Below are positions 1-64,000 of a stretch of DNA of 64,000 nt, in pieces. The position numbers were made by a program, and so were the translations under genes. The notes under the pieces were generated by a model, which was not told where the DNA came from, did not search any database, and saw only the letters and a program-made list of their open reading frames with translations. The stretch is from NCBI GenBank assembly GCA_963805085.1, contig CAWDTA010000005.1:608001-672000 (forward strand), in the 5' to 3' direction. How positions within the stretch are numbered: position 1 is the first letter of the stretch; each line of letters opens with the position of its first letter. Source of the DNA: an uncultured Veillonellaceae bacterium. GTDB lineage: Bacteria; Bacillota; Negativicutes; JARBTT01.

Positions 1-1
1 A

Positions 2-640
2 AGAGGTGTGCAAGCGTTAAGTAATGCAGAATTGTTAGCAATATTACTCAGAACAGGGACAAAAGAAGATTCCGTTATGCGTGTGGCAGAAAAATTATTG
101 AGTGAGTACCAAGCAAACGGACTTGCTTCGATTGCCAATTTGGCACCAAGCGATTTTAGTAAAATCAAAGGTATTGGTATGGTCAAGGCAATCACAGTTA
201 TTGCCGCCATGGAACTTGGCAAACGATTGGCAACCAATCCTACGAATGAACGGTATGTGGTTCACTCACCCAAAGATGTTGCGGATTATATGATGGCGAG
301 ACTTCGGTATGAGAATAAAGAATTTTTTATTAGCATGCTGCTTAATACGAAAAATCAAGTATTAGCCACGCCGACGATATCGGTGGGTAGCCTTACTGCA
401 TCGATTGTACATCCGCGAGAAATTTTTCGTGAAGCGATTCATTATGCCGCTGCTGTGATTATTCTGATTCATAATCATCCAAGTGGTGATCCAAGTCCAA
501 GCAAAGAAGATTTATTTGTTACTGAAAAATTAATAAAAGCTGGTAAGCTGATGGATATAGCTGTGTTAGATCATGTGATTATCGGTGATAATAAGTATAT
601 TAGTTTGAAAGAAAATGGCATGATAGATTCATTTTCATAA
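2..640 (+). CDS. radC: RadC/JAB-domain protein (5' end probably outside window)
   Basis: [14 protein letters not shown], HhH GIGMVKA, HPRE and [17 protein letters not shown] motifs; frame open to window edge; precedes mreB. Confidence 0.93.
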
Positions 641-678
641 GATATTTTTGTTTAAATTTGAAGGGAGTTATTTTTAGT

Positions 679-1713
679 ATGTGGAATATTTTCGGCGGGT
701 TATCGCATGATATGGGGATCGATCTTGGTACTGCAAATACATTAGTACATGTAAAGGGGAAAGGGATTGTTATTCGTGAGCCATCGGTAGTAGCGATTCA
801 ACGGGATACGGGTGAAGTGCTCGCGGTTGGTGAAGAAGCGAAACAAATGATTGGTCGTACACCTGGTAATATCGTAGCGGTTAGACCGCTAAAAGGCGGG
901 GTTATTGCTGATTTTGATGTTACACAGGCGATGTTAAAATATTTTATTGCTAAAGCAATGAATACAAAATCCTTTGTAAGACCACGTCTGGTGGTTGGTG
1001 TGCCATCGGGTATTACTGAAGTAGAAAAAAGAGCAGTTATTGATGCTTCGATTCAAGCTGGCGCTAGGGAAGCTTATTTGATCGAAGAACCAATGGCGGC
1101 GGCAATTGGCGCAGGACTGCCTGTACATGAACCAACCGGTAATATGGTTGTTGATATTGGCGGTGGTACAACGGAGATTGCCGTGATTTCTTTAGGTGGC
1201 ATCGTAACAAGTCGTTCTATTCGTATCGGTGGCGATGAAATGGATGATTCCATTGTGCAATATATCAAACGTACGTATAACTTGATGATTGGTGAACGTA
1301 CTGCGGAAGCTATTAAAATCAATATTGGTTCGGCAATTGTACCAGCGGGTGATCCAGAGATGGATATTCGTGGACGTGGCCTTGTGAGTGGACTTCCTAA
1401 AACAATTACGATAAGAGCAAGTGAAATTAGAGAAGCCTTAAAAGACCCAGTACAAAAAATTATTGATGCTGTAAAAAGCACCTTGGAAAAAACGCCACCA
1501 GAGCTTGCAGCTGATGTTATGGATCATGGGATCATGATGACCGGCGGCGGGGCGTTACTTCATGATTTAGATATACTTCTTAGTAAAGAAACAGGTATGC
1601 CTGTACACGTTGCTGAAGATGCTTTATCTTGTGTTGGTGAGGGAACGGGTAAATCGCTCGAAAGTATTGAGCTTTTAAAACGTATTGCGATGAACTCTAA
1701 AAAGTTAAGATAA
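679..1713 (+). CDS. mreB: rod shape-determining actin-like protein MreB
   Basis: [25 protein letters not shown] motifs; ATG 679 after AAGGGAG. Confidence 0.97.
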
Positions 1714-2642
1714 TGAGTAGAGTACGGAGAGAACCAGGTTCAAATAAAAAAATATATGTATTAGTTGCAACTTTTACACTTGTTATTCTTTTAATTTTTG
1801 GAGCGGCAAAGGGAAAATATCAATTGCCGCTCAGTGAAAAAATTACGATGACGATATTAGCACCTTTTCAAGGCATCATGAATAGCGTAAGTAATGGGGT
1901 TCGCCAAAGCATGACTAATGTCTGGGAAATTATTACAGTTTACCAACAAAATAAAATGCTTAAGTCAGAGGTAGAGCAATTAAGAGAAATGCAGGTAAAT
2001 ACTACTGAAATTATAGCTGAAAACGATCGGTTGCGTCATATCCTTGATTATAAACAAAGTGCGCTTCAATTTGATTTAGTGGCGGCAAGAGTAATCGCGC
2101 GTGATCCTAGTAACTGGACGAGTACGATTGTGATTAATCGTGGTACGGATGATGGAATTACCAAAGATATGGCTGTCGTTACTCCACAAGGCCTTGTGGG
2201 AAATGTAGTGAGTGTAGTTAAAAATTCTGCAAGAGTACAATTGATTTTAGATCGACGCAATTCGGTTGGTGGTTTGGTGCAAAGACCAGAATCAAGGGTT
2301 GCCGGGATTATCGCTGGCGATAATAATAATCAGATGATGGTTCGGATGGTAAATATTCCACGAGACGCTGATATAGTGGAAGGTGACCAAATCGTAACAT
2401 CAGGTTTTGGTGGAATTTATCCCAAGGGAATTTCACTTGGTGAAGTTGCAAACATCGTCAATGATGATGGAGGCTTACTAAAGTATGCCGTATTGAAACC
2501 GTCCGTGGATTTTCAGAGGATAGAAGAGGTTTCGGTTATTGTGACATCACGGGAAGCGCCACCAGCGCCAATCACTCAACCGCCGATAGTGCCTGCAGAG
2601 GATAAGAATACTGTAAATAAAAATGCAGGAGGTTCCAAATGA
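1713..2642 (+). CDS. mreC: rod shape-determining protein MreC
   Basis: N-terminal TM, coiled coil, INRG..DG, TSGFGGIYPKG; follows mreB. Confidence 0.95.
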   Translation: MSRVRREPGSNKKIYVLVATFTLVILLIFGAAKGKYQLPLSEKITMTILAPFQGIMNSVSNGVRQSMTNVWEIITVYQQNKMLKSEVEQLREMQVNTTEIIAENDRLRHILDYKQSALQFDLVAARVIARDPSNWTSTIVINRGTDDGITKDMAVVTPQGLVGNVVSVVKNSARVQLILDRRNSVGGLVQRPESRVAGIIAGDNNNQMMVRMVNIPRDADIVEGDQIVTSGFGGIYPKGISLGEVANIVNDDGGLLKYAVLKPSVDFQRIEEVSVIVTSREAPPAPITQPPIVPAEDKNTVNKNAGGSK

Positions 2643-3127
2643 AGCCAGGTATAGTATGGAGCGCTGTACTCATTATTTCTATAATATTGCAGTCTACTTT
2701 GCTTGCAGAAATTAATTATAATGGAATTCATGCGGATTTGTTATTGACTGTGGTGGTATCATCTAGTTTGTTGTTAGGCAAGGAACATGGTGTCGTGATT
2801 GGATTTTTTGCTGGTTTATTACAGGACTTGGCATCGGGAACGTTTGTTGGCATGAATATTTTGTCGAAAATGTTAATTGGTTATGTTTTTGGTATGGCCG
2901 AACAAAAAGTTTTTAAAGAACATTTTTTATTACCGATTATATCAGTTTCAATTGCTACGATAGGGAATAGTTTCATAACTGCAATAATTATGTTATTATT
3001 AGGATATAGGTTTGACTTATTAAATAATATGATTTATATGATGATTCCTTTATTGGTTTATAATTTCATTCTAGCTTTCCCAGTACATAAACTAATTTAT
3101 CGGATTCATATCTTGTTGAAAGAATAA
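2639..3127 (+). CDS. mreD: rod shape-determining protein MreD
   Basis: hydrophobic 162 aa, GFFAGLLQD motif, overlaps mreC stop. Confidence 0.93.
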   Translation: MKPGIVWSAVLIISIILQSTLLAEINYNGIHADLLLTVVVSSSLLLGKEHGVVIGFFAGLLQDLASGTFVGMNILSKMLIGYVFGMAEQKVFKEHFLLPIISVSIATIGNSFITAIIMLLLGYRFDLLNNMIYMMIPLLVYNFILAFPVHKLIYRIHILLKE

Positions 3128-3172
3128 ATCAAGAATTAAGGCACCTATTTTAAGGTGCCTTAATTCTTGATT
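3127..3172. repeat. perfect 20-bp inverted repeat (6-nt loop) between mreD and mrdA
   Basis: AATCAAGAATTAAGGCACCT-atttta-AGGTGCCTTAATTCTTGATT; no U-tract. Confidence 0.85.
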
Positions 3173-3184
3173 ATAGGAGAGATT

Positions 3185-4984
3185 GTGGTGACAACAAATA
3201 AATTTAGAGTGCGTTTAGAAACATTGTCTATTATCGTAATACTAGTCATGTTGACATTGATTTCTAGACTTGGCTATTTGCAGGTTTTAGAAGGAGACTA
3301 CTATAGTCGTTTGGCTGATGGTAATCGCATAAGACTGATTCCTGCTATGGCACCACGTGGCCTTTTCTATGATAGAAATGGGGCCCTTTTGGTATCGAAT
3401 AGACCAGGCTTTACAGTGTCGTTACTTTCACTTGTAGGACCTGTTTCTGATGATGTAGTTGCGCGATTAGCGAACTTGTTAAAGATGAGCAAGGAAGATA
3501 TTTATAATAAAATAAGCCAACATACAGGCTTTGATCCGATTCATATCAAGAGTGATGTTGGGCCAGAAATCATTACCGTATTAGAAGAAAAAAAGGATGA
3601 TTATCCTGGTGTTGTTGTTGAGATTCAGCCAATTAGAAATTATATAAATATGGAACTAGGGGCACATATTTTTGGTTATGTAAGTGAAATCAATGATACA
3701 GAACTCGAAGCGCGTAAAGGAGAAGGTTATAAAGCCAGCGATATTATTGGTAAATTTGGCCTTGAAAAAGTCTATGACAAAGAATTACGTGGCATTGATG
3801 GCGGTGGACAAGTTGAGGTTGATGTTACTGGTAAGCCAGTACAAATCTTAGGAAAAAAAGAGCCAGTTCCGGGGTGTAATTTAACGCTTACAATTGATGA
3901 AAATATTCAGAAGGCGGCAGAAAAGGCAATCGACGAGCAACTTGCTTATTTGCAAGCAAAAACAGAATATAAGAAAGCAAAAGCTGCTGCTGCAGTGGTG
4001 ATGAATCCGAAAACTGGTGAGATACTTGCGATGGTAAGTAGGCCAGCATTTAATCCAAATTTATTTGGCGGTGGTATTTCAAACAAAGATTGGGATCTGA
4101 TTAATAATAACCCCTATCATCCGCTGGATAATAAAGTGATTTCGGGGGAATATCCGCCAGGGTCTACCTTTAAAGTTGTTACTGGATCAGCAGCGCTTGA
4201 AGAAAATAAAGTAACACCAGAAGAAAAAATATTGGATACAGGAAAACATTGGATTATACCTAAAGTAAATGCTGATGGAGAAGCACTTGGCTGGATTGAT
4301 TTTAGAGTAGCTTTAGCGAAATCGGATAACGTTTATTTCTATGAAATGGGCAATCGCTTGGGTATTGATTTGATGGAGAAATATGCTAGGATGTTTGGCT
4401 TAGGAGCTGTAACAGGCATTAATTTGCCGTATGAAACTGATGGACTAGTGGCAAACCGTCGTTATAAAGAGAAAGTATACAAGGAAGATTGGTATTTATC
4501 TGAAACCTTTGATGCGGCAATTGGACAAGGGTTCCAGCTAGTAACACCACTTCAGATTGCTGAGGTATATAGTCAAATAGCCAATGGCGGTACACGGTAT
4601 CGGCCTTATTTAGTGAGTCAAATTACTGCGCCGGACGGCACACCTATTCAAAAGTTTTCCCCGGAAAAAATGGGTGACTTGGGTATTTCAAAGCGTACGA
4701 TGGATGTCATTCGTGATTCTTTGCGAAATGTAGCCTTGGAAGGTGGGACGGCTGGGGAGGTATTTAAAAATTTCCCAGTTGCAATTGCAGGTAAAACAGG
4801 TACTGCAGAAAATCCCCATGGTAGTGATCATGGCTGGTTCGTTGGGTATGGACCGTATGAAAATCCAGAGTATGTTGTAGTAGTCGTTGTTGAACAAGGC
4901 GGTTATGGTGCTACTTCAGCAGTGCCAATTGGCAAGAAGATATTAGAAGCGGCATTTCACATTGAGACACCTACTAAAGAATGA
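3185..4984 (+). CDS. mrdA: penicillin-binding protein 2 (class B transpeptidase)
   Basis: PGSTFK (SxxK), SDN, KTGTA motifs; N-terminal TM; GTG after AGGAG. Confidence 0.95.
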   Translation: MVTTNKFRVRLETLSIIVILVMLTLISRLGYLQVLEGDYYSRLADGNRIRLIPAMAPRGLFYDRNGALLVSNRPGFTVSLLSLVGPVSDDVVARLANLLKMSKEDIYNKISQHTGFDPIHIKSDVGPEIITVLEEKKDDYPGVVVEIQPIRNYINMELGAHIFGYVSEINDTELEARKGEGYKASDIIGKFGLEKVYDKELRGIDGGGQVEVDVTGKPVQILGKKEPVPGCNLTLTIDENIQKAAEKAIDEQLAYLQAKTEYKKAKAAAAVVMNPKTGEILAMVSRPAFNPNLFGGGISNKDWDLINNNPYHPLDNKVISGEYPPGSTFKVVTGSAALEENKVTPEEKILDTGKHWIIPKVNADGEALGWIDFRVALAKSDNVYFYEMGNRLGIDLMEKYARMFGLGAVTGINLPYETDGLVANRRYKEKVYKEDWYLSETFDAAIGQGFQLVTPLQIAEVYSQIANGGTRYRPYLVSQITAPDGTPIQKFSPEKMGDLGISKRTMDVIRDSLRNVALEGGTAGEVFKNFPVAIAGKTGTAENPHGSDHGWFVGYGPYENPEYVVVVVVEQGGYGATSAVPIGKKILEAAFHIETPTKE

Positions 4985-5025
4985 CCAGGACTAAAGTAGT
5001 AAATATGATAATTTATTTTATATAA

Positions 5026-5053
5026 GCAGGAGTATGGAAAGAAAAGGCGAAAT
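5026..5053 (+). promoter_or_regulatory. sigmaH-type promoter upstream of minC
   Basis: GCAGGAGTA...GGCGAAAT, 17 nt between AGGA and GAA. Confidence 0.6.
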
Positions 5054-5097
5054 TAGCTATATTATTGACATACTACGCATGTAAAGTAGGAGTAATT

Positions 5098-5727
5098 ATG
5101 AGCGAAGATGTTGTATTTAAGGGTAGTCGTTCTGGACTACAGTTAATATTTGATGAAACAGTAGACTTTACTAGTATTCTAAAGCAGTTAAAGACAAAGT
5201 TAGAATCGGCAATTGATTTTTTTGGTAAAGGGACGATTGTAAATGTTGCTATCGATAAAATAACCAAAGAACAGGAAACAGAGTTGTCTATACTGTTTCA
5301 ACGGTATGGATTAACTTTAAAAGCGATTGATACGTCCTTGCCAAAAGTGAGTGAATTAAAATCAGAAGAGGCAGCCGTAGAAGCTTCAAAGGAAATCACC
5401 ATTATTGAAAGAACAGTGCGTGGTGGACAAGAGATTATTAGTAATGGCTCCGTTGTTATTTTAGGAAATGTGAATCCTGGGGCAAAAATTATTGCTGGTG
5501 GTAATATTGATATTAAGGGAACTTGTCGTGGTCTTGTTCATGCAGGCGCATTTGGTGATTTAACGGCAACCATTACTGCTGATAAAATGCTGGCAATGCA
5601 AATCCGTATTGCTGACTTAATCGCTAGAGCGCCAGATAATTTAGAAACGGTAGACACCACAGAGTGCGCACGGATAAAAAATGGAAATATTGTTATTGAG
5701 ACGGTGAATAGACAGGAGGTTTGCTAG
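5098..5727 (+). CDS. minC: septum site-determining protein MinC
   Basis: TVRGGQEI, GNVNPGAKIIAGGNI, RGLVHAG; ATG after AGGAG. Confidence 0.95.
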   Translation: MSEDVVFKGSRSGLQLIFDETVDFTSILKQLKTKLESAIDFFGKGTIVNVAIDKITKEQETELSILFQRYGLTLKAIDTSLPKVSELKSEEAAVEASKEITIIERTVRGGQEIISNGSVVILGNVNPGAKIIAGGNIDIKGTCRGLVHAGAFGDLTATITADKMLAMQIRIADLIARAPDNLETVDTTECARIKNGNIVIETVNRQEVC

Positions 5728-5730
5728 CTA

Positions 5731-6519
5731 ATGAGTGAAATTATTGTTGTTACATCAGGCAAAGGTGGAGTTGGTAAGACTACCACAACTGCAAACTTAG
5801 GTGTTGGCTTTGCGGCAAGAGGAAAAAAAGTTGTCTTAATTGATACTGACACTGGTCTTAGAAATTTAGATTTGCTCCTAGGATTGGAAAACCGTATCAT
5901 GTACGATTTGATTGATGTTACGGAAGGTCGGGTTCCCTATAAAAAAGCGCTTGTTCGTCATAAGCGTCATGAATCCTTATATTTATTACCAACCTCGCAA
6001 ACCAAAGATAAATCGGCAGTCAATTCACAACAAATGAATAGCTTATGTAATGAACTGATTAAAGATTTTGATTATGTTATTATCGATTGTCCGGCTGGCA
6101 TTGAACAAGGTTTTCAAACAGCAATTTCAGCGGCCAACACAGCTGTCGTTGTTACCATTCCAGAAATATCCGCAGTTCGTGATGCAGATAAGATTATTGG
6201 TGAATTAGGTAGAGCGGAAAAAGATAACATTAAATTAATCGTAAATCGTATTCGCCCTGATATGGTAAAAAAAGGTGATATGTTAACGATGGATGATATT
6301 GATGAGATCCTTTCGATCGATTGTATTGGGCAAATTCCTGATGATGAATTGGTAGTTACATCGACAAATCGTGGGGAACCAGTCATTACAAATCCTGTTT
6401 CATCGGCAGGAAAAGCTTATAAAAATATCGTTGGCCGTTTATGTGGCGAAAATATTCCATTTATGGAAATTGTTCCTGAAGGTTTCTTTGATAAAGTTAA
6501 AAAAATATTTAAAATGTGA
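5731..6519 (+). CDS. minD: septum site-determining ATPase MinD
   Basis: SGKGGVGKTT deviant Walker A, DCPAGIE, C-terminal amphipathic helix. Confidence 0.97.
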   Translation: MSEIIVVTSGKGGVGKTTTTANLGVGFAARGKKVVLIDTDTGLRNLDLLLGLENRIMYDLIDVTEGRVPYKKALVRHKRHESLYLLPTSQTKDKSAVNSQQMNSLCNELIKDFDYVIIDCPAGIEQGFQTAISAANTAVVVTIPEISAVRDADKIIGELGRAEKDNIKLIVNRIRPDMVKKGDMLTMDDIDEILSIDCIGQIPDDELVVTSTNRGEPVITNPVSSAGKAYKNIVGRLCGENIPFMEIVPEGFFDKVKKIFKM

Positions 6520-6533
6520 AGGGGGTACTAAGT

Positions 6534-6812
6534 GTGTTAGATGCAATTATGAAAATTTTTGGAAAAGAATCAAAATCGTCTAAAGATATAGCGAGAGACC
6601 GTCTACGCTTAGTATTGGTACATGATCGCGCAAACATTTCACCGCAATTGATGGAAGTATTGAAAGATGATATGATTAAAGTAATTTCAAATTATATGGA
6701 AATTAATGAGCGTGATATGGAAGTGTCATTTACAAATGATAATTCTTCTGTTGCATTGGTCGCCAATATTCCGATAGAACGGATGAAACATAGCGCCGAG
6801 TTTAAGAGATAA
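6534..6812 (+). CDS. minE: cell division topological specificity factor MinE
   Basis: ARDRLRLVLVHDR and LVANIPI motifs; follows minD. Confidence 0.93.
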   Translation: MLDAIMKIFGKESKSSKDIARDRLRLVLVHDRANISPQLMEVLKDDMIKVISNYMEINERDMEVSFTNDNSSVALVANIPIERMKHSAEFKR

Positions 6813-6813
6813 T

Positions 6814-6843
6814 GAAAAGCACAAATGATTTGTGCTTTTTTTG
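6814..6843 (+). terminator. intrinsic terminator after minE
   Basis: AAAAGCACAAAT-g-ATTTGTGCTTTT followed by T-run. Confidence 0.75.
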
Positions 6844-6954
6844 TAAATATTTTTTCTGGTAGTACTTCTCTCTTGTATATGATTTTCGGAAATGATATTA
6901 TAATACTTAGACGTTTTAGAGATTTTACTAGGTGATGGAAGGTAATGGAAGTAA

Positions 6955-8061
6955 ATGCTGAGTAATAGATTAATACGAAAATTAGATTTTACATTAATTG
7001 CAGCAGTTGTGGGGATTGTTGTAGTTAGTTTGATTATTATCGGAAGTGCAACACATATAAATACGCCAAGTGACGAACGGTATTGGTTCGTACAAAGACA
7101 GGGGATTTTCGCAATTGTTAATTGTGCTCTCGTTTTTTTTATGTTGCATTTTGATTATAAAATATTGCAAAGGTATGGTAATGCACTCTATATCTTCAAT
7201 CTCGTCATGTTGGTGGCTGTAATGGTGTTAGGGCAGAGTGCATTGGGGGCACAAAGGTGGATTCAGATTGGGCCGATTACGTTGCAACCATCGGAATTTT
7301 CGAAAATTATTATGATTATATCACTGGCGACGATGCTTGATAAACGTATGGGAAAGCTTAACACTTTTAAAGATTTATTACCAGTGGCTGCATATGTTGG
7401 TTTGCCGTTTTTACTCGTTATGAAGCAACCAGATCTGGGAACTGCTTTGGTATTTATGGCAATCTTCTTTGGGATGATTTTTGCAGCAGGAGTAAATTTG
7501 CGATTGCTGCTGATTATTTTTGGCGCAGGACTCGCTTGTATGCCAATTTTCTGGCACTTCATGAAAGATTATCAGAAGATGCGGATTATGGTATTTATGG
7601 ATCCAAATGTTGATCCCTTAGGTTCTGGCTATCACATTATCCAGTCTAAGATTGCAATCGGCTCGGGAATGTTATTTGGTAAGGGGTTATTCGGTGGTAC
7701 GCAAAGTCAATTAAATTTTTTGCCGGAAAATCATACAGACTTTATTTTTGCCGTTATTGGTGAAGAACTTGGCTTTATTGGGGCTACTTTTATACTGATC
7801 TTATATTTCATCATGCTCTATCGTGGCACAAAAATTGCGAATGAAGCGCGTGATAATTTTGGCGCACTACTTGCCGTTGGCATTACGTCAATGTTAACGT
7901 TCCATGTTTTAGTGAATGTCGGAATGACGGCAGGTATTATGCCTGTTACGGGGATTCCATTACCGTTGATGAGCTATGGGGTTAGTTCATTAACCACGAA
8001 CTTGGTTGCCGTTGGGATATTACTCAATATTTATATGCGAAGACAAAAAATTATGTTTTAA
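6955..8061 (+). CDS. rodA: SEDS-family peptidoglycan polymerase RodA
   Basis: GAQRWI, QPSEFSK, QPDLGT, LPENHTDFIF, PLPLMSYG motifs. Confidence 0.95.
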   Translation: MLSNRLIRKLDFTLIAAVVGIVVVSLIIIGSATHINTPSDERYWFVQRQGIFAIVNCALVFFMLHFDYKILQRYGNALYIFNLVMLVAVMVLGQSALGAQRWIQIGPITLQPSEFSKIIMIISLATMLDKRMGKLNTFKDLLPVAAYVGLPFLLVMKQPDLGTALVFMAIFFGMIFAAGVNLRLLLIIFGAGLACMPIFWHFMKDYQKMRIMVFMDPNVDPLGSGYHIIQSKIAIGSGMLFGKGLFGGTQSQLNFLPENHTDFIFAVIGEELGFIGATFILILYFIMLYRGTKIANEARDNFGALLAVGITSMLTFHVLVNVGMTAGIMPVTGIPLPLMSYGVSSLTTNLVAVGILLNIYMRRQKIMF

Positions 8062-8128
8062 AATGGGGCTGTTACAAAGACGAACTTTTAAAGTTTACCT
8101 TGTAGCAGCTCTTTTTCTATGCCTGCTA

Positions 8129-8157
8129 GTATATTTATTTTGTTTTGGCATATACCT
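8129..8157 (+). promoter_or_regulatory. putative sigmaE-type mother-cell promoter before spoIVFA-like gene
   Basis: ATA-N15-CATATACCT; similar motifs before spoIIP and yqfC. Confidence 0.45.
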
Positions 8158-8176
8158 TAGTACGGGAGGCGATGGT

Positions 8177-8878
8177 ATGCCGAAAAAGTGGAATCAGTGG
8201 AAAAGTTATTTCGAAAAAGAGGATACTTGGCAATATGATTTTGAAGAGCGAAAAATAGATTATTCTGAAGTGAAAAAATTATTGATTTGTGTGGTTTTAT
8301 TTGTTCTTTTGTATGGTGTGCATGTATCAGGAACGCGTGTGGGTTTGATGGTTGACGATGGAATTCGTTATATGCTAACCACAAAAACTGATTTTGTCGT
8401 TTTAGGGCAGCAATTAGAGCCTTATATTCCCAAGAGTTTTGATCGGGAAATGCTGCAAAAAGTTAAAAGCGTAGTCGCTCAGCCTGCGGATCCGCTTAGT
8501 TATATGAGCATGCCAATCCACGGCGAGGTTGTGACTGTATTTGGGCAAGACTGTGATGGTGTAGAGTATAAGGTCGATGCCGGTTCACAGATTAAGGCCG
8601 TAAGTATTGGTCGGGTGAAAGCGGTGACGAATCATGCTAAGTACGGTAAATTATTGATTGTTGAACATGGTCAATCACTAGAAACAGTTTATGGTTATTT
8701 AGATGAAGTTTTTGTAAAAGAAGGTGATCGCGTAAGTCAAGGGCAAACGATCGCTAAAAGTGGTAAAAAACCAGCAGACAACAAACCGATGTTTTATTTT
8801 GAACTGCGTGAAAAGAGTGTAGCAGTTGATCCGTTAACGAGAATCAAAGGTGATTTCCCGACGCAAGGAGGGACTTGA
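8177..8878 (+). CDS. spoIVFA: SpoIVFA-like protein with degenerate M23/LytM domain
   Basis: TM plus M23 fold (VKEGDRVSQGQ, FELR...VDP) lacking Zn-binding His; directly upstream of M50 protease; ATG after GGGAGG. Confidence 0.75.
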   Translation: MPKKWNQWKSYFEKEDTWQYDFEERKIDYSEVKKLLICVVLFVLLYGVHVSGTRVGLMVDDGIRYMLTTKTDFVVLGQQLEPYIPKSFDREMLQKVKSVVAQPADPLSYMSMPIHGEVVTVFGQDCDGVEYKVDAGSQIKAVSIGRVKAVTNHAKYGKLLIVEHGQSLETVYGYLDEVFVKEGDRVSQGQTIAKSGKKPADNKPMFYFELREKSVAVDPLTRIKGDFPTQGGT

Positions 8879-9754
8879 TTGCGTCTATGTACGGTCGGCG
8901 GTATTGCTTTTTGCATGAATAAGTGGTTTTTCCTTGTAATTGCAGTGTTTTTTTTGCTGCATTTATGGTATCAGGTAGGTATTGTTTTTTTATCGATATT
9001 GATCCATGAAATAGCACATGCTTTAGTAGCGCTCAAAAGAAATTATTGTGTTCGAGAAATTGAATTATTGCCCTTTGGTGGTGTGGCGCGAATAGAAGGG
9101 CTAGCCGAGGCCGGGTTACTAGATGCTATTTTGATTGCTGGTGCAGGACCATTGGTTAGTTTGTCGATTGTATTGATTTTATATTTTTATCAAATGGATG
9201 AGAGTTATTATTTTCGTTTTATTGCTGAAGTAAATGTTATGTTAGTTACCTTAAATCTATTACCAGCTTTGCCACTGGATGGTGGCCGCATATTACAGGC
9301 AATATTAACAAAAAACATGGAGCATAAAAAATCTTTGCATATTATGGTGAACATTAGTTATGGGATTGCATTTCTCATGATTGGAAAGGCTATATATGAT
9401 TATATGTATGACTATAAGATCAATATATCGTTATTTATCATTGCCAGCTTTCTCGTAAGTACGGCGAGAGCTGAAGTAAGAAAAATATCTTTTCGTACTG
9501 TTCGGATTATGATGAGAAAAAAAGAAGCGCTTATGCGTCGTGGTTTGATGCTGACAAGGCAATATATTGTTTTAAAAAAAACACCGGTTAGGGAATTGAT
9601 TCAACGATTAGAAACGGAACGTTATGGTATTATCCTTGTATTAGATGATACTGCGCAAGTTTGCACGATATTGACAGAATTTCAATTATGGGATAAATTA
9701 TCCCAGCAAGATTATAAGGTTTCTTTTGGGGATATTATTGAACGGATTGGATGA
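8879..9754 (+). CDS. spoIVFB: M50 intramembrane metalloprotease, SpoIVFB-like
   Basis: HEIAH, LLPFGGVA, NLLPALPLDGGR motifs. Confidence 0.85.
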   Translation: MRLCTVGGIAFCMNKWFFLVIAVFFLLHLWYQVGIVFLSILIHEIAHALVALKRNYCVREIELLPFGGVARIEGLAEAGLLDAILIAGAGPLVSLSIVLILYFYQMDESYYFRFIAEVNVMLVTLNLLPALPLDGGRILQAILTKNMEHKKSLHIMVNISYGIAFLMIGKAIYDYMYDYKINISLFIIASFLVSTARAEVRKISFRTVRIMMRKKEALMRRGLMLTRQYIVLKKTPVRELIQRLETERYGIILVLDDTAQVCTILTEFQLWDKLSQQDYKVSFGDIIERIG

Positions 9755-9899
9755 ATTCATTCTGCTATCTATAAGAAATGCAGGGATTTGGTTTATTTTG
9801 TAGAATTTTATAAAGTTATAGAGTAAAGAGTTGAACTATTTTAATAAAACTATAGATCAACTGATTGTATATTAAATTTTGGAGGATGATTAATTTATA

Positions 9900-11753
9900 A
9901 TGATAAAACTTACACCTGCTGTCATCAATGCGGTAATGAAACCAGCTCGGTATACTGGCAATGAGCTTAATGCAGTGAAGAAAGACCACGCAAACGTTGA
10001 CTTTACGATTGCGTTATCACTACCAGATGTCTACGAAGTTGGCATGTCAAATTTGGGACTGAAAATTTTATATCAAGTGCTCAATAATCGCACCGATATA
10101 GCAGCGGAACGGGTTTTTTCTCCGTGGATTGATATGGAAGAAAAAATGCGAGAAAACGATATTGAGTTGTATTCTCTAGAAACTTTCACACCAATTCTTG
10201 AATTTGATATGGTCGGTTTTTCTTTGCAATATGAGATGATTTATTCTAATGTGATTAATATGTTAGATTTAGCAAAGATTCCGTTACTGACAGTAGATCG
10301 TAGGGAGGAAGACCCTTTTATTATTGGCGGTGGTCCATGTGTTTATAATGCAGAGCCGGTAGCAGATTTCTTTGACTTTTTCGTTGTTGGTGAAGGGGAA
10401 GAGGTAATCCTTGAAGTCGCGGATGCCTTTATCGCTTGGAAAAAAGAAGATAAAATCGGTGGAAGAAGTGAACTTTTACGCCGTGTAGCAGGGCTTGATG
10501 GTATCTATGTACCGTCTTTTTATAACGTCACCTATGCTGAGAATCATATGATAACAAGTGTAGAGCCAATTTGCCGAGAAGCGAAACCAGTTGTCACAAA
10601 ACGACTGATTGCTGATATGGATGCAAGTGAGTTTGTGACAAATCCAGTTGTTCCTTATATTGATATCGTTCATGATCGTATTATGCTAGAGTTATTCCGC
10701 GGTTGTACGCGAGGGTGTCGTTTTTGTCAAGCCGGTGTGCTGTATCGTCCAGTAAGAGAACGTACACCAGAAAAATTATTATCGCTGGCCAAAGAACTTG
10801 TCGATAGCACTGGGTATGATGAAATGTCTTTGACCTCGCTTAGTTCAGCGGATTATTCGTGCCTTGGCGAATTGGTAAGCCATTTGATGGATACATTCCA
10901 TGAAGAAGGGATAAGCGTATCGTTGCCATCACTTCGCATTGATAGTTTTTCCATTGAGTTAGCGCATAAACTGCAACAGGTAAGAAAAAGCGGTTTAACC
11001 TTTGCACCAGAAGCAGGTACGCAGCGGTTGCGTGATGTGATCAACAAAGGTGTTACTGAAGAGAACTTAGAACAAGCGGTAACTGCTGCATTTCAGCAAG
11101 GTTGGACGAATGTAAAGTTATATTTTATGATCGGTTTACCTACAGAAACGGATGAAGATATCATTGGTATTGCGAATTTGGCACAAAAAGTCGTGAATTT
11201 ATATAAGGAAGTTAAGGGCAGACGTGGCGCGCGGGTTACGGTAAGTGTTTCCTCTTTTGTTCCGAAACCCCATACGGCATTTCAATGGTTTGCCCAAAAT
11301 ACTGAAGAAGAATTGGCGCGCAAACAACAATTATTAAGGGAAGCGATCAAAGATCGTTCAATTAATTATAAATATCATGATTCAAAGACGAGTTTCTTAG
11401 AAGGTGTTATCGCCCGTGGTGATAGAAAAATTGGACAAGTCATACGGGAAGCTTGGAAACAAGGTGCTAAATTTGATGGTTGGTCGGAACATTTTAAATA
11501 TGATGTATGGATGAATGCGTTTAAAACTTGCCACGTCGATCCAACTTTTTATAATCAACGTGAACATGCACAAGAAGAACTGCTACCTTGGGATCATATT
11601 AGCTCAGGGGCGAATAAAGAATTTTTGCTGCGCGAGTACAAGAATGCCATAACTGAAAAATTCACGCCAGATTGTCGGAGTGGAGAGTGTAGTGCTTGTG
11701 GCGTTTGTACAAACCTTAATGTGAAAGTCGTAGATTGGAGTCGTGAAGCGTAA
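9900..11753 (+). CDS. TIGR03960-like B12-binding radical SAM protein
   Basis: KPARYTGNE start, CTRGCRFC, APEAGTQRLR, C-terminal CxxxxCxxCxxC. Confidence 0.9.
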   Translation: MIKLTPAVINAVMKPARYTGNELNAVKKDHANVDFTIALSLPDVYEVGMSNLGLKILYQVLNNRTDIAAERVFSPWIDMEEKMRENDIELYSLETFTPILEFDMVGFSLQYEMIYSNVINMLDLAKIPLLTVDRREEDPFIIGGGPCVYNAEPVADFFDFFVVGEGEEVILEVADAFIAWKKEDKIGGRSELLRRVAGLDGIYVPSFYNVTYAENHMITSVEPICREAKPVVTKRLIADMDASEFVTNPVVPYIDIVHDRIMLELFRGCTRGCRFCQAGVLYRPVRERTPEKLLSLAKELVDSTGYDEMSLTSLSSADYSCLGELVSHLMDTFHEEGISVSLPSLRIDSFSIELAHKLQQVRKSGLTFAPEAGTQRLRDVINKGVTEENLEQAVTAAFQQGWTNVKLYFMIGLPTETDEDIIGIANLAQKVVNLYKEVKGRRGARVTVSVSSFVPKPHTAFQWFAQNTEEELARKQQLLREAIKDRSINYKYHDSKTSFLEGVIARGDRKIGQVIREAWKQGAKFDGWSEHFKYDVWMNAFKTCHVDPTFYNQREHAQEELLPWDHISSGANKEFLLREYKNAITEKFTPDCRSGECSACGVCTNLNVKVVDWSREA

Positions 11754-12436
11754 TGAAAAAGATTCGTACAGAAATAACTAAAGGGGAAGAACTTCGTTAT
11801 ATATCCCACCTTGACTACGCTTCCGCAATTGAAAGAGCAATCAGGCGGACTAAAATGCCGGTAGCATTTTCCGAAGGGTTTAATCCGCATATGAAAATTT
11901 CCTTTGCCTCAGCACTCGCGTTAGGGGTTACCAGTGCGACTGAATATATGGATGTGGAATTTAAAACAGATGTGGATTTAGATGAGTTTTGTGAGAAGAT
12001 TAAACAAGAGCTGCCACCAGGGGTTCAGTTGTTACAAGTGAAGCCATTAGAAGGTAAGCATCAAGCGCTAATGGCTATAATTGATTTGGCAACGTATCAA
12101 ATTACGATTCCTTTTATTGGGGATATTAGCGCAGTGGCAAAAGCGGTAGCAGAATATAATCAAGCCGAAACGGTGATGTATACGCGGTATTCACCGAAAA
12201 AAGGAAAAAAAGAAATTGAGATTAAACAATATATGAGTGAACCAGTTAAGGTAACGAAGAAAAATGACGATATCATATTTGATGTTGTGATTCATGTTAC
12301 GCCAGCAGGTAGCATAAAACCAGGTGAAGTGTTAAAGACATTGGTAGAAAACTTTACTATGCCAATTGATGTGACCGAAGCATTTATTCATCGCATAGGA
12401 TTATACTCTGGTGGCAAAACACCGATTGAACTGTAA
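11753..12436 (+). CDS. TIGR03936-like radical SAM-associated protein (DUF2344)
   Basis: RYISHLD, FSEGFNPH motifs; coupled to upstream radical SAM gene. Confidence 0.88.
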   Translation: MKKIRTEITKGEELRYISHLDYASAIERAIRRTKMPVAFSEGFNPHMKISFASALALGVTSATEYMDVEFKTDVDLDEFCEKIKQELPPGVQLLQVKPLEGKHQALMAIIDLATYQITIPFIGDISAVAKAVAEYNQAETVMYTRYSPKKGKKEIEIKQYMSEPVKVTKKNDDIIFDVVIHVTPAGSIKPGEVLKTLVENFTMPIDVTEAFIHRIGLYSGGKTPIEL

Positions 12437-12454
12437 GTTTGGAGAGATGAAACT

Positions 12455-13897
12455 ATGAAGTCCATTATCGTTAATGTTGTTCCAGAAGAAACTCGCATGG
12501 CAATATTAGAAGAGAATGAATTATTGGAAATCGCTGTAGAACGTACCCAAAGTGAACATGTGGTGGGTAATATTTACAAAGGAAAAGTTCAAAATGTATT
12601 GCCTGGTATGCAGGCTGCATTTGTCGATATTGGTTATGAAAAAAACGCATTTTTATATATTGGTGATGGATTACCGAAAAATGCAGTAAGTTCCATTTCT
12701 AGTAGTGAGATTTTTCATGTTGGGCAAAATGTATTGATTCAGATCGTAAAAGATGCTATAGGGACGAAGGGGCCACGTGCAACAACGCATTTGACTTTAC
12801 CCGGTCGTTATGTAGTGTTAATGCCGACGGTGGACTATATCGGTATTTCTAGGCGGGTTGATGATAATTTGGAACGTGAGCGCTTGAAAATTTTGGCGGA
12901 AAAAGTTTGCCCAGATGGTATGGGGATGATTGTTCGTACTGTGGCAAAAGGGAAAAGTGAAGATGTATTAAAAAAGGATATGGAATATCTCTGTAATCTT
13001 TGGAATGCACTTGTAGCGCGGAACAAAGTTTCGAGTTCGCCAACGCTTGTTTATCGCGATGCTGATTTGGTCATTAGAATTGTAAGGGATTATTTAAATG
13101 CTGATATTGACGAATTGGTCATTGATCATTATGAATCTTATATGCGTGTTTGTGATTTACTGAGTAATTCGCCAGAATTATTACAGCGTATTAAGCTATA
13201 TAAAGGTGCGGAAAATATATTTAGGCATTATCATCTAGAGGATGAAATTGCCAAGCTGGGCCAACGAGAATTGGAACTGAAATCGGGCGGGTCCATTGTC
13301 ATTGATAAAACAGAAGCTTTGACCGTTATTGATGTAAATACAGGGAAATTTGTTGGACAGACCAATTTAGCAGATACTGTTTTTCGTACAAATATGGAAG
13401 CTGCTGAGGAAATTACCAAACAGATTCGTTTGCGGGATATCGGCGGAATTATTATTATAGATTTTATTGATATGGAAACAGAAGAACAAAAACGAACGAT
13501 TTTAAAAGTCTTAGAAGAGAAAGTAAAATATGATAAGACAAAAACCAATATTGTAGATATTACTTCGCTTGGGCTAGTAGAGATGACACGCAAAAAATCG
13601 CGGCAGAATTTTGAAGGTATCATATATAGTAAATGTCCATATTGCGATGGGCGTGGTCGAGTACAGTCACCAGAGACGGTTAGTATTAATATCAGTCGTG
13701 AACTAAGACGTTTATCAAAGAAAAAGAAATTTGCTAGCGGGTATCATGTTCAAGTGCATCCACAGGTAAAAGTCTTATTTGAAAAATTGGGGCTAGTGGC
13801 GAATTTGGAAAAAGAAATCGCTTGTAAAATCGTAATTGAGGCAGTAGAATCGCTACATCCAGAAGTTTATTGCATTTTACAAGCAACTGATGATTGA
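12455..13897 (+). CDS. rng: Rne/Rng family ribonuclease
   Basis: S1 domain GNIYKGKV, IDVNTG, RLRDIGGIIIIDFID, CPYC Zn link. Confidence 0.93.
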   Translation: MKSIIVNVVPEETRMAILEENELLEIAVERTQSEHVVGNIYKGKVQNVLPGMQAAFVDIGYEKNAFLYIGDGLPKNAVSSISSSEIFHVGQNVLIQIVKDAIGTKGPRATTHLTLPGRYVVLMPTVDYIGISRRVDDNLERERLKILAEKVCPDGMGMIVRTVAKGKSEDVLKKDMEYLCNLWNALVARNKVSSSPTLVYRDADLVIRIVRDYLNADIDELVIDHYESYMRVCDLLSNSPELLQRIKLYKGAENIFRHYHLEDEIAKLGQRELELKSGGSIVIDKTEALTVIDVNTGKFVGQTNLADTVFRTNMEAAEEITKQIRLRDIGGIIIIDFIDMETEEQKRTILKVLEEKVKYDKTKTNIVDITSLGLVEMTRKKSRQNFEGIIYSKCPYCDGRGRVQSPETVSINISRELRRLSKKKKFASGYHVQVHPQVKVLFEKLGLVANLEKEIACKIVIEAVESLHPEVYCILQATDD

Positions 13898-13922
13898 CAA
13901 GCATATTTTCTTATGATAGAAT
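13894..13922 (+). promoter_or_regulatory. sigmaA promoter of rplU operon
   Basis: TTGACA-17-TAGAAT with extended TG. Confidence 0.8.
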
Positions 13923-13929
13923 TCTATGA

Positions 13930-14022
13930 TGTAAGCAAGGTGATTGCTTTCCCAAACCGCGCGGTGAGGTTAGAAAATAGCTTATGCTATACCGTAATCG
14001 GCGAGTATACATATAGGGAGGT
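13930..14022 (+). promoter_or_regulatory. probable L21 leader (ribosomal protein leader RNA)
   Basis: ~95-nt structured 5'UTR of rplU containing CCGC...GGCGAGT; position matches Firmicute L21 leader. Confidence 0.55.
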
Positions 14023-14028
14023 GTAATA

Positions 14029-14340
14029 ATGTACGCAATTATTCAAACTGGTGGTAAACAATATCGTGTTGCAGAAGGCGATGTTCTAATCATTGAAAAA
14101 CTTGAAGCTGAAGAAGGCGACGTTGTAGAATTTGATCAAGTTCTTACTGTTGTTAAAGAAGGCAAAGTTGTTGTTGGTAAACCTGTTGTTGAAGGTGCTA
14201 AAGTAACAGCTAAAGTTGAAGCTCAGGGTAAAGGCAAAAAGATTTTAGTTTTCAAATACAAAGCAAAATCTAATTATCGTAGACGTAAAGGTCATCGTCA
14301 ACCATATACTAAAGTAGTAATCGAAAAAATCGAAGCTTAA
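14029..14340 (+). CDS. rplU: 50S ribosomal protein L21
   Basis: [19 protein letters not shown]. Confidence 0.98.
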
Positions 14341-14343
14341 TCG

Positions 14344-14664
14344 ATGATTAAGGTGAAAATTTTTCGTGATTTAACTGGCATGGTTACTGGTTTTAACGTA
14401 ACAGGTCATGCTGATACAGCTCCGCATGGTCAAGATATCGTTTGTGCAGCGGTGTCTGCTCTAACACAAACAGCTCTGCTGGGGTTAGGTAAACATCTAA
14501 AACGCGAATTGGATTTTGATATTGCGAGTGGTAAGTTGAAAGTTAGTTTAAAAGCTGCTCCAGATGAATTGACAAGTGCTATTTTTGAAACAATGATACT
14601 TGGATTAACTGAGATCGAAAATATAAATCCTAAAGGTGTTCACATCTTAGAGTACAGGAGGTGA
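14344..14664 (+). CDS. prp: ribosomal-processing cysteine protease Prp (YsxB)
   Basis: GHA...DIVCAAVS catalytic motif; between rplU and rpmA. Confidence 0.93.
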
Positions 14665-14665
14665 A

Positions 14666-14962
14666 ATGAGTATGTTTAATTTTGAATTACAGTTGTTCGC
14701 TCACAAAAAGGGTGTTGGTAGCACTCGTAACGGACGTGATAGCGAGTCGAAACGTCTTGGTGTAAAGCGTCAAGCAGGTACGGTTGTAACTGCTGGTAGC
14801 ATTTTAGTTCGCCAAAGAGGTACTCACTTCCATCCAGGGCAAAACGTAGGTATCGGCAAAGACGATACTTTATATGCTAAAGTTTCTGGTAAAGTGGCTT
14901 TTGAACGTAAAGGCCGTTATGACAGACAAATTAGTGTTTATGCTGTGGAAGAAGCTATCTAA
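14666..14962 (+). CDS. rpmA: 50S ribosomal protein L27 with Prp-cleaved N-terminal extension
   Basis: LQLF|[15 protein letters not shown]. Confidence 0.98.
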
Positions 14963-14967
14963 TAAAA

Positions 14968-15007
14968 AATACTACCTGCGCCTACTTGTAGACGCAGGTA
15001 TTGTTTT
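14968..15007 (+). terminator. intrinsic terminator after rpmA
   Basis: TACCTGCG-c-CTAC/GTAG-a-CGCAGGTA hairpin plus T-rich tail. Confidence 0.7.
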
Positions 15008-15014
15008 ATTAATA

Positions 15015-15071
15015 TTTGTGATGTATAAAAAGCTGGTATTAATTCAATACCAGCTTTTTATACATCACAAA
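15015..15071. repeat. perfect 26-bp inverted repeat
   Basis: TTTGTGATGTATAAAAAGCTGGTATT-aattc-AATACCAGCTTTTTATACATCACAAA. Confidence 0.9.
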
Positions 15072-15135
15072 CAGGAATTTTCCATATTAAGGCGAAAGTG
15101 TATTAAATGTCTATTACACGGAAGGTGATGATGAT

Positions 15136-15366
15136 ATGGAAAACATACCTAATCAAGTGGTATGCGAAGAAATGATTAAAATATTGCGGCGACAACGTCA
15201 TGATTTTATTAATCATATCCAAGTTGTACATGCCTATTTGCAATTAGGAAAAATCGAAAAAGCGTTGGCTTTTTTAGAAGAGTTGGCGAAAGACACAAAT
15301 AAAAACGATTTTTTTATGAAGTATACTTGTCAAGAAGAGTGCTCAAAAAAGGCAGATAAAGAGTAA
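15136..15366 (+). CDS. spo0B: Spo0B-like phosphotransferase, alpha-helical domain only (76 aa)
   Basis: RRQRHDFINHIQVVHAYLQLGK resembles Spo0B His-acceptor helix; syntenic rpmA-spo0B-obg position. Confidence 0.75.
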   Translation: MENIPNQVVCEEMIKILRRQRHDFINHIQVVHAYLQLGKIEKALAFLEELAKDTNKNDFFMKYTCQEECSKKADKE

Positions 15367-15426
15367 ATTTCACTTGAAATGTATATATTATAATTAAAAT
15401 ATTTCATAATGGTAAAGGGGTAAATC

Positions 15427-16698
15427 ATGTTTATAGATAGAGCTAGAATAATGATTAAAGCTGGGGATGGCGGTAATGGAATGTCGAGTTTTCGGCGAGA
15501 AAAGTTTGTGCCAAGAGGTGGCCCAAGTGGAGGCGATGGTGGTAGAGGTGCCAATATTGTCTTCGTTGTTGATGATAATACCAATACATTGATTGATTTT
15601 CGTTATAAACGTAAATTTGTCGGTGCCAATGGCGACAATGGTGGCACGAAAAACTGCTATGGACAGGTCGCAGAAGATTTACGCATTAAAGTTCCTGCTG
15701 GAACTTTAATCAAAGATGAAGCAACTGGCGAAGTCTTAGCTGATTTGACAGAAAAAGGGCAAGAAGTGATTTTGGCTTATGGTGGTCGTGGTGGTCGCGG
15801 TAATGCGAAATTTGCAAACAGTGTGAATCGTACCCCAACCTTTGCCGAGTTAGGCGAGCCAGGTGGTGATAAAACATTACTATTAGAATTGAAATTATTA
15901 GCAGATGTTGGTTTGGTTGGGTATCCAAGCGTTGGTAAATCTAGTATTATTTCTATGGTATCGGCAGCAAAACCTGATATTGCAGCCTATCATTTTACGA
16001 CGTTAACACCTGTCCTTGGGGTAGTCAGTTTAGGGGAAGGTCATAGCTTTGTTATGGCAGATATCCCAGGCTTGATTGAAGGTGCGCATGAAGGCGTAGG
16101 ATTAGGTCATGATTTCTTAAGGCATGTAGAACGTACGAAGATTATTTTGCACGTCATTGATGTATCGGGTATGGAAGGTCGCGATCCAATCGAGGATTAC
16201 CATAGAATCAATAAAGAGTTGAGACTCTATAATGAACGTTTAGCAAAACGCCCACAAATCATTGCTGCAAATAAAATGGATATTCCTGAAGCAAAAGAAA
16301 ATTATGAAAAATTAAAAGCCTTTGCAGAACAAGAAGGCATAGAAATATTCCCGGTTTCTGCTGCGACCAATGAAGGTCTAAAAGAAATGGTGGAACGCGT
16401 TTCAAAAGTTCTTGATGAATATGTGGAAGAACCAGAAGCTGTAGAAGAAGTAAAAGTATATGAAGCGAAATCAGATGATGAAGTTACGATTGGTCGTAAT
16501 GCAGTAGGTGATATTATTGTGAAAGGTAAGTCCCTTGAAAAATTAGTTGCAATGACAAATTTTGAAAATGATGAAGCACTGAAACGTTTCCAATATATCT
16601 GGCGTGTTAAGGGGATTGAAGATAAGTTAAAAGCTTATGGCGTTAAAGAAGGCGATACCATTTATATCGGTGAAATGCAATTTGACTACAAAGAATAG
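15427..16698 (+). CDS. obgE: GTPase Obg/CgtA
   Basis: Gly-rich Obg fold, GYPSVGKS, YHFTTL, DIPG, NKMD. Confidence 0.97.
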   Translation: MFIDRARIMIKAGDGGNGMSSFRREKFVPRGGPSGGDGGRGANIVFVVDDNTNTLIDFRYKRKFVGANGDNGGTKNCYGQVAEDLRIKVPAGTLIKDEATGEVLADLTEKGQEVILAYGGRGGRGNAKFANSVNRTPTFAELGEPGGDKTLLLELKLLADVGLVGYPSVGKSSIISMVSAAKPDIAAYHFTTLTPVLGVVSLGEGHSFVMADIPGLIEGAHEGVGLGHDFLRHVERTKIILHVIDVSGMEGRDPIEDYHRINKELRLYNERLAKRPQIIAANKMDIPEAKENYEKLKAFAEQEGIEIFPVSAATNEGLKEMVERVSKVLDEYVEEPEAVEEVKVYEAKSDDEVTIGRNAVGDIIVKGKSLEKLVAMTNFENDEALKRFQYIWRVKGIEDKLKAYGVKEGDTIYIGEMQFDYKE

Positions 16699-16710
16699 GA
16701 GCGAAGATTT

Positions 16711-17013
16711 TTGATAAAAGATACATTAACAGGCAAACAAAAAAGATTTTTACGGGCGATGGGGGCTACGATGGATCCAGTGGTGCAGATCGGCAAAGCA
16801 GGACTTGCTCCAGCAATTGTTATCAGTGCGATTGAAGCTGTCAATGCGCGTGAACTAATCAAGGTAAAGGTATTGCAAAATTGTTTTGAAGCGCCTACGA
16901 CAGTGTTACAAATGCTTGCAGAACGCTCAGATACTGAATTGGTTCAAATCATTGGACGCAATGGTCTTTTATATAAACCAAGCAAGGACAAACCCAAAAT
17001 CGAGCTTCCATAA
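16711..17013 (+). CDS. yhbY: CRM-domain ribosome assembly RNA-binding protein YhbY
   Basis: LTGKQKRFLR, PVVQIGKAG, ELIKVKVL. Confidence 0.93.
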   Translation: MIKDTLTGKQKRFLRAMGATMDPVVQIGKAGLAPAIVISAIEAVNARELIKVKVLQNCFEAPTTVLQMLAERSDTELVQIIGRNGLLYKPSKDKPKIELP

Positions 17014-17045
17014 CAAAGAAAATGATGAATCGTATGGAGGTAGCT

Positions 17046-18173
17046 ATGAATACGAGACAAGAATTAGTGAATGCAAAACGAATTGTTGTTAAAGTAGGAA
17101 CGAGTACATTAACACATAGTACAGGAAAACTTAATTTTTTTCGTATTGAAAAGTTGGTTCGGGAGTTATCTGATTTAGCCAATCAAGGCAAAGAAATCAT
17201 TTTGGTAACTTCTGGTGCTGTTGGTGCGGGCGTAGATCGGTTAGGTTTAAAAGAAAAGCCAGCAACAATTCCTGAAAAGCAAGCAATGGCAGCGGTGGGA
17301 CAGGGAATTCTCATGCATATGTATGAGAAGTTATTTGGCGAATATGGTCAAACAGTTGCCCAAGTATTATTAACACGTGAAAACTCTGTGAAGCATAAAC
17401 AATATATGAATTCACGTAATGCATTATTGACGCTCCTCAAAATGGGGGTTATTCCTGTTATCAATGAAAATGATGCGATTGCTGTAGATGAATTGAAAAT
17501 TGGTGATAATGACACTTTATCAGCAACCGTAGCTACGCTTGTAGATGCAGATGTATTGATTATTTTATCAGATATCGAAGGTGTTTATACAGCCAATCCA
17601 CAGAGTGATCCAACGGCTACCTTGTTCTTGGAGATTACAGATATTACACCAGAAATTGAAGCGTTAGCTGGTGGGGCTGGTTCCAAGCTCGGTACAGGTG
17701 GTATGTTTACCAAAATTCAAGCAGCAAAAATAGCGGTGAATTCTGGGGTGACGATGGTAATCGCTTCTGGTAACCGCGATGGTATCGTTCGTGATATTTT
17801 GAATGGTAAAGAGCTTGGTACGGTATTTCCCGCTAAAGAATATCATCTAAAAGTTAGAAAAAGTTGGCTTGCTTTTGGTACACGTATTGATGGTGGAATC
17901 TTAGTCGATGAAGGCTGTGAAAGAGCCATGCTCGAAGATGGTTCTAGTTTATTAGCAGCAGGAATAGTTGCGGTGGAGGGAACCTTTGATAAGGGGAATA
18001 CGGTGCGTATTTTATCTAGCCATGGTCGTGAGATTGCGCGCGGCAGTGTAAATTACAATGCAGAAGAATTACAGAAAATTATTGGCAGAAGCACAAAAGA
18101 TTTTCTGGAGATTTTAGGAACAAAGTACTATGATGAAGTGATTCATCGTGATAATATGGTATTAATGGTTTAA
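17046..18173 (+). CDS. proB: glutamate 5-kinase
   Basis: VVKVGTS, NENDA, GDNDTLS, GTGGMFTK, PUA domain; ATG after GGAGG. Confidence 0.96.
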   Translation: MNTRQELVNAKRIVVKVGTSTLTHSTGKLNFFRIEKLVRELSDLANQGKEIILVTSGAVGAGVDRLGLKEKPATIPEKQAMAAVGQGILMHMYEKLFGEYGQTVAQVLLTRENSVKHKQYMNSRNALLTLLKMGVIPVINENDAIAVDELKIGDNDTLSATVATLVDADVLIILSDIEGVYTANPQSDPTATLFLEITDITPEIEALAGGAGSKLGTGGMFTKIQAAKIAVNSGVTMVIASGNRDGIVRDILNGKELGTVFPAKEYHLKVRKSWLAFGTRIDGGILVDEGCERAMLEDGSSLLAAGIVAVEGTFDKGNTVRILSSHGREIARGSVNYNAEELQKIIGRSTKDFLEILGTKYYDEVIHRDNMVLMV

Positions 18174-18205
18174 AAATATCTGAATAGTACTAGGGAGGCA
18201 TTGTT

Positions 18206-19459
18206 ATGGCGTTGAAAGATCAAATAGAGGAAAAAGCCCAGAGAGCAAGTTTTGCGGCAAAAAAACTGGCCACGCTATCGGTGAATAGTAAAAATTATGC
18301 TTTATTGGTTATGGCAGATGCGTTAGAAGAACACATGGAAAAAATCTTGTCAGCAAATGATCAAGATTTAGCCAATGGGGTAGTCAAAAAGCTTGGCAAG
18401 CCATTATTGGATAGATTGATGCTTGATACGATTAGAATTAAAGCCATGGCAGAGGGACTTAGGCAGACCGCGAGCTTACCGGATCCAATTGGTGAAGGAC
18501 TCGGATCGTTTTGTCGACCGAATGGTCTTGAAATTCAAAAAGTAAGGGTTCCACTTGGTGTTATTGGCATTATTTACGAAGCTCGACCTAATGTTACAGT
18601 AGATGCTATAGGCTTATGCTTAAAGTCTGGTAATACGGTATTGCTTCGTGGCGGCTCAGAAGCAATTAAATCCAATATGGCGATTGTTGATATACTTACA
18701 GCAGCGGCTTATGATGCTGGTATCCCGGTTGGTTCAATTGAATTTATTGAGAATACCGAACATGAAGCTGTCAATGTGATGTTAAAGTTAAATAAGTATT
18801 TAGATGTCATTATCCCTCGTGGTGGTGCAGGTCTGATTAGAACGGTAGTGGAAAATAGTACCGTGCCTGTGATTGAAACTGGTACGGGCGTTTGTCATAC
18901 CTATATTGACGAAAGTGCCGACCTTAAGATGGCCTCTGAAATTGCATTGAATGCAAAAGTTTCTAGACCGGCTGTATGCAATTCTATGGAAACGCTACTG
19001 GTACATGAAAAAATCGCTGATTCTTTTTTGCCAGAAATGATTACGGCATTAGTGTCAGAGAGAGTGGAAGTTCGTGGTTGCGAAAAAACAATGAAGTATA
19101 ATGAATCGATTATTCGGGCGACAGAAGAAGATTGGTCAACGGAGTACGGAGATCTGATTTTATCCGTTAAAGTGGTCGCTTCAATTGATGAAGCGATTGA
19201 ACATATTAATAAGTACAATACCAATCATTCCGAAGCGATTATTACCAAAGATTATAATAATGCACGTAAGTTCCAAAGACAAGTAGATGCAGCAGCTATT
19301 TATGTGAATGCTTCAACACGGTTTACAGATGGCTTTGAGTTTGGTTTTGGTGCTGAAATAGGGATTAGTACACAAAAATTGCATGCCCGAGGCCCAATGG
19401 GGTTAGAAGCATTAACCAGTATCAAATATCTCATTTGTGGCAATGGTCAAATAAGATAA
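18206..19459 (+). CDS. proA: glutamate-5-semialdehyde dehydrogenase
   Basis: YEARPNVT, CNSMET, NASTRFTDG, HARGPMGL. Confidence 0.96.
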   Translation: MALKDQIEEKAQRASFAAKKLATLSVNSKNYALLVMADALEEHMEKILSANDQDLANGVVKKLGKPLLDRLMLDTIRIKAMAEGLRQTASLPDPIGEGLGSFCRPNGLEIQKVRVPLGVIGIIYEARPNVTVDAIGLCLKSGNTVLLRGGSEAIKSNMAIVDILTAAAYDAGIPVGSIEFIENTEHEAVNVMLKLNKYLDVIIPRGGAGLIRTVVENSTVPVIETGTGVCHTYIDESADLKMASEIALNAKVSRPAVCNSMETLLVHEKIADSFLPEMITALVSERVEVRGCEKTMKYNESIIRATEEDWSTEYGDLILSVKVVASIDEAIEHINKYNTNHSEAIITKDYNNARKFQRQVDAAAIYVNASTRFTDGFEFGFGAEIGISTQKLHARGPMGLEALTSIKYLICGNGQIR

Positions 19460-19473
19460 AAGACAAGGTGAAT

Positions 19474-19506
19474 AAAATGCTCATACTGATTGGTATGAGC
19501 ATTTTT
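19474..19506 (+). terminator. intrinsic terminator after proA
   Basis: AAAATGCTCATAC-tgattg-GTATGAGCATTTTT. Confidence 0.8.
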
Positions 19507-19520
19507 AAACAGTACGATTT

Positions 19521-19676
19521 ATGAAGAATTTATGCGGTTATCTAAAAACAATCTATCATTATTATCAAGATTCTAAAGGGCACCATGATATCGTTGATTA
19601 TGCGAGAGCAAGTTTGATTATGGTTACCACCATTGTTGTGTTTCTTATTGCAATCAAGTTAATTTGTGAAAAATAA
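19521..19676 (+). CDS. putative 51-aa small membrane protein (not in ORF track)
   Basis: MKNLCGYLKTIYHYYQDSKGHHDIVDYARASLIMVTTIVVFLIAIKLICEK; C-terminal hydrophobic helix; weak RBS. Confidence 0.55.
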   Translation: MKNLCGYLKTIYHYYQDSKGHHDIVDYARASLIMVTTIVVFLIAIKLICEK

Positions 19677-19743
19677 CTGCAATTGAAGACTATAGGCGTT
19701 GCTTATGATATAATGGTTACAAAAATACGCTAGGAGCAGTTTT

Positions 19744-20358
19744 ATGGCACAAATAAAGCAGAAAATTGGTATTATGGGGGGAACGTTTGACCCTATTCAT
19801 GTAGGACATCTCGTTACAGCGGAAGCAGTACGTAATGAATATGGTTTGGATAAGGTCCTGTTTATACCAGCGGCCAATCCACCTCATAAACAGAATCAAA
19901 AAGTTACGCCAGCAATTCATCGCTATATTATGACAGCTATGGCAACATATTCTAATCCTTATTTCCATGTCTCATCAATCGAATTAGACCGTCCGGGTCC
20001 ATCATATACGATTGACACCATCTATGAATTGATTGATAAATTTGGACCACAAACGGAAATATATTTTATTACGGGTGCAGATGCGATTCAAGAGATTCCA
20101 ACATGGGATAGGATTGAAGAACTTTTAGGATTATGTCAGTTTATAGCGGCAACTAGGCCTGGTTGTGTACCTAGTGTAGATAACATTAAAGAATACTTTG
20201 GTGAATTAGGTGGGAGTCGTATTCATCGTTTGAATACACCTGAACTTGAGATATCATCTACAGATATTCGGGCGCGTATCAAAAATGCGTGTTCAATTAA
20301 ATATATCGTACCGGAAAGCGTCGAGAATTATATTATTAAAGAAGGCTTGTATTTGTAA
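19744..20358 (+). CDS. nadD: nicotinate-nucleotide adenylyltransferase
   Basis: GGTFDPIHVGH, SYTIDT, ISSTDIR. Confidence 0.96.
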   Translation: MAQIKQKIGIMGGTFDPIHVGHLVTAEAVRNEYGLDKVLFIPAANPPHKQNQKVTPAIHRYIMTAMATYSNPYFHVSSIELDRPGPSYTIDTIYELIDKFGPQTEIYFITGADAIQEIPTWDRIEELLGLCQFIAATRPGCVPSVDNIKEYFGELGGSRIHRLNTPELEISSTDIRARIKNACSIKYIVPESVENYIIKEGLYL

Positions 20359-20445
20359 GTGGCAAATAAAGGCAGGCATATTTTTTATGGATTGGCAAAT
20401 AATTATATTGCAGGTGCAAAGTCCATAGAAAGAGAGGTGAACGAT

Positions 20446-20697
20446 ATGACAAAAACTCTCTATGTCGGCAATCTACCATGGTCAACTACCGATACTGCTT
20501 TAAGTGAAGCATTTGGCGAATATGGCAGCGTAGTATCAAGTAGAATTATTACTGACCGAGAAACTGGTCGTTCAAGAGGTTTTGGTTTCGTTGAAGTTGA
20601 TGATAGTGATGTAGATACTATAGTGTCTGCAATGAATGGTTCAGACTTTGACGGTCGTCAAATTGTAGTCAATGAAGCGAAAGCTAGACAAGACTAG
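20446..20697 (+). CDS. single-RRM RNA-binding protein (83 aa)
   Basis: RNP2 LYVGNL and RNP1 RGFGFVE; ATG after GAGAGGTG. Confidence 0.92.
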   Translation: MTKTLYVGNLPWSTTDTALSEAFGEYGSVVSSRIITDRETGRSRGFGFVEVDDSDVDTIVSAMNGSDFDGRQIVVNEAKARQD

Positions 20698-20708
20698 AGC
20701 ATAATGTG

Positions 20709-20793
20709 AAGCCTTCTGTGATATCGTAGTTTTAGAGTAAAGATATGGTATTATTAATCTTTCAAGACTATGACTATTTTTAGAAGGCTTTTT
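20709..20793 (+). terminator. long three-segment hairpin/terminator after RRM gene
   Basis: AAGCCTTCT/AGAAGGCTT, TCGTAGTTTT/AAGACTATGA, AAAGAT/ATCTTT nested stems plus T-tract. Confidence 0.65.
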
Positions 20794-20862
20794 GTTTGCT
20801 TTTATTTATTGCAGGATATTAATAACATTTAGCGAATTTTAGCATAAAGAAGGTGATTTTAT

Positions 20863-21426
20863 ATGGATTATGCAGAGTGCAAGGCTGTTTTATCAACCAA
20901 ACTTACAAAAGAACGTTATAAACATTCGCTAGCTGTAAGTAGTACTGCTGAACAATTGGCAAAGCGATTTGGCGTTTCTTCGGAAAAAGCAAAATTAGCG
21001 GGTCTAATGCATGACTGCGCAAGAGAATTTCCGACGAAGAATTTTATTGAAATTGCAGAAAGTATGAAGATTCCCGTGGGGGAAATAGAACATCATGCAC
21101 CGATTTTATTACATGCCCATATTGGGGCAAAGTTGATTAAATCGGAGTACCAAATTGACGATGAAGAAGTTCAAGCTGCAATTTGTTTACATACAACTGG
21201 TGGAAAAAATATGACTAAATTGGATAAAATTATTTACCTAGCAGATTTGATTGAACCCAACCGTGAGTTTAGTGAAGTTACTTATTTAAGAGAACTAGCA
21301 GAAAAAAATTTGGACCGAGCATTGTTTGAGGCTTTTAATCAATCCATTCTGCATGTAATCAAAGGAAACCAAGTTGTGCATCCATATACAATTATTGCTC
21401 GTAATGAAATGCTGCTAAAGGAATAG
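20863..21426 (+). CDS. yqeK: HD-domain Ap4A hydrolase YqeK
   Basis: RYKHS, GLMHDCA, LLHA, HTTG, YLADLIEPNR. Confidence 0.93.
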   Translation: MDYAECKAVLSTKLTKERYKHSLAVSSTAEQLAKRFGVSSEKAKLAGLMHDCAREFPTKNFIEIAESMKIPVGEIEHHAPILLHAHIGAKLIKSEYQIDDEEVQAAICLHTTGGKNMTKLDKIIYLADLIEPNREFSEVTYLRELAEKNLDRALFEAFNQSILHVIKGNQVVHPYTIIARNEMLLKE

Positions 21427-21432
21427 TTTTTA

Positions 21433-22443
21433 ATGAGAAATGATAGGGAAGTAAAAGATAGCAAGGGTAGTCCAAAGAAAAAACGCCGGATTTGTTGGGG
21501 CAGAATATTTATTTTTATCATAATACTAAGTTCTATTATTGGAACATTGGCATGGGCATCCTATAGTGCATATGTTGTGCTCAAAGATGTTTATACTAGC
21601 TATAGTATGATTTTCGACGAATTTCAAAAGAAAGAAGAAGTGCAGACTAAGTTCCAAAATGAAAAATTTAATAATTATACTAATGTACTGTTAGTGGGAA
21701 TTGATGATGGTGATAAGGATATTGAAGGTTCGCCTAGGCACGCTGATAGTGTCATTTTAATAAGTATTCATCATACCGATGGGAGTATTCGAATCTTGTC
21801 CATTCCTTGTGATACGCAAGTAAGTATTCCGGGGCGGCAGGAGCTAGATACCGTTAAGCAATCGTATTTCTATGGTGGAACGCAATTACTGCTTAGGACG
21901 GTAGAAGAATTTTTACAAATACCAATCAATCAGTTTATTGTCGTTGATAGTAAAAGCTTTATTGATATGATGGATAGCCTGGGGGGACTGGACCTTTATG
22001 TAGAAAATGATATGGATTATGAGGACCCTTCTGCAGAATTTCAAATTCATTTAAAGAAAGGTTTTCAACATTTAGATGGTAATGCAGCAGATCAATATGT
22101 TCGTTATTGTAGTGATGAACTTGGTGATGTTGGCAGAGTTCAAAGGCAGCAGCGTTTTTTGAAAGCTTTTTTTTCAGAAATGATTCATACTGATAAGCTG
22201 ACCAGAATTCCGAATTGCATTAAGGTTGCTAATAATCAGGTTATGACGAGTTTCGCAATGCTTGATGCAGTGCATTTAATGAAAAACTTAAAAAGCTTTA
22301 GTCCGGAACTTGTCAAAACAGAAATGCTTCCGGGAACCTTGGTGAATGTGAAGTATTGGCAGCCGGATCAAGTCGCCATACAACAGGTTTTAGCTGCTAT
22401 GTTTAAAGATGAAGCAAATGATCAAAATAGTATAACAAAATAA
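21433..22443 (+). CDS. LCP (LytR-CpsA-Psr) family protein, possibly degenerate
   Basis: N-terminal TM, NVLLVGID, SIPCDT, GFQHLDG, DVGRVQRQQ. Confidence 0.88.
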   Translation: MRNDREVKDSKGSPKKKRRICWGRIFIFIIILSSIIGTLAWASYSAYVVLKDVYTSYSMIFDEFQKKEEVQTKFQNEKFNNYTNVLLVGIDDGDKDIEGSPRHADSVILISIHHTDGSIRILSIPCDTQVSIPGRQELDTVKQSYFYGGTQLLLRTVEEFLQIPINQFIVVDSKSFIDMMDSLGGLDLYVENDMDYEDPSAEFQIHLKKGFQHLDGNAADQYVRYCSDELGDVGRVQRQQRFLKAFFSEMIHTDKLTRIPNCIKVANNQVMTSFAMLDAVHLMKNLKSFSPELVKTEMLPGTLVNVKYWQPDQVAIQQVLAAMFKDEANDQNSITK

Positions 22444-22504
22444 TTTTTAGCGATACTTCTTATCATAACGATAACTATAATAAAAATTTTTTAGGAGGAA
22501 TTAT

Positions 22505-22855
22505 ATGTTTAATACAACAGAAGAGATGAGTAAAGCAATTGCAGAGGCTGCGAGCAATAAAAAAGCAAGAGATATTGTTATTTTAGATATGACGAAATTA
22601 ACGATGGCAACAGATTATTTTATTATCTGTAGTGCGACATCGACTACGCAAGTCAAGGGGATTGCTGATAATATTGAAGATGAATTAGCGGAAAAAGGTG
22701 TGTTCTTTACCCATAAAGAAGGGTATCGTGAAGGCAACTGGATATTGCTTGATTATGGTGACTGCGTTGCGCATATATTCATTGATGAGGATAGACAGTT
22801 CTACAATTTAGAGCGATTATGGGCGGATGCACCAACAACGCATTATGAGGATTAA
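22505..22855 (+). CDS. rsfS: ribosome silencing factor RsfS
   Basis: KKARDI, DYFIICS, WILLDYGD, FYNLERLW. Confidence 0.96.
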   Translation: MFNTTEEMSKAIAEAASNKKARDIVILDMTKLTMATDYFIICSATSTTQVKGIADNIEDELAEKGVFFTHKEGYREGNWILLDYGDCVAHIFIDEDRQFYNLERLWADAPTTHYED

Positions 22856-22863
22856 AATTTACT

Positions 22864-23736
22864 ATGGAAAATAATGAAATAATAAAATTAAAACCAAGCA
22901 CTGTTGAAACTTTAAAAGTTGTTAGAGCCAGTGAAATGGGTGCATTTTTAGATGCGATGACGGGAAATACTTCTGATGATATCTTGCTTCATAAAACGCA
23001 GCAAACCAGTAGCGTTGAAATTGGCGATGAAGTCGAAGTGTTTCTATACCTAGATCCGAAAGGGCGTTTGACGGCAAGTATGCGAACCCCAAAAATGAGA
23101 GAAGGCCAAATTGCTAGAGTTAAAATTATCAATGTTAGCAAAGATGGTGCTTTCGTTGATGTGGGGGCAGAACGTGGTATTTTCATGCCATATGCCGGAA
23201 TGCGTGGTAAATTACAAATTGGTGAAGTCGTATGGTCAAAATTATATACTGATAAATCAGGGAGACTTGCGGTGACGATGGAGGTCGAAGATGAGCTTCG
23301 GCGTGCCTCAAAACCAGCAGAAGTCAATGTTGGCGATATGGTCCATGGGACTGTTTACAACTATACCGATCAGGGGGCTTTCATCTTTACGGATGATCGC
23401 AATATTGCTTTTATGGATAATTGTGAAATTCCTGTAAGACCTAAGGTTGGACAAGAAATAACAGCGCGTGTTACCTTTTTACGCGAAGATGGTCGGATTA
23501 ACGTCTCTATGCGACCAATCAAAGAAAAAGCAATCTCAGTGGATGCTGAGAAAATTTTAAATTTGTTAAATGATCGTGATGGTAAAATGCCATACAGTGA
23601 TACAACTTCACCAGAAGTAATAAAAGAAAAGTTTAATATTAGTAAAGCGGCCTTTAAACGGGCGATTGGGTCACTAATTAAAAGTGGAGAAATCGAGCAA
23701 CGTGACGGTTGGACCTATTTAAAAGATGAACAATAA
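22864..23736 (+). CDS. cvfB: S1-domain RNA-binding protein CvfB/YitL
   Basis: tandem S1 repeats (GAFLD, GAFVDVG), C-terminal winged helix SKAAFKRAIGSL. Confidence 0.88.
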   Translation: MENNEIIKLKPSTVETLKVVRASEMGAFLDAMTGNTSDDILLHKTQQTSSVEIGDEVEVFLYLDPKGRLTASMRTPKMREGQIARVKIINVSKDGAFVDVGAERGIFMPYAGMRGKLQIGEVVWSKLYTDKSGRLAVTMEVEDELRRASKPAEVNVGDMVHGTVYNYTDQGAFIFTDDRNIAFMDNCEIPVRPKVGQEITARVTFLREDGRINVSMRPIKEKAISVDAEKILNLLNDRDGKMPYSDTTSPEVIKEKFNISKAAFKRAIGSLIKSGEIEQRDGWTYLKDEQ

Positions 23737-23872
23737 TTTATTGGTAATATGTGTTGGTTAATGCAGGAATTTATCGAAAGCATAGCGAACATTACACTAT
23801 AATTGGTAATTGATGAATTTTTTAAATAATTGGATAAATATTTGAATTTGCAATTGAGGTGGAGGAGCTTAT

Positions 23873-24814
23873 ATGAGTGATAATAAGGTTGTAGATAAAA
23901 AAGGTATATTATTAGAAACGGGTACCAATGAATTTGAAATTGTAGAATTTAATATTGGTGCAGTCAATTATGGTATTAATGTTGCAAAAGTCCGTGAAGT
24001 TATCACTAGGGTACCTGTAACGAAGATGCCACAGGTACATCCTTATGTAGATGGTTTATTTACATTACGTGGTCGTGTGATGCCACTCGTTAATTTACCA
24101 CGTTGTTTAAAAGAAGGTGGCGAGCAAGAACCTAAAAACATTATTGTAACAGAAATTAATGGCTACAATATGGGTTTTTTAGTTGACAATGTATCACGAA
24201 TTCACCGTATTTCTTGGACGGATATGGAGCCAGCACCAAATGTCGGTGATAATGCAATGGTAGTTGGTGTTATCAAAATGGCAGATAAAATTGTTCTGTT
24301 ATTAGATTTTGAAAAAATTATTGCGGAAATTAATCCTGAAGTTAACGTCAAACTTTCAACGTTTGAAGAGGCTAAGGATGAGGTGAAAGGTCAACGTGAA
24401 AATCAGAAAATTATTGTAGCCGAAGATTCGCCAATGCTTCGTGAATTATTGGTTGGTACGTTACATTCCGCTGGATATAATTTGGTTAGAGATTTTAGTA
24501 ATGGTAAATTAGCCTGGGAAGCTTTAGCCGCTATTGCTGAAAGTGATAAGCCAGTAGAAGAGGATGTTAGCATTGTAATTTCTGATATTGAGATGCCACA
24601 AATGGATGGGCATCATTTGTTAACATTAATTCGTGCTGATAAGAAATTGCGTGAATTACCAGTTGTGTTCTTCTCATCTTTAATCAATGAAGAGACGCGT
24701 CGTAAAGGTGATACGATTGGGGCCAATGGTCAAATTTCTAAACCAGAAATTGGTCAGTTAATTACCTTGATTGATAAATTAATCTTTGGTGAAGAAAAGG
24801 CTGAAGCAATCTAA
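23873..24814 (+). CDS. cheV: chemotaxis protein CheV (CheW plus receiver)
   Basis: GTNEFEIVEF, YGINVAKVREV, AEDS, ISDIEMPQMDG, FSSL, KP. Confidence 0.92.
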   Translation: MSDNKVVDKKGILLETGTNEFEIVEFNIGAVNYGINVAKVREVITRVPVTKMPQVHPYVDGLFTLRGRVMPLVNLPRCLKEGGEQEPKNIIVTEINGYNMGFLVDNVSRIHRISWTDMEPAPNVGDNAMVVGVIKMADKIVLLLDFEKIIAEINPEVNVKLSTFEEAKDEVKGQRENQKIIVAEDSPMLRELLVGTLHSAGYNLVRDFSNGKLAWEALAAIAESDKPVEEDVSIVISDIEMPQMDGHHLLTLIRADKKLRELPVVFFSSLINEETRRKGDTIGANGQISKPEIGQLITLIDKLIFGEEKAEAI

Positions 24815-24824
24815 AAAAATATTT

Positions 24825-24878
24825 CATATATAAGAGGCAAGCGGTTAATGGATATTAGTCGCTTGCCTCTTATATATG
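24825..24878. terminator. 25-bp stem hairpin after cheV
   Basis: CATATATAAGAGGCAAGCGGTTAAT-ggat-ATTAGTCGCTTGCCTCTTATATATG (2 G-U pairs). Confidence 0.7.
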
Positions 24879-24954
24879 CATAATTTTAATGAGATAGATG
24901 GATAAATAAATTTAGAGCATTTGTTTATACTACCTTATTAGGAGGTGGAATGAA

Positions 24955-25149
24955 ATGCATAATCAAGATATAAAATGCATGCTTGAAACTACATTAGAAG
25001 ATAAACAAGAGCATGTGAGAGACTATCAGGAATTTGCTGATAAAATTTATGATAGTGAGAGTGAAATTGCTAAGATGTTTAAACATTTCGCTGAGGGAGA
25101 AGCTCTTCATGCAGTAAAATTAAAAGAGGCGTTAGACAAATTGGTTTAA
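24955..25149 (+). CDS. small ferritin/rubrerythrin-like two-helix protein (64 aa)
   Basis: strong RBS AGGAGGTG; E..EHVRDY and FAEGEALH (ExxH) motifs. Confidence 0.75.
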   Translation: MHNQDIKCMLETTLEDKQEHVRDYQEFADKIYDSESEIAKMFKHFAEGEALHAVKLKEALDKLV

Positions 25150-25194
25150 ATAAGAAAGAGAACAATTTAGAAAATTGTTCTCTTTCTTATTTTT
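25148..25194. terminator. 21-bp perfect hairpin, probably bidirectional terminator
   Basis: AAATAAGAAAGAGAACAATTT-aga-AAATTGTTCTCTTTCTTATTT. Confidence 0.8.
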
Positions 25195-25238
25195 AGGCAA
25201 TAAAAAAACTCACATAAAATGTGAGTTTAAATAACGAA

Positions 25239-25315
25239 TGGTGGCGGCGCAGAGATTCGAACTCCGGACACTGCGGGTATGAACCGCATGCTCTAGCCAA
25301 CTGAGCTACGCCGCC
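25239..25315 (-). tRNA. tRNA-Met (CAT), elongator type
   Basis: GGCGGCGTAGCTCAG...TGCGG-TTCATAC-CCGCA...GTTCGAAT...CCA. Confidence 0.93.
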
Positions 25316-25318
25316 GAA

Positions 25319-25403
25319 TGGTGGATGGGGTTGGATTCGAACCAACGAAGGCGGAGCCGGCAGATTTACAGTCTGCTCCCTTTAGCCACTCGGGAACCCA
25401 TCC
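25319..25403 (-). tRNA. tRNA-Tyr (GTA)
   Basis: GCAGA-CTGTAAA-TCTGC anticodon arm, long variable arm, GGTTCGAATCC, CCA end. Confidence 0.96.
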
Positions 25404-25413
25404 ATTATTTAAC

Positions 25414-25489
<76 letters not shown>

Positions 25490-25509
25490 ACGTCTTAACG
25501 ACAATATTT

Positions 25510-25538
25510 ATTATAGGGTAATATCTAAAATGAGTCAA
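25510..25538 (-). promoter_or_regulatory. sigmaA promoter of tRNA operon
   Basis: TTGACT-17-TATAAT on minus strand. Confidence 0.85.
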
Positions 25539-25715
25539 TAGATTTTTTGAAAAAAATTTAGCAGTTTATAAATTAATTTTATATTATTTTAGATTTATCA
25601 GAATTTATTGTATTTTATAAGTGAGCATAAAAGGAGAATGATTGCTGTGTGACGAATTTAGAAATATAGATAAAAAGTTAAATAGTTAAATAGTTAAAGA
25701 ATATTTTAGTAGAAA

Positions 25716-26297
25716 GTGATAAAAAAAATGGCGCAAAAAAGTATTTGTGAAATATTATTTAAAGATAGTGTAATTATACCTTCAGTTAGAAATGTTGATG
25801 ATTTTAAATTTGCTTTGGCACATACGAAATCTGCAAGTATCATATTATTATTTGGTGATATTATTGTATTACCCTCCATCCTTCAAGAAGCTAAGAAATA
25901 TAATAAACGGGTTTTGGTGCATTTGGACTTGATTGGTGGTATTGGTAAAGATCGTTCTGGGATTCGATATCTCGCTAGGTTGGGTGTTAATAGTGCCATT
26001 ACAACAAAACCACAATTGGTTAAGTTTGCTCGTGAAGAAGGTATGATTGTTATCCAAAGATTATTTGTGATGGACTCAGAAGCTTTAAAATCTGGGATTA
26101 ACTTACTTAAAAGCTGCAATCCAGATGCCGTCGAAGTATTACCGGCTTCTATTCCTAAAAAAATTATTGATCAATTGGTAAAAGAAATAGGATTACCGGT
26201 GTTGGCGGGTGGTTTGATGCATACGATGGAAGACATAGAAACTGCCTTGAAAAATGGTGCGCAGGCAGTTAGTACCAGTAAGAAAGAGTTATGGTAA
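25716..26297 (+). CDS. glpP: glycerol-3-phosphate responsive antiterminator GlpP family
   Basis: VHLDLIGG, IQRLFVMDS, PDAVEVLP, PVLAGGL, AVSTS...LW; start may be ATG 25728. Confidence 0.9.
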   Translation: MIKKMAQKSICEILFKDSVIIPSVRNVDDFKFALAHTKSASIILLFGDIIVLPSILQEAKKYNKRVLVHLDLIGGIGKDRSGIRYLARLGVNSAITTKPQLVKFAREEGMIVIQRLFVMDSEALKSGINLLKSCNPDAVEVLPASIPKKIIDQLVKEIGLPVLAGGLMHTMEDIETALKNGAQAVSTSKKELW

Positions 26298-26361
26298 TTG
26301 AACTAAAATGTGTTTAGTAAAGAGATGATAAGAAATTTGTGGACTGAAAATAAATATGCAA

Positions 26362-26408
26362 AAACAAAGAAGCTATTGTAAAAATAAAATACAATAGCTT
26401 CTTTGTTT
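26362..26408. terminator. bidirectional terminator between glpP and lgt
   Basis: 19-bp perfect stem AAACAAAGAAGCTATTGTA/TACAATAGCTTCTTTGTTT. Confidence 0.8.
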
Positions 26409-26411
26409 AGT

Positions 26412-27227
26412 TTATGAATTTTTTAATTTATTTTTTTTAGTAACAGAGATAGGGGGCTGTTTCCCTTTGTAACCGCAGTAAATAAAACAGGCTAGCCCAA
26501 TAAAGAATACGAGTAAACTTGTCATTTGCGCGGATTTTAGAGATAATCCTAAGACTTGGTTAGTGTAATCACCACGTAAATATTCTAAAAAGAAGCGGGC
26601 GACTGAATATAACATGGTATAGAGAATAAAAGCTTGACCTTTTGCGTGAGAAGTTGTGCGGAAGATAAGAAGAATAGCAAATATGACGATATCAAGCTGT
26701 CCTTCCCAAATTTCTGCTGGCCACAAGGGTTGTCCACCATAGGTTTGATAGGCAAGTGTTGTTACTGGATAGATAATGCCATAAGAGGTTCCCGTTGGCG
26801 CTCCGAAAGCATCACCATTTAGCAGATTGGCAATGCGCCCAATCGATTGTCCTAAGATTATTGCTGGCGCCATGATATCTGCCAATGCCCAAGTGTCAAT
26901 ATTGTGACGTTTGGTGTAAATGATACCAACAATCGCCCCGAGTACGATGCCACCTTGAATTGCCATGCCACCTTGCCATACATTAAATATCTCAGTAATG
27001 TGATGTTGATAATAACCCCAATCGAAAAAAAACACATCCCACAATCTCGCCCCAATGATACCGCCAAGTCCGCAATAAATGCCCATATCAACGATGTGAT
27101 CTTGCCATCTACCATCTTGTTTTGCCAAGAAATATGCTACGCCAGTCGCGAGGATAATACTCATACTAAGTACTAGCCCATAGGCACGAATGGGAAAGTC
27201 ACCGATGAAAAAAAGATACTGATACAT
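26412..27227 (-). CDS. lgt: prolipoprotein diacylglyceryl transferase
   Basis: GARL, WQGGMAIQGG, GQSIGRIANLLNGD, RFFLEYLR; ATG after AGGAGG; minus-strand TTGCTT-17-TATAAT at 27272-27300. Confidence 0.93.
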   Translation of the reverse strand: MYQYLFFIGDFPIRAYGLVLSMSIILATGVAYFLAKQDGRWQDHIVDMGIYCGLGGIIGARLWDVFFFDWGYYQHHITEIFNVWQGGMAIQGGIVLGAIVGIIYTKRHNIDTWALADIMAPAIILGQSIGRIANLLNGDAFGAPTGTSYGIIYPVTTLAYQTYGGQPLWPAEIWEGQLDIVIFAILLIFRTTSHAKGQAFILYTMLYSVARFFLEYLRGDYTNQVLGLSLKSAQMTSLLVFFIGLACFIYCGYKGKQPPISVTKKNKLKNS

Positions 27228-27552
27228 ATTTCCTCCTAAAATTTTCATAGTTATGTCAATGTCTGATTAATATTATAGGAGATAATTTCGTAATAAGCAA
27301 TTCAACGGTCAAAGATTGATCTAAAAAGGTTTAGTAAAACAAGTAAGTTATAAATGTGAAAAACTAATCAGTTGGGCAGAACATGCTGAGATTTGTTTTA
27401 GATGAGCAAATTATATTGGAATTGTTAATTTTATTATGCTTACAATTCGCAATATAAAAATAATAAAAGTAGGGATACCGTTTATAGTATTCCTACTTTT
27501 GCTAATGTAAATTTGAAGGGGATACAAGAAAATAGCTTTTAAAGGAGAATAG

Positions 27553-27948
27553 TTACTTTACCGAGGCAGTCCATTCCTCAAAAGCTTTCAAGAGTTCCTC
27601 CTTGGTTTCACTGACAGTTCCACCATGCCATTCCTGTCCAGTATCATTGTCATACCAGGTTTCTTTGGTGCCGTAAGTTTCTGTTGGTAACAGTTTTTCA
27701 TTGACTGCACTCAGCATGCCGTCAAGTAGACTTTGTTTTAAACTTTTTCGTAGTAGTTTTGCGCCAGCTCTTTCGGTGGTGTTCACTTCGATGCCATCAT
27801 CAGAAGCATTGACTTCGATGTGACTAAGCAATTTGTTTTCATTGTTTGCTGTTAAAATAGCTTGTCTAGCTGCGTTAATTGCTTGGTCATGTGAAATGCT
27901 ATCGTCAATGACACTGATTCTGACATTGCCAATAATAAATTTGTACAT
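27553..27948 (-). CDS. hypothetical protein (131 aa)
   Basis: RBS AAGGAGG, protein-like composition, downstream hairpin ~27465-27500. Confidence 0.8.
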   Translation of the reverse strand: MYKFIIGNVRISVIDDSISHDQAINAARQAILTANNENKLLSHIEVNASDDGIEVNTTERAGAKLLRKSLKQSLLDGMLSAVNEKLLPTETYGTKETWYDNDTGQEWHGGTVSETKEELLKAFEEWTASVK

Positions 27949-28076
27949 AAAATCGCCTCCTTATGGGATTAATAAATCTTATGCAGATTAAAATCAGATA
28001 GAACAAAACAATTCACCAAGATAGCTTTTATTTTCCAATAGATCGTGGCGTGATCTTTAAAAATCATGCGAAAATA

Positions 28077-28106
28077 TTGACTTTAAAAGATTAGATACGA
28101 TATAAT
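28077..28106 (+). promoter_or_regulatory. sigmaA promoter of leuS leader
   Basis: TTGACT-18-TATAAT. Confidence 0.75.
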
Positions 28107-28156
28107 GATAAATAGTAATTTTGTGGTTATTATAATATTACATATTTTAAGCATAT

Positions 28157-28348
28157 TGAACTGATGAGATAGAGTAGTAAGCTAGAAGAGCAGTAGCAGA
28201 AAACTGGCGGTTGATGCAAGCCACACTGTAATTTAGTTGAACTCGCTATGGAGGTTATAAAAATAAAGAGAGGGTGGCTATGGCCACCAATCAGGGTGGT
28301 ACCGCGATATAATCGTCCTTGGCTTATGCCAGGGGATTTTTATTTTTT
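28157..28348 (+). promoter_or_regulatory. T-box riboswitch (Leu, specifier CUC)
   Basis: stem I with GAA-CTC specifier (28242-28244), T-box AGGGTGGTACCGCG (28293-28306), terminator CCTTGGC-ttat-GCCAGGG plus T-tract. Confidence 0.92.
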
Positions 28349-28409
28349 ATCATAGAATTTTAATTAAGATAGCATCTTTATGATTGCTAATATTCAAGGA
28401 GGCACAGGG

Positions 28410-30890
28410 ATGAACGAAAGATATTCACCTCAAGAAATCGAAAGCAAATGGCAAGAAAAATGGCTGCAAGATGGTGCTTTTAAAACGGAATTGGACAGAA
28501 ATAAACCAGAATACTATGTACTTGAAATGTTTCCTTATCCATCCGGTAATTTACATATGGGACATGTTCGTAATTATTCCATCGGGGATGTCATTGCTCG
28601 TTATAAAGTAATGCAAGGCTATAATGTACTTCATCCGATGGGGTTTGATGCCTTTGGTATGCCAGCAGAGAATGCGGCGATCAAACATGGTGTACAACCT
28701 GCAGATTGGACGTTTTCCAATATCGAAAACATGAAACGCCAACAACGGGAAATTGGTTTATCTTATGATTGGGAACGGGAAGTTGCAACTTGCACACCAG
28801 AATACTATCGTTGGACACAATGGTTGTTCCTATTATTTTATGAACGTGGTTTAGCCTATAAGAAAAAAGCATCAGTAAACTGGTGTAATCAATGTAATAC
28901 TGTACTTGCCAATGAACAAGTAATTGATGGTCATTGCTGGCGGTGTGATTCTGACGTTATAAAAAAAGATCTGGAACAATGGTTCTTCAAAATTACAGAT
29001 TACGCAGATATTTTATTAGAAGATTTAAAAGAACTAAAAGGGTGGCCTGACCGCGTAAAAACAATGCAGGAAAACTGGATTGGTCGTAGCCAAGGTGCAG
29101 AATTTAGTTTTGATGTACCTGAAGTTGGGGAGAAAATTCCTGTTTATACAACTTGTCAACATACTGTATTTGGTGTGAGTTACGTTGTGCTTGCAGCTGA
29201 ACATCCATTAGTGGAAAAATTAATTGCAGGCAAAGACAACGCTGATGAAGTTCGTGCTTTTGTTGAAAGAGTTCGTAATCAAAGTGAGCTTGATCGTACA
29301 TCCAGTGAAACTGAAAAAGAAGGTATTTTTACTGGCACTTATGCCGTGAATCCGTTTAATGGAGAGCAAGTGCCAATCTGGATTGCAAACTATGTATTAT
29401 TTGAATATGGTACAGGCGCGGTTATGGGGGTTCCTACCCATGATGAACGCGACTGGGCGTTTGCGGATAAATATAATTTACCGAAAAAATTAGTTGTTAA
29501 CAATAAAGAAGGCAGTTTAGACCTTTCTACAATGACAGAAGCTTATACGGAAACTGGCGTTTTAGTGAACTCCGATCAATTCACTGGTATGGATACAGAA
29601 AAAGCGAAAATTGCAATTCTAGAATGGTTAGATGAAAAAGAGATTGGTCAAAAACGTGTGAATTATCGCCTACGTGATTGGTTGGTATCGCGTCAACGGT
29701 ATTGGGGCGCACCTATTCCAGTGATGTATTGTCCTAGATGTGGTGTCGTGCCAGTCGCGCAAGAAGACTTACCAGTTATGTTACCGAAAAATGTAGAATT
29801 TAAAGCTGGCGCAGTATCTCCACTTGCCCAAGTTGAAGAATTTGTAAACTGTACGTGTCCGAAATGTGGCGGTAAAGCACGTCGTGAAACAGATACGATG
29901 GATACTTTTATCTGTTCTTCTTGGTACTATATGCGCTATACTGATACTAAGAATGCAAAAGCACCATTTGATAGCGAAAAAGCAAACTATTGGATGCCAG
30001 TAGATCAATATATCGGTGGTATTGAGCATGCGATTCTTCACTTATTATATTCGCGCTTTTTTACCAAAGTGCTGAAAGATGCTGGACTAGTAAATTTCAA
30101 TGAACCATTTAAAAATTTATTAACGCAAGGCATGGTTATTAAAGATGGTTCTAAAATGTCTAAATCTAAGGGGAACGTTGTATCCCCAGAAGAAATCATC
30201 AGCAAATATGGCGCAGATACCGCTCGTTTATTTATCCTATTTGCCGCTCCACCAGAGCGTGACCTCGAATGGAGTGACCAAGGAGTAGAGGGTGCGTTCC
30301 GTTTCTTGGGCAGAGTATGGCGTATTATTCATCATTTCGTTGATGTCGTTGCCAAAGGTGAAGATAACTATGATATCAATGCGCTTACCAAGGAAGAAAA
30401 AGAATTGAGACGTATTCTTCATACTACGATTAAAAAAGTAACAGAAGATATCGGCAACAGATTTAACTTTAATACGGCAATCAGCTCGATTATGGAATTG
30501 GTTAATGCGTTCTATACGGCAAAAGATAAACGAGAAGAGTTAAATGCAGGTCTTGTTCGTGAAGTAGTCTCTGCATTATTAAAACTTCTTGCACCATTTG
30601 CGCCGCATATGACCGAGGAACTTTGGACTGAACTCTTTGGGCAAGGTAGTGTCCACAAAAGCAAATGGCCTGAATACAGCGCCGAAGCAATGGCTCTTGA
30701 CGAAGTAGAAGTTGTTCTTCAAGTGAATGGTAAAGTTCGTGAAAAAATTGTGGTAGCAACTAGTTTAACAGCAAAAGAATTAGAAATGGCAGCAATGGAA
30801 CAACCAAAAATAAAAGAATTTATTGAAGGTAAAACAATTGTAAAAGTAATTTGTGTGCCGAAAAAATTAGTTAATATTGTGGTAAAATAA
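28410..30890 (+). CDS. leuS: leucine--tRNA ligase
   Basis: [13 protein letters not shown] (HIGH), KMSKS; ATG after AAGGAGG; Leu T-box upstream. Confidence 0.98.
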
Positions 30891-30905
30891 TATAGCGTAA
30901 GTTTT

Positions 30906-30938
30906 TTACGAAGCAGACCCAAGGGTTTGCTTCGTTTT
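30906..30938 (+). terminator. intrinsic terminator after leuS
   Basis: ACGAAGCAGACC-caag-GGTTTGCTTCGT plus T-run. Confidence 0.8.
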
Positions 30939-31042
30939 ATGCGTATCCTTAAAGTAGCAAGAGTTTTATTTTAGGGATTGTACAAATTTCTTTAGATTGT
31001 GTATTATAAAAGGTAGAGAGAGAAATTAAGGAGGCTTATCAA

Positions 31043-33031
31043 TTGAGTACAATAGACACAAAATCAGTAAATGCGATTCGAATCCTAGCTGCCGATGCAG
31101 TACAAAAAGCAAATTCAGGACATCCAGGATTACCTCTTGGCAGTGCAGCAATGGCCTATGAATTATGGGCAAAACACATGAAGCACAACCCTAAAAATCC
31201 AAAATGGGCCAACAGAGACCGTTTCGTTCTTTCTGGTGGTCATGGATCAACCCTTTTATATTCCCTACTACATTTATTCGGCTACGGTAACTTATCCGTA
31301 GAAGACTTAGCACAGTTTAGACAAGAAGGTTCCCTAACCCCAGGTCATCCAGAATACGGTCACACCGTTGGTATCGAAGCAACCACCGGCCCTCTAGGCG
31401 CAGGTATGGGCATGGCAGTCGGGATGGCAATGGCAGAAGCACATCTATCCGCTGTATTCAACAAACCAGAATATCCTGTAGTCGACCACTATACATACGC
31501 ATTGGGTGGCGATGGCTGCATGATGGAAGGTATTTCATCCGAAGCCTTCTCACTTGCCGGAACACTAGCATTAGATAAACTCATCGTACTATACGATAGC
31601 AATAAAATCTCCATCGAAGGCAGTACCGAACTTGCTTTCACCGAAGACGTAGGCAAAAGAATGGAAGCCTTCGGATTCCAAATCCTAACCGTAGAAGACG
31701 GTAACGACCTAGTCGAAATCGGTAAAGCAATTGAGGCCGCAAAAGCAGAAAAAACAAAACCATCCTTCATTATCGTCAATACACAAATCGGCTACGGCTG
31801 CCCAGCAAAACAAGGCAAAGCCAGCGCACATGGCGAACCACTAGGCGCTGACAACGTAACAGCACTTAAAGAAAACCTCGGTTGGGACAAACAAGATGCA
31901 TTCTACGTACCAGACGAAGTATATAAAAACTACAAACAAATTGCTGAACAAAATGCAAAAGTAGAAGAAGAATGGAATGCTCTATTTACAAACTACGCAA
32001 AAGCATATCCAGAGCAAAAACAATTATGGGACAAATACTATGCAGAGAACCCAGCAAAAGACCTAATCAACGATGAAGCTTTCTGGGCGTTCCCTGACAA
32101 AGCCGATGCTACCAGAAACCTATCTGGTATGGTCATCAACCGCATCAAAGATATTCTGCCAAACATCATCGGTGGTAGTGCAGACCTTGCACCATCGAAC
32201 AAAACCAACATGAAAGATGCAGGCGACTACTCCAAAGAAAACTACGCAGGCAGAAACATTCACTTTGGCGTAAGAGAACTATCAATGGCGGCTATCGGAA
32301 ATGGACTAGCCTTACATGGCGGACTAAAAGCTTTCGTAGCAACCTTCTTCGTATTTAGCGACTACGTAAAACCAATGGCAAGACTAAGTGCGCTTATGGG
32401 ATTACCATTAACTTTCGTACTAACACATGACAGTATCGGTGTAGGCGAAGACGGACCAACACACGAACCAATCGAACAACTCGCAATGCTAAGAGCAATG
32501 CCAAACTTCACCGTATTTAGACCAGCCGATGCAACCGAAACAATCGCAGGCTGGTACTATGCAATCACAAATCAAACAACACCAACAGGACTCGTACTAA
32601 CTAGACAAAACCTACCACAACTACAAGGTTCAAGCAAAGAAGCCTTAAAAGGTGGTTATATACTACAAGATGCAAATAAAGCACAGGCCGATGCCATTAT
32701 CATTGCAAGTGGTTCCGAAGTAGAACTAGCAGTCAATGCAAAAGCACAGCTAGCCAAAGAAAACATCGACGTAAGAGTCGTAAGTATGCCATCGATTGAT
32801 CTATTTGAAGAGCAGTCAGAGGCATACAAAGAAAGTGTATTACCAAAAGCGATCAGAGCCAGAGTAGCAGTAGAAGCAGGAGCAGACTTCGGCTGGGGTA
32901 AATACATTGGCCTCGATGGTAAAACAGTAACAATGCCAGGCTTCGGCGCATCCGCACCAGCAAGCATACTATTCAAAAAATTTGGTTTCACAACTGAAAA
33001 TGTTGTTAAGACAGTAAAAGAAGTATTATAA
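31043..33031 (+). CDS. tkt: transketolase
   Basis: ANSGHPG, TPGHPE, GDGCMMEG TPP motif, THDSIGVGEDGPTHEP; TTG after AAGGAGG; atypical codon usage. Confidence 0.97.
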   Translation: MSTIDTKSVNAIRILAADAVQKANSGHPGLPLGSAAMAYELWAKHMKHNPKNPKWANRDRFVLSGGHGSTLLYSLLHLFGYGNLSVEDLAQFRQEGSLTPGHPEYGHTVGIEATTGPLGAGMGMAVGMAMAEAHLSAVFNKPEYPVVDHYTYALGGDGCMMEGISSEAFSLAGTLALDKLIVLYDSNKISIEGSTELAFTEDVGKRMEAFGFQILTVEDGNDLVEIGKAIEAAKAEKTKPSFIIVNTQIGYGCPAKQGKASAHGEPLGADNVTALKENLGWDKQDAFYVPDEVYKNYKQIAEQNAKVEEEWNALFTNYAKAYPEQKQLWDKYYAENPAKDLINDEAFWAFPDKADATRNLSGMVINRIKDILPNIIGGSADLAPSNKTNMKDAGDYSKENYAGRNIHFGVRELSMAAIGNGLALHGGLKAFVATFFVFSDYVKPMARLSALMGLPLTFVLTHDSIGVGEDGPTHEPIEQLAMLRAMPNFTVFRPADATETIAGWYYAITNQTTPTGLVLTRQNLPQLQGSSKEALKGGYILQDANKAQADAIIIASGSEVELAVNAKAQLAKENIDVRVVSMPSIDLFEEQSEAYKESVLPKAIRARVAVEAGADFGWGKYIGLDGKTVTMPGFGASAPASILFKKFGFTTENVVKTVKEVL

Positions 33032-33137
33032 GAACGATAAAATGACAAAGGATGCTCCTTATGAGCATACCTAGGATTAGTTGATCCTGAAAATTAAAAA
33101 ATATTTTCAAGGAATAAAAGCAAATAAAACCCATAGC

Positions 33138-33185
33138 AAAAAAGCGAGGTCAACGGACGTAAAAAATCCGATGACCTCGCTTTTT
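33138..33185. terminator. bidirectional terminator-like hairpin at left edge of islet
   Basis: AAAAAAGCGAGGTCA-a-CGGA...TCCG-a-TGACCTCGCTTTTT. Confidence 0.75.
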
Positions 33186-33219
33186 CTATATAAAAAATCA
33201 TATTTCGCTTTATTTTTAC

Positions 33220-33247
33220 TTGCAATTCCTAAGAAATGGATTATACT
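33220..33247 (+). promoter_or_regulatory. sigmaA-type promoter of islet leader
   Basis: TTGCAA-16-TATACT. Confidence 0.65.
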
Positions 33248-33265
33248 AAGAAATAGGTGGAAATT

Positions 33266-33359
33266 AAAAAAGTCGCCGTGTCCTGAGAGTGTTGGACCAC
33301 TCCCAGGCACGAGCAGGTGAATGAGCACCTACACGTAACAGCTAGCTGTCTACGACGAC
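33266..33359 (-). ncRNA. putative ~94-nt cis-antisense RNA (counter-transcript)
   Basis: own TTGTAA-17-TATAAT promoter; three hairpins and an alternative 5'/3' closing stem GUCGUCGU/ACGGCGAC; ends in U6. Confidence 0.65.
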
Positions 33360-33364
33360 AATTT

Positions 33365-33393
33365 ATTATACCGTGCTTTTCCCTTGATTACAA
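33365..33393 (-). promoter_or_regulatory. sigmaA promoter for antisense RNA
   Basis: minus strand TTGTAA (33393-33388)-17-TATAAT (33370-33365). Confidence 0.75.
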
Positions 33394-33476
33394 GGGTGAT
33401 AGTCCGTTCGCTTGGTATAATACGATTGAAGTTTTAGCAGAAGGCTTAGCGTCTGCATGCAATCAAGATGAAGCAT

Positions 33477-33518
33477 AGCGCATGTGTAGGTTGAATAAAA
33501 CCTCGCATGTGCTTTTTT
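33477..33518 (+). terminator. conditional (attenuator) terminator in islet leader
   Basis: GCGCATGTG-t-AGGTT-gaataa-AACCT-CGCATGTGC-TTTTTT; 5' arm complementary to 33327-33336. Confidence 0.75.
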
Positions 33519-33611
33519 AATTTCTCCTGAAACAAACTGCATGTTGGTTTTTTCTATCTGCATCAGCGGATAGAAGAAACCTCATACAGAATGATGATGG
33601 AGGGATATAAA

Positions 33612-33767
33612 TTGGTAACAGTACAAGGTAGTAAAAAGCTGTGGGCAAGGTATCGCACCAGCATGTGGCGAGGAATCCTCCTCGCCACAACCAAGAGGAG
33701 AGGTTCGTTCTATTTACAAGGGACAAGATTTGTTTTCTTGGGAAATAGAGGTTCTGGAAATGTATAG
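33612..33767 (+). CDS. possible 51-aa basic small protein
   Basis: GGAGGG RBS then TTG; MVTVQGSKKLWARYRTSMWRGILLATTKRRGSFYLQGTRFVFLGNRGSGNV; stop overlaps next ATG (ATGTATAG). Confidence 0.4.
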   Translation: MVTVQGSKKLWARYRTSMWRGILLATTKRRGSFYLQGTRFVFLGNRGSGNV

Positions 33768-34092
33768 AACCTACAGAACAACGCAGGATACGATTATAGC
33801 TGCTCCGGCTACAGAACTAGAGAATGCTAAAATTACAGTTGAATTGATTACAGACTTGAATAGCAAAGAATATGCGCTGCTCAGACGGCAAGAGAAAATT
33901 GCGATATATGATCTGTCACTGATTGGTTATGTCACTGGAATAATTAACGGTTTTTCTTTTGAGGAGTATAGAGACATTACCTATGCGAGATTAGATAAGG
34001 AACTATTAGAGATGGGCATCAAACCCAAGAAGCGGAATTTTATGAGGTTTGATCGGAAATATTTCGTGGAAAAAGGCACAACTGGCAGCTAA
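33760..34092 (+). CDS. hypothetical protein (110 aa)
   Basis: ATG 33760 after GAGGT; no recognisable motif; followed by 20-bp hairpin. Confidence 0.7.
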   Translation: MYRTYRTTQDTIIAAPATELENAKITVELITDLNSKEYALLRRQEKIAIYDLSLIGYVTGIINGFSFEEYRDITYARLDKELLEMGIKPKKRNFMRFDRKYFVEKGTTGS

Positions 34093-34117
34093 TTGAATAG
34101 CTGCCAGTTGTGCCTTT
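34072..34117. terminator. 20-bp perfect hairpin, bidirectional terminator between islet ORF and GT9
   Basis: AAAGGCACAACTGGCAGCTA-attgaa-TAGCTGCCAGTTGTGCCTTT. Confidence 0.8.
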
Positions 34118-34191
34118 AAATATCAAATACCCTCTTTAGTGTGATCTAGTTTCTAGTGTTTATATGGCGCTGATTTCATCATGTCTTAGTT

Positions 34192-35238
34192 TTACTTGCT
34201 AAGTAGCGAATTAATTTTCTTGGCCACGGATTTAACAGGGATCGCTCGCATGCAATCATTTTTGCCAGTCGCGCATTTTGTTTTATGGCAGGTTACACAA
34301 CTATGGGTGCTTTGTACGACGATGTGATTAGGGACAAGTGGACCATATTGTTCAGGACTAGTTGGTCCCCATAAGCTGACTGTCGGTATTTGTAGAGCTG
34401 TTGCTATATGCAAAGCACCGGTATCACCAGTCAATAGTAGGTCAGTACGGTGGATTAAAGCAGCTAATTCTAATAAGGAAGTTTTGCCAACTGCATCAAA
34501 TAGAGGTTTATGGCAAAGCGAAGTGATTGTAGTTGCATCGGCTGTATCTTGGATGCTGCCACATAACAAAATTTGAATATTAGGTGCAAGCATGTCAATT
34601 AATCTTGCAAAATTTTCATTGCCCCAATTTTTGCTTAACCAGCTAGTCTTAGGATTGATCATTAATAATTTTTTTTGCGAATCAATATGATTCCTTTCTA
34701 AAAAATCATCGGCAAATTTATGTAGTTCAGCAGTTAGTTTTAGTGTCATTTGATGATCATTTGTCTGAATATGTAAGGGAGCCAAAACAGATAAATAACG
34801 TTTTATCACATGTGGAGAAGTTGGTGAAGGTGCTTGTTCGGTCATAAAAAAGCGATTGAGCTCACGAGTGTTTGCCATGCCAATGCGCCTTTGTGCTTTG
34901 CTATAAGCGGCAATCATACCACTTAAAAACAGACCATGGATATCTAAGACGATATCAAATTGGTTTTCTTTATAAAATGCTTTTAATTGTTGCCACAATT
35001 TCCGTAAAACTGCAAACTGACGTTTCTTTACAGCTTGATCAAATTCTTCGCGTGACCAGACGTACAGTTGATCAATATAGGGATTATTCATTAATAAACT
35101 TGCTGACATATTACTTACAATCCAAGTAATATGACAAGCTGGATATGCTTCTTTTAATGCTTTTGCTACTGGTGTCGCATGTAGGACATCGCCAATAGAG
35201 CTTAAACGGATAATTAAAATGCGTTGGTTATTTAACAT
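34192..35238 (-). CDS. glycosyltransferase family 9 (ADP-heptose:LPS heptosyltransferase-like)
   Basis: ILIIRLSSIGDV, GKTSLLELAALI, GDTGALHIATAL, LWGPT, Cys-rich C-terminus. Confidence 0.9.
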   Translation of the reverse strand: MLNNQRILIIRLSSIGDVLHATPVAKALKEAYPACHITWIVSNMSASLLMNNPYIDQLYVWSREEFDQAVKKRQFAVLRKLWQQLKAFYKENQFDIVLDIHGLFLSGMIAAYSKAQRRIGMANTRELNRFFMTEQAPSPTSPHVIKRYLSVLAPLHIQTNDHQMTLKLTAELHKFADDFLERNHIDSQKKLLMINPKTSWLSKNWGNENFARLIDMLAPNIQILLCGSIQDTADATTITSLCHKPLFDAVGKTSLLELAALIHRTDLLLTGDTGALHIATALQIPTVSLWGPTSPEQYGPLVPNHIVVQSTHSCVTCHKTKCATGKNDCMRAIPVKSVAKKINSLLSK

Positions 35239-35554
35239 CAATATGACCAAACTTTCTACAAAATTTATGAGTAATTTATTGTTATAATACGATTGGTTTT
35301 GTTAGCATTATTTGAGCTTTACTACAAAAATATACAATACCATTGATGATATCAAAAATGTAGAATAATATCAATGATATTGTAGAGGAAAAATACCTTT
35401 CTACTTTATATTTTACAACATAGTATTATGTTATATCCAGTTATACTAGGATGATTTATAAGCACTAAACTTTTACCATAGTAGATAATTTTAATCGGTA
35501 ATTTTATTTTTTTCTACACAATGTTACAATGGTACTAATGAATGGGAGGTTATA

Positions 35555-36412
35555 TTGATGAAAATCATTGATTTGCATATGCATTCTACCTTTACCGATG
35601 GAAGTTATACACCAATGGAATTGGTTGATTTAGCAAAAAGGGCTGGATTGTCTGCGATGGCGATTACGGATCATGATAATATGGCAGGTTTTAGCGAAGC
35701 AAAAGAATACGCTGACAAAAAGGAAATAAAACTCTTAACTGGTATGGAAATGAGCGTTCAGTATCGAGGTGAGAAACTTCATATCTTAGGTCTGGGTTTT
35801 GATGAAACAAATCCACTGTTTATCGAAGCGTATAAAAAGTTCCGCAAAGTAAAGGAAAGCTGTGTCGATGAACTACTGGAACGCTTAAAGTTACATAGTG
35901 TGCATTTAACAAGAGAAATGATTGCACCATATGCACTTGGTGCAATGGATCGTTATACTATCTTTCGTTATTTAGTTGCGCATAAAACACGAGAAGATGC
36001 GCAATATCTTTGGGATGATTATTTAAATCCAGCGATGAAAGGTCTCAATATTAATATTGCAGTAGAGGAAGCAATCTCGATTATCAAAGATGCAGGTGGT
36101 GTTACTTCTTTAGCGCATTGTCATAAATCGATTGGTTTAAAAGAGTATGCACAGCCAGAAAAAGAAGAGTGTATCAAAGAACTTTGTGAGATGGGACTAG
36201 ATGGTATCGAACAGCAGTATCCTGACTTTACAAAAGCTGATCAAGAATTTGTAGAGTATGTAAGGACAAAATATAATTTATTGCCAATAGGTGGTACGGA
36301 TTTTCATGGGATTTATCGACCTGGTCTAACGTTAGGGCGAGGTAAGGGGAATATGGCAGTTCCTTATGCTTGGTATCAAGCGATTTTAAATCGGTGTAAC
36401 AAGCTCGATTGA
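35555..36412 (+). CDS. PHP-domain phosphoesterase
   Basis: DLHMHSTFTDG, AITDHD, LHILG, LAH, GGTDFHG. Confidence 0.92.
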   Translation: MMKIIDLHMHSTFTDGSYTPMELVDLAKRAGLSAMAITDHDNMAGFSEAKEYADKKEIKLLTGMEMSVQYRGEKLHILGLGFDETNPLFIEAYKKFRKVKESCVDELLERLKLHSVHLTREMIAPYALGAMDRYTIFRYLVAHKTREDAQYLWDDYLNPAMKGLNINIAVEEAISIIKDAGGVTSLAHCHKSIGLKEYAQPEKEECIKELCEMGLDGIEQQYPDFTKADQEFVEYVRTKYNLLPIGGTDFHGIYRPGLTLGRGKGNMAVPYAWYQAILNRCNKLD

Positions 36413-36443
36413 GTGAGAATTTACAAATTTTTCTTTACAAGAA

Positions 36444-36470
36444 AAGGTAATTGTAAGATTATGGCGAATT
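36444..36470 (+). promoter_or_regulatory. sigmaH-type promoter upstream of comEA
   Basis: AAGGTAATT...GGCGAATT, 17 nt between AGGT and GAAT. Confidence 0.55.
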
Positions 36471-36504
36471 ATCTCCAATAAGTAATTTATTGGGGTGATT
36501 TGCT

Positions 36505-37110
36505 GTGACTCTTCATAAGCGGTCTCTACTTGTGTTTTTATTATTAGCGGCAGTGATCATGTTAGGCAGTATGTATGGTTTTTATGAGAAAGACAAGGTT
36601 ACAGAGTTAGATGAAGCCAATAAACTAGAACGTTCTTCAGGCGAAATGCTTACAGTATACGTGACAGGTGCAGTCAATAAACCGGGTGTGGTGAAAATCA
36701 AGGATGGTGCCAGAGTAATTGATGCAATAGAGGTCTGTGGTGGTGTGTTACCAACCGCGGATACTGCAAAAATCAATATGGCGCAATTGGTGAAAGATGG
36801 TGCTCAAGTCACCGTGCCAGAAAAGAATGTGGTGTTAATGCAGCAGACGCAGGCTAATTCGAAGGCAGAAGCTGCGAGAAATAATGGTGGCCAGGTAAAA
36901 ACAGGTAGTCATTCAGAGGAAAAAATCAATATCAATACAGCAGACCAAGCTGAACTAGATAAACTTCCGGGCGTGGGGCCGGCTACAGCAGCGACAATTA
37001 TTGAATATCGGCAAAAAGAAGGTCAGTTTCAGTCCATCGAGGATTTAAAAAAAGTGAGTGGGATCAGCGAGGCAAAATTCAAAAAAATTGCTGACCGTAT
37101 AAAGATTTAG
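36505..37110 (+). CDS. comEA: competence DNA-binding protein ComEA
   Basis: TM, SLBB domain (VTGAVNKPGV), ININTA and HhH LPGVGPA. Confidence 0.93.
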   Translation: MTLHKRSLLVFLLLAAVIMLGSMYGFYEKDKVTELDEANKLERSSGEMLTVYVTGAVNKPGVVKIKDGARVIDAIEVCGGVLPTADTAKINMAQLVKDGAQVTVPEKNVVLMQQTQANSKAEAARNNGGQVKTGSHSEEKININTADQAELDKLPGVGPATAATIIEYRQKEGQFQSIEDLKKVSGISEAKFKKIADRIKI

Positions 37111-39507
37111 TTGATGTGCCAGCCAATTATTTTTATCAATTGCTTGGTCGGTGTATTCATAGCGGGCATTTTTTGCGTAGGTCAGATGGTAGTACCGCTG
37201 ACTGTTTTATATAGTTCGATTGTAGTTTTGTTGTTTAGTAGTTTGCTTTTTCTCTATATTGGTGAAAAATATGCAAACTATAGTATTTTGGCATTGTTTT
37301 TCTTTTTGGGTTTTTTACGTTCAACGCATGATTTGGTGATAGCACCAAATGACATTAGCAATGAGATTGGGCATGTGGCAAAGGTGACTGGGAGTGTTGT
37401 CGATACACCACGCATCAAAATACTGGATGAGGGTAAAACGAGCATCCGTTATGTTTTAGAAGTAACAAAAGTAGAAGTCGAACATCAGAAGAAAAGTGTC
37501 AGTGGAAAAGTGGTTGTTAACCTTACACAAAAACCTGAGCTGCCGATTGCTGTATATGGTGACCAAGTAACGGTTATTGGCGAAGTGCAAAGTCTACATG
37601 GTTATAATAATCCGGGGCTAATTGATAGTGTAGCGATGTTGAAAAGGCAAGGAATTACAGCGAAACTGAAAGCTGTAAAAAATAGTGCTGTGGTACAAGT
37701 GAGTGAAGAAAGTAATTTCCGCCGGACAATCGATGCAATAAGAGAAAAAATTCGTTCCTCGATGGAAAATGTAATGCCAAAGCAAGACGCTGCGGCAGTG
37801 TTTGCTATGCTTTTTGGTGGCTATGGAGGAATAAAACCTGAATTGGCGGCTGCGTTTACAGCAACGGGGATTGTCCACATTTTATCGGTATCTGGTTCAC
37901 ATATTGCGTTATTGGCTGGCACAATGCAAAAAGTCGGGAGTCTGCTGCGGCTTAGTCCACTTGTTACAGCTATTTTTGTTATTGCGACAGTGTTAATCTA
38001 TGCGTTATTTTCTGGCGGTGTACCTCCAGTCGTGCGGTCAGCGACAATGGGGATTATGACGTTCGTTGCCTTGGCACTAGGAAGAGAAAAAGATGCTTGC
38101 ATAGCGCTCGCTTTTGTCAGCTTGGTGATGCTAGCGATGAGTCCACAATTGATCTACGATATAAGTTTCCAGCTTTCTTTTGCGGCAACCGCTGGCTTGT
38201 TATATTTATCGCCAACGTTGACAAAACTGTTGGTAAGGTTGCCAAAGTATGTTGCGATTAATATGGCGATCACAATTGCGGCGCAACTGAGTGTATTACC
38301 GTTTTTAGCGTGGTACTTTAATAGTGTTTCTTTGAGTGCGCTAATCGCGAATATCCTAGTAGTGCCAATCATTGAGAATATGATTATTTTTGGTTTGTTT
38401 GGGGTGATCATTGGCGTGATCTTTCCAATCGGGCAGGCGCTTCTGTTTGTGTATTGCAGTTTAGCGATTGGCCTAGTGTATCAACTTACTAGTGCTGTTG
38501 CGGCTATACCTAGTGGAAATTTATATGTACCGTCCATTGGTATTTGGAGTGGGGCTTGTTACTATATCACTTTAGCAGGCATCTTTGTTTTATTACAATG
38601 GAGAGCAGGCTCTTTAGAGCAATATTGGAACAACTATAAAAAGGAGTTATTAGGAATTAGCGTTATCCTAGTTTTCATTGTCATTGCTTATCAAAATCAT
38701 AGTGAACCTGTTCGAATGCATTTTATCGATGTGGGGCAGGGGGATGCCATGCTATTCACAACGCCCCATGGAAAAAACATTGTGATTGATACTGGCGGGG
38801 TCCTCTCTCTATTGGGTGATTTTGATGTGGGTGAGCGCGTCGTTGTTCCTTATTTGAAGCATTATGGGGTAACCAAGGTAGATTATCTTTTATTGACACA
38901 TGTGCATGAAGATCATGCTGGTGGTGCAGCGGCAATTCGCAGGCATCTTCTGGTAGAGCATATTATCATTGGCAAAGAAAATAGAAATGAGTATGCCAAG
39001 GTATTTAAAACTAGCTTACAAGATACGGCTTCTTTTGCTGCAGCTTACACCAGCGAAGAATTTGTTGTCGATGGTGTAAAAGTGCAAGTACTACAAGCGT
39101 TAGATGCGGTCAAGGCTGGTAGTGGAAACGAAGTTTCTAATGTGTTTAAAATTACTTATGGAAAACATAGCTTTCTAATTACAGGGGATTTAGATGCAGA
39201 TGGCGAAAAAGAATTAGTAAAGAATCAAGCAAATTTAAAAAGTACGGTGTTAAAAGTTGCTCATCATGGATCGAAAACTTCTTCGACGCCAGAGTTTATT
39301 CAAACGGTCGACCCGCAGTATGCGGTTATCTCCGTTGGGGCAAATAATACGTTTGGGCACCCGAATCAAAAGGTAGTGGAGCGTTTAGAGCAGCAAGCAA
39401 CTGTGCTTAGAACGGATACCTGTGGTGCGATTGTGTTTGCTAGTGATGGTAAGACGCTAACTGTAGATACTTTTAATAGAGATAGTTTAACAGACAAAAA
39501 GGAGTAA
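37111..39507 (+). CDS. comEC: DNA internalization competence protein ComEC/Rec2
   Basis: GIVHILSVSGSH, SFQLSF, DVGQGD, THVHEDH, HHGS metallo-beta-lactamase domain. Confidence 0.95.
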   Translation: MMCQPIIFINCLVGVFIAGIFCVGQMVVPLTVLYSSIVVLLFSSLLFLYIGEKYANYSILALFFFLGFLRSTHDLVIAPNDISNEIGHVAKVTGSVVDTPRIKILDEGKTSIRYVLEVTKVEVEHQKKSVSGKVVVNLTQKPELPIAVYGDQVTVIGEVQSLHGYNNPGLIDSVAMLKRQGITAKLKAVKNSAVVQVSEESNFRRTIDAIREKIRSSMENVMPKQDAAAVFAMLFGGYGGIKPELAAAFTATGIVHILSVSGSHIALLAGTMQKVGSLLRLSPLVTAIFVIATVLIYALFSGGVPPVVRSATMGIMTFVALALGREKDACIALAFVSLVMLAMSPQLIYDISFQLSFAATAGLLYLSPTLTKLLVRLPKYVAINMAITIAAQLSVLPFLAWYFNSVSLSALIANILVVPIIENMIIFGLFGVIIGVIFPIGQALLFVYCSLAIGLVYQLTSAVAAIPSGNLYVPSIGIWSGACYYITLAGIFVLLQWRAGSLEQYWNNYKKELLGISVILVFIVIAYQNHSEPVRMHFIDVGQGDAMLFTTPHGKNIVIDTGGVLSLLGDFDVGERVVVPYLKHYGVTKVDYLLLTHVHEDHAGGAAAIRRHLLVEHIIIGKENRNEYAKVFKTSLQDTASFAAAYTSEEFVVDGVKVQVLQALDAVKAGSGNEVSNVFKITYGKHSFLITGDLDADGEKELVKNQANLKSTVLKVAHHGSKTSSTPEFIQTVDPQYAVISVGANNTFGHPNQKVVERLEQQATVLRTDTCGAIVFASDGKTLTVDTFNRDSLTDKKE

Positions 39508-39509
39508 GC

Positions 39510-40538
39510 ATGAATTATTTTGAAGCGGTAGGAGAACTCAATAAAGGCATAACGAAGCCGATTTATTTGATTAGTGGGGAAGAAACGTTTTTAGCCAGTA
39601 AATTAGAGAAGAAAATTATTGCCAAATTATTGCCCGAAGGTGAGCAAGATGGACTTAATGTAATGAATGGCGATGTGGAAATAGAAGCCTTGATTCAGTT
39701 AATTGATACGGTACCTTTTTTTGGTGAAAAAAATATGATCGTGATTCGCAATACAAATTTATTTAAAGAGCGCAAAAAAAATGCTGATCATGAAAATTCT
39801 AGTAGTAAGGTAGAGGAAAAACTCATCGAATTGTTTGCCAATATGCCGTCCTATAGTGTACTTCTCTTACTTACTCCTGAAAAAGCGGATAAACGCCGTA
39901 AGTTATATAAAACGATTGCGAAATATGGTGCTGTTGTTGAAGCTTTACCGATAAAAGCTTGGGAAGTAAAAGACTGGTTACAGGAAAAATTGCGTGAGAT
40001 GGATCGGCAATTTGCCCGTGATGCCTATGAGTATTTTTTAGAATTAACTAGCGTGATGAACCATATTTCGTTAGGTTTTCTCGACCAAGAACTTGATAAA
40101 GTCGCGTTAGCCAGTGATAAAAAAATGATAAGTAAGCAAGAACTAGTAGAACTTTTAGCGAGTATTCCAGAAGTTTCAATCTTTGCAATGCTTGATGCTA
40201 TTAGTGATAAAAAAGTAAAAAAGGCGTTACAATTGTTATCCGAACAATTCAACGCCGGAGAACATCCGCTTAAAATCATTACGATGCTAAGTCGCCATGC
40301 CCGGCAATTATGGCAAGCAAAATTACTTGCAAGGCAAGGGTATACCAGTAAGATGATTGCGGGAAATTTAGGTTTGTTACCTATTATTGCGGAAAGACTC
40401 GTCAATAAAAGTAAAAATTTTCAGGAAGAAATATTGAAAAATGCGTTGCTTCAGTTAGCGGATGCTGATTATAAACTTAAATCAGGACAAACCAACTGTA
40501 TTTTGTTAGAAAATATTATTATTGAATTGTGTGCTTAA
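39510..40538 (+). CDS. holA: DNA polymerase III delta subunit
   Basis: YLISGEE, PFFGE, DKRRKLYK, ELDK; follows comEC. Confidence 0.92.
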   Translation: MNYFEAVGELNKGITKPIYLISGEETFLASKLEKKIIAKLLPEGEQDGLNVMNGDVEIEALIQLIDTVPFFGEKNMIVIRNTNLFKERKKNADHENSSSKVEEKLIELFANMPSYSVLLLLTPEKADKRRKLYKTIAKYGAVVEALPIKAWEVKDWLQEKLREMDRQFARDAYEYFLELTSVMNHISLGFLDQELDKVALASDKKMISKQELVELLASIPEVSIFAMLDAISDKKVKKALQLLSEQFNAGEHPLKIITMLSRHARQLWQAKLLARQGYTSKMIAGNLGLLPIIAERLVNKSKNFQEEILKNALLQLADADYKLKSGQTNCILLENIIIELCA

Positions 40539-40586
40539 AAAAACAGATGGTTCATTTGAAAAAATCAAATGAACCATCTGCTTTTT
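40537..40586 (+). terminator. terminator after holA
   Basis: CAGATGGTTCATTTGA/TCAAATGAACCATCTG plus T-run. Confidence 0.8.
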
Positions 40587-40659
40587 GTAGTAAGTATAAG
40601 TAATACGAAAATAAGAAAGCCTATCCTTAAGGATAGGCCTTTTATCACATAATGTAAAA

Positions 40660-40926
40660 CTATTTAGCTAAAGCGTTAAGTTTACGAGCTAAACGAGATT
40701 TTTTGCGAGCCGCAGCGTTTTTATGGAAAACACCTTTAGCAGCTCCTGTATCAATAGTTTTGCTAGCTTTGATAAGGAGGGCTTTAGCTTCATCAGCTTG
40801 ACCAGCTTCAATAGCTTCTACTAATTTACGAGCAGCAGTTTTCACAGCTGATTTTGCAGCGAAGTTTTTTGCACGACGTTCAGCGTCAGATTTTACGCTG
40901 CGTACAGATGAAATAATATTTGGCAA
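40660..40926 (-). CDS. rpsT: 30S ribosomal protein S20
   Basis: TTG start after AAGGAGGTG; PNIISSVRSVK...KGVFHKNAAARKKSRL. Confidence 0.96.
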   Translation of the reverse strand: MPNIISSVRSVKSDAERRAKNFAAKSAVKTAARKLVEAIEAGQADEAKALLIKASKTIDTGAAKGVFHKNAAARKKSRLARKLNALAK

Positions 40927-41111
40927 GTGTTTCACCTCCTTAAGGGTTTGTTTACCTAAATATTCTAGCATGTACTTATCTAAAATGCAAGCATGAATTC
41001 TTAGATAAAGACATAAACTAAAAACTAGTATAGCCAAATTTTTATTGCTGGTCAATAAAAATTTATTTTTAAGAATATTTAGTAATTTTTCACACAATAA
41101 GGAGCGATGAA

Positions 41112-42086
41112 ATGCAAAATTTTATGACAATCAGAACAGACTTAGCAATTGAAGCACGCGAGATGGTGACAAAGCATGTTTCACATGATGTATCTGGCGT
41201 TGATGTAGTAACGAGCAAAGATGAAGATGTATTGATCACAAGAGTAAATATTACCAATCAAGCAGCCGAAGATGCTCTAGGAAAACCAATCGGCAAATAC
41301 ATTACCATTGAGGCTCAAGGCTTGAAATATAATGATGCGGATTTACATGAAAAAATAGCAGAATTTCTAGCTGAGGAATTAAATGGATTGATTAAAATAA
41401 GTAGTACAGCCACCGTTTTAGTAGTGGGTTTGGGAAATCGCAATATTACGCCGGATGCATTGGGGCCTAAAACGATAGAAAAATTGGTTGTGACTCGTCA
41501 TTTAAAAGGTATGTTATTGGATGATGTAAAAGATCGTATGCGCCTTGTTTGTGCGATTGAGCCAGGCGTACTTGGTATTACAGGAATGGAGACCGCGGAA
41601 ATTATTCAAGGGATCGTTACAAAGATAAAACCGGATATGGTAATTGCGATTGACGCGCTTGCTGCTGCTGCGAGTCACCGGGTGAATACGACGATCCAAC
41701 TTGCCAATACGGGAATTCACCCGGGCTCTGGTGTTGATAATAAACGATTTGGCTTGAATCAAGCAACGCTCGGCGTGCCGGTTATTGCGATTGGTGTACC
41801 AACGGTAGTACATGCCTCAACGATTGCGATGGACACGATTCATGCCCTGAAGGAGCATGCTTCTTTTGCGCGTTATTTTAAAAGTCTGGAAACGCTATCC
41901 GCGAGCGAATGTCAAACGATTGTTCGACAAGTATTGCCAGAAACATTAGGTAACTTAATGGTAACACCAAAAGAAATTGATCAGATTATTACTGATATAT
42001 CTACAGTGGTTGCAAAGGGCATTAACCAAGCGCTCCATGAGAAGATTGATTACGAAAATATTCATACCTGTATCAAGTATATATAG
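41112..42086 (+). CDS. gpr: germination protease GPR
   Basis: RTDLAIEA, GLGNRNITPDALGP, IDALAA, GVPTVV, LMVTPKEID. Confidence 0.95.
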   Translation: MQNFMTIRTDLAIEAREMVTKHVSHDVSGVDVVTSKDEDVLITRVNITNQAAEDALGKPIGKYITIEAQGLKYNDADLHEKIAEFLAEELNGLIKISSTATVLVVGLGNRNITPDALGPKTIEKLVVTRHLKGMLLDDVKDRMRLVCAIEPGVLGITGMETAEIIQGIVTKIKPDMVIAIDALAAAASHRVNTTIQLANTGIHPGSGVDNKRFGLNQATLGVPVIAIGVPTVVHASTIAMDTIHALKEHASFARYFKSLETLSASECQTIVRQVLPETLGNLMVTPKEIDQIITDISTVVAKGINQALHEKIDYENIHTCIKYI

Positions 42087-42106
42087 TAGCTTGTTTGCAT
42101 ATACAT
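42079..42106 (+). promoter_or_regulatory. putative sigmaE-type promoter before spoIIP
   Basis: ATA-N14-CATATACAT. Confidence 0.45.
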
Positions 42107-42151
42107 CGTATGTAAGTAAAATTTCGCTCTATAGCAATAGGGGGAACTATA

Positions 42152-43192
42152 GTGACGAGAATGCAAAAAAAACACTTGTTGAATACCAGTAAGAAAATGC
42201 TATTGATTCATGTTATGGTTGCTACCGTTATGTTGAGTGGTTTTTATACCTACTTGTTGAATGCAACGGTACCTGTAGTAGCGATGCATTCAACAAATAC
42301 GATGTTTATGGGACTAGCCACTTGGCGTGACTTTTTATTTTGGGGCATTCCCGGACTAGCCCACTCAAATGAGCTGAAAGCAAATCAAGATACAACTGTT
42401 CAGCGTTCCATGCGGGATTGGCTGAATGAAACGTTGATTCTTTTTACTAATATTAATGGCAATGATTTGAGCTCTATTTTACGGGCAGAGTTACCAAGGG
42501 TAGCAGTACAAAAAAATAATTTGGTAAGTATGCCAGCCATAACGAAAGTGAAATTACCTTCCTTTAATGTTGCTAAAAATTTAGGCAAGCCTGTTGTGGC
42601 TGTATATCATACCCATACATCAGAATCATTTATTCCTAGTTCTGGCGTAGCCCATAGTCCGGGTGGACAAATTGGCCAAATTACTGAAGTTGGTGATGCG
42701 TTGATTCAAGCCTTGGCCAAACAAGGAATTTCAGGAATACAAGATACGACGATTCATGATTCTCCAAGCTTTATGAAAGCTTATGGCGCATCGGAGGTTA
42801 CGGTAAAAAGAATTTTAAAAGAAAACTCTTCAATACAAATGATTTTTGATATTCACAGAGATGCCGCCAAGCGAGAAAATGTGATTACGACAGTCAACGG
42901 AGAAACGGTAGCTAAATTTAGTATTGTTGTTGCACAAGGGCAAACCGATTTGCCACAACCACATTGGAAAGAAAATTATGCATTAGCAAAATTAATTGAT
43001 GAAAAATGCAATGAAAAGTATCCGGGATTATCTAAAGGAATTACACTTGATCAATGGCGTTATAATCAACATTTGCATCCACACGCCTTATTGCTTGAAG
43101 TAGGCAGTGAAGAAACAAGCAACGAAGAAGCAATGCGTTCTATGGAAATGTTAGGTGAGGTGCTTGCTGAAATTTTACAAGGCAATAGTTGA
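42152..43192 (+). CDS. spoIIP: stage II sporulation protein P (engulfment amidase)
   Basis: YHTHTSES, DIHRD, YNQHL, LLEVG; follows gpr. Confidence 0.92.
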   Translation: MTRMQKKHLLNTSKKMLLIHVMVATVMLSGFYTYLLNATVPVVAMHSTNTMFMGLATWRDFLFWGIPGLAHSNELKANQDTTVQRSMRDWLNETLILFTNINGNDLSSILRAELPRVAVQKNNLVSMPAITKVKLPSFNVAKNLGKPVVAVYHTHTSESFIPSSGVAHSPGGQIGQITEVGDALIQALAKQGISGIQDTTIHDSPSFMKAYGASEVTVKRILKENSSIQMIFDIHRDAAKRENVITTVNGETVAKFSIVVAQGQTDLPQPHWKENYALAKLIDEKCNEKYPGLSKGITLDQWRYNQHLHPHALLLEVGSEETSNEEAMRSMEMLGEVLAEILQGNS

Positions 43193-43200
43193 GGTGAAAT

Positions 43201-43461
43201 ATGCGTAGAGTCGAACGAATTTGGTTAGGGCGAATGTTAAAAGGATTCTTATTTTTTCTTTTCTTTATTCTAATCGGTACTTTAGTTGTGGAGATGCAGA
43301 TTGATGATTTGACCTGGAATCATGATCTTATCATTCAAAATCAGGTCAGCGAAATTTATCAGCAGTCGGTAACAACTTTTTACAATTTGGAAGAAGAAGT
43401 GCGTTCGTATTACACGGATTGGGCAAAAGAAGTCAGTGAGTATTTTGAAGCGATATTGTAA
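43201..43461 (+). CDS. hypothetical membrane protein (86 aa)
   Basis: RBS GAGGTG, one N-terminal TM; between spoIIP and lepA. Confidence 0.7.
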   Translation: MRRVERIWLGRMLKGFLFFLFFILIGTLVVEMQIDDLTWNHDLIIQNQVSEIYQQSVTTFYNLEEEVRSYYTDWAKEVSEYFEAIL

Positions 43462-43534
43462 TGCTTGCAGGTTTTGACTATACAATGCTATAATTTAAAG
43501 AAGTATTTGTAGATTTAGGCTACGGGAGGAAAAA

Positions 43535-45331
43535 ATGCAAACAAAGAATATTCGTAATTTCTCTATTATCGCGCATATAGATCATGGCAAATCGACGATT
43601 GCTGATCGTCTTATTGAATATACTGGCACTTTATCGAAACGTGAAATGGAAGCGCAAGTCCTTGATCAAATGGATTTAGAACGTGAACGTGGGATTACGA
43701 TCAAAGCGCAAGCTGTTCGTCTAGACTATGTTGGTAAAGATGGTCAAATGTATCAAATTAATTTAATTGATACACCAGGTCATGTCGATTTTACTTATGA
43801 AGTATCAAGAAGTTTAGCTGCTTGTGAAGGCGCACTGCTCGTTGTTGATGCTGCGCAGGGAATTGAAGCGCAAACGTTAGCAAACGTATACCTCGCATTA
43901 GAAAACGATTTGGAAATCATTCCAGTTATCAATAAAATTGACTTACCAAGTGCGGAACCAGAAAAGGTAAAACAAGAAATAGAAGATGTTATCGGTTTGG
44001 ATACAACGGATGCTGTTCTTGCCAGTGCAAAAGTTGGGATTGGTATCGAAGAAATTTTAGATGCCATTGTAGCGAAAGTGCCAGCACCAAGTGGTAGTAC
44101 GAGTGCGCCGCTGAGTGCGCTAATCTTTGATTCCCATTTTGATGCTTATAAAGGCGTTATTGCTTATGTGCGGGTTATGGATGGAGCGATCAAACCTGGC
44201 ATGAAATTAAAAATGATCGCAACGAATAAAGAATTTGAAGTAACCGAGGTTGGCTGTTTTAGACCAGCTTTAACCAATATAGAAGAACTTGGTACGGGTC
44301 AGGTTGGTTTTGTTTCTGGTAGCATAAAGAATGTAAAAGATGTTCGTGTTGGGGATACCATTACAGATGCGAGTCGTCCAGTTGCAAAAGCATTGCCTGG
44401 GTATCGCGGGATCAATCCAATGGTATATTGTGGTTTGTATCCAGTGGATAGTTCCGATTACGATAATTTAAAAGATGCGTTAGAAAAATTGCAATTGAAT
44501 GATGCTTCGTTATTATTCGAGCCAGAAACTTCGATTGCCTTAGGGTTTGGTTACCGTTGTGGTTTTCTAGGCTTGCTTCATATGGATGTTATTCAAGAAC
44601 GTTTGGAACGCGAATACAATTTAAGCTTAATTACAACAGCACCGAGTGTAATTTACCATGTCTATAAGACGAATGGTGAAATGATTAAAATTGATAATCC
44701 TTCACATTTACCACCAGTTACAGAAATAGAGCGTATTGATGAACCCTATGTAAGAGCAACAGTGATTGTGCCAAATGATTATGTGGGTACAGTGATGGAA
44801 CTTTCACAAGAAAAACGCGGTGAATTCAAAGACATGAAATATCTTGATGTGAATCGTGTCATGGTCACGTATCATATTCCACTCAGTGAAATTATTTATG
44901 ATTATTTTGATCGTTTGAAATCCTCTACGCGTGGTTACGCTTCGCTTGATTATGAAATAACCGATTATCAAACCTCTAAGTTAGTGAAGTTAGATATCCT
45001 ACTCAATGGCGATCCTGTAGATGCTTTATCAGTTATCGTACATAAAGATAAAGCATCGCATCGTGGGCGTCAATTGGCAGAAAAATTAAAAGGTATCATT
45101 CCACAGCAAATGTTTGAAATTCCGATTCAAGCGGCTGTTGGTAATAAAGTAATCGCCCGTGAGACGGTTCGCGCGATGCGTAAGGATGTATTGGCAAAAT
45201 GTTACGGCGGTGATATTTCTCGTAAACGTAAATTGCTAGAAAAACAAAAAGAAGGTAAAAAACGCATGAAGTCAGTGGGGAATGTTGAAATTCCACAAGA
45301 AGCGTTTATGGCAATTTTGAAAATTGACTAA
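43535..45331 (+). CDS. lepA: translation elongation factor 4 LepA
   Basis: [34 protein letters not shown]. Confidence 0.98.
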
Positions 45332-45347
45332 GCTTAGGAGTGGTGTT

Positions 45348-46484
45348 ATGAATTTGGGGTTATATATTCATATACCGTTTTGTCAGCAAAAATGTTTTTA
45401 TTGCGACTTTCCTTCCTACGCAAATATAGAGGATTTACAGGAAGACTATACAGCCGCCTTGCGCCGAGAAATTGCTGCGCAAGGCGGTCTTTTCTCTGCA
45501 TACGTTGTAGATACGATTTATATTGGCGGCGGTACACCAACGGTATTAAGCGCCAAGCTGCTGAAACAAATCATTGCTGAGGTAAAACAAGTTTTTGTGA
45601 TTTCACCAGAGGTAGAATGGACGATAGAAGTCAATCCTGGGACAGTTGATGAAGAAAAATTAACGATGCTTTTTCAAAATGGAGTAAATCGTTTAAGCTT
45701 TGGCGTGCAGAGTTTTAACGATGCTGTATTAAAAAAAATTGGCCGTATTCATGATCGACAGCAATCAATTGAAGCCATCAATTTGGCAGAAAAAGTTGGC
45801 TTTCAAAATATGAGTCTAGATTTAATGTATGGCTTACCAAAGCAAACAATGGAGGATCTCAAGGAAAGTATTGCCCAAGCCGCTAAACTTGCTGTCAAAC
45901 ATATTTCTATTTATGGGTTAAAAGTTGAACCTGGTACCATATTTGCAAAGTTAGAGGAAAAAAATCAACTTGCTTTGCCGAGTGAAGAAGTAGACGAAGC
46001 GATGTATGAACTTGTGATGAATTCTTTGCCGCAATATGGTTATCAGCGCTATGAAATATCAAATTTTGCGCGCAGTGGTTTTGAAAGTAAACATAATTTG
46101 AAATATTGGCAAGATCAGCCTTATCTTGGGCTAGGGGCTTCAGCCCATTCTTATTTTGAAGCCAAGCGTTTTTCAAATGTATCGAATGTAAGAGAATACA
46201 TTCAGCGAATTTCTACAGGAGCATCCCAGCGGGAACAGTGTGAAAAACTCGATCCCAAGGTATTAATGGAAGAATTTTGTTTTTTGGCACTGAGAACAAA
46301 AAGTGGCATTGATATAGAAAAATTTGATGCAAAATTTAGTAGTAACTTTTTTTCTGTTTATGGTCATATTATAGATAGTCTGAGAACAAAAAAGTTAATC
46401 GAACAAGATGGAAAATACATTTATTTAACTGCTTTAGGGATGAAATTTGGTAATCAAGTCTTTTGTGAATTTTTATTAGATTAA
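45348..46484 (+). CDS. hemW: radical SAM heme chaperone HemW
   Basis: YIHIPFCQQKCFYCDF, GGGTPT, YEISNF, HNLKYW. Confidence 0.93.
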   Translation: MNLGLYIHIPFCQQKCFYCDFPSYANIEDLQEDYTAALRREIAAQGGLFSAYVVDTIYIGGGTPTVLSAKLLKQIIAEVKQVFVISPEVEWTIEVNPGTVDEEKLTMLFQNGVNRLSFGVQSFNDAVLKKIGRIHDRQQSIEAINLAEKVGFQNMSLDLMYGLPKQTMEDLKESIAQAAKLAVKHISIYGLKVEPGTIFAKLEEKNQLALPSEEVDEAMYELVMNSLPQYGYQRYEISNFARSGFESKHNLKYWQDQPYLGLGASAHSYFEAKRFSNVSNVREYIQRISTGASQREQCEKLDPKVLMEEFCFLALRTKSGIDIEKFDAKFSSNFFSVYGHIIDSLRTKKLIEQDGKYIYLTALGMKFGNQVFCEFLLD

Positions 46485-46498
46485 AATGAAGTTGTTTA

Positions 46499-46527
46499 TT
46501 GACATTTTAATTAAGTAGTGGTATGTT
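46499..46527 (+). promoter_or_regulatory. sigmaA promoter of hrcA operon
   Basis: TTGACA-17-TATGTT with extended TG. Confidence 0.8.
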
Positions 46528-46538
46528 TTTATTAGACA

Positions 46539-46565
46539 TTAGCACTCACTAGTATAGAGTGCTAA
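46539..46565. promoter_or_regulatory. CIRCE element (HrcA operator)
   Basis: perfect TTAGCACTC-N9-GAGTGCTAA. Confidence 0.97.
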
Positions 46566-46582
46566 CAATAGGAGGTGGGAAG

Positions 46583-47611
46583 ATGCTTGATGAGCGTAAA
46601 CGAAAAATTCTCCAGGCTATAATTAATGATTATATTTCCACCGCAGAACCTATTGGTTCAAGGACAATTGCTCGTAAATATGACCTTGGGATTAGTCCGG
46701 CTACCATTCGTAATGAAATGGCGGATTTAGAATTACTTGGGTATATTGAGCAACTCCATACTTCTTCAGGGCGTATTCCTTCGGCGAAAGGCTATCGACT
46801 TTATGTGGATGCCTTGTTATCACCGGAGACGATAACTGAAAAGGAAATCAATTTAATCAGTAATTGGTATGATGTAAAAGTAAGACGGGTTGAGGAAGTA
46901 TTCCAAGAAACTGCAAAAATCATATCAAGAATGACTAAAAATATTTCGTTGGTTTTAGCACCACAGTTATCACAAGCTACATTTAGATATTTGCAATTTT
47001 TACCGTTAGATGAAAGTCGTGTCATCGTTGTGGTTATGACAGATTCTGGATTTGTTGAAAATAAAGTAATTGTCATGCCAAGCGGCACTACTGTTGAAGA
47101 TTTACAACGCATTGCTTTGGTTGTAAATAAACATTTGGCAGGGCAAGCTTTAGATTCGATTAAGCCGTCTGTTTTACGAAAGATTAAAGCAGATGTACTC
47201 GCAAATTCAAGTTTCTTTGACGTTGCAATGGAAGCGATTAGCCAAGCTCTCACCGTTGATAAAAAAGAACGTGTTTACCTAGGTGGTACGACACAACTTT
47301 TAAATCAACCGGAATTTCGCGATATTGATAAAGTAAAAAGTATTTTTTTGATGCTTGAGGAAGAACAATTGTTGTGTGATTTATTGCACGCACACGATGG
47401 TGAAGGCATTGCTGTTACGATTGGTCAAGAAAATAAATATAGTGGGATTCAAGAGTGCAGTATGATTAGTGCGACCTATAAGCTAGATGGTCAAATTATC
47501 GGTACGATTGCAGTACTTGGACCAACGCGAATGGAATATGGTAAAATTATGACATTGCTTGATTTTATGAATAGTAATCTAGGGCAAATATTAAAAAAAT
47601 ATAAGTTATAG
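46583..47611 (+). CDS. hrcA: heat-inducible transcription repressor HrcA
   Basis: EPIGSRT, SPATIRNEMADLE, HTSSGRIPS, GPTRMEY; ATG after GGAGG. Confidence 0.97.
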   Translation: MLDERKRKILQAIINDYISTAEPIGSRTIARKYDLGISPATIRNEMADLELLGYIEQLHTSSGRIPSAKGYRLYVDALLSPETITEKEINLISNWYDVKVRRVEEVFQETAKIISRMTKNISLVLAPQLSQATFRYLQFLPLDESRVIVVVMTDSGFVENKVIVMPSGTTVEDLQRIALVVNKHLAGQALDSIKPSVLRKIKADVLANSSFFDVAMEAISQALTVDKKERVYLGGTTQLLNQPEFRDIDKVKSIFLMLEEEQLLCDLLHAHDGEGIAVTIGQENKYSGIQECSMISATYKLDGQIIGTIAVLGPTRMEYGKIMTLLDFMNSNLGQILKKYKL

Positions 47612-47647
47612 AAGTTTTTATAACGATATATTTGGAGGAGTACCCAA

Positions 47648-49216
47648 ATGACATTAAAGCAGACAGAAAGTAGTGCTGAAGTGGAAGGTAAGTTGTCAGC
47701 TTTGGTGACGAATGCAAATGCTATTCGTGCTGTAAGTAATGCGGTCGAAGGTACAATTGGACCTAAAGGGCTAGATACTATGCTCGTGGATCGTTTTGGT
47801 GAAGTAATTATAACTAATGATGGTGTAACCATATTAGATAAAATGGAAGTCGATCATCCAGCTGCACGCCTATTGATTCATATTGCGAAAGCGCAGCAAG
47901 CTGAAATTGGTGATGGAACAACAACCGCAACAATTATGGCTGCTGCGTTAGTAACTGAAGGTCTTGATCAAGTAATACGTGGCGTGCCAGTTACAAAAGT
48001 GATTGAAGGAATTAAATTTGGTATTGCAGAGGCTTTAGCTGCTATCAAAGCAAATGGTCGACAAGTTGAGCATCTGAATGATAGAATGTTAAAGAATATT
48101 GCGATCGTTGCAGGTCGTGAATATGGCGATATTGCAAATCTTGTTATTGAAGCTGCCAATTTGATTGGCGAAGAAAAGCTTTGTGAGTCTCATTTTAAGT
48201 TATCAGATATCATTAGTTCACAAGAATGTGCTGAAAATCAAGTATTCATGGGGGTAGTTATCCATAAACAACGCATGAGCACCGAGATGCCAAAGCATTT
48301 TCACAATGCGAAGGTATTAAGTATTGATGATGCTTTGCAATGTGAAGAAATCAGTAGTGAGGCCCTTGGTACAGAGGCAGGCTTTCAAAAATATATGGAT
48401 CTACAAAATGAGTTTAAAGTAAATGTTCAAAAGATCATTGATCTAAAAGTAAATGTGATATTAGTAGATCGCAATGTGAGTGAGGTAGCCGAGGAGATGT
48501 TTACGGATGCTGGCATTATGGTGCTTAGGCGTGTGGAACATATGGAATTGGAGCGTGTGGCTGAACATGTTGGTGCACGACTGATTAAACGTACGGGTAT
48601 AAAAAAAGCAAATTCGGATATTGAAAAATATATTGGTTATGCTAGTGAAGTATATGAAGATGAGAGACTCAAACAAGTACGTATATTAGGTGGTAAAGGC
48701 AAGCCCATGGCGACTGTTTTGGTTGGTGCAGCAACGAAAGAGGTTGCTGGTGAACGCGAACGTATTGCTAAAGATGCAGCATCAAGTGTGCAGGCTGCGG
48801 TAAAAGGCGGTTATGTATCAGGAGGCGGTTCAATTGAAATCGCAGTTGCAAGGCAAGTACAAACAATGCGTCAAACAATCAAAGGGATGGCTGCCTATGG
48901 CGTAGATTGTGTAGTGCATGCGCTGAGGCACCCACTATCGCAAATCGTTGAAAATGCTGGCTTTAACCAACTAGAAAAAGTAGAAGAAGTGATCAGTGCT
49001 CAAATTGAGCACAAGTGCAATACGTTAGGTATAGATTGCGATACTGGGAAGGTTGTGGATATGCTGGAACTTGGCGTGGTTGATCCAATGTTAGTCAAGT
49101 ATCATGCTATTAAAGCAGCAGGCGAGGTCGCAGTTGCAATATTAAGAATTGATAAGATCATTCGTAAAGTGGCGGAAGGCAGCGCTGATAAGGTAGTGCC
49201 TATGCCTGATATTTAA
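47648..49216 (+). CDS. thermosome/TCP-1-like (group III-type) chaperonin
   Basis: GPKGLDTMLVD, ITNDGVTIL, HPAA, GDGTTT, GGGSIE, GVVDP; no GroEL GGM tail and no groES. Confidence 0.9.
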   Translation: MTLKQTESSAEVEGKLSALVTNANAIRAVSNAVEGTIGPKGLDTMLVDRFGEVIITNDGVTILDKMEVDHPAARLLIHIAKAQQAEIGDGTTTATIMAAALVTEGLDQVIRGVPVTKVIEGIKFGIAEALAAIKANGRQVEHLNDRMLKNIAIVAGREYGDIANLVIEAANLIGEEKLCESHFKLSDIISSQECAENQVFMGVVIHKQRMSTEMPKHFHNAKVLSIDDALQCEEISSEALGTEAGFQKYMDLQNEFKVNVQKIIDLKVNVILVDRNVSEVAEEMFTDAGIMVLRRVEHMELERVAEHVGARLIKRTGIKKANSDIEKYIGYASEVYEDERLKQVRILGGKGKPMATVLVGAATKEVAGERERIAKDAASSVQAAVKGGYVSGGGSIEIAVARQVQTMRQTIKGMAAYGVDCVVHALRHPLSQIVENAGFNQLEKVEEVISAQIEHKCNTLGIDCDTGKVVDMLELGVVDPMLVKYHAIKAAGEVAVAILRIDKIIRKVAEGSADKVVPMPDI

Positions 49217-49220
49217 AGAG

Positions 49221-49799
49221 GTGAAGAGTACAATAATGGCAGAAGAGCAAAAAAAAGAAACTGTAGAAAATGTAGAAGGTCAAGAAAACAATGAACAAGT
49301 GGTAGAAACTGCAGAAGAAGTAACAGAAAATGATGAAGCTGCACGTTTTCAATCCGAATTAGAAGCAAAAGATAAACTTGTGCAAGAACAAGTCGATCGT
49401 GTAAAACGTTTGCAAGCTGATTTTGATAATTTTAGGCGTCGTACACGGCAAGAAAAAGAAGAATTATCCGCAATTGTTTCACAAAATTTAATCAAAGAAT
49501 TGTTGCCACTACTAGATAATTTTGAACGTGCTTTAGCAGCTGAGTTAAGCGCAGAAAGCAGTTCTTTAAAAGATGGCGTTGAAATGATTTACAAACAATT
49601 CGTTGCTACTTTAGAAAGAAATGGTCTTGAACCAATCAATGCAGTAGGTCAAAAGTTTGATCCTAACTTTCATGAAGCAATCATGCGTGTTGCTGATGAA
49701 ACACAGGAAGATGACACTGTTATGGAAGAATTACAACGTGGTTATAGCGTATGCGGTCGCGTTGTAAGACCAAGTATGGTAAAAGTAGTTAGTAATTAA
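49221..49799 (+). CDS. grpE: nucleotide exchange factor GrpE
   Basis: ADFDNFRRR, LDNFERAL, FDPNFHEA, RPSMVKV; start may be ATG 49236. Confidence 0.96.
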   Translation: MKSTIMAEEQKKETVENVEGQENNEQVVETAEEVTENDEAARFQSELEAKDKLVQEQVDRVKRLQADFDNFRRRTRQEKEELSAIVSQNLIKELLPLLDNFERALAAELSAESSSLKDGVEMIYKQFVATLERNGLEPINAVGQKFDPNFHEAIMRVADETQEDDTVMEELQRGYSVCGRVVRPSMVKVVSN

Positions 49800-49851
49800 A
49801 ATTTACTTATAGATAAAAAAGATTGATATATTTTGCAAGGGGGATTTTATA

Positions 49852-51702
49852 ATGGCAAAAGTAATAGGTATTGACTTAGGTACAACAAACTCAGTAGTAG
49901 CAGTAATGGAAGGTGGCGAACCTACTGTTATAGCGAATACAGAAGGTAGTCGTCTTACTCCATCGGTGGTTGGTTTCTCAAAAACTGGTGAACGTTTGGT
50001 AGGACAATTAGCAAAACGTCAAGCAGTATCAAATCCTGATAATACGTTTAGCTCAATTAAACGTCATATGGGTACTGATTATAAAGTAACTGTTGATGGC
50101 AAACAATATACACCACAAGAAATTTCGGCAATGATTTTACAAAAATTAAAAACAGATGCAGAATCCTATCTTGGTGAAACTGTAACACAAGCAGTTATTA
50201 CAGTTCCTGCATATTTCAATGATAGCCAACGTCAAGCAACAAAAGATGCTGGTAAAGTTGCTGGTCTTGAGGTACTTCGTATTATTAATGAACCTACAGC
50301 AGCAGCGCTTGCTTACGGCATGGATAAAGGTGAAGAACACACAATTTTAGTATTTGACTTAGGTGGTGGTACATTCGACGTATCCATTCTTGAATTGGGT
50401 GATGGTGTATTTGAAGTTAAAGCAACCAACGGTAACAACCGTCTGGGTGGTGATGATTTCGATGCGCGCGTAATGAAGTGGATGGTTGCTGAATTCAAAA
50501 AAGAAAGTGGTATTGATTTATCCGATGATAAAATGGCAACACAACGTTTACTTGAAGCATCAGAAAAAGCAAAAATTGAATTGTCTGGTGTTCTATCAAC
50601 CAATATCAATTTACCATTCATTACAGCTGATGCATCTGGTCCAAAACATTTAGACTTAACGTTAACTCGTGCTAAATTTGATGAATTAACTGCAGACCTT
50701 GTAGAAGCAACTATGGGACCAACTCGTCAAGCATTACAAGATTCTGGTCTTTCTGCTAGTGAAATCGACAAAATTATCTTAGTTGGTGGTTCTAGCCGTA
50801 TTCCAGCAGTGCAAGAAGCAATTAAGAAAAATCTTAGCAAAGAACCACACCGTGGTGTAAATCCAGATGAATGTGTTGCAATTGGTGCAGCAATTCAAGC
50901 TGGTGTGCTTGTTGGTGAAGTAAAAGACGTATTATTACTTGATGTAACTCCACTTTCCTTAGGTATTGAAACTTTGGGTGGCGTTTGCACAAAAATCATC
51001 GAACGTAATACGACAATCCCAACTTCTAAGAGCCAAACATTTTCAACCGCTGCTGATAATCAACCATCTGTTGATATTCATGTACTTCAAGGAGAACGTG
51101 AAATGGCAGCAGGCAACAAAACACTTGGTCGTTTTGAATTATCTGATATTCCACCAGCTCCAAGAGGTGTACCTCGAATTGAAGTTACATTTGATATTGA
51201 TGCCAATGGTATCGTGCATGTATCAGCAAAAGACCTTGGCACTGGTAAAGAACAGAAAATTACCATTACCACTTCCGGTGGCATGAGTAATGATGATATC
51301 GATCGCATGGTAAAAGAAGCAGAAGCACATGCAGCTGAAGATAAACAACGTAAAGAAGAAGTTGAAGTAAGAAATAACGCTGATTCTTTAGTATATCAGT
51401 CGGAAAAGACGATTAAAGATCTAGGCGATAAAGCAGATAAAGCACAAGTAGAAAAAATCCAAGCGGCTGCAGAAAAAGTAAGAGAAGCTTTAAAAGGAAC
51501 AGACCTTGAAGCAATCAAAACTGCAACTGAAGAGCTTACAAAACCTTTATATGAAATGAGTGCAGCAGCATATCAAGCCGCAGAAGCACAAAACCCAGGT
51601 ACTGGGCAAGGCGCTCCTAATGCACAAGCTGGCGAACAAACGAAAAAAGATGAAAATGTAGTCGATGCTGAATATAAAGTGGTTGACGACGAAAAAAAAT
51701 AA
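49852..51702 (+). CDS. dnaK: chaperone DnaK
   Basis: [26 protein letters not shown]. Confidence 0.99.
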
Positions 51703-51800
51703 TGTAACTTAAGATGAATATATAGTAAATGCCGATTGACTCCGACTAATTTTTGGTCGGAGTCTTACGGCTAAATGATACATGTTTAGGATGGTGTAAT

Positions 51801-52928
51801 GTGAGTAAGCGCGATTATTATGAAGTGCTAGGTGTATCTAAAAATGCATCAGATGACGAAATAAAAAAAGCATTTAGAAAACTAGCAAGAAAGTATCATC
51901 CTGACGTTAATCGTGATGATCCTAAAGTGGCAGAAGTGAAATTTAAAGAAGCAAACGAAGCCTATGAAGTTTTGTCAGATTCTAAGCGTCGGGAACAATA
52001 TGATCAGTTTGGTCATGCTGCTTTTGATGGCAGTGGCGGCGGTGCTGGTGGATTCGGTGGATTTAGTAGCGGTGGTGCTGGTGGTTTTGGTGATATCTTT
52101 GATATGTTCTTTGGTGGGCAAGGTGGATTTGGTGGTTCACGCCAACCAGGACCAGAACGTGGCAGTGACTTACGCTATGATTTAGAAATCGAGTTTAAAG
52201 AAGCCGCTTTTGGTAAAGAAGTTGAACTGAACATTCCTCGTACAGAAGAATGTGATAGTTGTCATGGTTCTGGGGCTGCCCCTGGAACGCATCCAGAAAC
52301 TTGTCCAACTTGTAAAGGAGCAGGACAAGTGCAATTCGCCCAAAATACACCGTTTGGTCGCATGGTCAATACCAAGGTTTGTGATCGCTGTGGTGGTGAA
52401 GGTAAAATTGTTCATACGCCTTGTAAAACTTGCGGTGGTAAAGGGAAAAAACGTGTAAAACGTAAAATTAGCGTAAAAGTTCCAGCTGGTGTTGATAATG
52501 GTTCTAGAATTAGAGTTAGCAATGCAGGCGAATCTGGTACACGTGGCGGTTCTACTGGTGATTTATACGTTTATATTTTCGTAAAACCTCATAAGTTATT
52601 TCAACGTGAAGGTACAGAGGTTATCTGTGAAGTACCGATTACTTTTGTTCAAGCATCTCTTGGTGATGAAATTGAGGTGCCTACTTTGGACGGAAATGTA
52701 AAGATGAAAATTCCTGAGGGAGTACAATCTGGGACAATCTTGCGTTTGAAAAACAAAGGAATTCCACATTTGCGTGGTCAAGGTCGTGGTGACCAACATG
52801 TAAGAGTAAAAGTATTGACGCCACAAAAATTGAATGAAAAACAAAAAGATATGCTTCGTGAATTTGCACAAGCAAGCGGTGAAAATGTAAACCCCGAGCA
52901 AAAAAGTTGGTTTAAAAAGTTTTTTTAA
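51801..52928 (+). CDS. dnaJ: chaperone DnaJ
   Basis: HPD J-domain, G/F region, four CxxCxGxG repeats; GTG start. Confidence 0.98.
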
Positions 52929-53022
52929 ACGATAATGAAGCATAAAATATGTAGCAAAAGCCGAGGAATATACCTCGGCATTGCTTGTCTAAGGCAATAA
53001 ATTGTTAAGGGAGAGATTGATC

Positions 53023-53961
53023 ATGAAATGGGCTGAGATTAGTATCAAAACAACACATGAAGCAAATGAAATTATTGCGGAAATTTTTCATGGATTAGGA
53101 GCTACTGGTGTCGTAATAGAAGACCCTAAACTTGTCAATGAATATCGTGTTTCAGGAGCTTGGGATTATACCGATATACCAGAAGCAATAAATACAGAAG
53201 TTGTTACAGTTAAAGCCTATTTACCTGTTGACGAAGAGCTAGACGACAAGCTTCGTGCATTTGAAAAAGAAGTGGACCAATTAGCAGGAAATAATATTGA
53301 TAAAGGTCTGGGCGATATCTCTTGCAATCAGATTCAAGAGGAAGATTGGGCTACTTCATGGAAGGAATTTTTTCATCCATTAAAAGTTGGCGGTATTATT
53401 GTGATTAAACCATCCTGGGAAGAATATCATGCAAGTCCAAATGATATTATCATTGAACTTGATCCTGGTATGGCCTTTGGTACAGGAACGCATCATACGA
53501 CGGCAATGTGTATTCGTGAGTTAGAAACAATTATCACTGGTGGCATGGAAGTATTTGATGTTGGTACTGGTTCTGGGGTGCTTGCTATTGCGGCGGCAAA
53601 ACTTGGTGCGACAAAAGTCACCGCAGTTGATTTTGATCCATTAGCGGTTAAGATTGCGAAAGATAATTTGGACATTAATCATGTAGCTGATATTATTAGC
53701 GTCGGTCAAGGTGATTTATTGAAAGGCGTAGATGGTAAAGCAGATGTGATTATTGCCAACATCATTGCTGACATCATCATTCTTTTATTAGAGGATATAC
53801 CAAATAAATTAAAAATTGGTGGGACCATGATTGCGAGTGGAATCATCGCAGACCGCTTGGGAGATGTAACAGAAGTGGTGCTAACCCAAGGCCTTATCGT
53901 CGATAAAGTAATTGAAGAAGGTGGCTGGGCTACGATGGTTATTCGTAACGGAGGAGTCTGA
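53023..53961 (+). CDS. prmA: ribosomal protein L11 methyltransferase
   Basis: LDPGMAFGTGTH, DVGTGSGVL, ANI. Confidence 0.96.
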   Translation: MKWAEISIKTTHEANEIIAEIFHGLGATGVVIEDPKLVNEYRVSGAWDYTDIPEAINTEVVTVKAYLPVDEELDDKLRAFEKEVDQLAGNNIDKGLGDISCNQIQEEDWATSWKEFFHPLKVGGIIVIKPSWEEYHASPNDIIIELDPGMAFGTGTHHTTAMCIRELETIITGGMEVFDVGTGSGVLAIAAAKLGATKVTAVDFDPLAVKIAKDNLDINHVADIISVGQGDLLKGVDGKADVIIANIIADIIILLLEDIPNKLKIGGTMIASGIIADRLGDVTEVVLTQGLIVDKVIEEGGWATMVIRNGGV

Positions 53962-53963
53962 TC

Positions 53964-54698
53964 GTGAGAAGGTTTTTCGTCAGTGACCCGTTAGCGGATA
54001 TCGTAACAATAACAGGCGAAGATGCACATCATATTATACATGTGCTTCGTTATAAGATTGGTCAATATCTGATCGTTGTAGATGGTGATGGCAGAATTGC
54101 TAAAACAGAAATTACAGACATAGCTGAGTATACAGTAGTTGTAAAAATAATAGAGTATCTCGAAGAAAATACTGAAGCACCCATCGAGGTTATATTGGCG
54201 CAATGTTTGCCAAAATCAGATAAGATGGATTTTATCGTACAAAAAGCGGTAGAATTAGGTGTTCATAGAATTTGTCCGCTTATGAGTGAAAATTGTGTGG
54301 TAAAATATGATCACGCAAAAAAAGAGGCGCGCCAGAAAAAATGGCAGAAGATCGCAAATGAGGCGGCGAAACAATGTGGGAGAACCCTGTTGCCAAGTGT
54401 ACAGCCGATTGCTCTTTTAAAGGATTTATTTCTAGAATTAGAGCATAACGTAGAAGTATTTATGTGTTATGAAGGACAAGCTGATAGCTCTCTTAAGACT
54501 CTACTAGAAACAACGATGGCCAGTAAATTCTTGATTATCATCGGGCCAGAGGGCGGGTTTAGCCCAGCAGAAGTGGTACTTTGTAAAGGGAATGGTGCAA
54601 AAGTCGTTACCATGGGACCACGGATCTTGCGAACAGAGACGGCTTCGCTTGCGGCAGTTAGTTTAGTTATGTATCAAAATGGTGATTTAGGAGGTTGA
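53964..54698 (+). CDS. rsmE: 16S rRNA m3U1498 methyltransferase
   Basis: QKAVELG, AAKQCGR, IGPEGGFS, ILRTETA. Confidence 0.96.
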   Translation: MRRFFVSDPLADIVTITGEDAHHIIHVLRYKIGQYLIVVDGDGRIAKTEITDIAEYTVVVKIIEYLEENTEAPIEVILAQCLPKSDKMDFIVQKAVELGVHRICPLMSENCVVKYDHAKKEARQKKWQKIANEAAKQCGRTLLPSVQPIALLKDLFLELEHNVEVFMCYEGQADSSLKTLLETTMASKFLIIIGPEGGFSPAEVVLCKGNGAKVVTMGPRILRTETASLAAVSLVMYQNGDLGG

Positions 54699-54702
54699 TG
54701 TT

Positions 54703-56001
54703 TTGCCAAAGGTTGCTTTAACAACATTAGGTTGTAAAGTGAATCAGTTTGAAACTGAGGTCATGGAAGGTCTGTTTAAAGAACGTCAGTATGATATTGT
54801 TGCTTTTGATGAAAAAGCTGATTTTTATATTATTAATACTTGTTCAGTAACGCATTTAGGTGAAAAAAAATCTCGTCAGCTAATTCGCAGGGCTAAGAGG
54901 CTCAATCCACAGTCAATTATTGCTGTTACAGGTTGCTATGCCCAAATCGCTCCTGATCAAGTCGAGGCGATTGAAGGTGTAAAAGTAATCGTTGGAACCA
55001 AAGAACGCAATAAAATCGTTGATTTAGTAGAACGAGCGGCTCATGAAGAAGGCGTTGTGAACGCGATAACAGATATTATGAAGGCAAAAGAATTTGAAGA
55101 TATTCCGCTTTTTGCTGCACCGGGTAGAACACGAGCCTTCTTGAAAATTCAAGAGGGTTGTACTAATTTCTGTACATATTGTATTATTCCTTATGCAAGA
55201 GGACCACTTCGTTCTCGCAAACTGAAAAGTCTAAAAGAAGAAGCCGAAAAGCTTGTTCAGGCAGGGTTTAAAGAAATTGTTTTGACGGGAATTCATTTAG
55301 GCGCATATGGGCGAGATTTAGCAGAAAACATAAACTTAGCCGATGCAGTGAAAGTAGTTCTTGGACTTCAGGATTTAAAACGGTTAAGATTGGGGTCATT
55401 AGAATCGATTGAATTATCGCCAGTTTTGTTTGATATTTTATGTAAGGATGAGCGTTTCTGCCCGCATTTGCACTTGCCGTTACAAGCTGGTCATGATGAT
55501 ATTTTAAAAATGATGAATCGTCATTATGATACGGCAGAATTTAGACAAGTTATCCATAAGGTTATGGATATGGTACCAAATGTTGCGATTTCTACAGATA
55601 TCATTGTCGGTTTTCCAGGGGAAACCGATGAAATGTTTGAACAAAGCTTGGTCTTTGCCAAGTCGATGGATTTTGCAAAGATTCATGTATTTCCTTATTC
55701 AAAACGTCAAGGTACGCCAGCGGCGACCTTTTCCAATCAGGTGGATGAGCATGTCAAAAAAGAGCGGGCTCACGTTATGCAGATGATGGCAGACGAAAAA
55801 GCGCAGGAATATTGTAAACGTTTTATTGGTAAAACATTATCAGTGCTATTTGAATCAGAACATGAAGGCATTGTTGATGGTTTAACTGATAATTATGTCC
55901 GAGTTTATGTAGAAGCTAATTCCGTATTATGTGGTGAAATTTATAATGTTTCATTGGAAAAAGTATATAAAGACGGTTTATGGGGTAAAATTTGCAAATA
56001 A
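54703..56001 (+). CDS. mtaB: tRNA t6A37 methylthiotransferase MtaB
   Basis: TLGCKVNQ, INTCSVT, CTNFCTYC, YSKRQGTPA. Confidence 0.95.
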   Translation: MPKVALTTLGCKVNQFETEVMEGLFKERQYDIVAFDEKADFYIINTCSVTHLGEKKSRQLIRRAKRLNPQSIIAVTGCYAQIAPDQVEAIEGVKVIVGTKERNKIVDLVERAAHEEGVVNAITDIMKAKEFEDIPLFAAPGRTRAFLKIQEGCTNFCTYCIIPYARGPLRSRKLKSLKEEAEKLVQAGFKEIVLTGIHLGAYGRDLAENINLADAVKVVLGLQDLKRLRLGSLESIELSPVLFDILCKDERFCPHLHLPLQAGHDDILKMMNRHYDTAEFRQVIHKVMDMVPNVAISTDIIVGFPGETDEMFEQSLVFAKSMDFAKIHVFPYSKRQGTPAATFSNQVDEHVKKERAHVMQMMADEKAQEYCKRFIGKTLSVLFESEHEGIVDGLTDNYVRVYVEANSVLCGEIYNVSLEKVYKDGLWGKICK

Positions 56002-56101
56002 GTTAGTATATAAAGCAGGTAATTTGTAAAAAAAGGCGAATAAAATATAAAGTGTATTAATAGGATATGCTTTGATTTGTACTGGAAAGGGGGTGACCGA
56101 T

Positions 56102-56446
56102 ATGGACTGCATTTTTTGTGAGATTGCTAACAAAGAAATTCCAACGAATTTTGTTTATGAAGATGAGTTTGTCGTGGCGTTTAACGATATTAGCCCAGTG
56201 GCTCCTGTTCATGTATTAGTGGTACCCAAAAAACATATTGCGAACCTTCTTGAATTAACCAGTGATGATGGCCAATTGATGCTACATATCATGGCAACTG
56301 TTATTCCTAAGATTGCGAATGAACAAGGTTTGGCAGAAAATGGTTTCCGCTTGGTAGTGAATACGAAAGAGGATGGTGGACAAACCGTACCTCATTTGCA
56401 TTTTCATATACTAGGAGCAAGAACGATGGCTTGGCCACCAGGTTAA
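56102..56446 (+). CDS. hinT: HIT family nucleotide-binding protein
   Basis: DCIFC, GQTVPHLHFH, WPPG; sigmaH-type motif at 56015-56041. Confidence 0.93.
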   Translation: MDCIFCEIANKEIPTNFVYEDEFVVAFNDISPVAPVHVLVVPKKHIANLLELTSDDGQLMLHIMATVIPKIANEQGLAENGFRLVVNTKEDGGQTVPHLHFHILGARTMAWPPG

Positions 56447-56448
56447 TG

Positions 56449-56478
56449 TTGACAATAAAACCATAGTTCATGTATAAT
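56449..56478 (+). promoter_or_regulatory. sigmaA promoter of rpsU-yqeY
   Basis: TTGACA-18-TATAAT. Confidence 0.8.
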
Positions 56479-56533
56479 GTTTAGGTGTAGTTAAGCAGTA
56501 CACTCCCATGTCGAGTGGAGGGGGGGAAAATAG

Positions 56534-56713
56534 ATGTCAGAAGTTAAAGTTGGAAAAAACGAAACAATTGATAGTGCACTCCGTAGATTTAAACGTACTT
56601 GCCAAAAAGCTGGTACTCTTGCTGAGGTTAGAAAACGTGAACACTATGAAAAACCTAGTGTAAAACGTAAGAAAAAATCCGAAGCTGCACGTAAACGTAA
56701 ATTTAAAGCTTAA
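56534..56713 (+). CDS. rpsU: 30S ribosomal protein S21 (59 aa; not in ORF track)
   Basis: [59 protein letters not shown]. Confidence 0.97.
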
Positions 56714-56739
56714 ATTTCGTTTCGGAGGTATGAGAAAAT

Positions 56740-57192
56740 ATGTCTCTTAAAGAACAATTGACTGAAGATATGAAGCAGGCAATGAAAGCGAGAGAAGCAG
56801 GTAAATTGCGCCTTTCTGTTATTCGTATGGTTCGTTCTGCTATAAAGAATGTTGAGATTGACAGTAAAAAGGAGCTTGCTGAAGAAGGCGTTCTTGATAT
56901 AGTCTCTAAAGAAGTAAAAATGCGCAGAGATTCAATGGAAGAGTTCAAGAAAGCAAATCGTCAAGATTTGGTTGATCAACTTGAACAAGAAATTGCAATA
57001 TTATTGCCATATCTTCCTCAACAGTTAACTGAAGCTGAAGTTCGTGCTTTAGTCAGTGAGTCTGTAGTAGCAAGTGGTGCTATTACTCCAAAAGATATGG
57101 GCAAAGTTATGGCGCTATTGATGCCGAAAGTAAAAGGTCGTGCCGATGGTAAGTTAGTAAACAACATTGTGCGTGAACTATTAAATCAATAA
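56740..57192 (+). CDS. yqeY: GatB/YqeY domain protein
   Basis: DMKQAMKA, YLPQQL, KDMGKVM, GRADGK. Confidence 0.94.
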   Translation: MSLKEQLTEDMKQAMKAREAGKLRLSVIRMVRSAIKNVEIDSKKELAEEGVLDIVSKEVKMRRDSMEEFKKANRQDLVDQLEQEIAILLPYLPQQLTEAEVRALVSESVVASGAITPKDMGKVMALLMPKVKGRADGKLVNNIVRELLNQ

Positions 57193-57391
57193 GATGAATC
57201 CAGTACTTTTTAAGTACTGGATTTTATTTTTGCATAAATGTAGGAATTCATGTAATATTTGTGGAATAGATTAAGAGAGTTATATAAATATTATATTTAT
57301 ATTATATTTATATGGGAAAAGTAATTGTATTGTGTATGTTTATTTACAAACAGTTGCTGAAAAGATGCAGATGAAAGGAGGCCTTAGCATT

Positions 57392-58027
57392 ATGCAACCA
57401 GAATTTTGGGCATTACCAATCATAAAGATACTGTTAATCACGATCATATTTTTATCCTTGTTAGTTGAAGTGAAAACAGCGGGTATGGGGATTGGAGCCT
57501 TGCTTGGTATTATTGCAGCGGGGGTATTCTTTTTTAGTCAATTGGTAACTGGTATGGTGAGCTTTTTTGAAATCGCAATGTTTTTAGGCGGAGTTTTGTT
57601 TATTGTCATTGAACTACTGACGCCTGGCATCGGGATATTTGCTGGACTGGGAATGATTGCTATTCTATATAGCTTCATATTAGCTCTTGGTGGGGGAAGT
57701 TCCGCAATATATTTACTCATCGTCAGTCTAATCCTTGCTATCGTTATTTTTGCTCTGGTAGTGAGAAAATTACCTTCGAGTAAACTATGGTCAAAGGTTG
57801 TTCTAAAAGACACGTCAACGGTCAGTAAGGGCTATATTAGTACCAATGATTACAGTGGATTTTTAGGCAAAGAAGGTTATGTTATTACCGAACTTCGTCC
57901 AGCTGGGACTGTTTCTATTGATGAAGTAAAGCTTGACGTTGTATCAGAAGGTAGTTACATTGAAAAAGATGCTAGAATCGAAGTTGTTTCTATCCAAGGG
58001 AGTCGTATTGTCGTTAGACGAATCTAG
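57392..58027 (+). CDS. NfeD-family membrane protein (YqeZ-like, short form)
   Basis: TM helices, ELLTPG, C-terminal OB fold LRPAG...DVVSEG; upstream of floA. Confidence 0.88.
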   Translation: MQPEFWALPIIKILLITIIFLSLLVEVKTAGMGIGALLGIIAAGVFFFSQLVTGMVSFFEIAMFLGGVLFIVIELLTPGIGIFAGLGMIAILYSFILALGGGSSAIYLLIVSLILAIVIFALVVRKLPSSKLWSKVVLKDTSTVSKGYISTNDYSGFLGKEGYVITELRPAGTVSIDEVKLDVVSEGSYIEKDARIEVVSIQGSRIVVRRI

Positions 58028-58136
58028 TGAAGATAGCAACTAGTATTGACTAGGTTTATCTAGATTTTACTATATGAGTTTATTGCAAGATGCTTTGTTA
58101 GGGAAGTACCCTAATTTTGAAATGGAGGTTTTTGAT

Positions 58137-59147
58137 TTGGAAGTATTACTTGGTTCAGGTTTATTACTTGTTTTGGTTATTGTTGCGGTTATGGTGTTTT
58201 TGCATTTCGTCCCATTGGGTTTATGGATCTCTGCCATCGCTGCTGGAGTAAGAGTGAGCATTGTTACGTTGGTAGGAATGAGACTTCGGCGTGTGCCTCC
58301 AGCCCATATTGTTATGCCACTCATTAAGGCGAATAAAGCTGGTATTGATGTCAGTGTGAATCAATTAGAAGCCCATTATTTAGCAGGCGGGAATGTTGAC
58401 CGCGTAATTGATGCATTGATTGCCGCACATAGAGCGGAAATTCCATTGCCTTTCGCACGCTCCGCTGCGATTGACCTTGCCGGTCGTGATGTGTTACAAG
58501 CAGTGCAAATGAGCGTTAATCCACAAGTGATTGAGACACCAGTCGTTTCTGCTGTCGCGCATAATGGGATTGAGCTGAAAATTAAAGCGCGTGTTACCGT
58601 AAGGGCTAATATTGATCGCTTGGTCGGTGGTGCGGGCGAAGCTACGATTATTGCTAGAGTAGGCGAAGGCATTGTAACGACTGTTGGTTCTTCAGTTGAT
58701 CATAAAGATGTACTAGCAAATCCAGACCATATTTCAAGAACTGTTTTAGCAAAAGGGCTAGATGCAGGCACAGCCTTCGAAATTCTCTCTATAGATATTG
58801 CCGATGTTGATGTAGGTCGTAATATTGGCGCGGAACTTATGACAGACCAAGCGGAAGCTGATAAACGAATTGCCCAAGCGAAAGCTGAAGAACGTCGGGC
58901 GATGGCTGTAGCCAAAGAGCAAGAAATGAAAGCATATACACAGGAAATGAGTGCAAAAGTCGTGGAAGCACAATCAGAAGTGCCTCATGCGATGGCAGCA
59001 GCCCTTCGCGAAGGTAGAATTGGCGTAATGGACTATTACAATATGAATAACATTACTGCTGATACACAAATGCGTGAAGCAATTAGTAAAGCCGGTGTTC
59101 CTCAAGGTCAAGGGCAAGCTTCAAGCCAAGACCGCCCAGTTAGGTAA
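58137..59147 (+). CDS. floA: flotillin-like protein FloA (YqfA)
   Basis: [44 protein letters not shown]; TTG after GGAGG. Confidence 0.95.
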
Positions 59148-59152
59148 CGGTT

Positions 59153-59593
59153 ATGGAGCTAGTATTTGCAATCATTGCTTTTGTTGTATTTAGTGTGATA
59201 ACGGATGCGATTGAAGGCAAGAAAAAGAAAAGGCAACAATCTGAATTGCCGGATACTAAATCGAAAATAAAGATAAAAGTTGGCGCACAAGAAAAACGAC
59301 CAGAAATTATTCTTCCGCCAATCAAAGGTGCCCCAACCATGCAATCGGATAAGTCAATTGTTTATGCTGAAGCAGCAATGGTAGTGAAAACGAAACCAAT
59401 AGAAAAAATAAAAAAATCGGAAAAGGTGAACAATCAGCCGTTAGAAACGGAAGTAAAACCAGTCAATCCAGTTGTTATTCAGCCCGAAGTAATTCTTAGC
59501 GCAGTCTGTTATGCGCAAATATTACAACCACCCAAGGCGTATCAATATATGGCAACACGCTCCTGTCAGAGCGATTGGAACAATGCGAAATAA
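59153..59593 (+). CDS. hypothetical membrane-anchored protein (YqfB-like position)
   Basis: N-terminal TM, C-terminal AQILQPPKA motif; follows floA. Confidence 0.7.
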   Translation: MELVFAIIAFVVFSVITDAIEGKKKKRQQSELPDTKSKIKIKVGAQEKRPEIILPPIKGAPTMQSDKSIVYAEAAMVVKTKPIEKIKKSEKVNNQPLETEVKPVNPVVIQPEVILSAVCYAQILQPPKAYQYMATRSCQSDWNNAK

Positions 59594-59649
59594 TCGTTGT
59601 TAGACGGAGAACTAGGTAACTACAATATGTGGTGACCTAGTTCTTTTTT

Positions 59650-59678
59650 GTTATAGGTTAGTTGCTTCTGCATACATA
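59650..59678 (+). promoter_or_regulatory. putative sigmaE-type promoter before yqfC
   Basis: ATA-N15-CATACAT. Confidence 0.55.
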
Positions 59679-59699
59679 TAGTATGAAGGGGTGAGGTAA

Positions 59700-59972
59700 A
59701 TGCGTAGACGAAGTAAATTGGCGCGATTGGCTAAGGCTTTGGATTTGCCAGATGATATTGTTCTCGATTTGCCAAGAATTACAATGCTTGGCAATCAACA
59801 ACTCTTAATTGAAAATCATCGGGGCATTATTGAATACACCTCTTCTTGTATTAAAATCAATTTAAATCAAGGCTGTTTATGTGTACGGGGCGAAAAGTTG
59901 ACGTTAGGACATCTACAAAAAGAGCAAATTTTAATTGAAGGAATGGTGGGGGAGCTAAAGTATGACACATAA
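59700..59972 (+). CDS. yqfC: sporulation protein YqfC
   Basis: LDLPDDIVLDLPRIT, IENHRGIIEY. Confidence 0.92.
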   Translation: MRRRSKLARLAKALDLPDDIVLDLPRITMLGNQQLLIENHRGIIEYTSSCIKINLNQGCLCVRGEKLTLGHLQKEQILIEGMVGELKYDT

Positions 59973-61134
59973 AATTTCTAGCTATATCAATGGCGCGGTG
60001 AAAATAAAGGTTCAAGGTGAAAACCAAGAACGTTTTATCAATCTTTGTATTTCTAAGCAAATGCAATTGTGGGGCGTGAGGAAGCTAGAAGATAGTTTAT
60101 TTATTTGGTTATCATTACATGATTTTTTTCATATTCGTGGTGCTGTAAGGAAAGCCAAGGTAAAAGTATTTGTTGTAAATTCCTATGGTTTACCTTTCTT
60201 TTTTAAACGGTTAAAGCGTCGCAAAATATTACTTTATGGTGCGATTGTTTTTCTTATTGCAATTTATATTTTGAGCGGTTATATTTGGTTTATTGACATT
60301 GTTGGTTTGAAAAATATTCCTCAAGAAAAAATTAATCGGATGATAGAGGCAAATGGTTTGCGTATTGGGGCTAGTCAGGATGAAATAGATACTAAAAATT
60401 TAGAAAAAGAAATTTTATTATCGGTACCTGACGTTGCTTGGGTGGAAATTCATTTTACTGGAACGAGAGCGGTAGTGGAAATTGTTGAAAAAGTAGTAGC
60501 GCCATCGGAGGATAAATCACCGGGGGATTTGATTGCTGATAAGGCAGGAACGATTACGGAATGTATCACCATTATGGGGGAAAGTAAAGTTAAAGTTGGT
60601 GATAAGGTTCAAGTTGGTGATGTATTACTTAAGGGAATTGGGAAAAATAATGAAGAAATACGAGCAAAAGGAATCGTGAAAGCACATGTAGAATATGAAA
60701 GTTTTGGTGAATCATTATTAGAAGAACAACACTATACCTTGACGGGTAACCAGAAATTTGGCGTAAAAATAAATTTTTGTGGACAAATGATTGAATTAAA
60801 TCAAGTGAATTTAGCTGATTTTCCAGCTTTTGAGCATGAGGTTATTGTTAAAAGCATTCCTCGGTGGAGGAATAGTGACTTCGTTGTCGAAACTATTATA
60901 GATGTTTATCATGAATTAGAAGTTGATACGATTGCGATAGATGAAATAGAAGCAAAGAAAATTGCCATGCGAGAAGCGTTGTTGGAAAATAAATTACAAA
61001 TTCCGCCGGATGCTTATGTTATAGCCCAGGACCTTACTGTAATTGATACGGAAGACTCAAATTTAATTCGGGTAAAGTTGACGATAGAAACAGAAGAGTT
61101 GATTGGTATGTATAATCAATATAATAAGGAGTAA
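59962..61134 (+). CDS. yqfD: sporulation protein YqfD
   Basis: ERFINLC, GLPF, TM then POTRA-like region, GDKVQVGDVL; overlaps yqfC. Confidence 0.9.
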   Translation: MTHKISSYINGAVKIKVQGENQERFINLCISKQMQLWGVRKLEDSLFIWLSLHDFFHIRGAVRKAKVKVFVVNSYGLPFFFKRLKRRKILLYGAIVFLIAIYILSGYIWFIDIVGLKNIPQEKINRMIEANGLRIGASQDEIDTKNLEKEILLSVPDVAWVEIHFTGTRAVVEIVEKVVAPSEDKSPGDLIADKAGTITECITIMGESKVKVGDKVQVGDVLLKGIGKNNEEIRAKGIVKAHVEYESFGESLLEEQHYTLTGNQKFGVKINFCGQMIELNQVNLADFPAFEHEVIVKSIPRWRNSDFVVETIIDVYHELEVDTIAIDEIEAKKIAMREALLENKLQIPPDAYVIAQDLTVIDTEDSNLIRVKLTIETEELIGMYNQYNKE

Positions 61135-61146
61135 GGAGGCTGAGTT

Positions 61147-62130
61147 TTGCAGGAGATTGCAGAAAAAAGGTTTAGTTTAGAAGATAAAAAAACAGCATTA
61201 GCATTGCTGGGTCATAATGACGAATACTTCAATGCTTTTTGTAAAGAATTTCATTGCCAAATCACGAGTCGTGGTGATGAAATTATGATAAAAGGAGAAT
61301 CTAGTGAAGTTATAAAGGTAGAAAAAGTCTTGCAAGAATTATTGTTTTTGCATAAACAAGGCAATACAATTACGATGCATGAAGTGCGCTATAGTATTGA
61401 TTTAGTGAATAAAGGCAAGGGCGACTCATTACATCATTTGTTTAGTGACGTTATCTTAGTTACAGCGAAGGGCCGGCAAGTAAAACCAAAAACTTTAGGG
61501 CAGCGTGTTTATTTAGATGCGATTAAGCAAAATTATATTACATTGGGAATAGGTCCTGCTGGAACAGGGAAAACTTATCTTGCTGTTGTTATGGCTGTGG
61601 CGGCACTTCGTAATAAAGAAGTGGAACGGATTGTTTTAACTAGGCCGGCAGTTGAAGCTGGAGAAAGATTAGGCTTTTTACCAGGTGATTTACAAGATAA
61701 AGTCGATCCTTATCTAAGGCCATTATATGATGCGTTATATGATATTCTAGGATTGGAAACATTTCAAAAATTTATGTCCAAAAATATCATTGAGGTAGCG
61801 CCGCTCGCTTATATGCGTGGGCGTACGCTCGACGATTCTTTTGTTATTTTAGATGAAGCACAAAATACCACAGCGCAGCAGATGAAGATGTTTCTAACAA
61901 GGCTAGGATTTGGCTCCAAGATGGTAGTAACTGGTGATTTAACGCAAACAGACTTACCACGAGGTGTATTATCTGGACTGGCGGAAGCGCAAGCTGTGCT
62001 GGCGAATGTGGAAGGAATTCAATGTATTCATCTTGAAGCTGGTGACGTTATTCGTCACGAAGTGGTAGGAAGAATTGTTCGGGCTTATGATTTGTATGGG
62101 CAAAAAAATGCAATGCAAACTGAAAAGTAA
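61147..62130 (+). CDS. phoH: PhoH-like ATPase
   Basis: GPAGTGKTY, RPAVEAGE, LAYMRGRTL, DEAQN. Confidence 0.95.
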   Translation: MQEIAEKRFSLEDKKTALALLGHNDEYFNAFCKEFHCQITSRGDEIMIKGESSEVIKVEKVLQELLFLHKQGNTITMHEVRYSIDLVNKGKGDSLHHLFSDVILVTAKGRQVKPKTLGQRVYLDAIKQNYITLGIGPAGTGKTYLAVVMAVAALRNKEVERIVLTRPAVEAGERLGFLPGDLQDKVDPYLRPLYDALYDILGLETFQKFMSKNIIEVAPLAYMRGRTLDDSFVILDEAQNTTAQQMKMFLTRLGFGSKMVVTGDLTQTDLPRGVLSGLAEAQAVLANVEGIQCIHLEAGDVIRHEVVGRIVRAYDLYGQKNAMQTEK

Positions 62131-62145
62131 GGCAGGTGTATTTAA

Positions 62146-64000
62146 TTGAAATCAATAGGTAGACGCTTGCAGCTGTTTTTGTTCAAACAGGAACGACTGC
62201 ATACAAAACCTGCAACAAGGCGGATGGTTCTTGGCGTAGTGTTTTTGTTTTTGTTTTTGGTGGTACTGTCTGTTGATATTAGTTCAGATAAAGTAGATGT
62301 TGAAGAAGGAACAGTAAGTGACCGTGATATTATTGCAACACGTACGGTATCCTATATTGATACAGCGAAAACAAAAAAATTAGAAGAAGAGGTTGTGGCT
62401 AGTGTCACGCCTGTCTACGATTTGGATGTTGCTGTACAAGGTAGAGCGGAAGATGAAGTAAATAATATTTTTAATGCTTTAAAAGCTGCAGAAGGTCCCG
62501 GTACTTTGGCTACAAATGCTAAACCATCGACTGATGAGGTGAAACAAAAGCTTTTAACAAATTTACAGTACTTAAATTTCAATGAGGAAACATTAAATGC
62601 TTTAACCGGCTTGGATGCTACTGAACTATCTCAGGCAAAGGATAATACTTTGGCATTTTTAAGACGCTATTTACAACGTGGTGTGCATGGTGATGAAGTA
62701 GCAACTACTAAAAAGTATATAGCTATTGAAATTGATGAGCTCAATATGAGTGATCATGCTAAAGTTGTGGTGGAGCATTTAGTTAATAAATTATTGATGC
62801 CCAATGTTATATTAAATGTGAAAGAAACTGAAAAACGTAAAAAAACAGCAGTAGCAAGTGTAGAATCTGTACGAGAAACGATTCGTAAGGGACAAGTTAT
62901 TGTTAGACGTGGGGATGTTATAACGGCGGCGCAAATCAATATGATGGACGAAGTTGGCCTACATAAGGGACAAGTAAATGAATACCATATCTTAGGACTA
63001 ACTATTTTTGTAATCGTTGTGATGTCAATTTTATTGATGTTCATCTATAAGTTTGAGCATCCGATTTATGTAAAAGATTTATTGTTAGTACTGCTTGGTC
63101 TGATTATGATTATTGCTTTATGCCTAGCTAAGGTTGCCAGCTATTATTCCTATTTTGCTGGACCAATTGCCACAGGAGCATTACTTACGGCAATTTTGAT
63201 TCATCCGCGTGTTGGTATGGTGGCTAGCCTAGCACTTGCTATGTTGTTTGGTGTGGTTGTTGACTATGATTTACGAGCGGTAGCGGCGGCCTTACTTGGT
63301 AGTACGGTTGGGGCTTATAATGTAGCCAAGCTAGCGCATGGTTATAGCTTGACCACGACTGGAATTTTGATTGCGGTTGTAAACTTCTTAGTAATTGGTG
63401 CAACTGGGCTGATGATGCAAATAGAATCTTCGGAACTGATGTTACAGTGTCTCCTTGGTGTTGCGAATGGAATTGGCTCTGCAATTATTACGACAGGGAT
63501 TTTACCATATTTAGAACATGCTTTTAATATTACGACACCTATTAAATTGTTGGAGCTTGGGCAGTCAAATCATCCACTGATGCAACGACTTTTACTAGAA
63601 GCACCAGGTACGTATCATCATAGTGTGTTACTGGGCAACTTAGCAGAAGCAGCAGCTGATGTGATCGGCGCTGATCCAGTGACCGTTAGGGTAGGAGCGT
63701 ATTATCATGATATTGGTAAGATTAAGCGACCATACTTTTTCGTAGAAAATCAATTTGGTGGAGAAAATCCTCATGATAAAATTGCACCGACGTTAAGTAC
63801 TTTGATTGTGACGTCTCATGTCAAAGATGGGCTAGAGCTGTGCCGTGAATATAAGTTGCCAAGCATTATTTCTGATATTGTAGTCCAACATCATGGCACT
63901 TTGCTTGCTTCTTATTTTTATCATCGAGCGACAGAGGGCGACCATAGCGAATGTATCATTGAATCAGATTTTCGTTATGAAGGGCCGAAGCCGCAAACAA
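62146..64000 (+). CDS. pgpH: 7TM-HD family c-di-AMP phosphodiesterase PgpH/YqfF-like, truncated at window end
   Basis: TTG after AGGTG; extracellular domain, TM block, APGTYHHS, YYHDIGK, HHGT, FRYEGPKPQ. Confidence 0.9.
   Translation, partial: MKSIGRRLQLFLFKQERLHTKPATRRMVLGVVFLFLFLVVLSVDISSDKVDVEEGTVSDRDIIATRTVSYIDTAKTKKLEEEVVASVTPVYDLDVAVQGRAEDEVNNIFNALKAAEGPGTLATNAKPSTDEVKQKLLTNLQYLNFNEETLNALTGLDATELSQAKDNTLAFLRRYLQRGVHGDEVATTKKYIAIEIDELNMSDHAKVVVEHLVNKLLMPNVILNVKETEKRKKTAVASVESVRETIRKGQVIVRRGDVITAAQINMMDEVGLHKGQVNEYHILGLTIFVIVVMSILLMFIYKFEHPIYVKDLLLVLLGLIMIIALCLAKVASYYSYFAGPIATGALLTAILIHPRVGMVASLALAMLFGVVVDYDLRAVAAALLGSTVGAYNVAKLAHGYSLTTTGILIAVVNFLVIGATGLMMQIESSELMLQCLLGVANGIGSAIITTGILPYLEHAFNITTPIKLLELGQSNHPLMQRLLLEAPGTYHHSVLLGNLAEAAADVIGADPVTVRVGAYYHDIGKIKRPYFFVENQFGGENPHDKIAPTLSTLIVTSHVKDGLELCREYKLPSIISDIVVQHHGTLLASYFYHRATEGDHSECIIESDFRYEGPKPQT

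Follow-up and report, generated by a model that had tools for sequence, protein, structure and literature searches.

Antisense-driven transcription attenuation is a textbook mechanism for a few Gram-positive plasmids, in which the rep mRNA is attenuated by a countertranscript, as in pT181 (RNAI/RNAII-repC) and pIP501/pAMbeta1 (RNAIII-repR). In the SymE-SymR pair of Escherichia coli, the antisense RNA SymR covers the start codon together with the ribosome-binding site, so that translation is blocked or decay promoted, and in hok/mok/sok (plasmid R1) and tap/repA (IncFII) the antisense RNA blocks translation of an upstream frame. To our knowledge, there is hardly a precedent for antisense attenuation as a control device of the chromosome that is shared by a whole family, and we know of no RNA antitoxin whose mode of action is transcription attenuation.

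Positions 33213-34117 of the window—the whole 64,000-nt (64-kb) stretch of DNA that was analysed—belong to a regulatory cassette of which many dispersed copies exist, and make up one of them (Table 1). An earlier note on this DNA had read the region as a chromosomal islet in which an antisense RNA controls an attenuator, and direct reading together with folding recovered all six of the sequence features that it listed, where it had placed them. The supposed islet is a dispersed family, with at least 14 copies here and a wide distribution in the class Negativicutes. Two things had escaped the first reading: the unit is repeated, and the 110-aa ORF is separated from the leader by a second ORF (ORF1).

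Table 1. Features of the cassette copy in the window and of the hairpin upstream of it; positions are those of the window.
Feature	Position	Strand	Description
Upstream terminator-like hairpin	33138-33185	+	AAAAGCGAGGTCA (33140-33152) pairs with TGACCTCGCTTTTT (33172-33185)
Sense promoter	33220-33247	+	TTGCAA-16-TATACT; 9/12 matches in promoter scan; predicted start ~33254
Leader RNA, attenuated transcript of ~265 nt	33254-33518	+	Fold -103.4 kcal/mol, z -7.0
Predicted antisense RNA	33262-33358	-	~95 nt; complements of P4, P3 and P2; last hairpin followed by U6
Preemptor (antiterminator 5' strand)	33327-33336	+	Inside the antisense target; invariant in 61 copies
Antisense promoter	33365-33393	-	-35 TTGTAA (33393-33388), 17-nt spacer, -10 TATAAT (33370-33365)
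Intrinsic leader terminator	33477-33518	+	Stem-loop 33477-33512, then T6/U6 33513-33518
Translation lock	33524-33604	+	Anti-SD CUCCU (33524-33528), hairpin (~33537-33589), SD GGAGGG (33599-33604)
ORF1	33612-33767	+	51 codons, TTG start, overlaps ORF2 start by 8 nt
ORF2	33760-34092	+	110-aa orphan; predicted small beta-barrel and two helices
Terminal hairpin closing the cassette	34072-34117	+	~19 bp; ORF2 stop codon within the loop

The dispersed copies in the source genome are 81-93% identical, and 12 additional near-full copies, plus fragments, were found in the same genome. Of 401 Negativicutes genomes sampled, 41 contain the promoter-leader module, which thus occurs in 17 of 110 genera, with 80-89% nucleotide identity over at least 17 genera; complete genomes hold 23, 10, 5, 4 and 2 copies, against 0 for a control with the reversed pattern. 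Wider comparisons were made over 61 distinct copies, closer ones over a set of 30, and flanks were aligned for 13. Leader columns are 92-94% identical among copies and ORF2 has 0.35 synonymous differences per site, the leader diverging about five times less than the synonymous sites of the adjoining ORF. The copies sit in chromosomal contigs, and searches with the module in a plasmid collection and in phage and viral sequences gave no match. One cassette copy occupies the same place in a genome of the same genus, with its downstream side also shared with a genome of another family; this shared location argues that the copies are old. Synteny with the nearest complete relative does not extend to the downstream neighbour, which precludes placing exact insertion borders.

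The proposed insulating hairpin upstream of the promoter is present, but as a short repeat in its own right that does not regularly accompany the cassette: it is whole in 4 of the 13 aligned copies (the window copy and three others) and truncated in a fifth, and four more examples lie elsewhere in the genome. The closing hairpin, also listed in the earlier note, is present in most copies, and the 110-aa ORF ends inside it.

Promoter-like sites as such were no commoner in the scan (12) than in shuffles (10.2 expected); that the two promoters are real is supported by comparison between copies. The sense promoter of the earlier note was found by the scan and is conserved in the closer copies, where CTTGCAAT is invariant (30 of 30) and a TATAAT or TATACT box is always kept; in the alignment of 61 copies, conservation of the CTTGCAAT columns is 90% or more. 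The antisense promoter ranks second among the promoter-like sites of the scan (10/12 matches). Its -10 TATAAT and a -35 of the form TTGTnn are found in all 61 distinct copies, separated by 17 nt in 58 and by 16-18 nt in every one, while the spacer sequence and the last three bases of the -35 vary.

The leader does end in an intrinsic terminator, as the first reading had it, and this terminator is part of the minimum-energy fold (-19.9 kcal/mol on its own); a simple terminator scan missed it because the stem has an internal bulge. The 5' AGGUGG with the adjoining A-run (33255-33272) can pair with the U-run and AAUUUCUCCU (33512-33528) to form a helix that we term P1. This helix is conserved; A-run and U-run are equal in length in 39 of 60 copies, a match that follows lineage and is too weak as proof of P1. 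Between these ends, the middle of the leader is variable, at about 100 to 300 nt.

The alternative to the terminator is a helix in which ACCUACACGU (33327-33336) pairs with AUGUGUAGGU (33482-33491) in 10 pairs, one of them G.U. The earlier note had drawn a longer helix, 33327-33351 with 33466-33491; its 10-bp core stands, and the complementarity is kept in homologues, whereas the extensions of the GCUA/UAGC type are lost in distant copies, in alignments read by eye. The terminator 5' arm CGCAUGUGUAGG, which includes the antiterminator 3' strand, is invariant in 60 copies, and the 3' arm varies. Its invariance extends to a bulged UGU that is unpaired in the terminator and pairs only in the antiterminator. 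Since both strands are invariant, the antiterminator helix has no covariation, so its support consists of conservation and energy. In the window transcript the antiterminator is in the minimum-energy fold when the RNA ends at 33493 or 33500, and the terminator replaces it at 33512. Across copies, the nascent leader folds with the antiterminator in 51 of 61 and without it in 10, and all 61 full leaders have the terminator in their minimum-energy fold even without antisense RNA. For read-through, the antiterminator must therefore win kinetically.

A search of positions 33213-33610 against Rfam at E up to 1 gave no match on the leader, and the flanking hairpins gave hairpin matches at chance level only. 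At the gathering score, the only matches in the 64-kb window were three tRNAs; neither a tRNA nor a tmRNA lies in the cassette region. The module in four distant loci was likewise without an Rfam match; a confident match to a described family, which the earlier note would have counted against its reading, was absent.

Folding of the minus strand from 33358 to 33262 (97 nt) gave three hairpins followed by U6, at -43.8 kcal/mol (z -5.5; equalled by 0 of 200 shuffles). The 31 pairs of P2-P4 are 96.5% paired across copies, and five of them show double changes from one Watson-Crick pair to another, in 39 cells, a number that 0 of 500 shuffles reach. The cells that are not Watson-Crick comprise 56 A.C or C.A, equivalent to G.U on the minus strand, versus 5 G.U on the plus strand, and the sense terminator has 115 G.U versus 11 A.C (57 versus 11 when the position where G.U is the norm is excluded); all such event counts overstate independent changes because the copies share ancestry. 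Leader helices outside the sense/antisense overlap also have plus-strand wobble support. The minus-strand bias coincides exactly with the predicted overlap and independently points to a folded minus-strand RNA there. The convergent promoter of the earlier note is kept in 61 of 61 copies, and its predicted U6-ended RNA lies over the preemptor. Differences per site amount to 0.44 in the loops of the target hairpins and to 0.031 in the stems, and the combination of P2 and P3 loops is different in all 14 copies of the source genome.

In three metatranscriptome contig sets and one DNA set, contigs of relatives span the leader and the ORFs but reveal neither strand nor transcript ends. One contig bridges the terminator and one runs upstream of the promoter, so that DNA carry-over or read-in is possible; a search of sequencing runs for expression returned small shares only.

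Beyond the terminator, the anti-SD and SD change together among copies: CCCC is found with GGGGG, CUCC with GGAGGG, and CCUCC with GGAGG or GGGAGG. An ORF of 46-51 codons stands at the position of ORF1 in most copies, although in a different frame in Pelosinus-group copies, and neither the frame nor the peptide is kept among copies (dN/dS 0.5-0.6). The geometry of the overlap by itself suggests translational coupling of ORF1 and ORF2: because ORF1 overlaps its start, ORF2 would be translated only by coupling. ORF2 has a dN/dS of 0.26-0.51. Neither ORF has a Rep or other match in Pfam, PHROGs or NCBIfam; for ORF2, PADLOC gave no match, a sequence profile search of the PDB returned nothing, and the ESM Atlas held no usable match. 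Its AlphaFold2 model (pLDDT 70.7) reached a best E of 0.18 in Foldseek and a best Z of 4.2 in a wide VIA-align search, in which the small-barrel folds (Sm, OB, Tudor) were all tied. A profile search of 1.84 billion representatives gave 9 matches only, 7 of them with E up to 1e-10. No similarity of ORF2 to any toxin was found in the family and PDB profile searches, nor of its profile to a SymE cargo or the 76-aa cargo.

The earlier note had this protein as the single cargo. The analysis showed otherwise: the upstream ORF is probably coupled to it, and the cargo differs by lineage, comprising the 110-aa orphan, SymE-family toxins, DUF6809-like proteins and others. SymE_toxin-family cargo follows the module in 6 of 18 distant loci, with scores of 42.8-45.4 bits against a Pfam cut-off of 29 in all three proteins tested; one cargo scores 85.8 bits for DUF6809, a family on which no paper was found. 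Propionispira has a different 98-aa ORF at the same start position. A literature search for noncoding RNAs and repeats of Pelosinus found nothing relevant among the papers listed. Since the cargo is exchangeable and includes SymE toxins in relatives, the cassette is best read as type I toxin-antitoxin-like; this SymE cargo points to such a role over the zygotic induction or defence that had been suggested at first.

We consider it probable that the cassette is a type I toxin-antitoxin-like unit which works by countertranscript-driven attenuation combined with sequestration of the ribosome-binding site, the antisense RNA being predicted. The wiring, that is, the pT181/pIP501 logic placed before a gene other than rep, is backed by conservation across the repeat family, by the wobble asymmetry with its strand-specific pairing constraints and by the alternative folds. 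The sense promoter would give the leader RNA, and the convergent promoter, about 105 nt downstream, an antisense RNA of ~95 nt fully complementary to leader positions 33262-33358. In the nascent leader, ACCUACACGU would pair with the terminator 5' arm, so that the terminator is blocked and the polymerase reads through; with the antisense RNA bound, ACCUACACGU would be occupied, the terminator would form and transcription would stop at 33518. Read-through RNA would be restrained as well, by pairing of the ORF1 ribosome-binding site with the C-rich segment just past the terminator, and translation of the 110-aa ORF would depend on the overlapping short upstream ORF. Copy-specific loops of the target hairpins may prevent cross-regulation among the many copies in a cell, and the same module in relatives would gate SymE-family toxins and other small proteins. 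Production of the antisense RNA, its effect on termination, the orthogonality of the copies and the harm done by expressed cargo are inferences.

The antisense RNA might instead act after transcription, through cleavage of the duplex (e.g. by RNase III) or by freeing the C-rich anti-SD to block translation, the terminator then being a constitutive partial stop. Full leaders form the terminator without any antisense RNA, the co-variation of anti-SD and SD is that of a translational lock, and one strand of P1, the A-run, falls within the antisense target while the other adjoins the anti-SD. Described type I systems act through translation or RNA decay (compare the abstracts of PMC3834814 and PMC5848175). 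We nevertheless regard this explanation as unlikely: it leaves aside the invariance of the terminator 5' arm down to bulged bases that pair only in the antiterminator, the antiterminator in 51 of 61 nascent folds, and a preemptor placed inside the antisense target as in pT181-type attenuators.

Quite improbable, in our judgement, is a leader with no functional antisense RNA, be it a cis-acting sensor (a riboswitch, or a site bound by a protein or ribosome) or a stable RNA of ~265 nt, with the minus-strand boxes as by-products of conserved RNA sequence. An RNA of the sense strand only does not explain the P2-P4 mismatches, which pair only on the minus strand (56 versus 5), nor why TTGT and TATAAT stay 17 nt apart in spite of changes in the spacer sequence and in the helices next to it; a middle of ~100-300 nt is unlike a ligand pocket, and Rfam gave no match. 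These points outweigh the strong fold (z -7.0), the pairing of 5' and 3' ends in P1, the plus-strand wobble support in helices beyond the overlap, and the riboswitch-like occurrence of the module before several unrelated genes. The dispersal of up to 23 copies per genome, the existence of 5'-truncated fragments and an 858-bp IS200-like element (Y1_Tnp) that abuts or cuts several copies could also suggest chiefly mobile or selfish DNA, with hairpins that have a part in transposition or recombination and not in RNA regulation. The chance of this seems very slight, as the unit has no transposase, the flank alignment shows neither terminal inverted repeats nor target duplications, the copies are old, one being at the same place in a same-genus genome, and strand-specific RNA pairing constraints would be unexpected for DNA sites. 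The cassette is not itself an IS200/IS605 element: no ORF for a Y1 (HUH) transposase or TnpB lies in the unit, and the IS200-like element is a separate one beside some copies.

If attenuation by a countertranscript is indeed how the cassette works, the module would be a widespread, undescribed RNA family (no Rfam match) of the Sporomusa/Pelosinus branch of Negativicutes, and the conserved, portable part of a toxin-antitoxin-like cassette could be an RNA module and not a protein. In the titles and opening lines of abstracts on SymE and Firmicutes antisense RNAs and on attenuation and type I toxin-antitoxin systems, no description of the module was found. It would also be a natural source of diversified attenuator/antisense pairs, as many as two dozen in one genome; among engineered, hand-built orthogonal attenuator sets, the largest at the time was 7 x 7, according to the excerpt of PMC3753616. 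Three orphan families—the ORF2 type, the DUF6809-like type and the 'FDQYVF' type—become candidate toxins or stress effectors. More tentatively, and with the balance somewhat against it, the module may be a portable attenuator present in up to 23 copies per genome, each with private loop 'addresses' and each gating a different, possibly toxic small protein, which would make it both an RNA-defined type I toxin-antitoxin-like superfamily and a library of orthogonal regulators.

Among known systems, SymE-SymR resembles the cassette in having a cis-encoded antisense RNA (here predicted) from the 5' leader of a small-protein mRNA, and in the SymE_toxin-family cargo of the distant loci, the window cargo not being SymE. 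Judged from sequence, the predicted antisense RNA would bind the 5' leader of the transcript that it overlaps; unlike in SymE-SymR, some 240 nt separate this overlap from the SD downstream, and what it faces is a terminator. The short upstream ORF overlapping the start of the main ORF is shared with hok/mok/sok and tap/repA, but the antisense target of the cassette is far upstream, and its coupling is deduced from geometry. Compared with pT181 and pIP501, the cassette is chromosomal, lacks a Rep gene and matched no plasmid or phage sequence; a genome carries 2-23 copies, whose loops have diversified, and the cargo is an exchangeable small protein, with a lock that sequesters the SD and an upstream ORF as additions. 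Nor is it similar to these systems in sequence: no Rfam family matched the cassette at E up to 1. The architecture is nonetheless that of pT181 and pIP501: a convergent promoter in the leader, a short antisense RNA of several hairpins that ends at a terminator of its own (here predicted), an intrinsic leader terminator upstream of the regulated ORF, and a preemptor within the antisense target that pairs with the terminator 5' arm. As in these plasmids, the hairpin loops are the likely determinants of specificity, which in the pT181 attenuator changed when the first hairpin was mutated in its loop and upper stem (excerpt of PMC3753616).

The observation made in an earlier note on this DNA is confirmed, as all the sequence features it listed can be read in the window and are collected here with their neighbouring genes. 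The 110-aa ORF (ORF2) and the terminal hairpin are where it placed them; a 51-codon ORF (ORF1), which overlaps the start of ORF2 by 8 nt, had been overlooked. No Rfam family matches the leader, even at E values up to 1. Elsewhere in the window, three clustered tRNA genes (Met, Tyr and Thr; 25239–25489, minus strand) are ordinary.

Features of the cassette and its flanks (window positions)
Feature	Position	Strand	Remark
Transketolase gene	31043–33031	+	Upstream neighbour of the cassette
Upstream hairpin	33140–33185 (span 33138–33185)		GC-rich; read in sequence
Sense promoter TTGCAA-16-TATACT	33220–33247	+	Promoter scan
Complementarity ACCUACACGU / AUGUGUAGGU	33327–33336 with 33482–33491	+	Read in sequence
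Convergent promoter-like site TTGTAA-17-TATAAT	33393–33365	-	Second-best in promoter scan
Leader terminator, bulged stem-loop and T6	33477–33518	+	Read in sequence
ORF1, 51 codons	33612–33767	+	TTG start; GGAGGG site 7 nt upstream
ORF2, 110 aa	33760–34092	+	Ends in long hairpin
Terminal hairpin	34072–34117	+	Read in sequence
Glycosyltransferase-like gene	34192–35250	-	Downstream neighbour of the cassette

The description of the locus as an islet did not hold, since searches of its own genome show one copy of a dispersed repeat family: 33200–33600 gave 19 matches, and blastn with 32900–34400 found 12 further near-full copies (81–90% identity across 823–989 bases) plus fragments. Homology among the copies begins at about 33182, just ahead of the promoter, and stops at the terminal hairpin. 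The upstream hairpin, previously counted as part of the cassette, is whole in only four of 13 aligned copies (the window copy and three others), truncated in a fifth, and also found by blastn at four unrelated places in the genome. Eight of the 13, the window copy not among them, have another inverted repeat, which is A/T-rich (AAAACATGATTTT ... AAAATCATGTTTT) and stands immediately ahead of the sense promoter, replacing the GC-rich hairpin seen at 33138–33185. The most conserved part of the cassette is the non-coding leader, with a column identity of 0.92–0.94 over 33262–33558 against 0.68–0.90 in ORF2.

Other repeats adjoin these copies. On contig C5 of the same genome, five 5'-truncated ORF2 fragments are clustered within about 35 kb (C5:21556-54325) next to a full cassette copy (C5:19669-20558). 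An 858-bp IS200-like element, whose 252-aa product scores 60.5 bits against Pfam Y1_Tnp, is present in five to six near-identical copies, for example on contigs C2 (C2:248222-249075, C2:548222-549075, C2:553443-554300, C2:801352-802207) and C3 (C3:14503-15300). It borders cassette copies with its right end, at varied internal positions equivalent to window 33172, 33390 and 33968, and one copy lies within the 3' end of an ORF2.

Outside this genome, relatives of ORF2 are confined to a narrow group: a word-index search returned 53 proteins, every one of them either unnamed or "hypothetical", nine clusters were matched when 1.84 billion representatives were searched with a profile, and among 401 sampled Negativicutes genomes 11 contain ORF2. 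The leader is spread more widely (blastn with 33250–33610), reaching 41 of the 401 genomes and 17 of 110 genera. Named records that contain an exact leader 27-mer come from Pelosinus, Propionispira and a Massilibacillus MAG; distant genera retain the first 120–145 nt at 80–89% identity together with the terminator segment. Counted on both strands, the leader pattern is found 23, 10, 5, 4 and 2 times in five complete or near-complete genomes, where a reversed-pattern control scored 0. The plasmid, phage and viral collections searched held no match to the cassette. One copy occupies the identical place in a same-genus genome, and its downstream flank recurs in a genome from a different family; at least some of the copies are therefore old. 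An identical in-frame deletion of 42 nt in ORF1 (equivalent to window 33694–33740) is carried by own-genome copy b and by G004_2, a copy in a genome of another family, and the two also have about 330 nt of repeat sequence in common upstream; a DNA contig from a soil run has a comparable skip of 45 nt.

The reading of the leader as an antisense-controlled attenuator, proposed in the earlier note, was compared across 61 distinct copies, leaving out one that a contig end interrupts and another at a locus edge. In all 61 the minus-strand promoter has TATAAT and a -35 beginning TTGT, with a spacer of 17 nt in 58 and of 16–18 nt throughout, even though variation affects the sequence of the spacer, the final bases of the -35 hexamer and the helices nearby. 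By the same measure the spacer is 18 nt in the copies of the 23-copy genome. The predicted minus-strand RNA (33358–33262) has a fold of three hairpins, with U6 after the last (-43.8 kcal/mol, z -5.5), and would have the shape of a terminated countertranscript. The RNA-library material consisted solely of assembled contigs from relatives, which carry neither strand nor end information.

Three helices in the predicted sense/antisense overlap (P2, P3 and P4; 31 pairs) are 96.5% paired over the 61 copies. Double-sided changes at five of these pairs (39 cells) were reached by 0 of 500 shuffles, a count that is supportive rather than proof because related sequences can beat every shuffle without any structure. 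More telling is an asymmetry in the wobbles: non-Watson–Crick cells in the overlap comprise 56 plus-strand A.C or C.A (G.U wobbles when read on the minus strand) against 5 plus-strand G.U, and 11 further cells pair on neither strand. In the sense terminator, which lies outside the overlap, the bias runs the other way, with 115 plus-strand G.U against 11 A.C (57 against 11 once the single position that normally has G.U is set aside); the same plus-strand bias holds over the whole leader of the 30 closer copies, at 81 cells (19 positions) to 8 (7 positions). This pattern argues that selection keeps the minus-strand RNA fold over exactly the predicted overlap and the plus-strand fold downstream of it.

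The plus-strand leader folds far better than its shuffles (-103.4 kcal/mol, z -7.0); its middle varies among copies. When the window leader was folded at increasing lengths, the helix between the antiterminator 5' strand (preemptor) and the terminator arm belonged to the minimum-energy structure at ends 33493 and 33500, and was displaced by the terminator at 33512. Nascent RNA ending just past the terminator 5' arm forms at least six of the seven CCUACAC:GUGUAGG pairs in 51 of the 61 copies, and the full leader forms the terminator in all of them. Since the terminator is favoured there even without antisense RNA, read-through must depend on folding kinetics. Both antiterminator strands are invariant, leaving no covariation to test; the terminator 5' arm CGCAUGUGUAGG is unchanged in 60 copies, including a UGU that forms a bulge in the terminator and is paired only in the antiterminator; the 3' partner of the arm varies freely, with a compensated stem extension in one lineage.

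The combination of P2 and P3 loops is different in each of the 14 own-genome copies. Divergence per site is 0.44 in loops, 0.031 in stems and 0.35 at synonymous sites, the last being the value for ORF2 among the copies. In the pT181 system, mutations in the first hairpin's loop and upper stem altered antisense/attenuator specificity (PMC3753616). Fixed stems with diversified loops are what a cell with many cassettes would need against cross-talk; loops that were simply unconstrained would give the same picture.

A translational layer may follow the attenuator. The C-rich segment just past the U-run and the ribosome-binding site of the first ORF, which flank a conserved hairpin (33537–33589), change together (CCCC with GGGGG; CCUCC with GGAGG or GGGAGG; CUCC with GGAGGG in the window copy and one other), which suggests that a read-through RNA would start with the site sequestered. 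A further helix, P1, would pair an invariant 5' AGGUGG and A-run with the U-run and C-rich segment, so that the antisense RNA, by binding the A-run side, might reinforce the translational lock as well; A-run and U-run are equally long in 39 of 60 copies, weakly supporting P1.

ORF1 keeps an open frame of 46–51 codons in most copies (dN/dS 0.5–0.6); in the Pelosinus group it lies in another frame, with a stop codon directly ahead of the ORF2 ATG. We read it as a coupling ORF, for which the act of translation would matter and not the peptide. ORF2 is under purifying selection (dN/dS 0.26–0.51), and is truncated in four of 13 own-genome copies. Family searches and a profile search against PDB sequences gave no hit for its sequence. 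Its medium-confidence model, a six-stranded small barrel with two helices, had no convincing neighbour in structure searches and no Atlas hit.

The cargo is exchangeable. ORF2-type cargo follows 30 of the 61 copies; in Propionispira the same promoter, leader, second hairpin and ribosome-binding site precede a different, DUF6809-like 98-aa ORF (25.9 bits, just below the cut-off of 27) at the ORF1-start position, and one distant locus encodes a clear DUF6809 protein (Pfam, 85.8 bits). SymE-like ORFs occupy that position in six of 18 distant loci, and all three scanned passed the SymE_toxin gathering score of 29 (Pfam, 42.8–45.4 bits). Other cargo comprises 76-aa, 67-aa and 105–150-aa families, all lacking Pfam hits, the last filling 16 of 21 loci examined in the 23-copy genome. 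The RNA module is thus the part of the cassette that is conserved and portable.

Two relatives' loci have further RNA matches. At L120:1755-1993 (minus strand), about 70 nt upstream of a SymE-cargo copy, lies a full-length match to the Rfam model of BsrG, a type I toxin mRNA of Bacillus subtilis (42.7 bits, E 1.3e-8, gathering score of 55 not reached); it contains an ORF starting MTIYEAL. At L119:1670-1743 (minus strand), domain V/VI of a group II intron is matched with 49.7 bits (above the gathering score, 40); the match stops at the expected place of the sense -35 box of the cassette copy there, and an intron appears to have replaced the upstream half of that promoter.

Taken together, the comparison supports, and nowhere contradicts, a putative antisense RNA acting on termination. 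The locus is best regarded as a member of a widespread, undescribed, multicopy sense/antisense regulatory module that carries swappable small-protein cargo, SymE_toxin-family proteins included. Its preemptor lies inside the antisense target, as in the attenuators of pT181 and pIP501, which share this geometry. From the comparative evidence we propose that the module works like these plasmid countertranscript attenuators, yet it is no member of their families.
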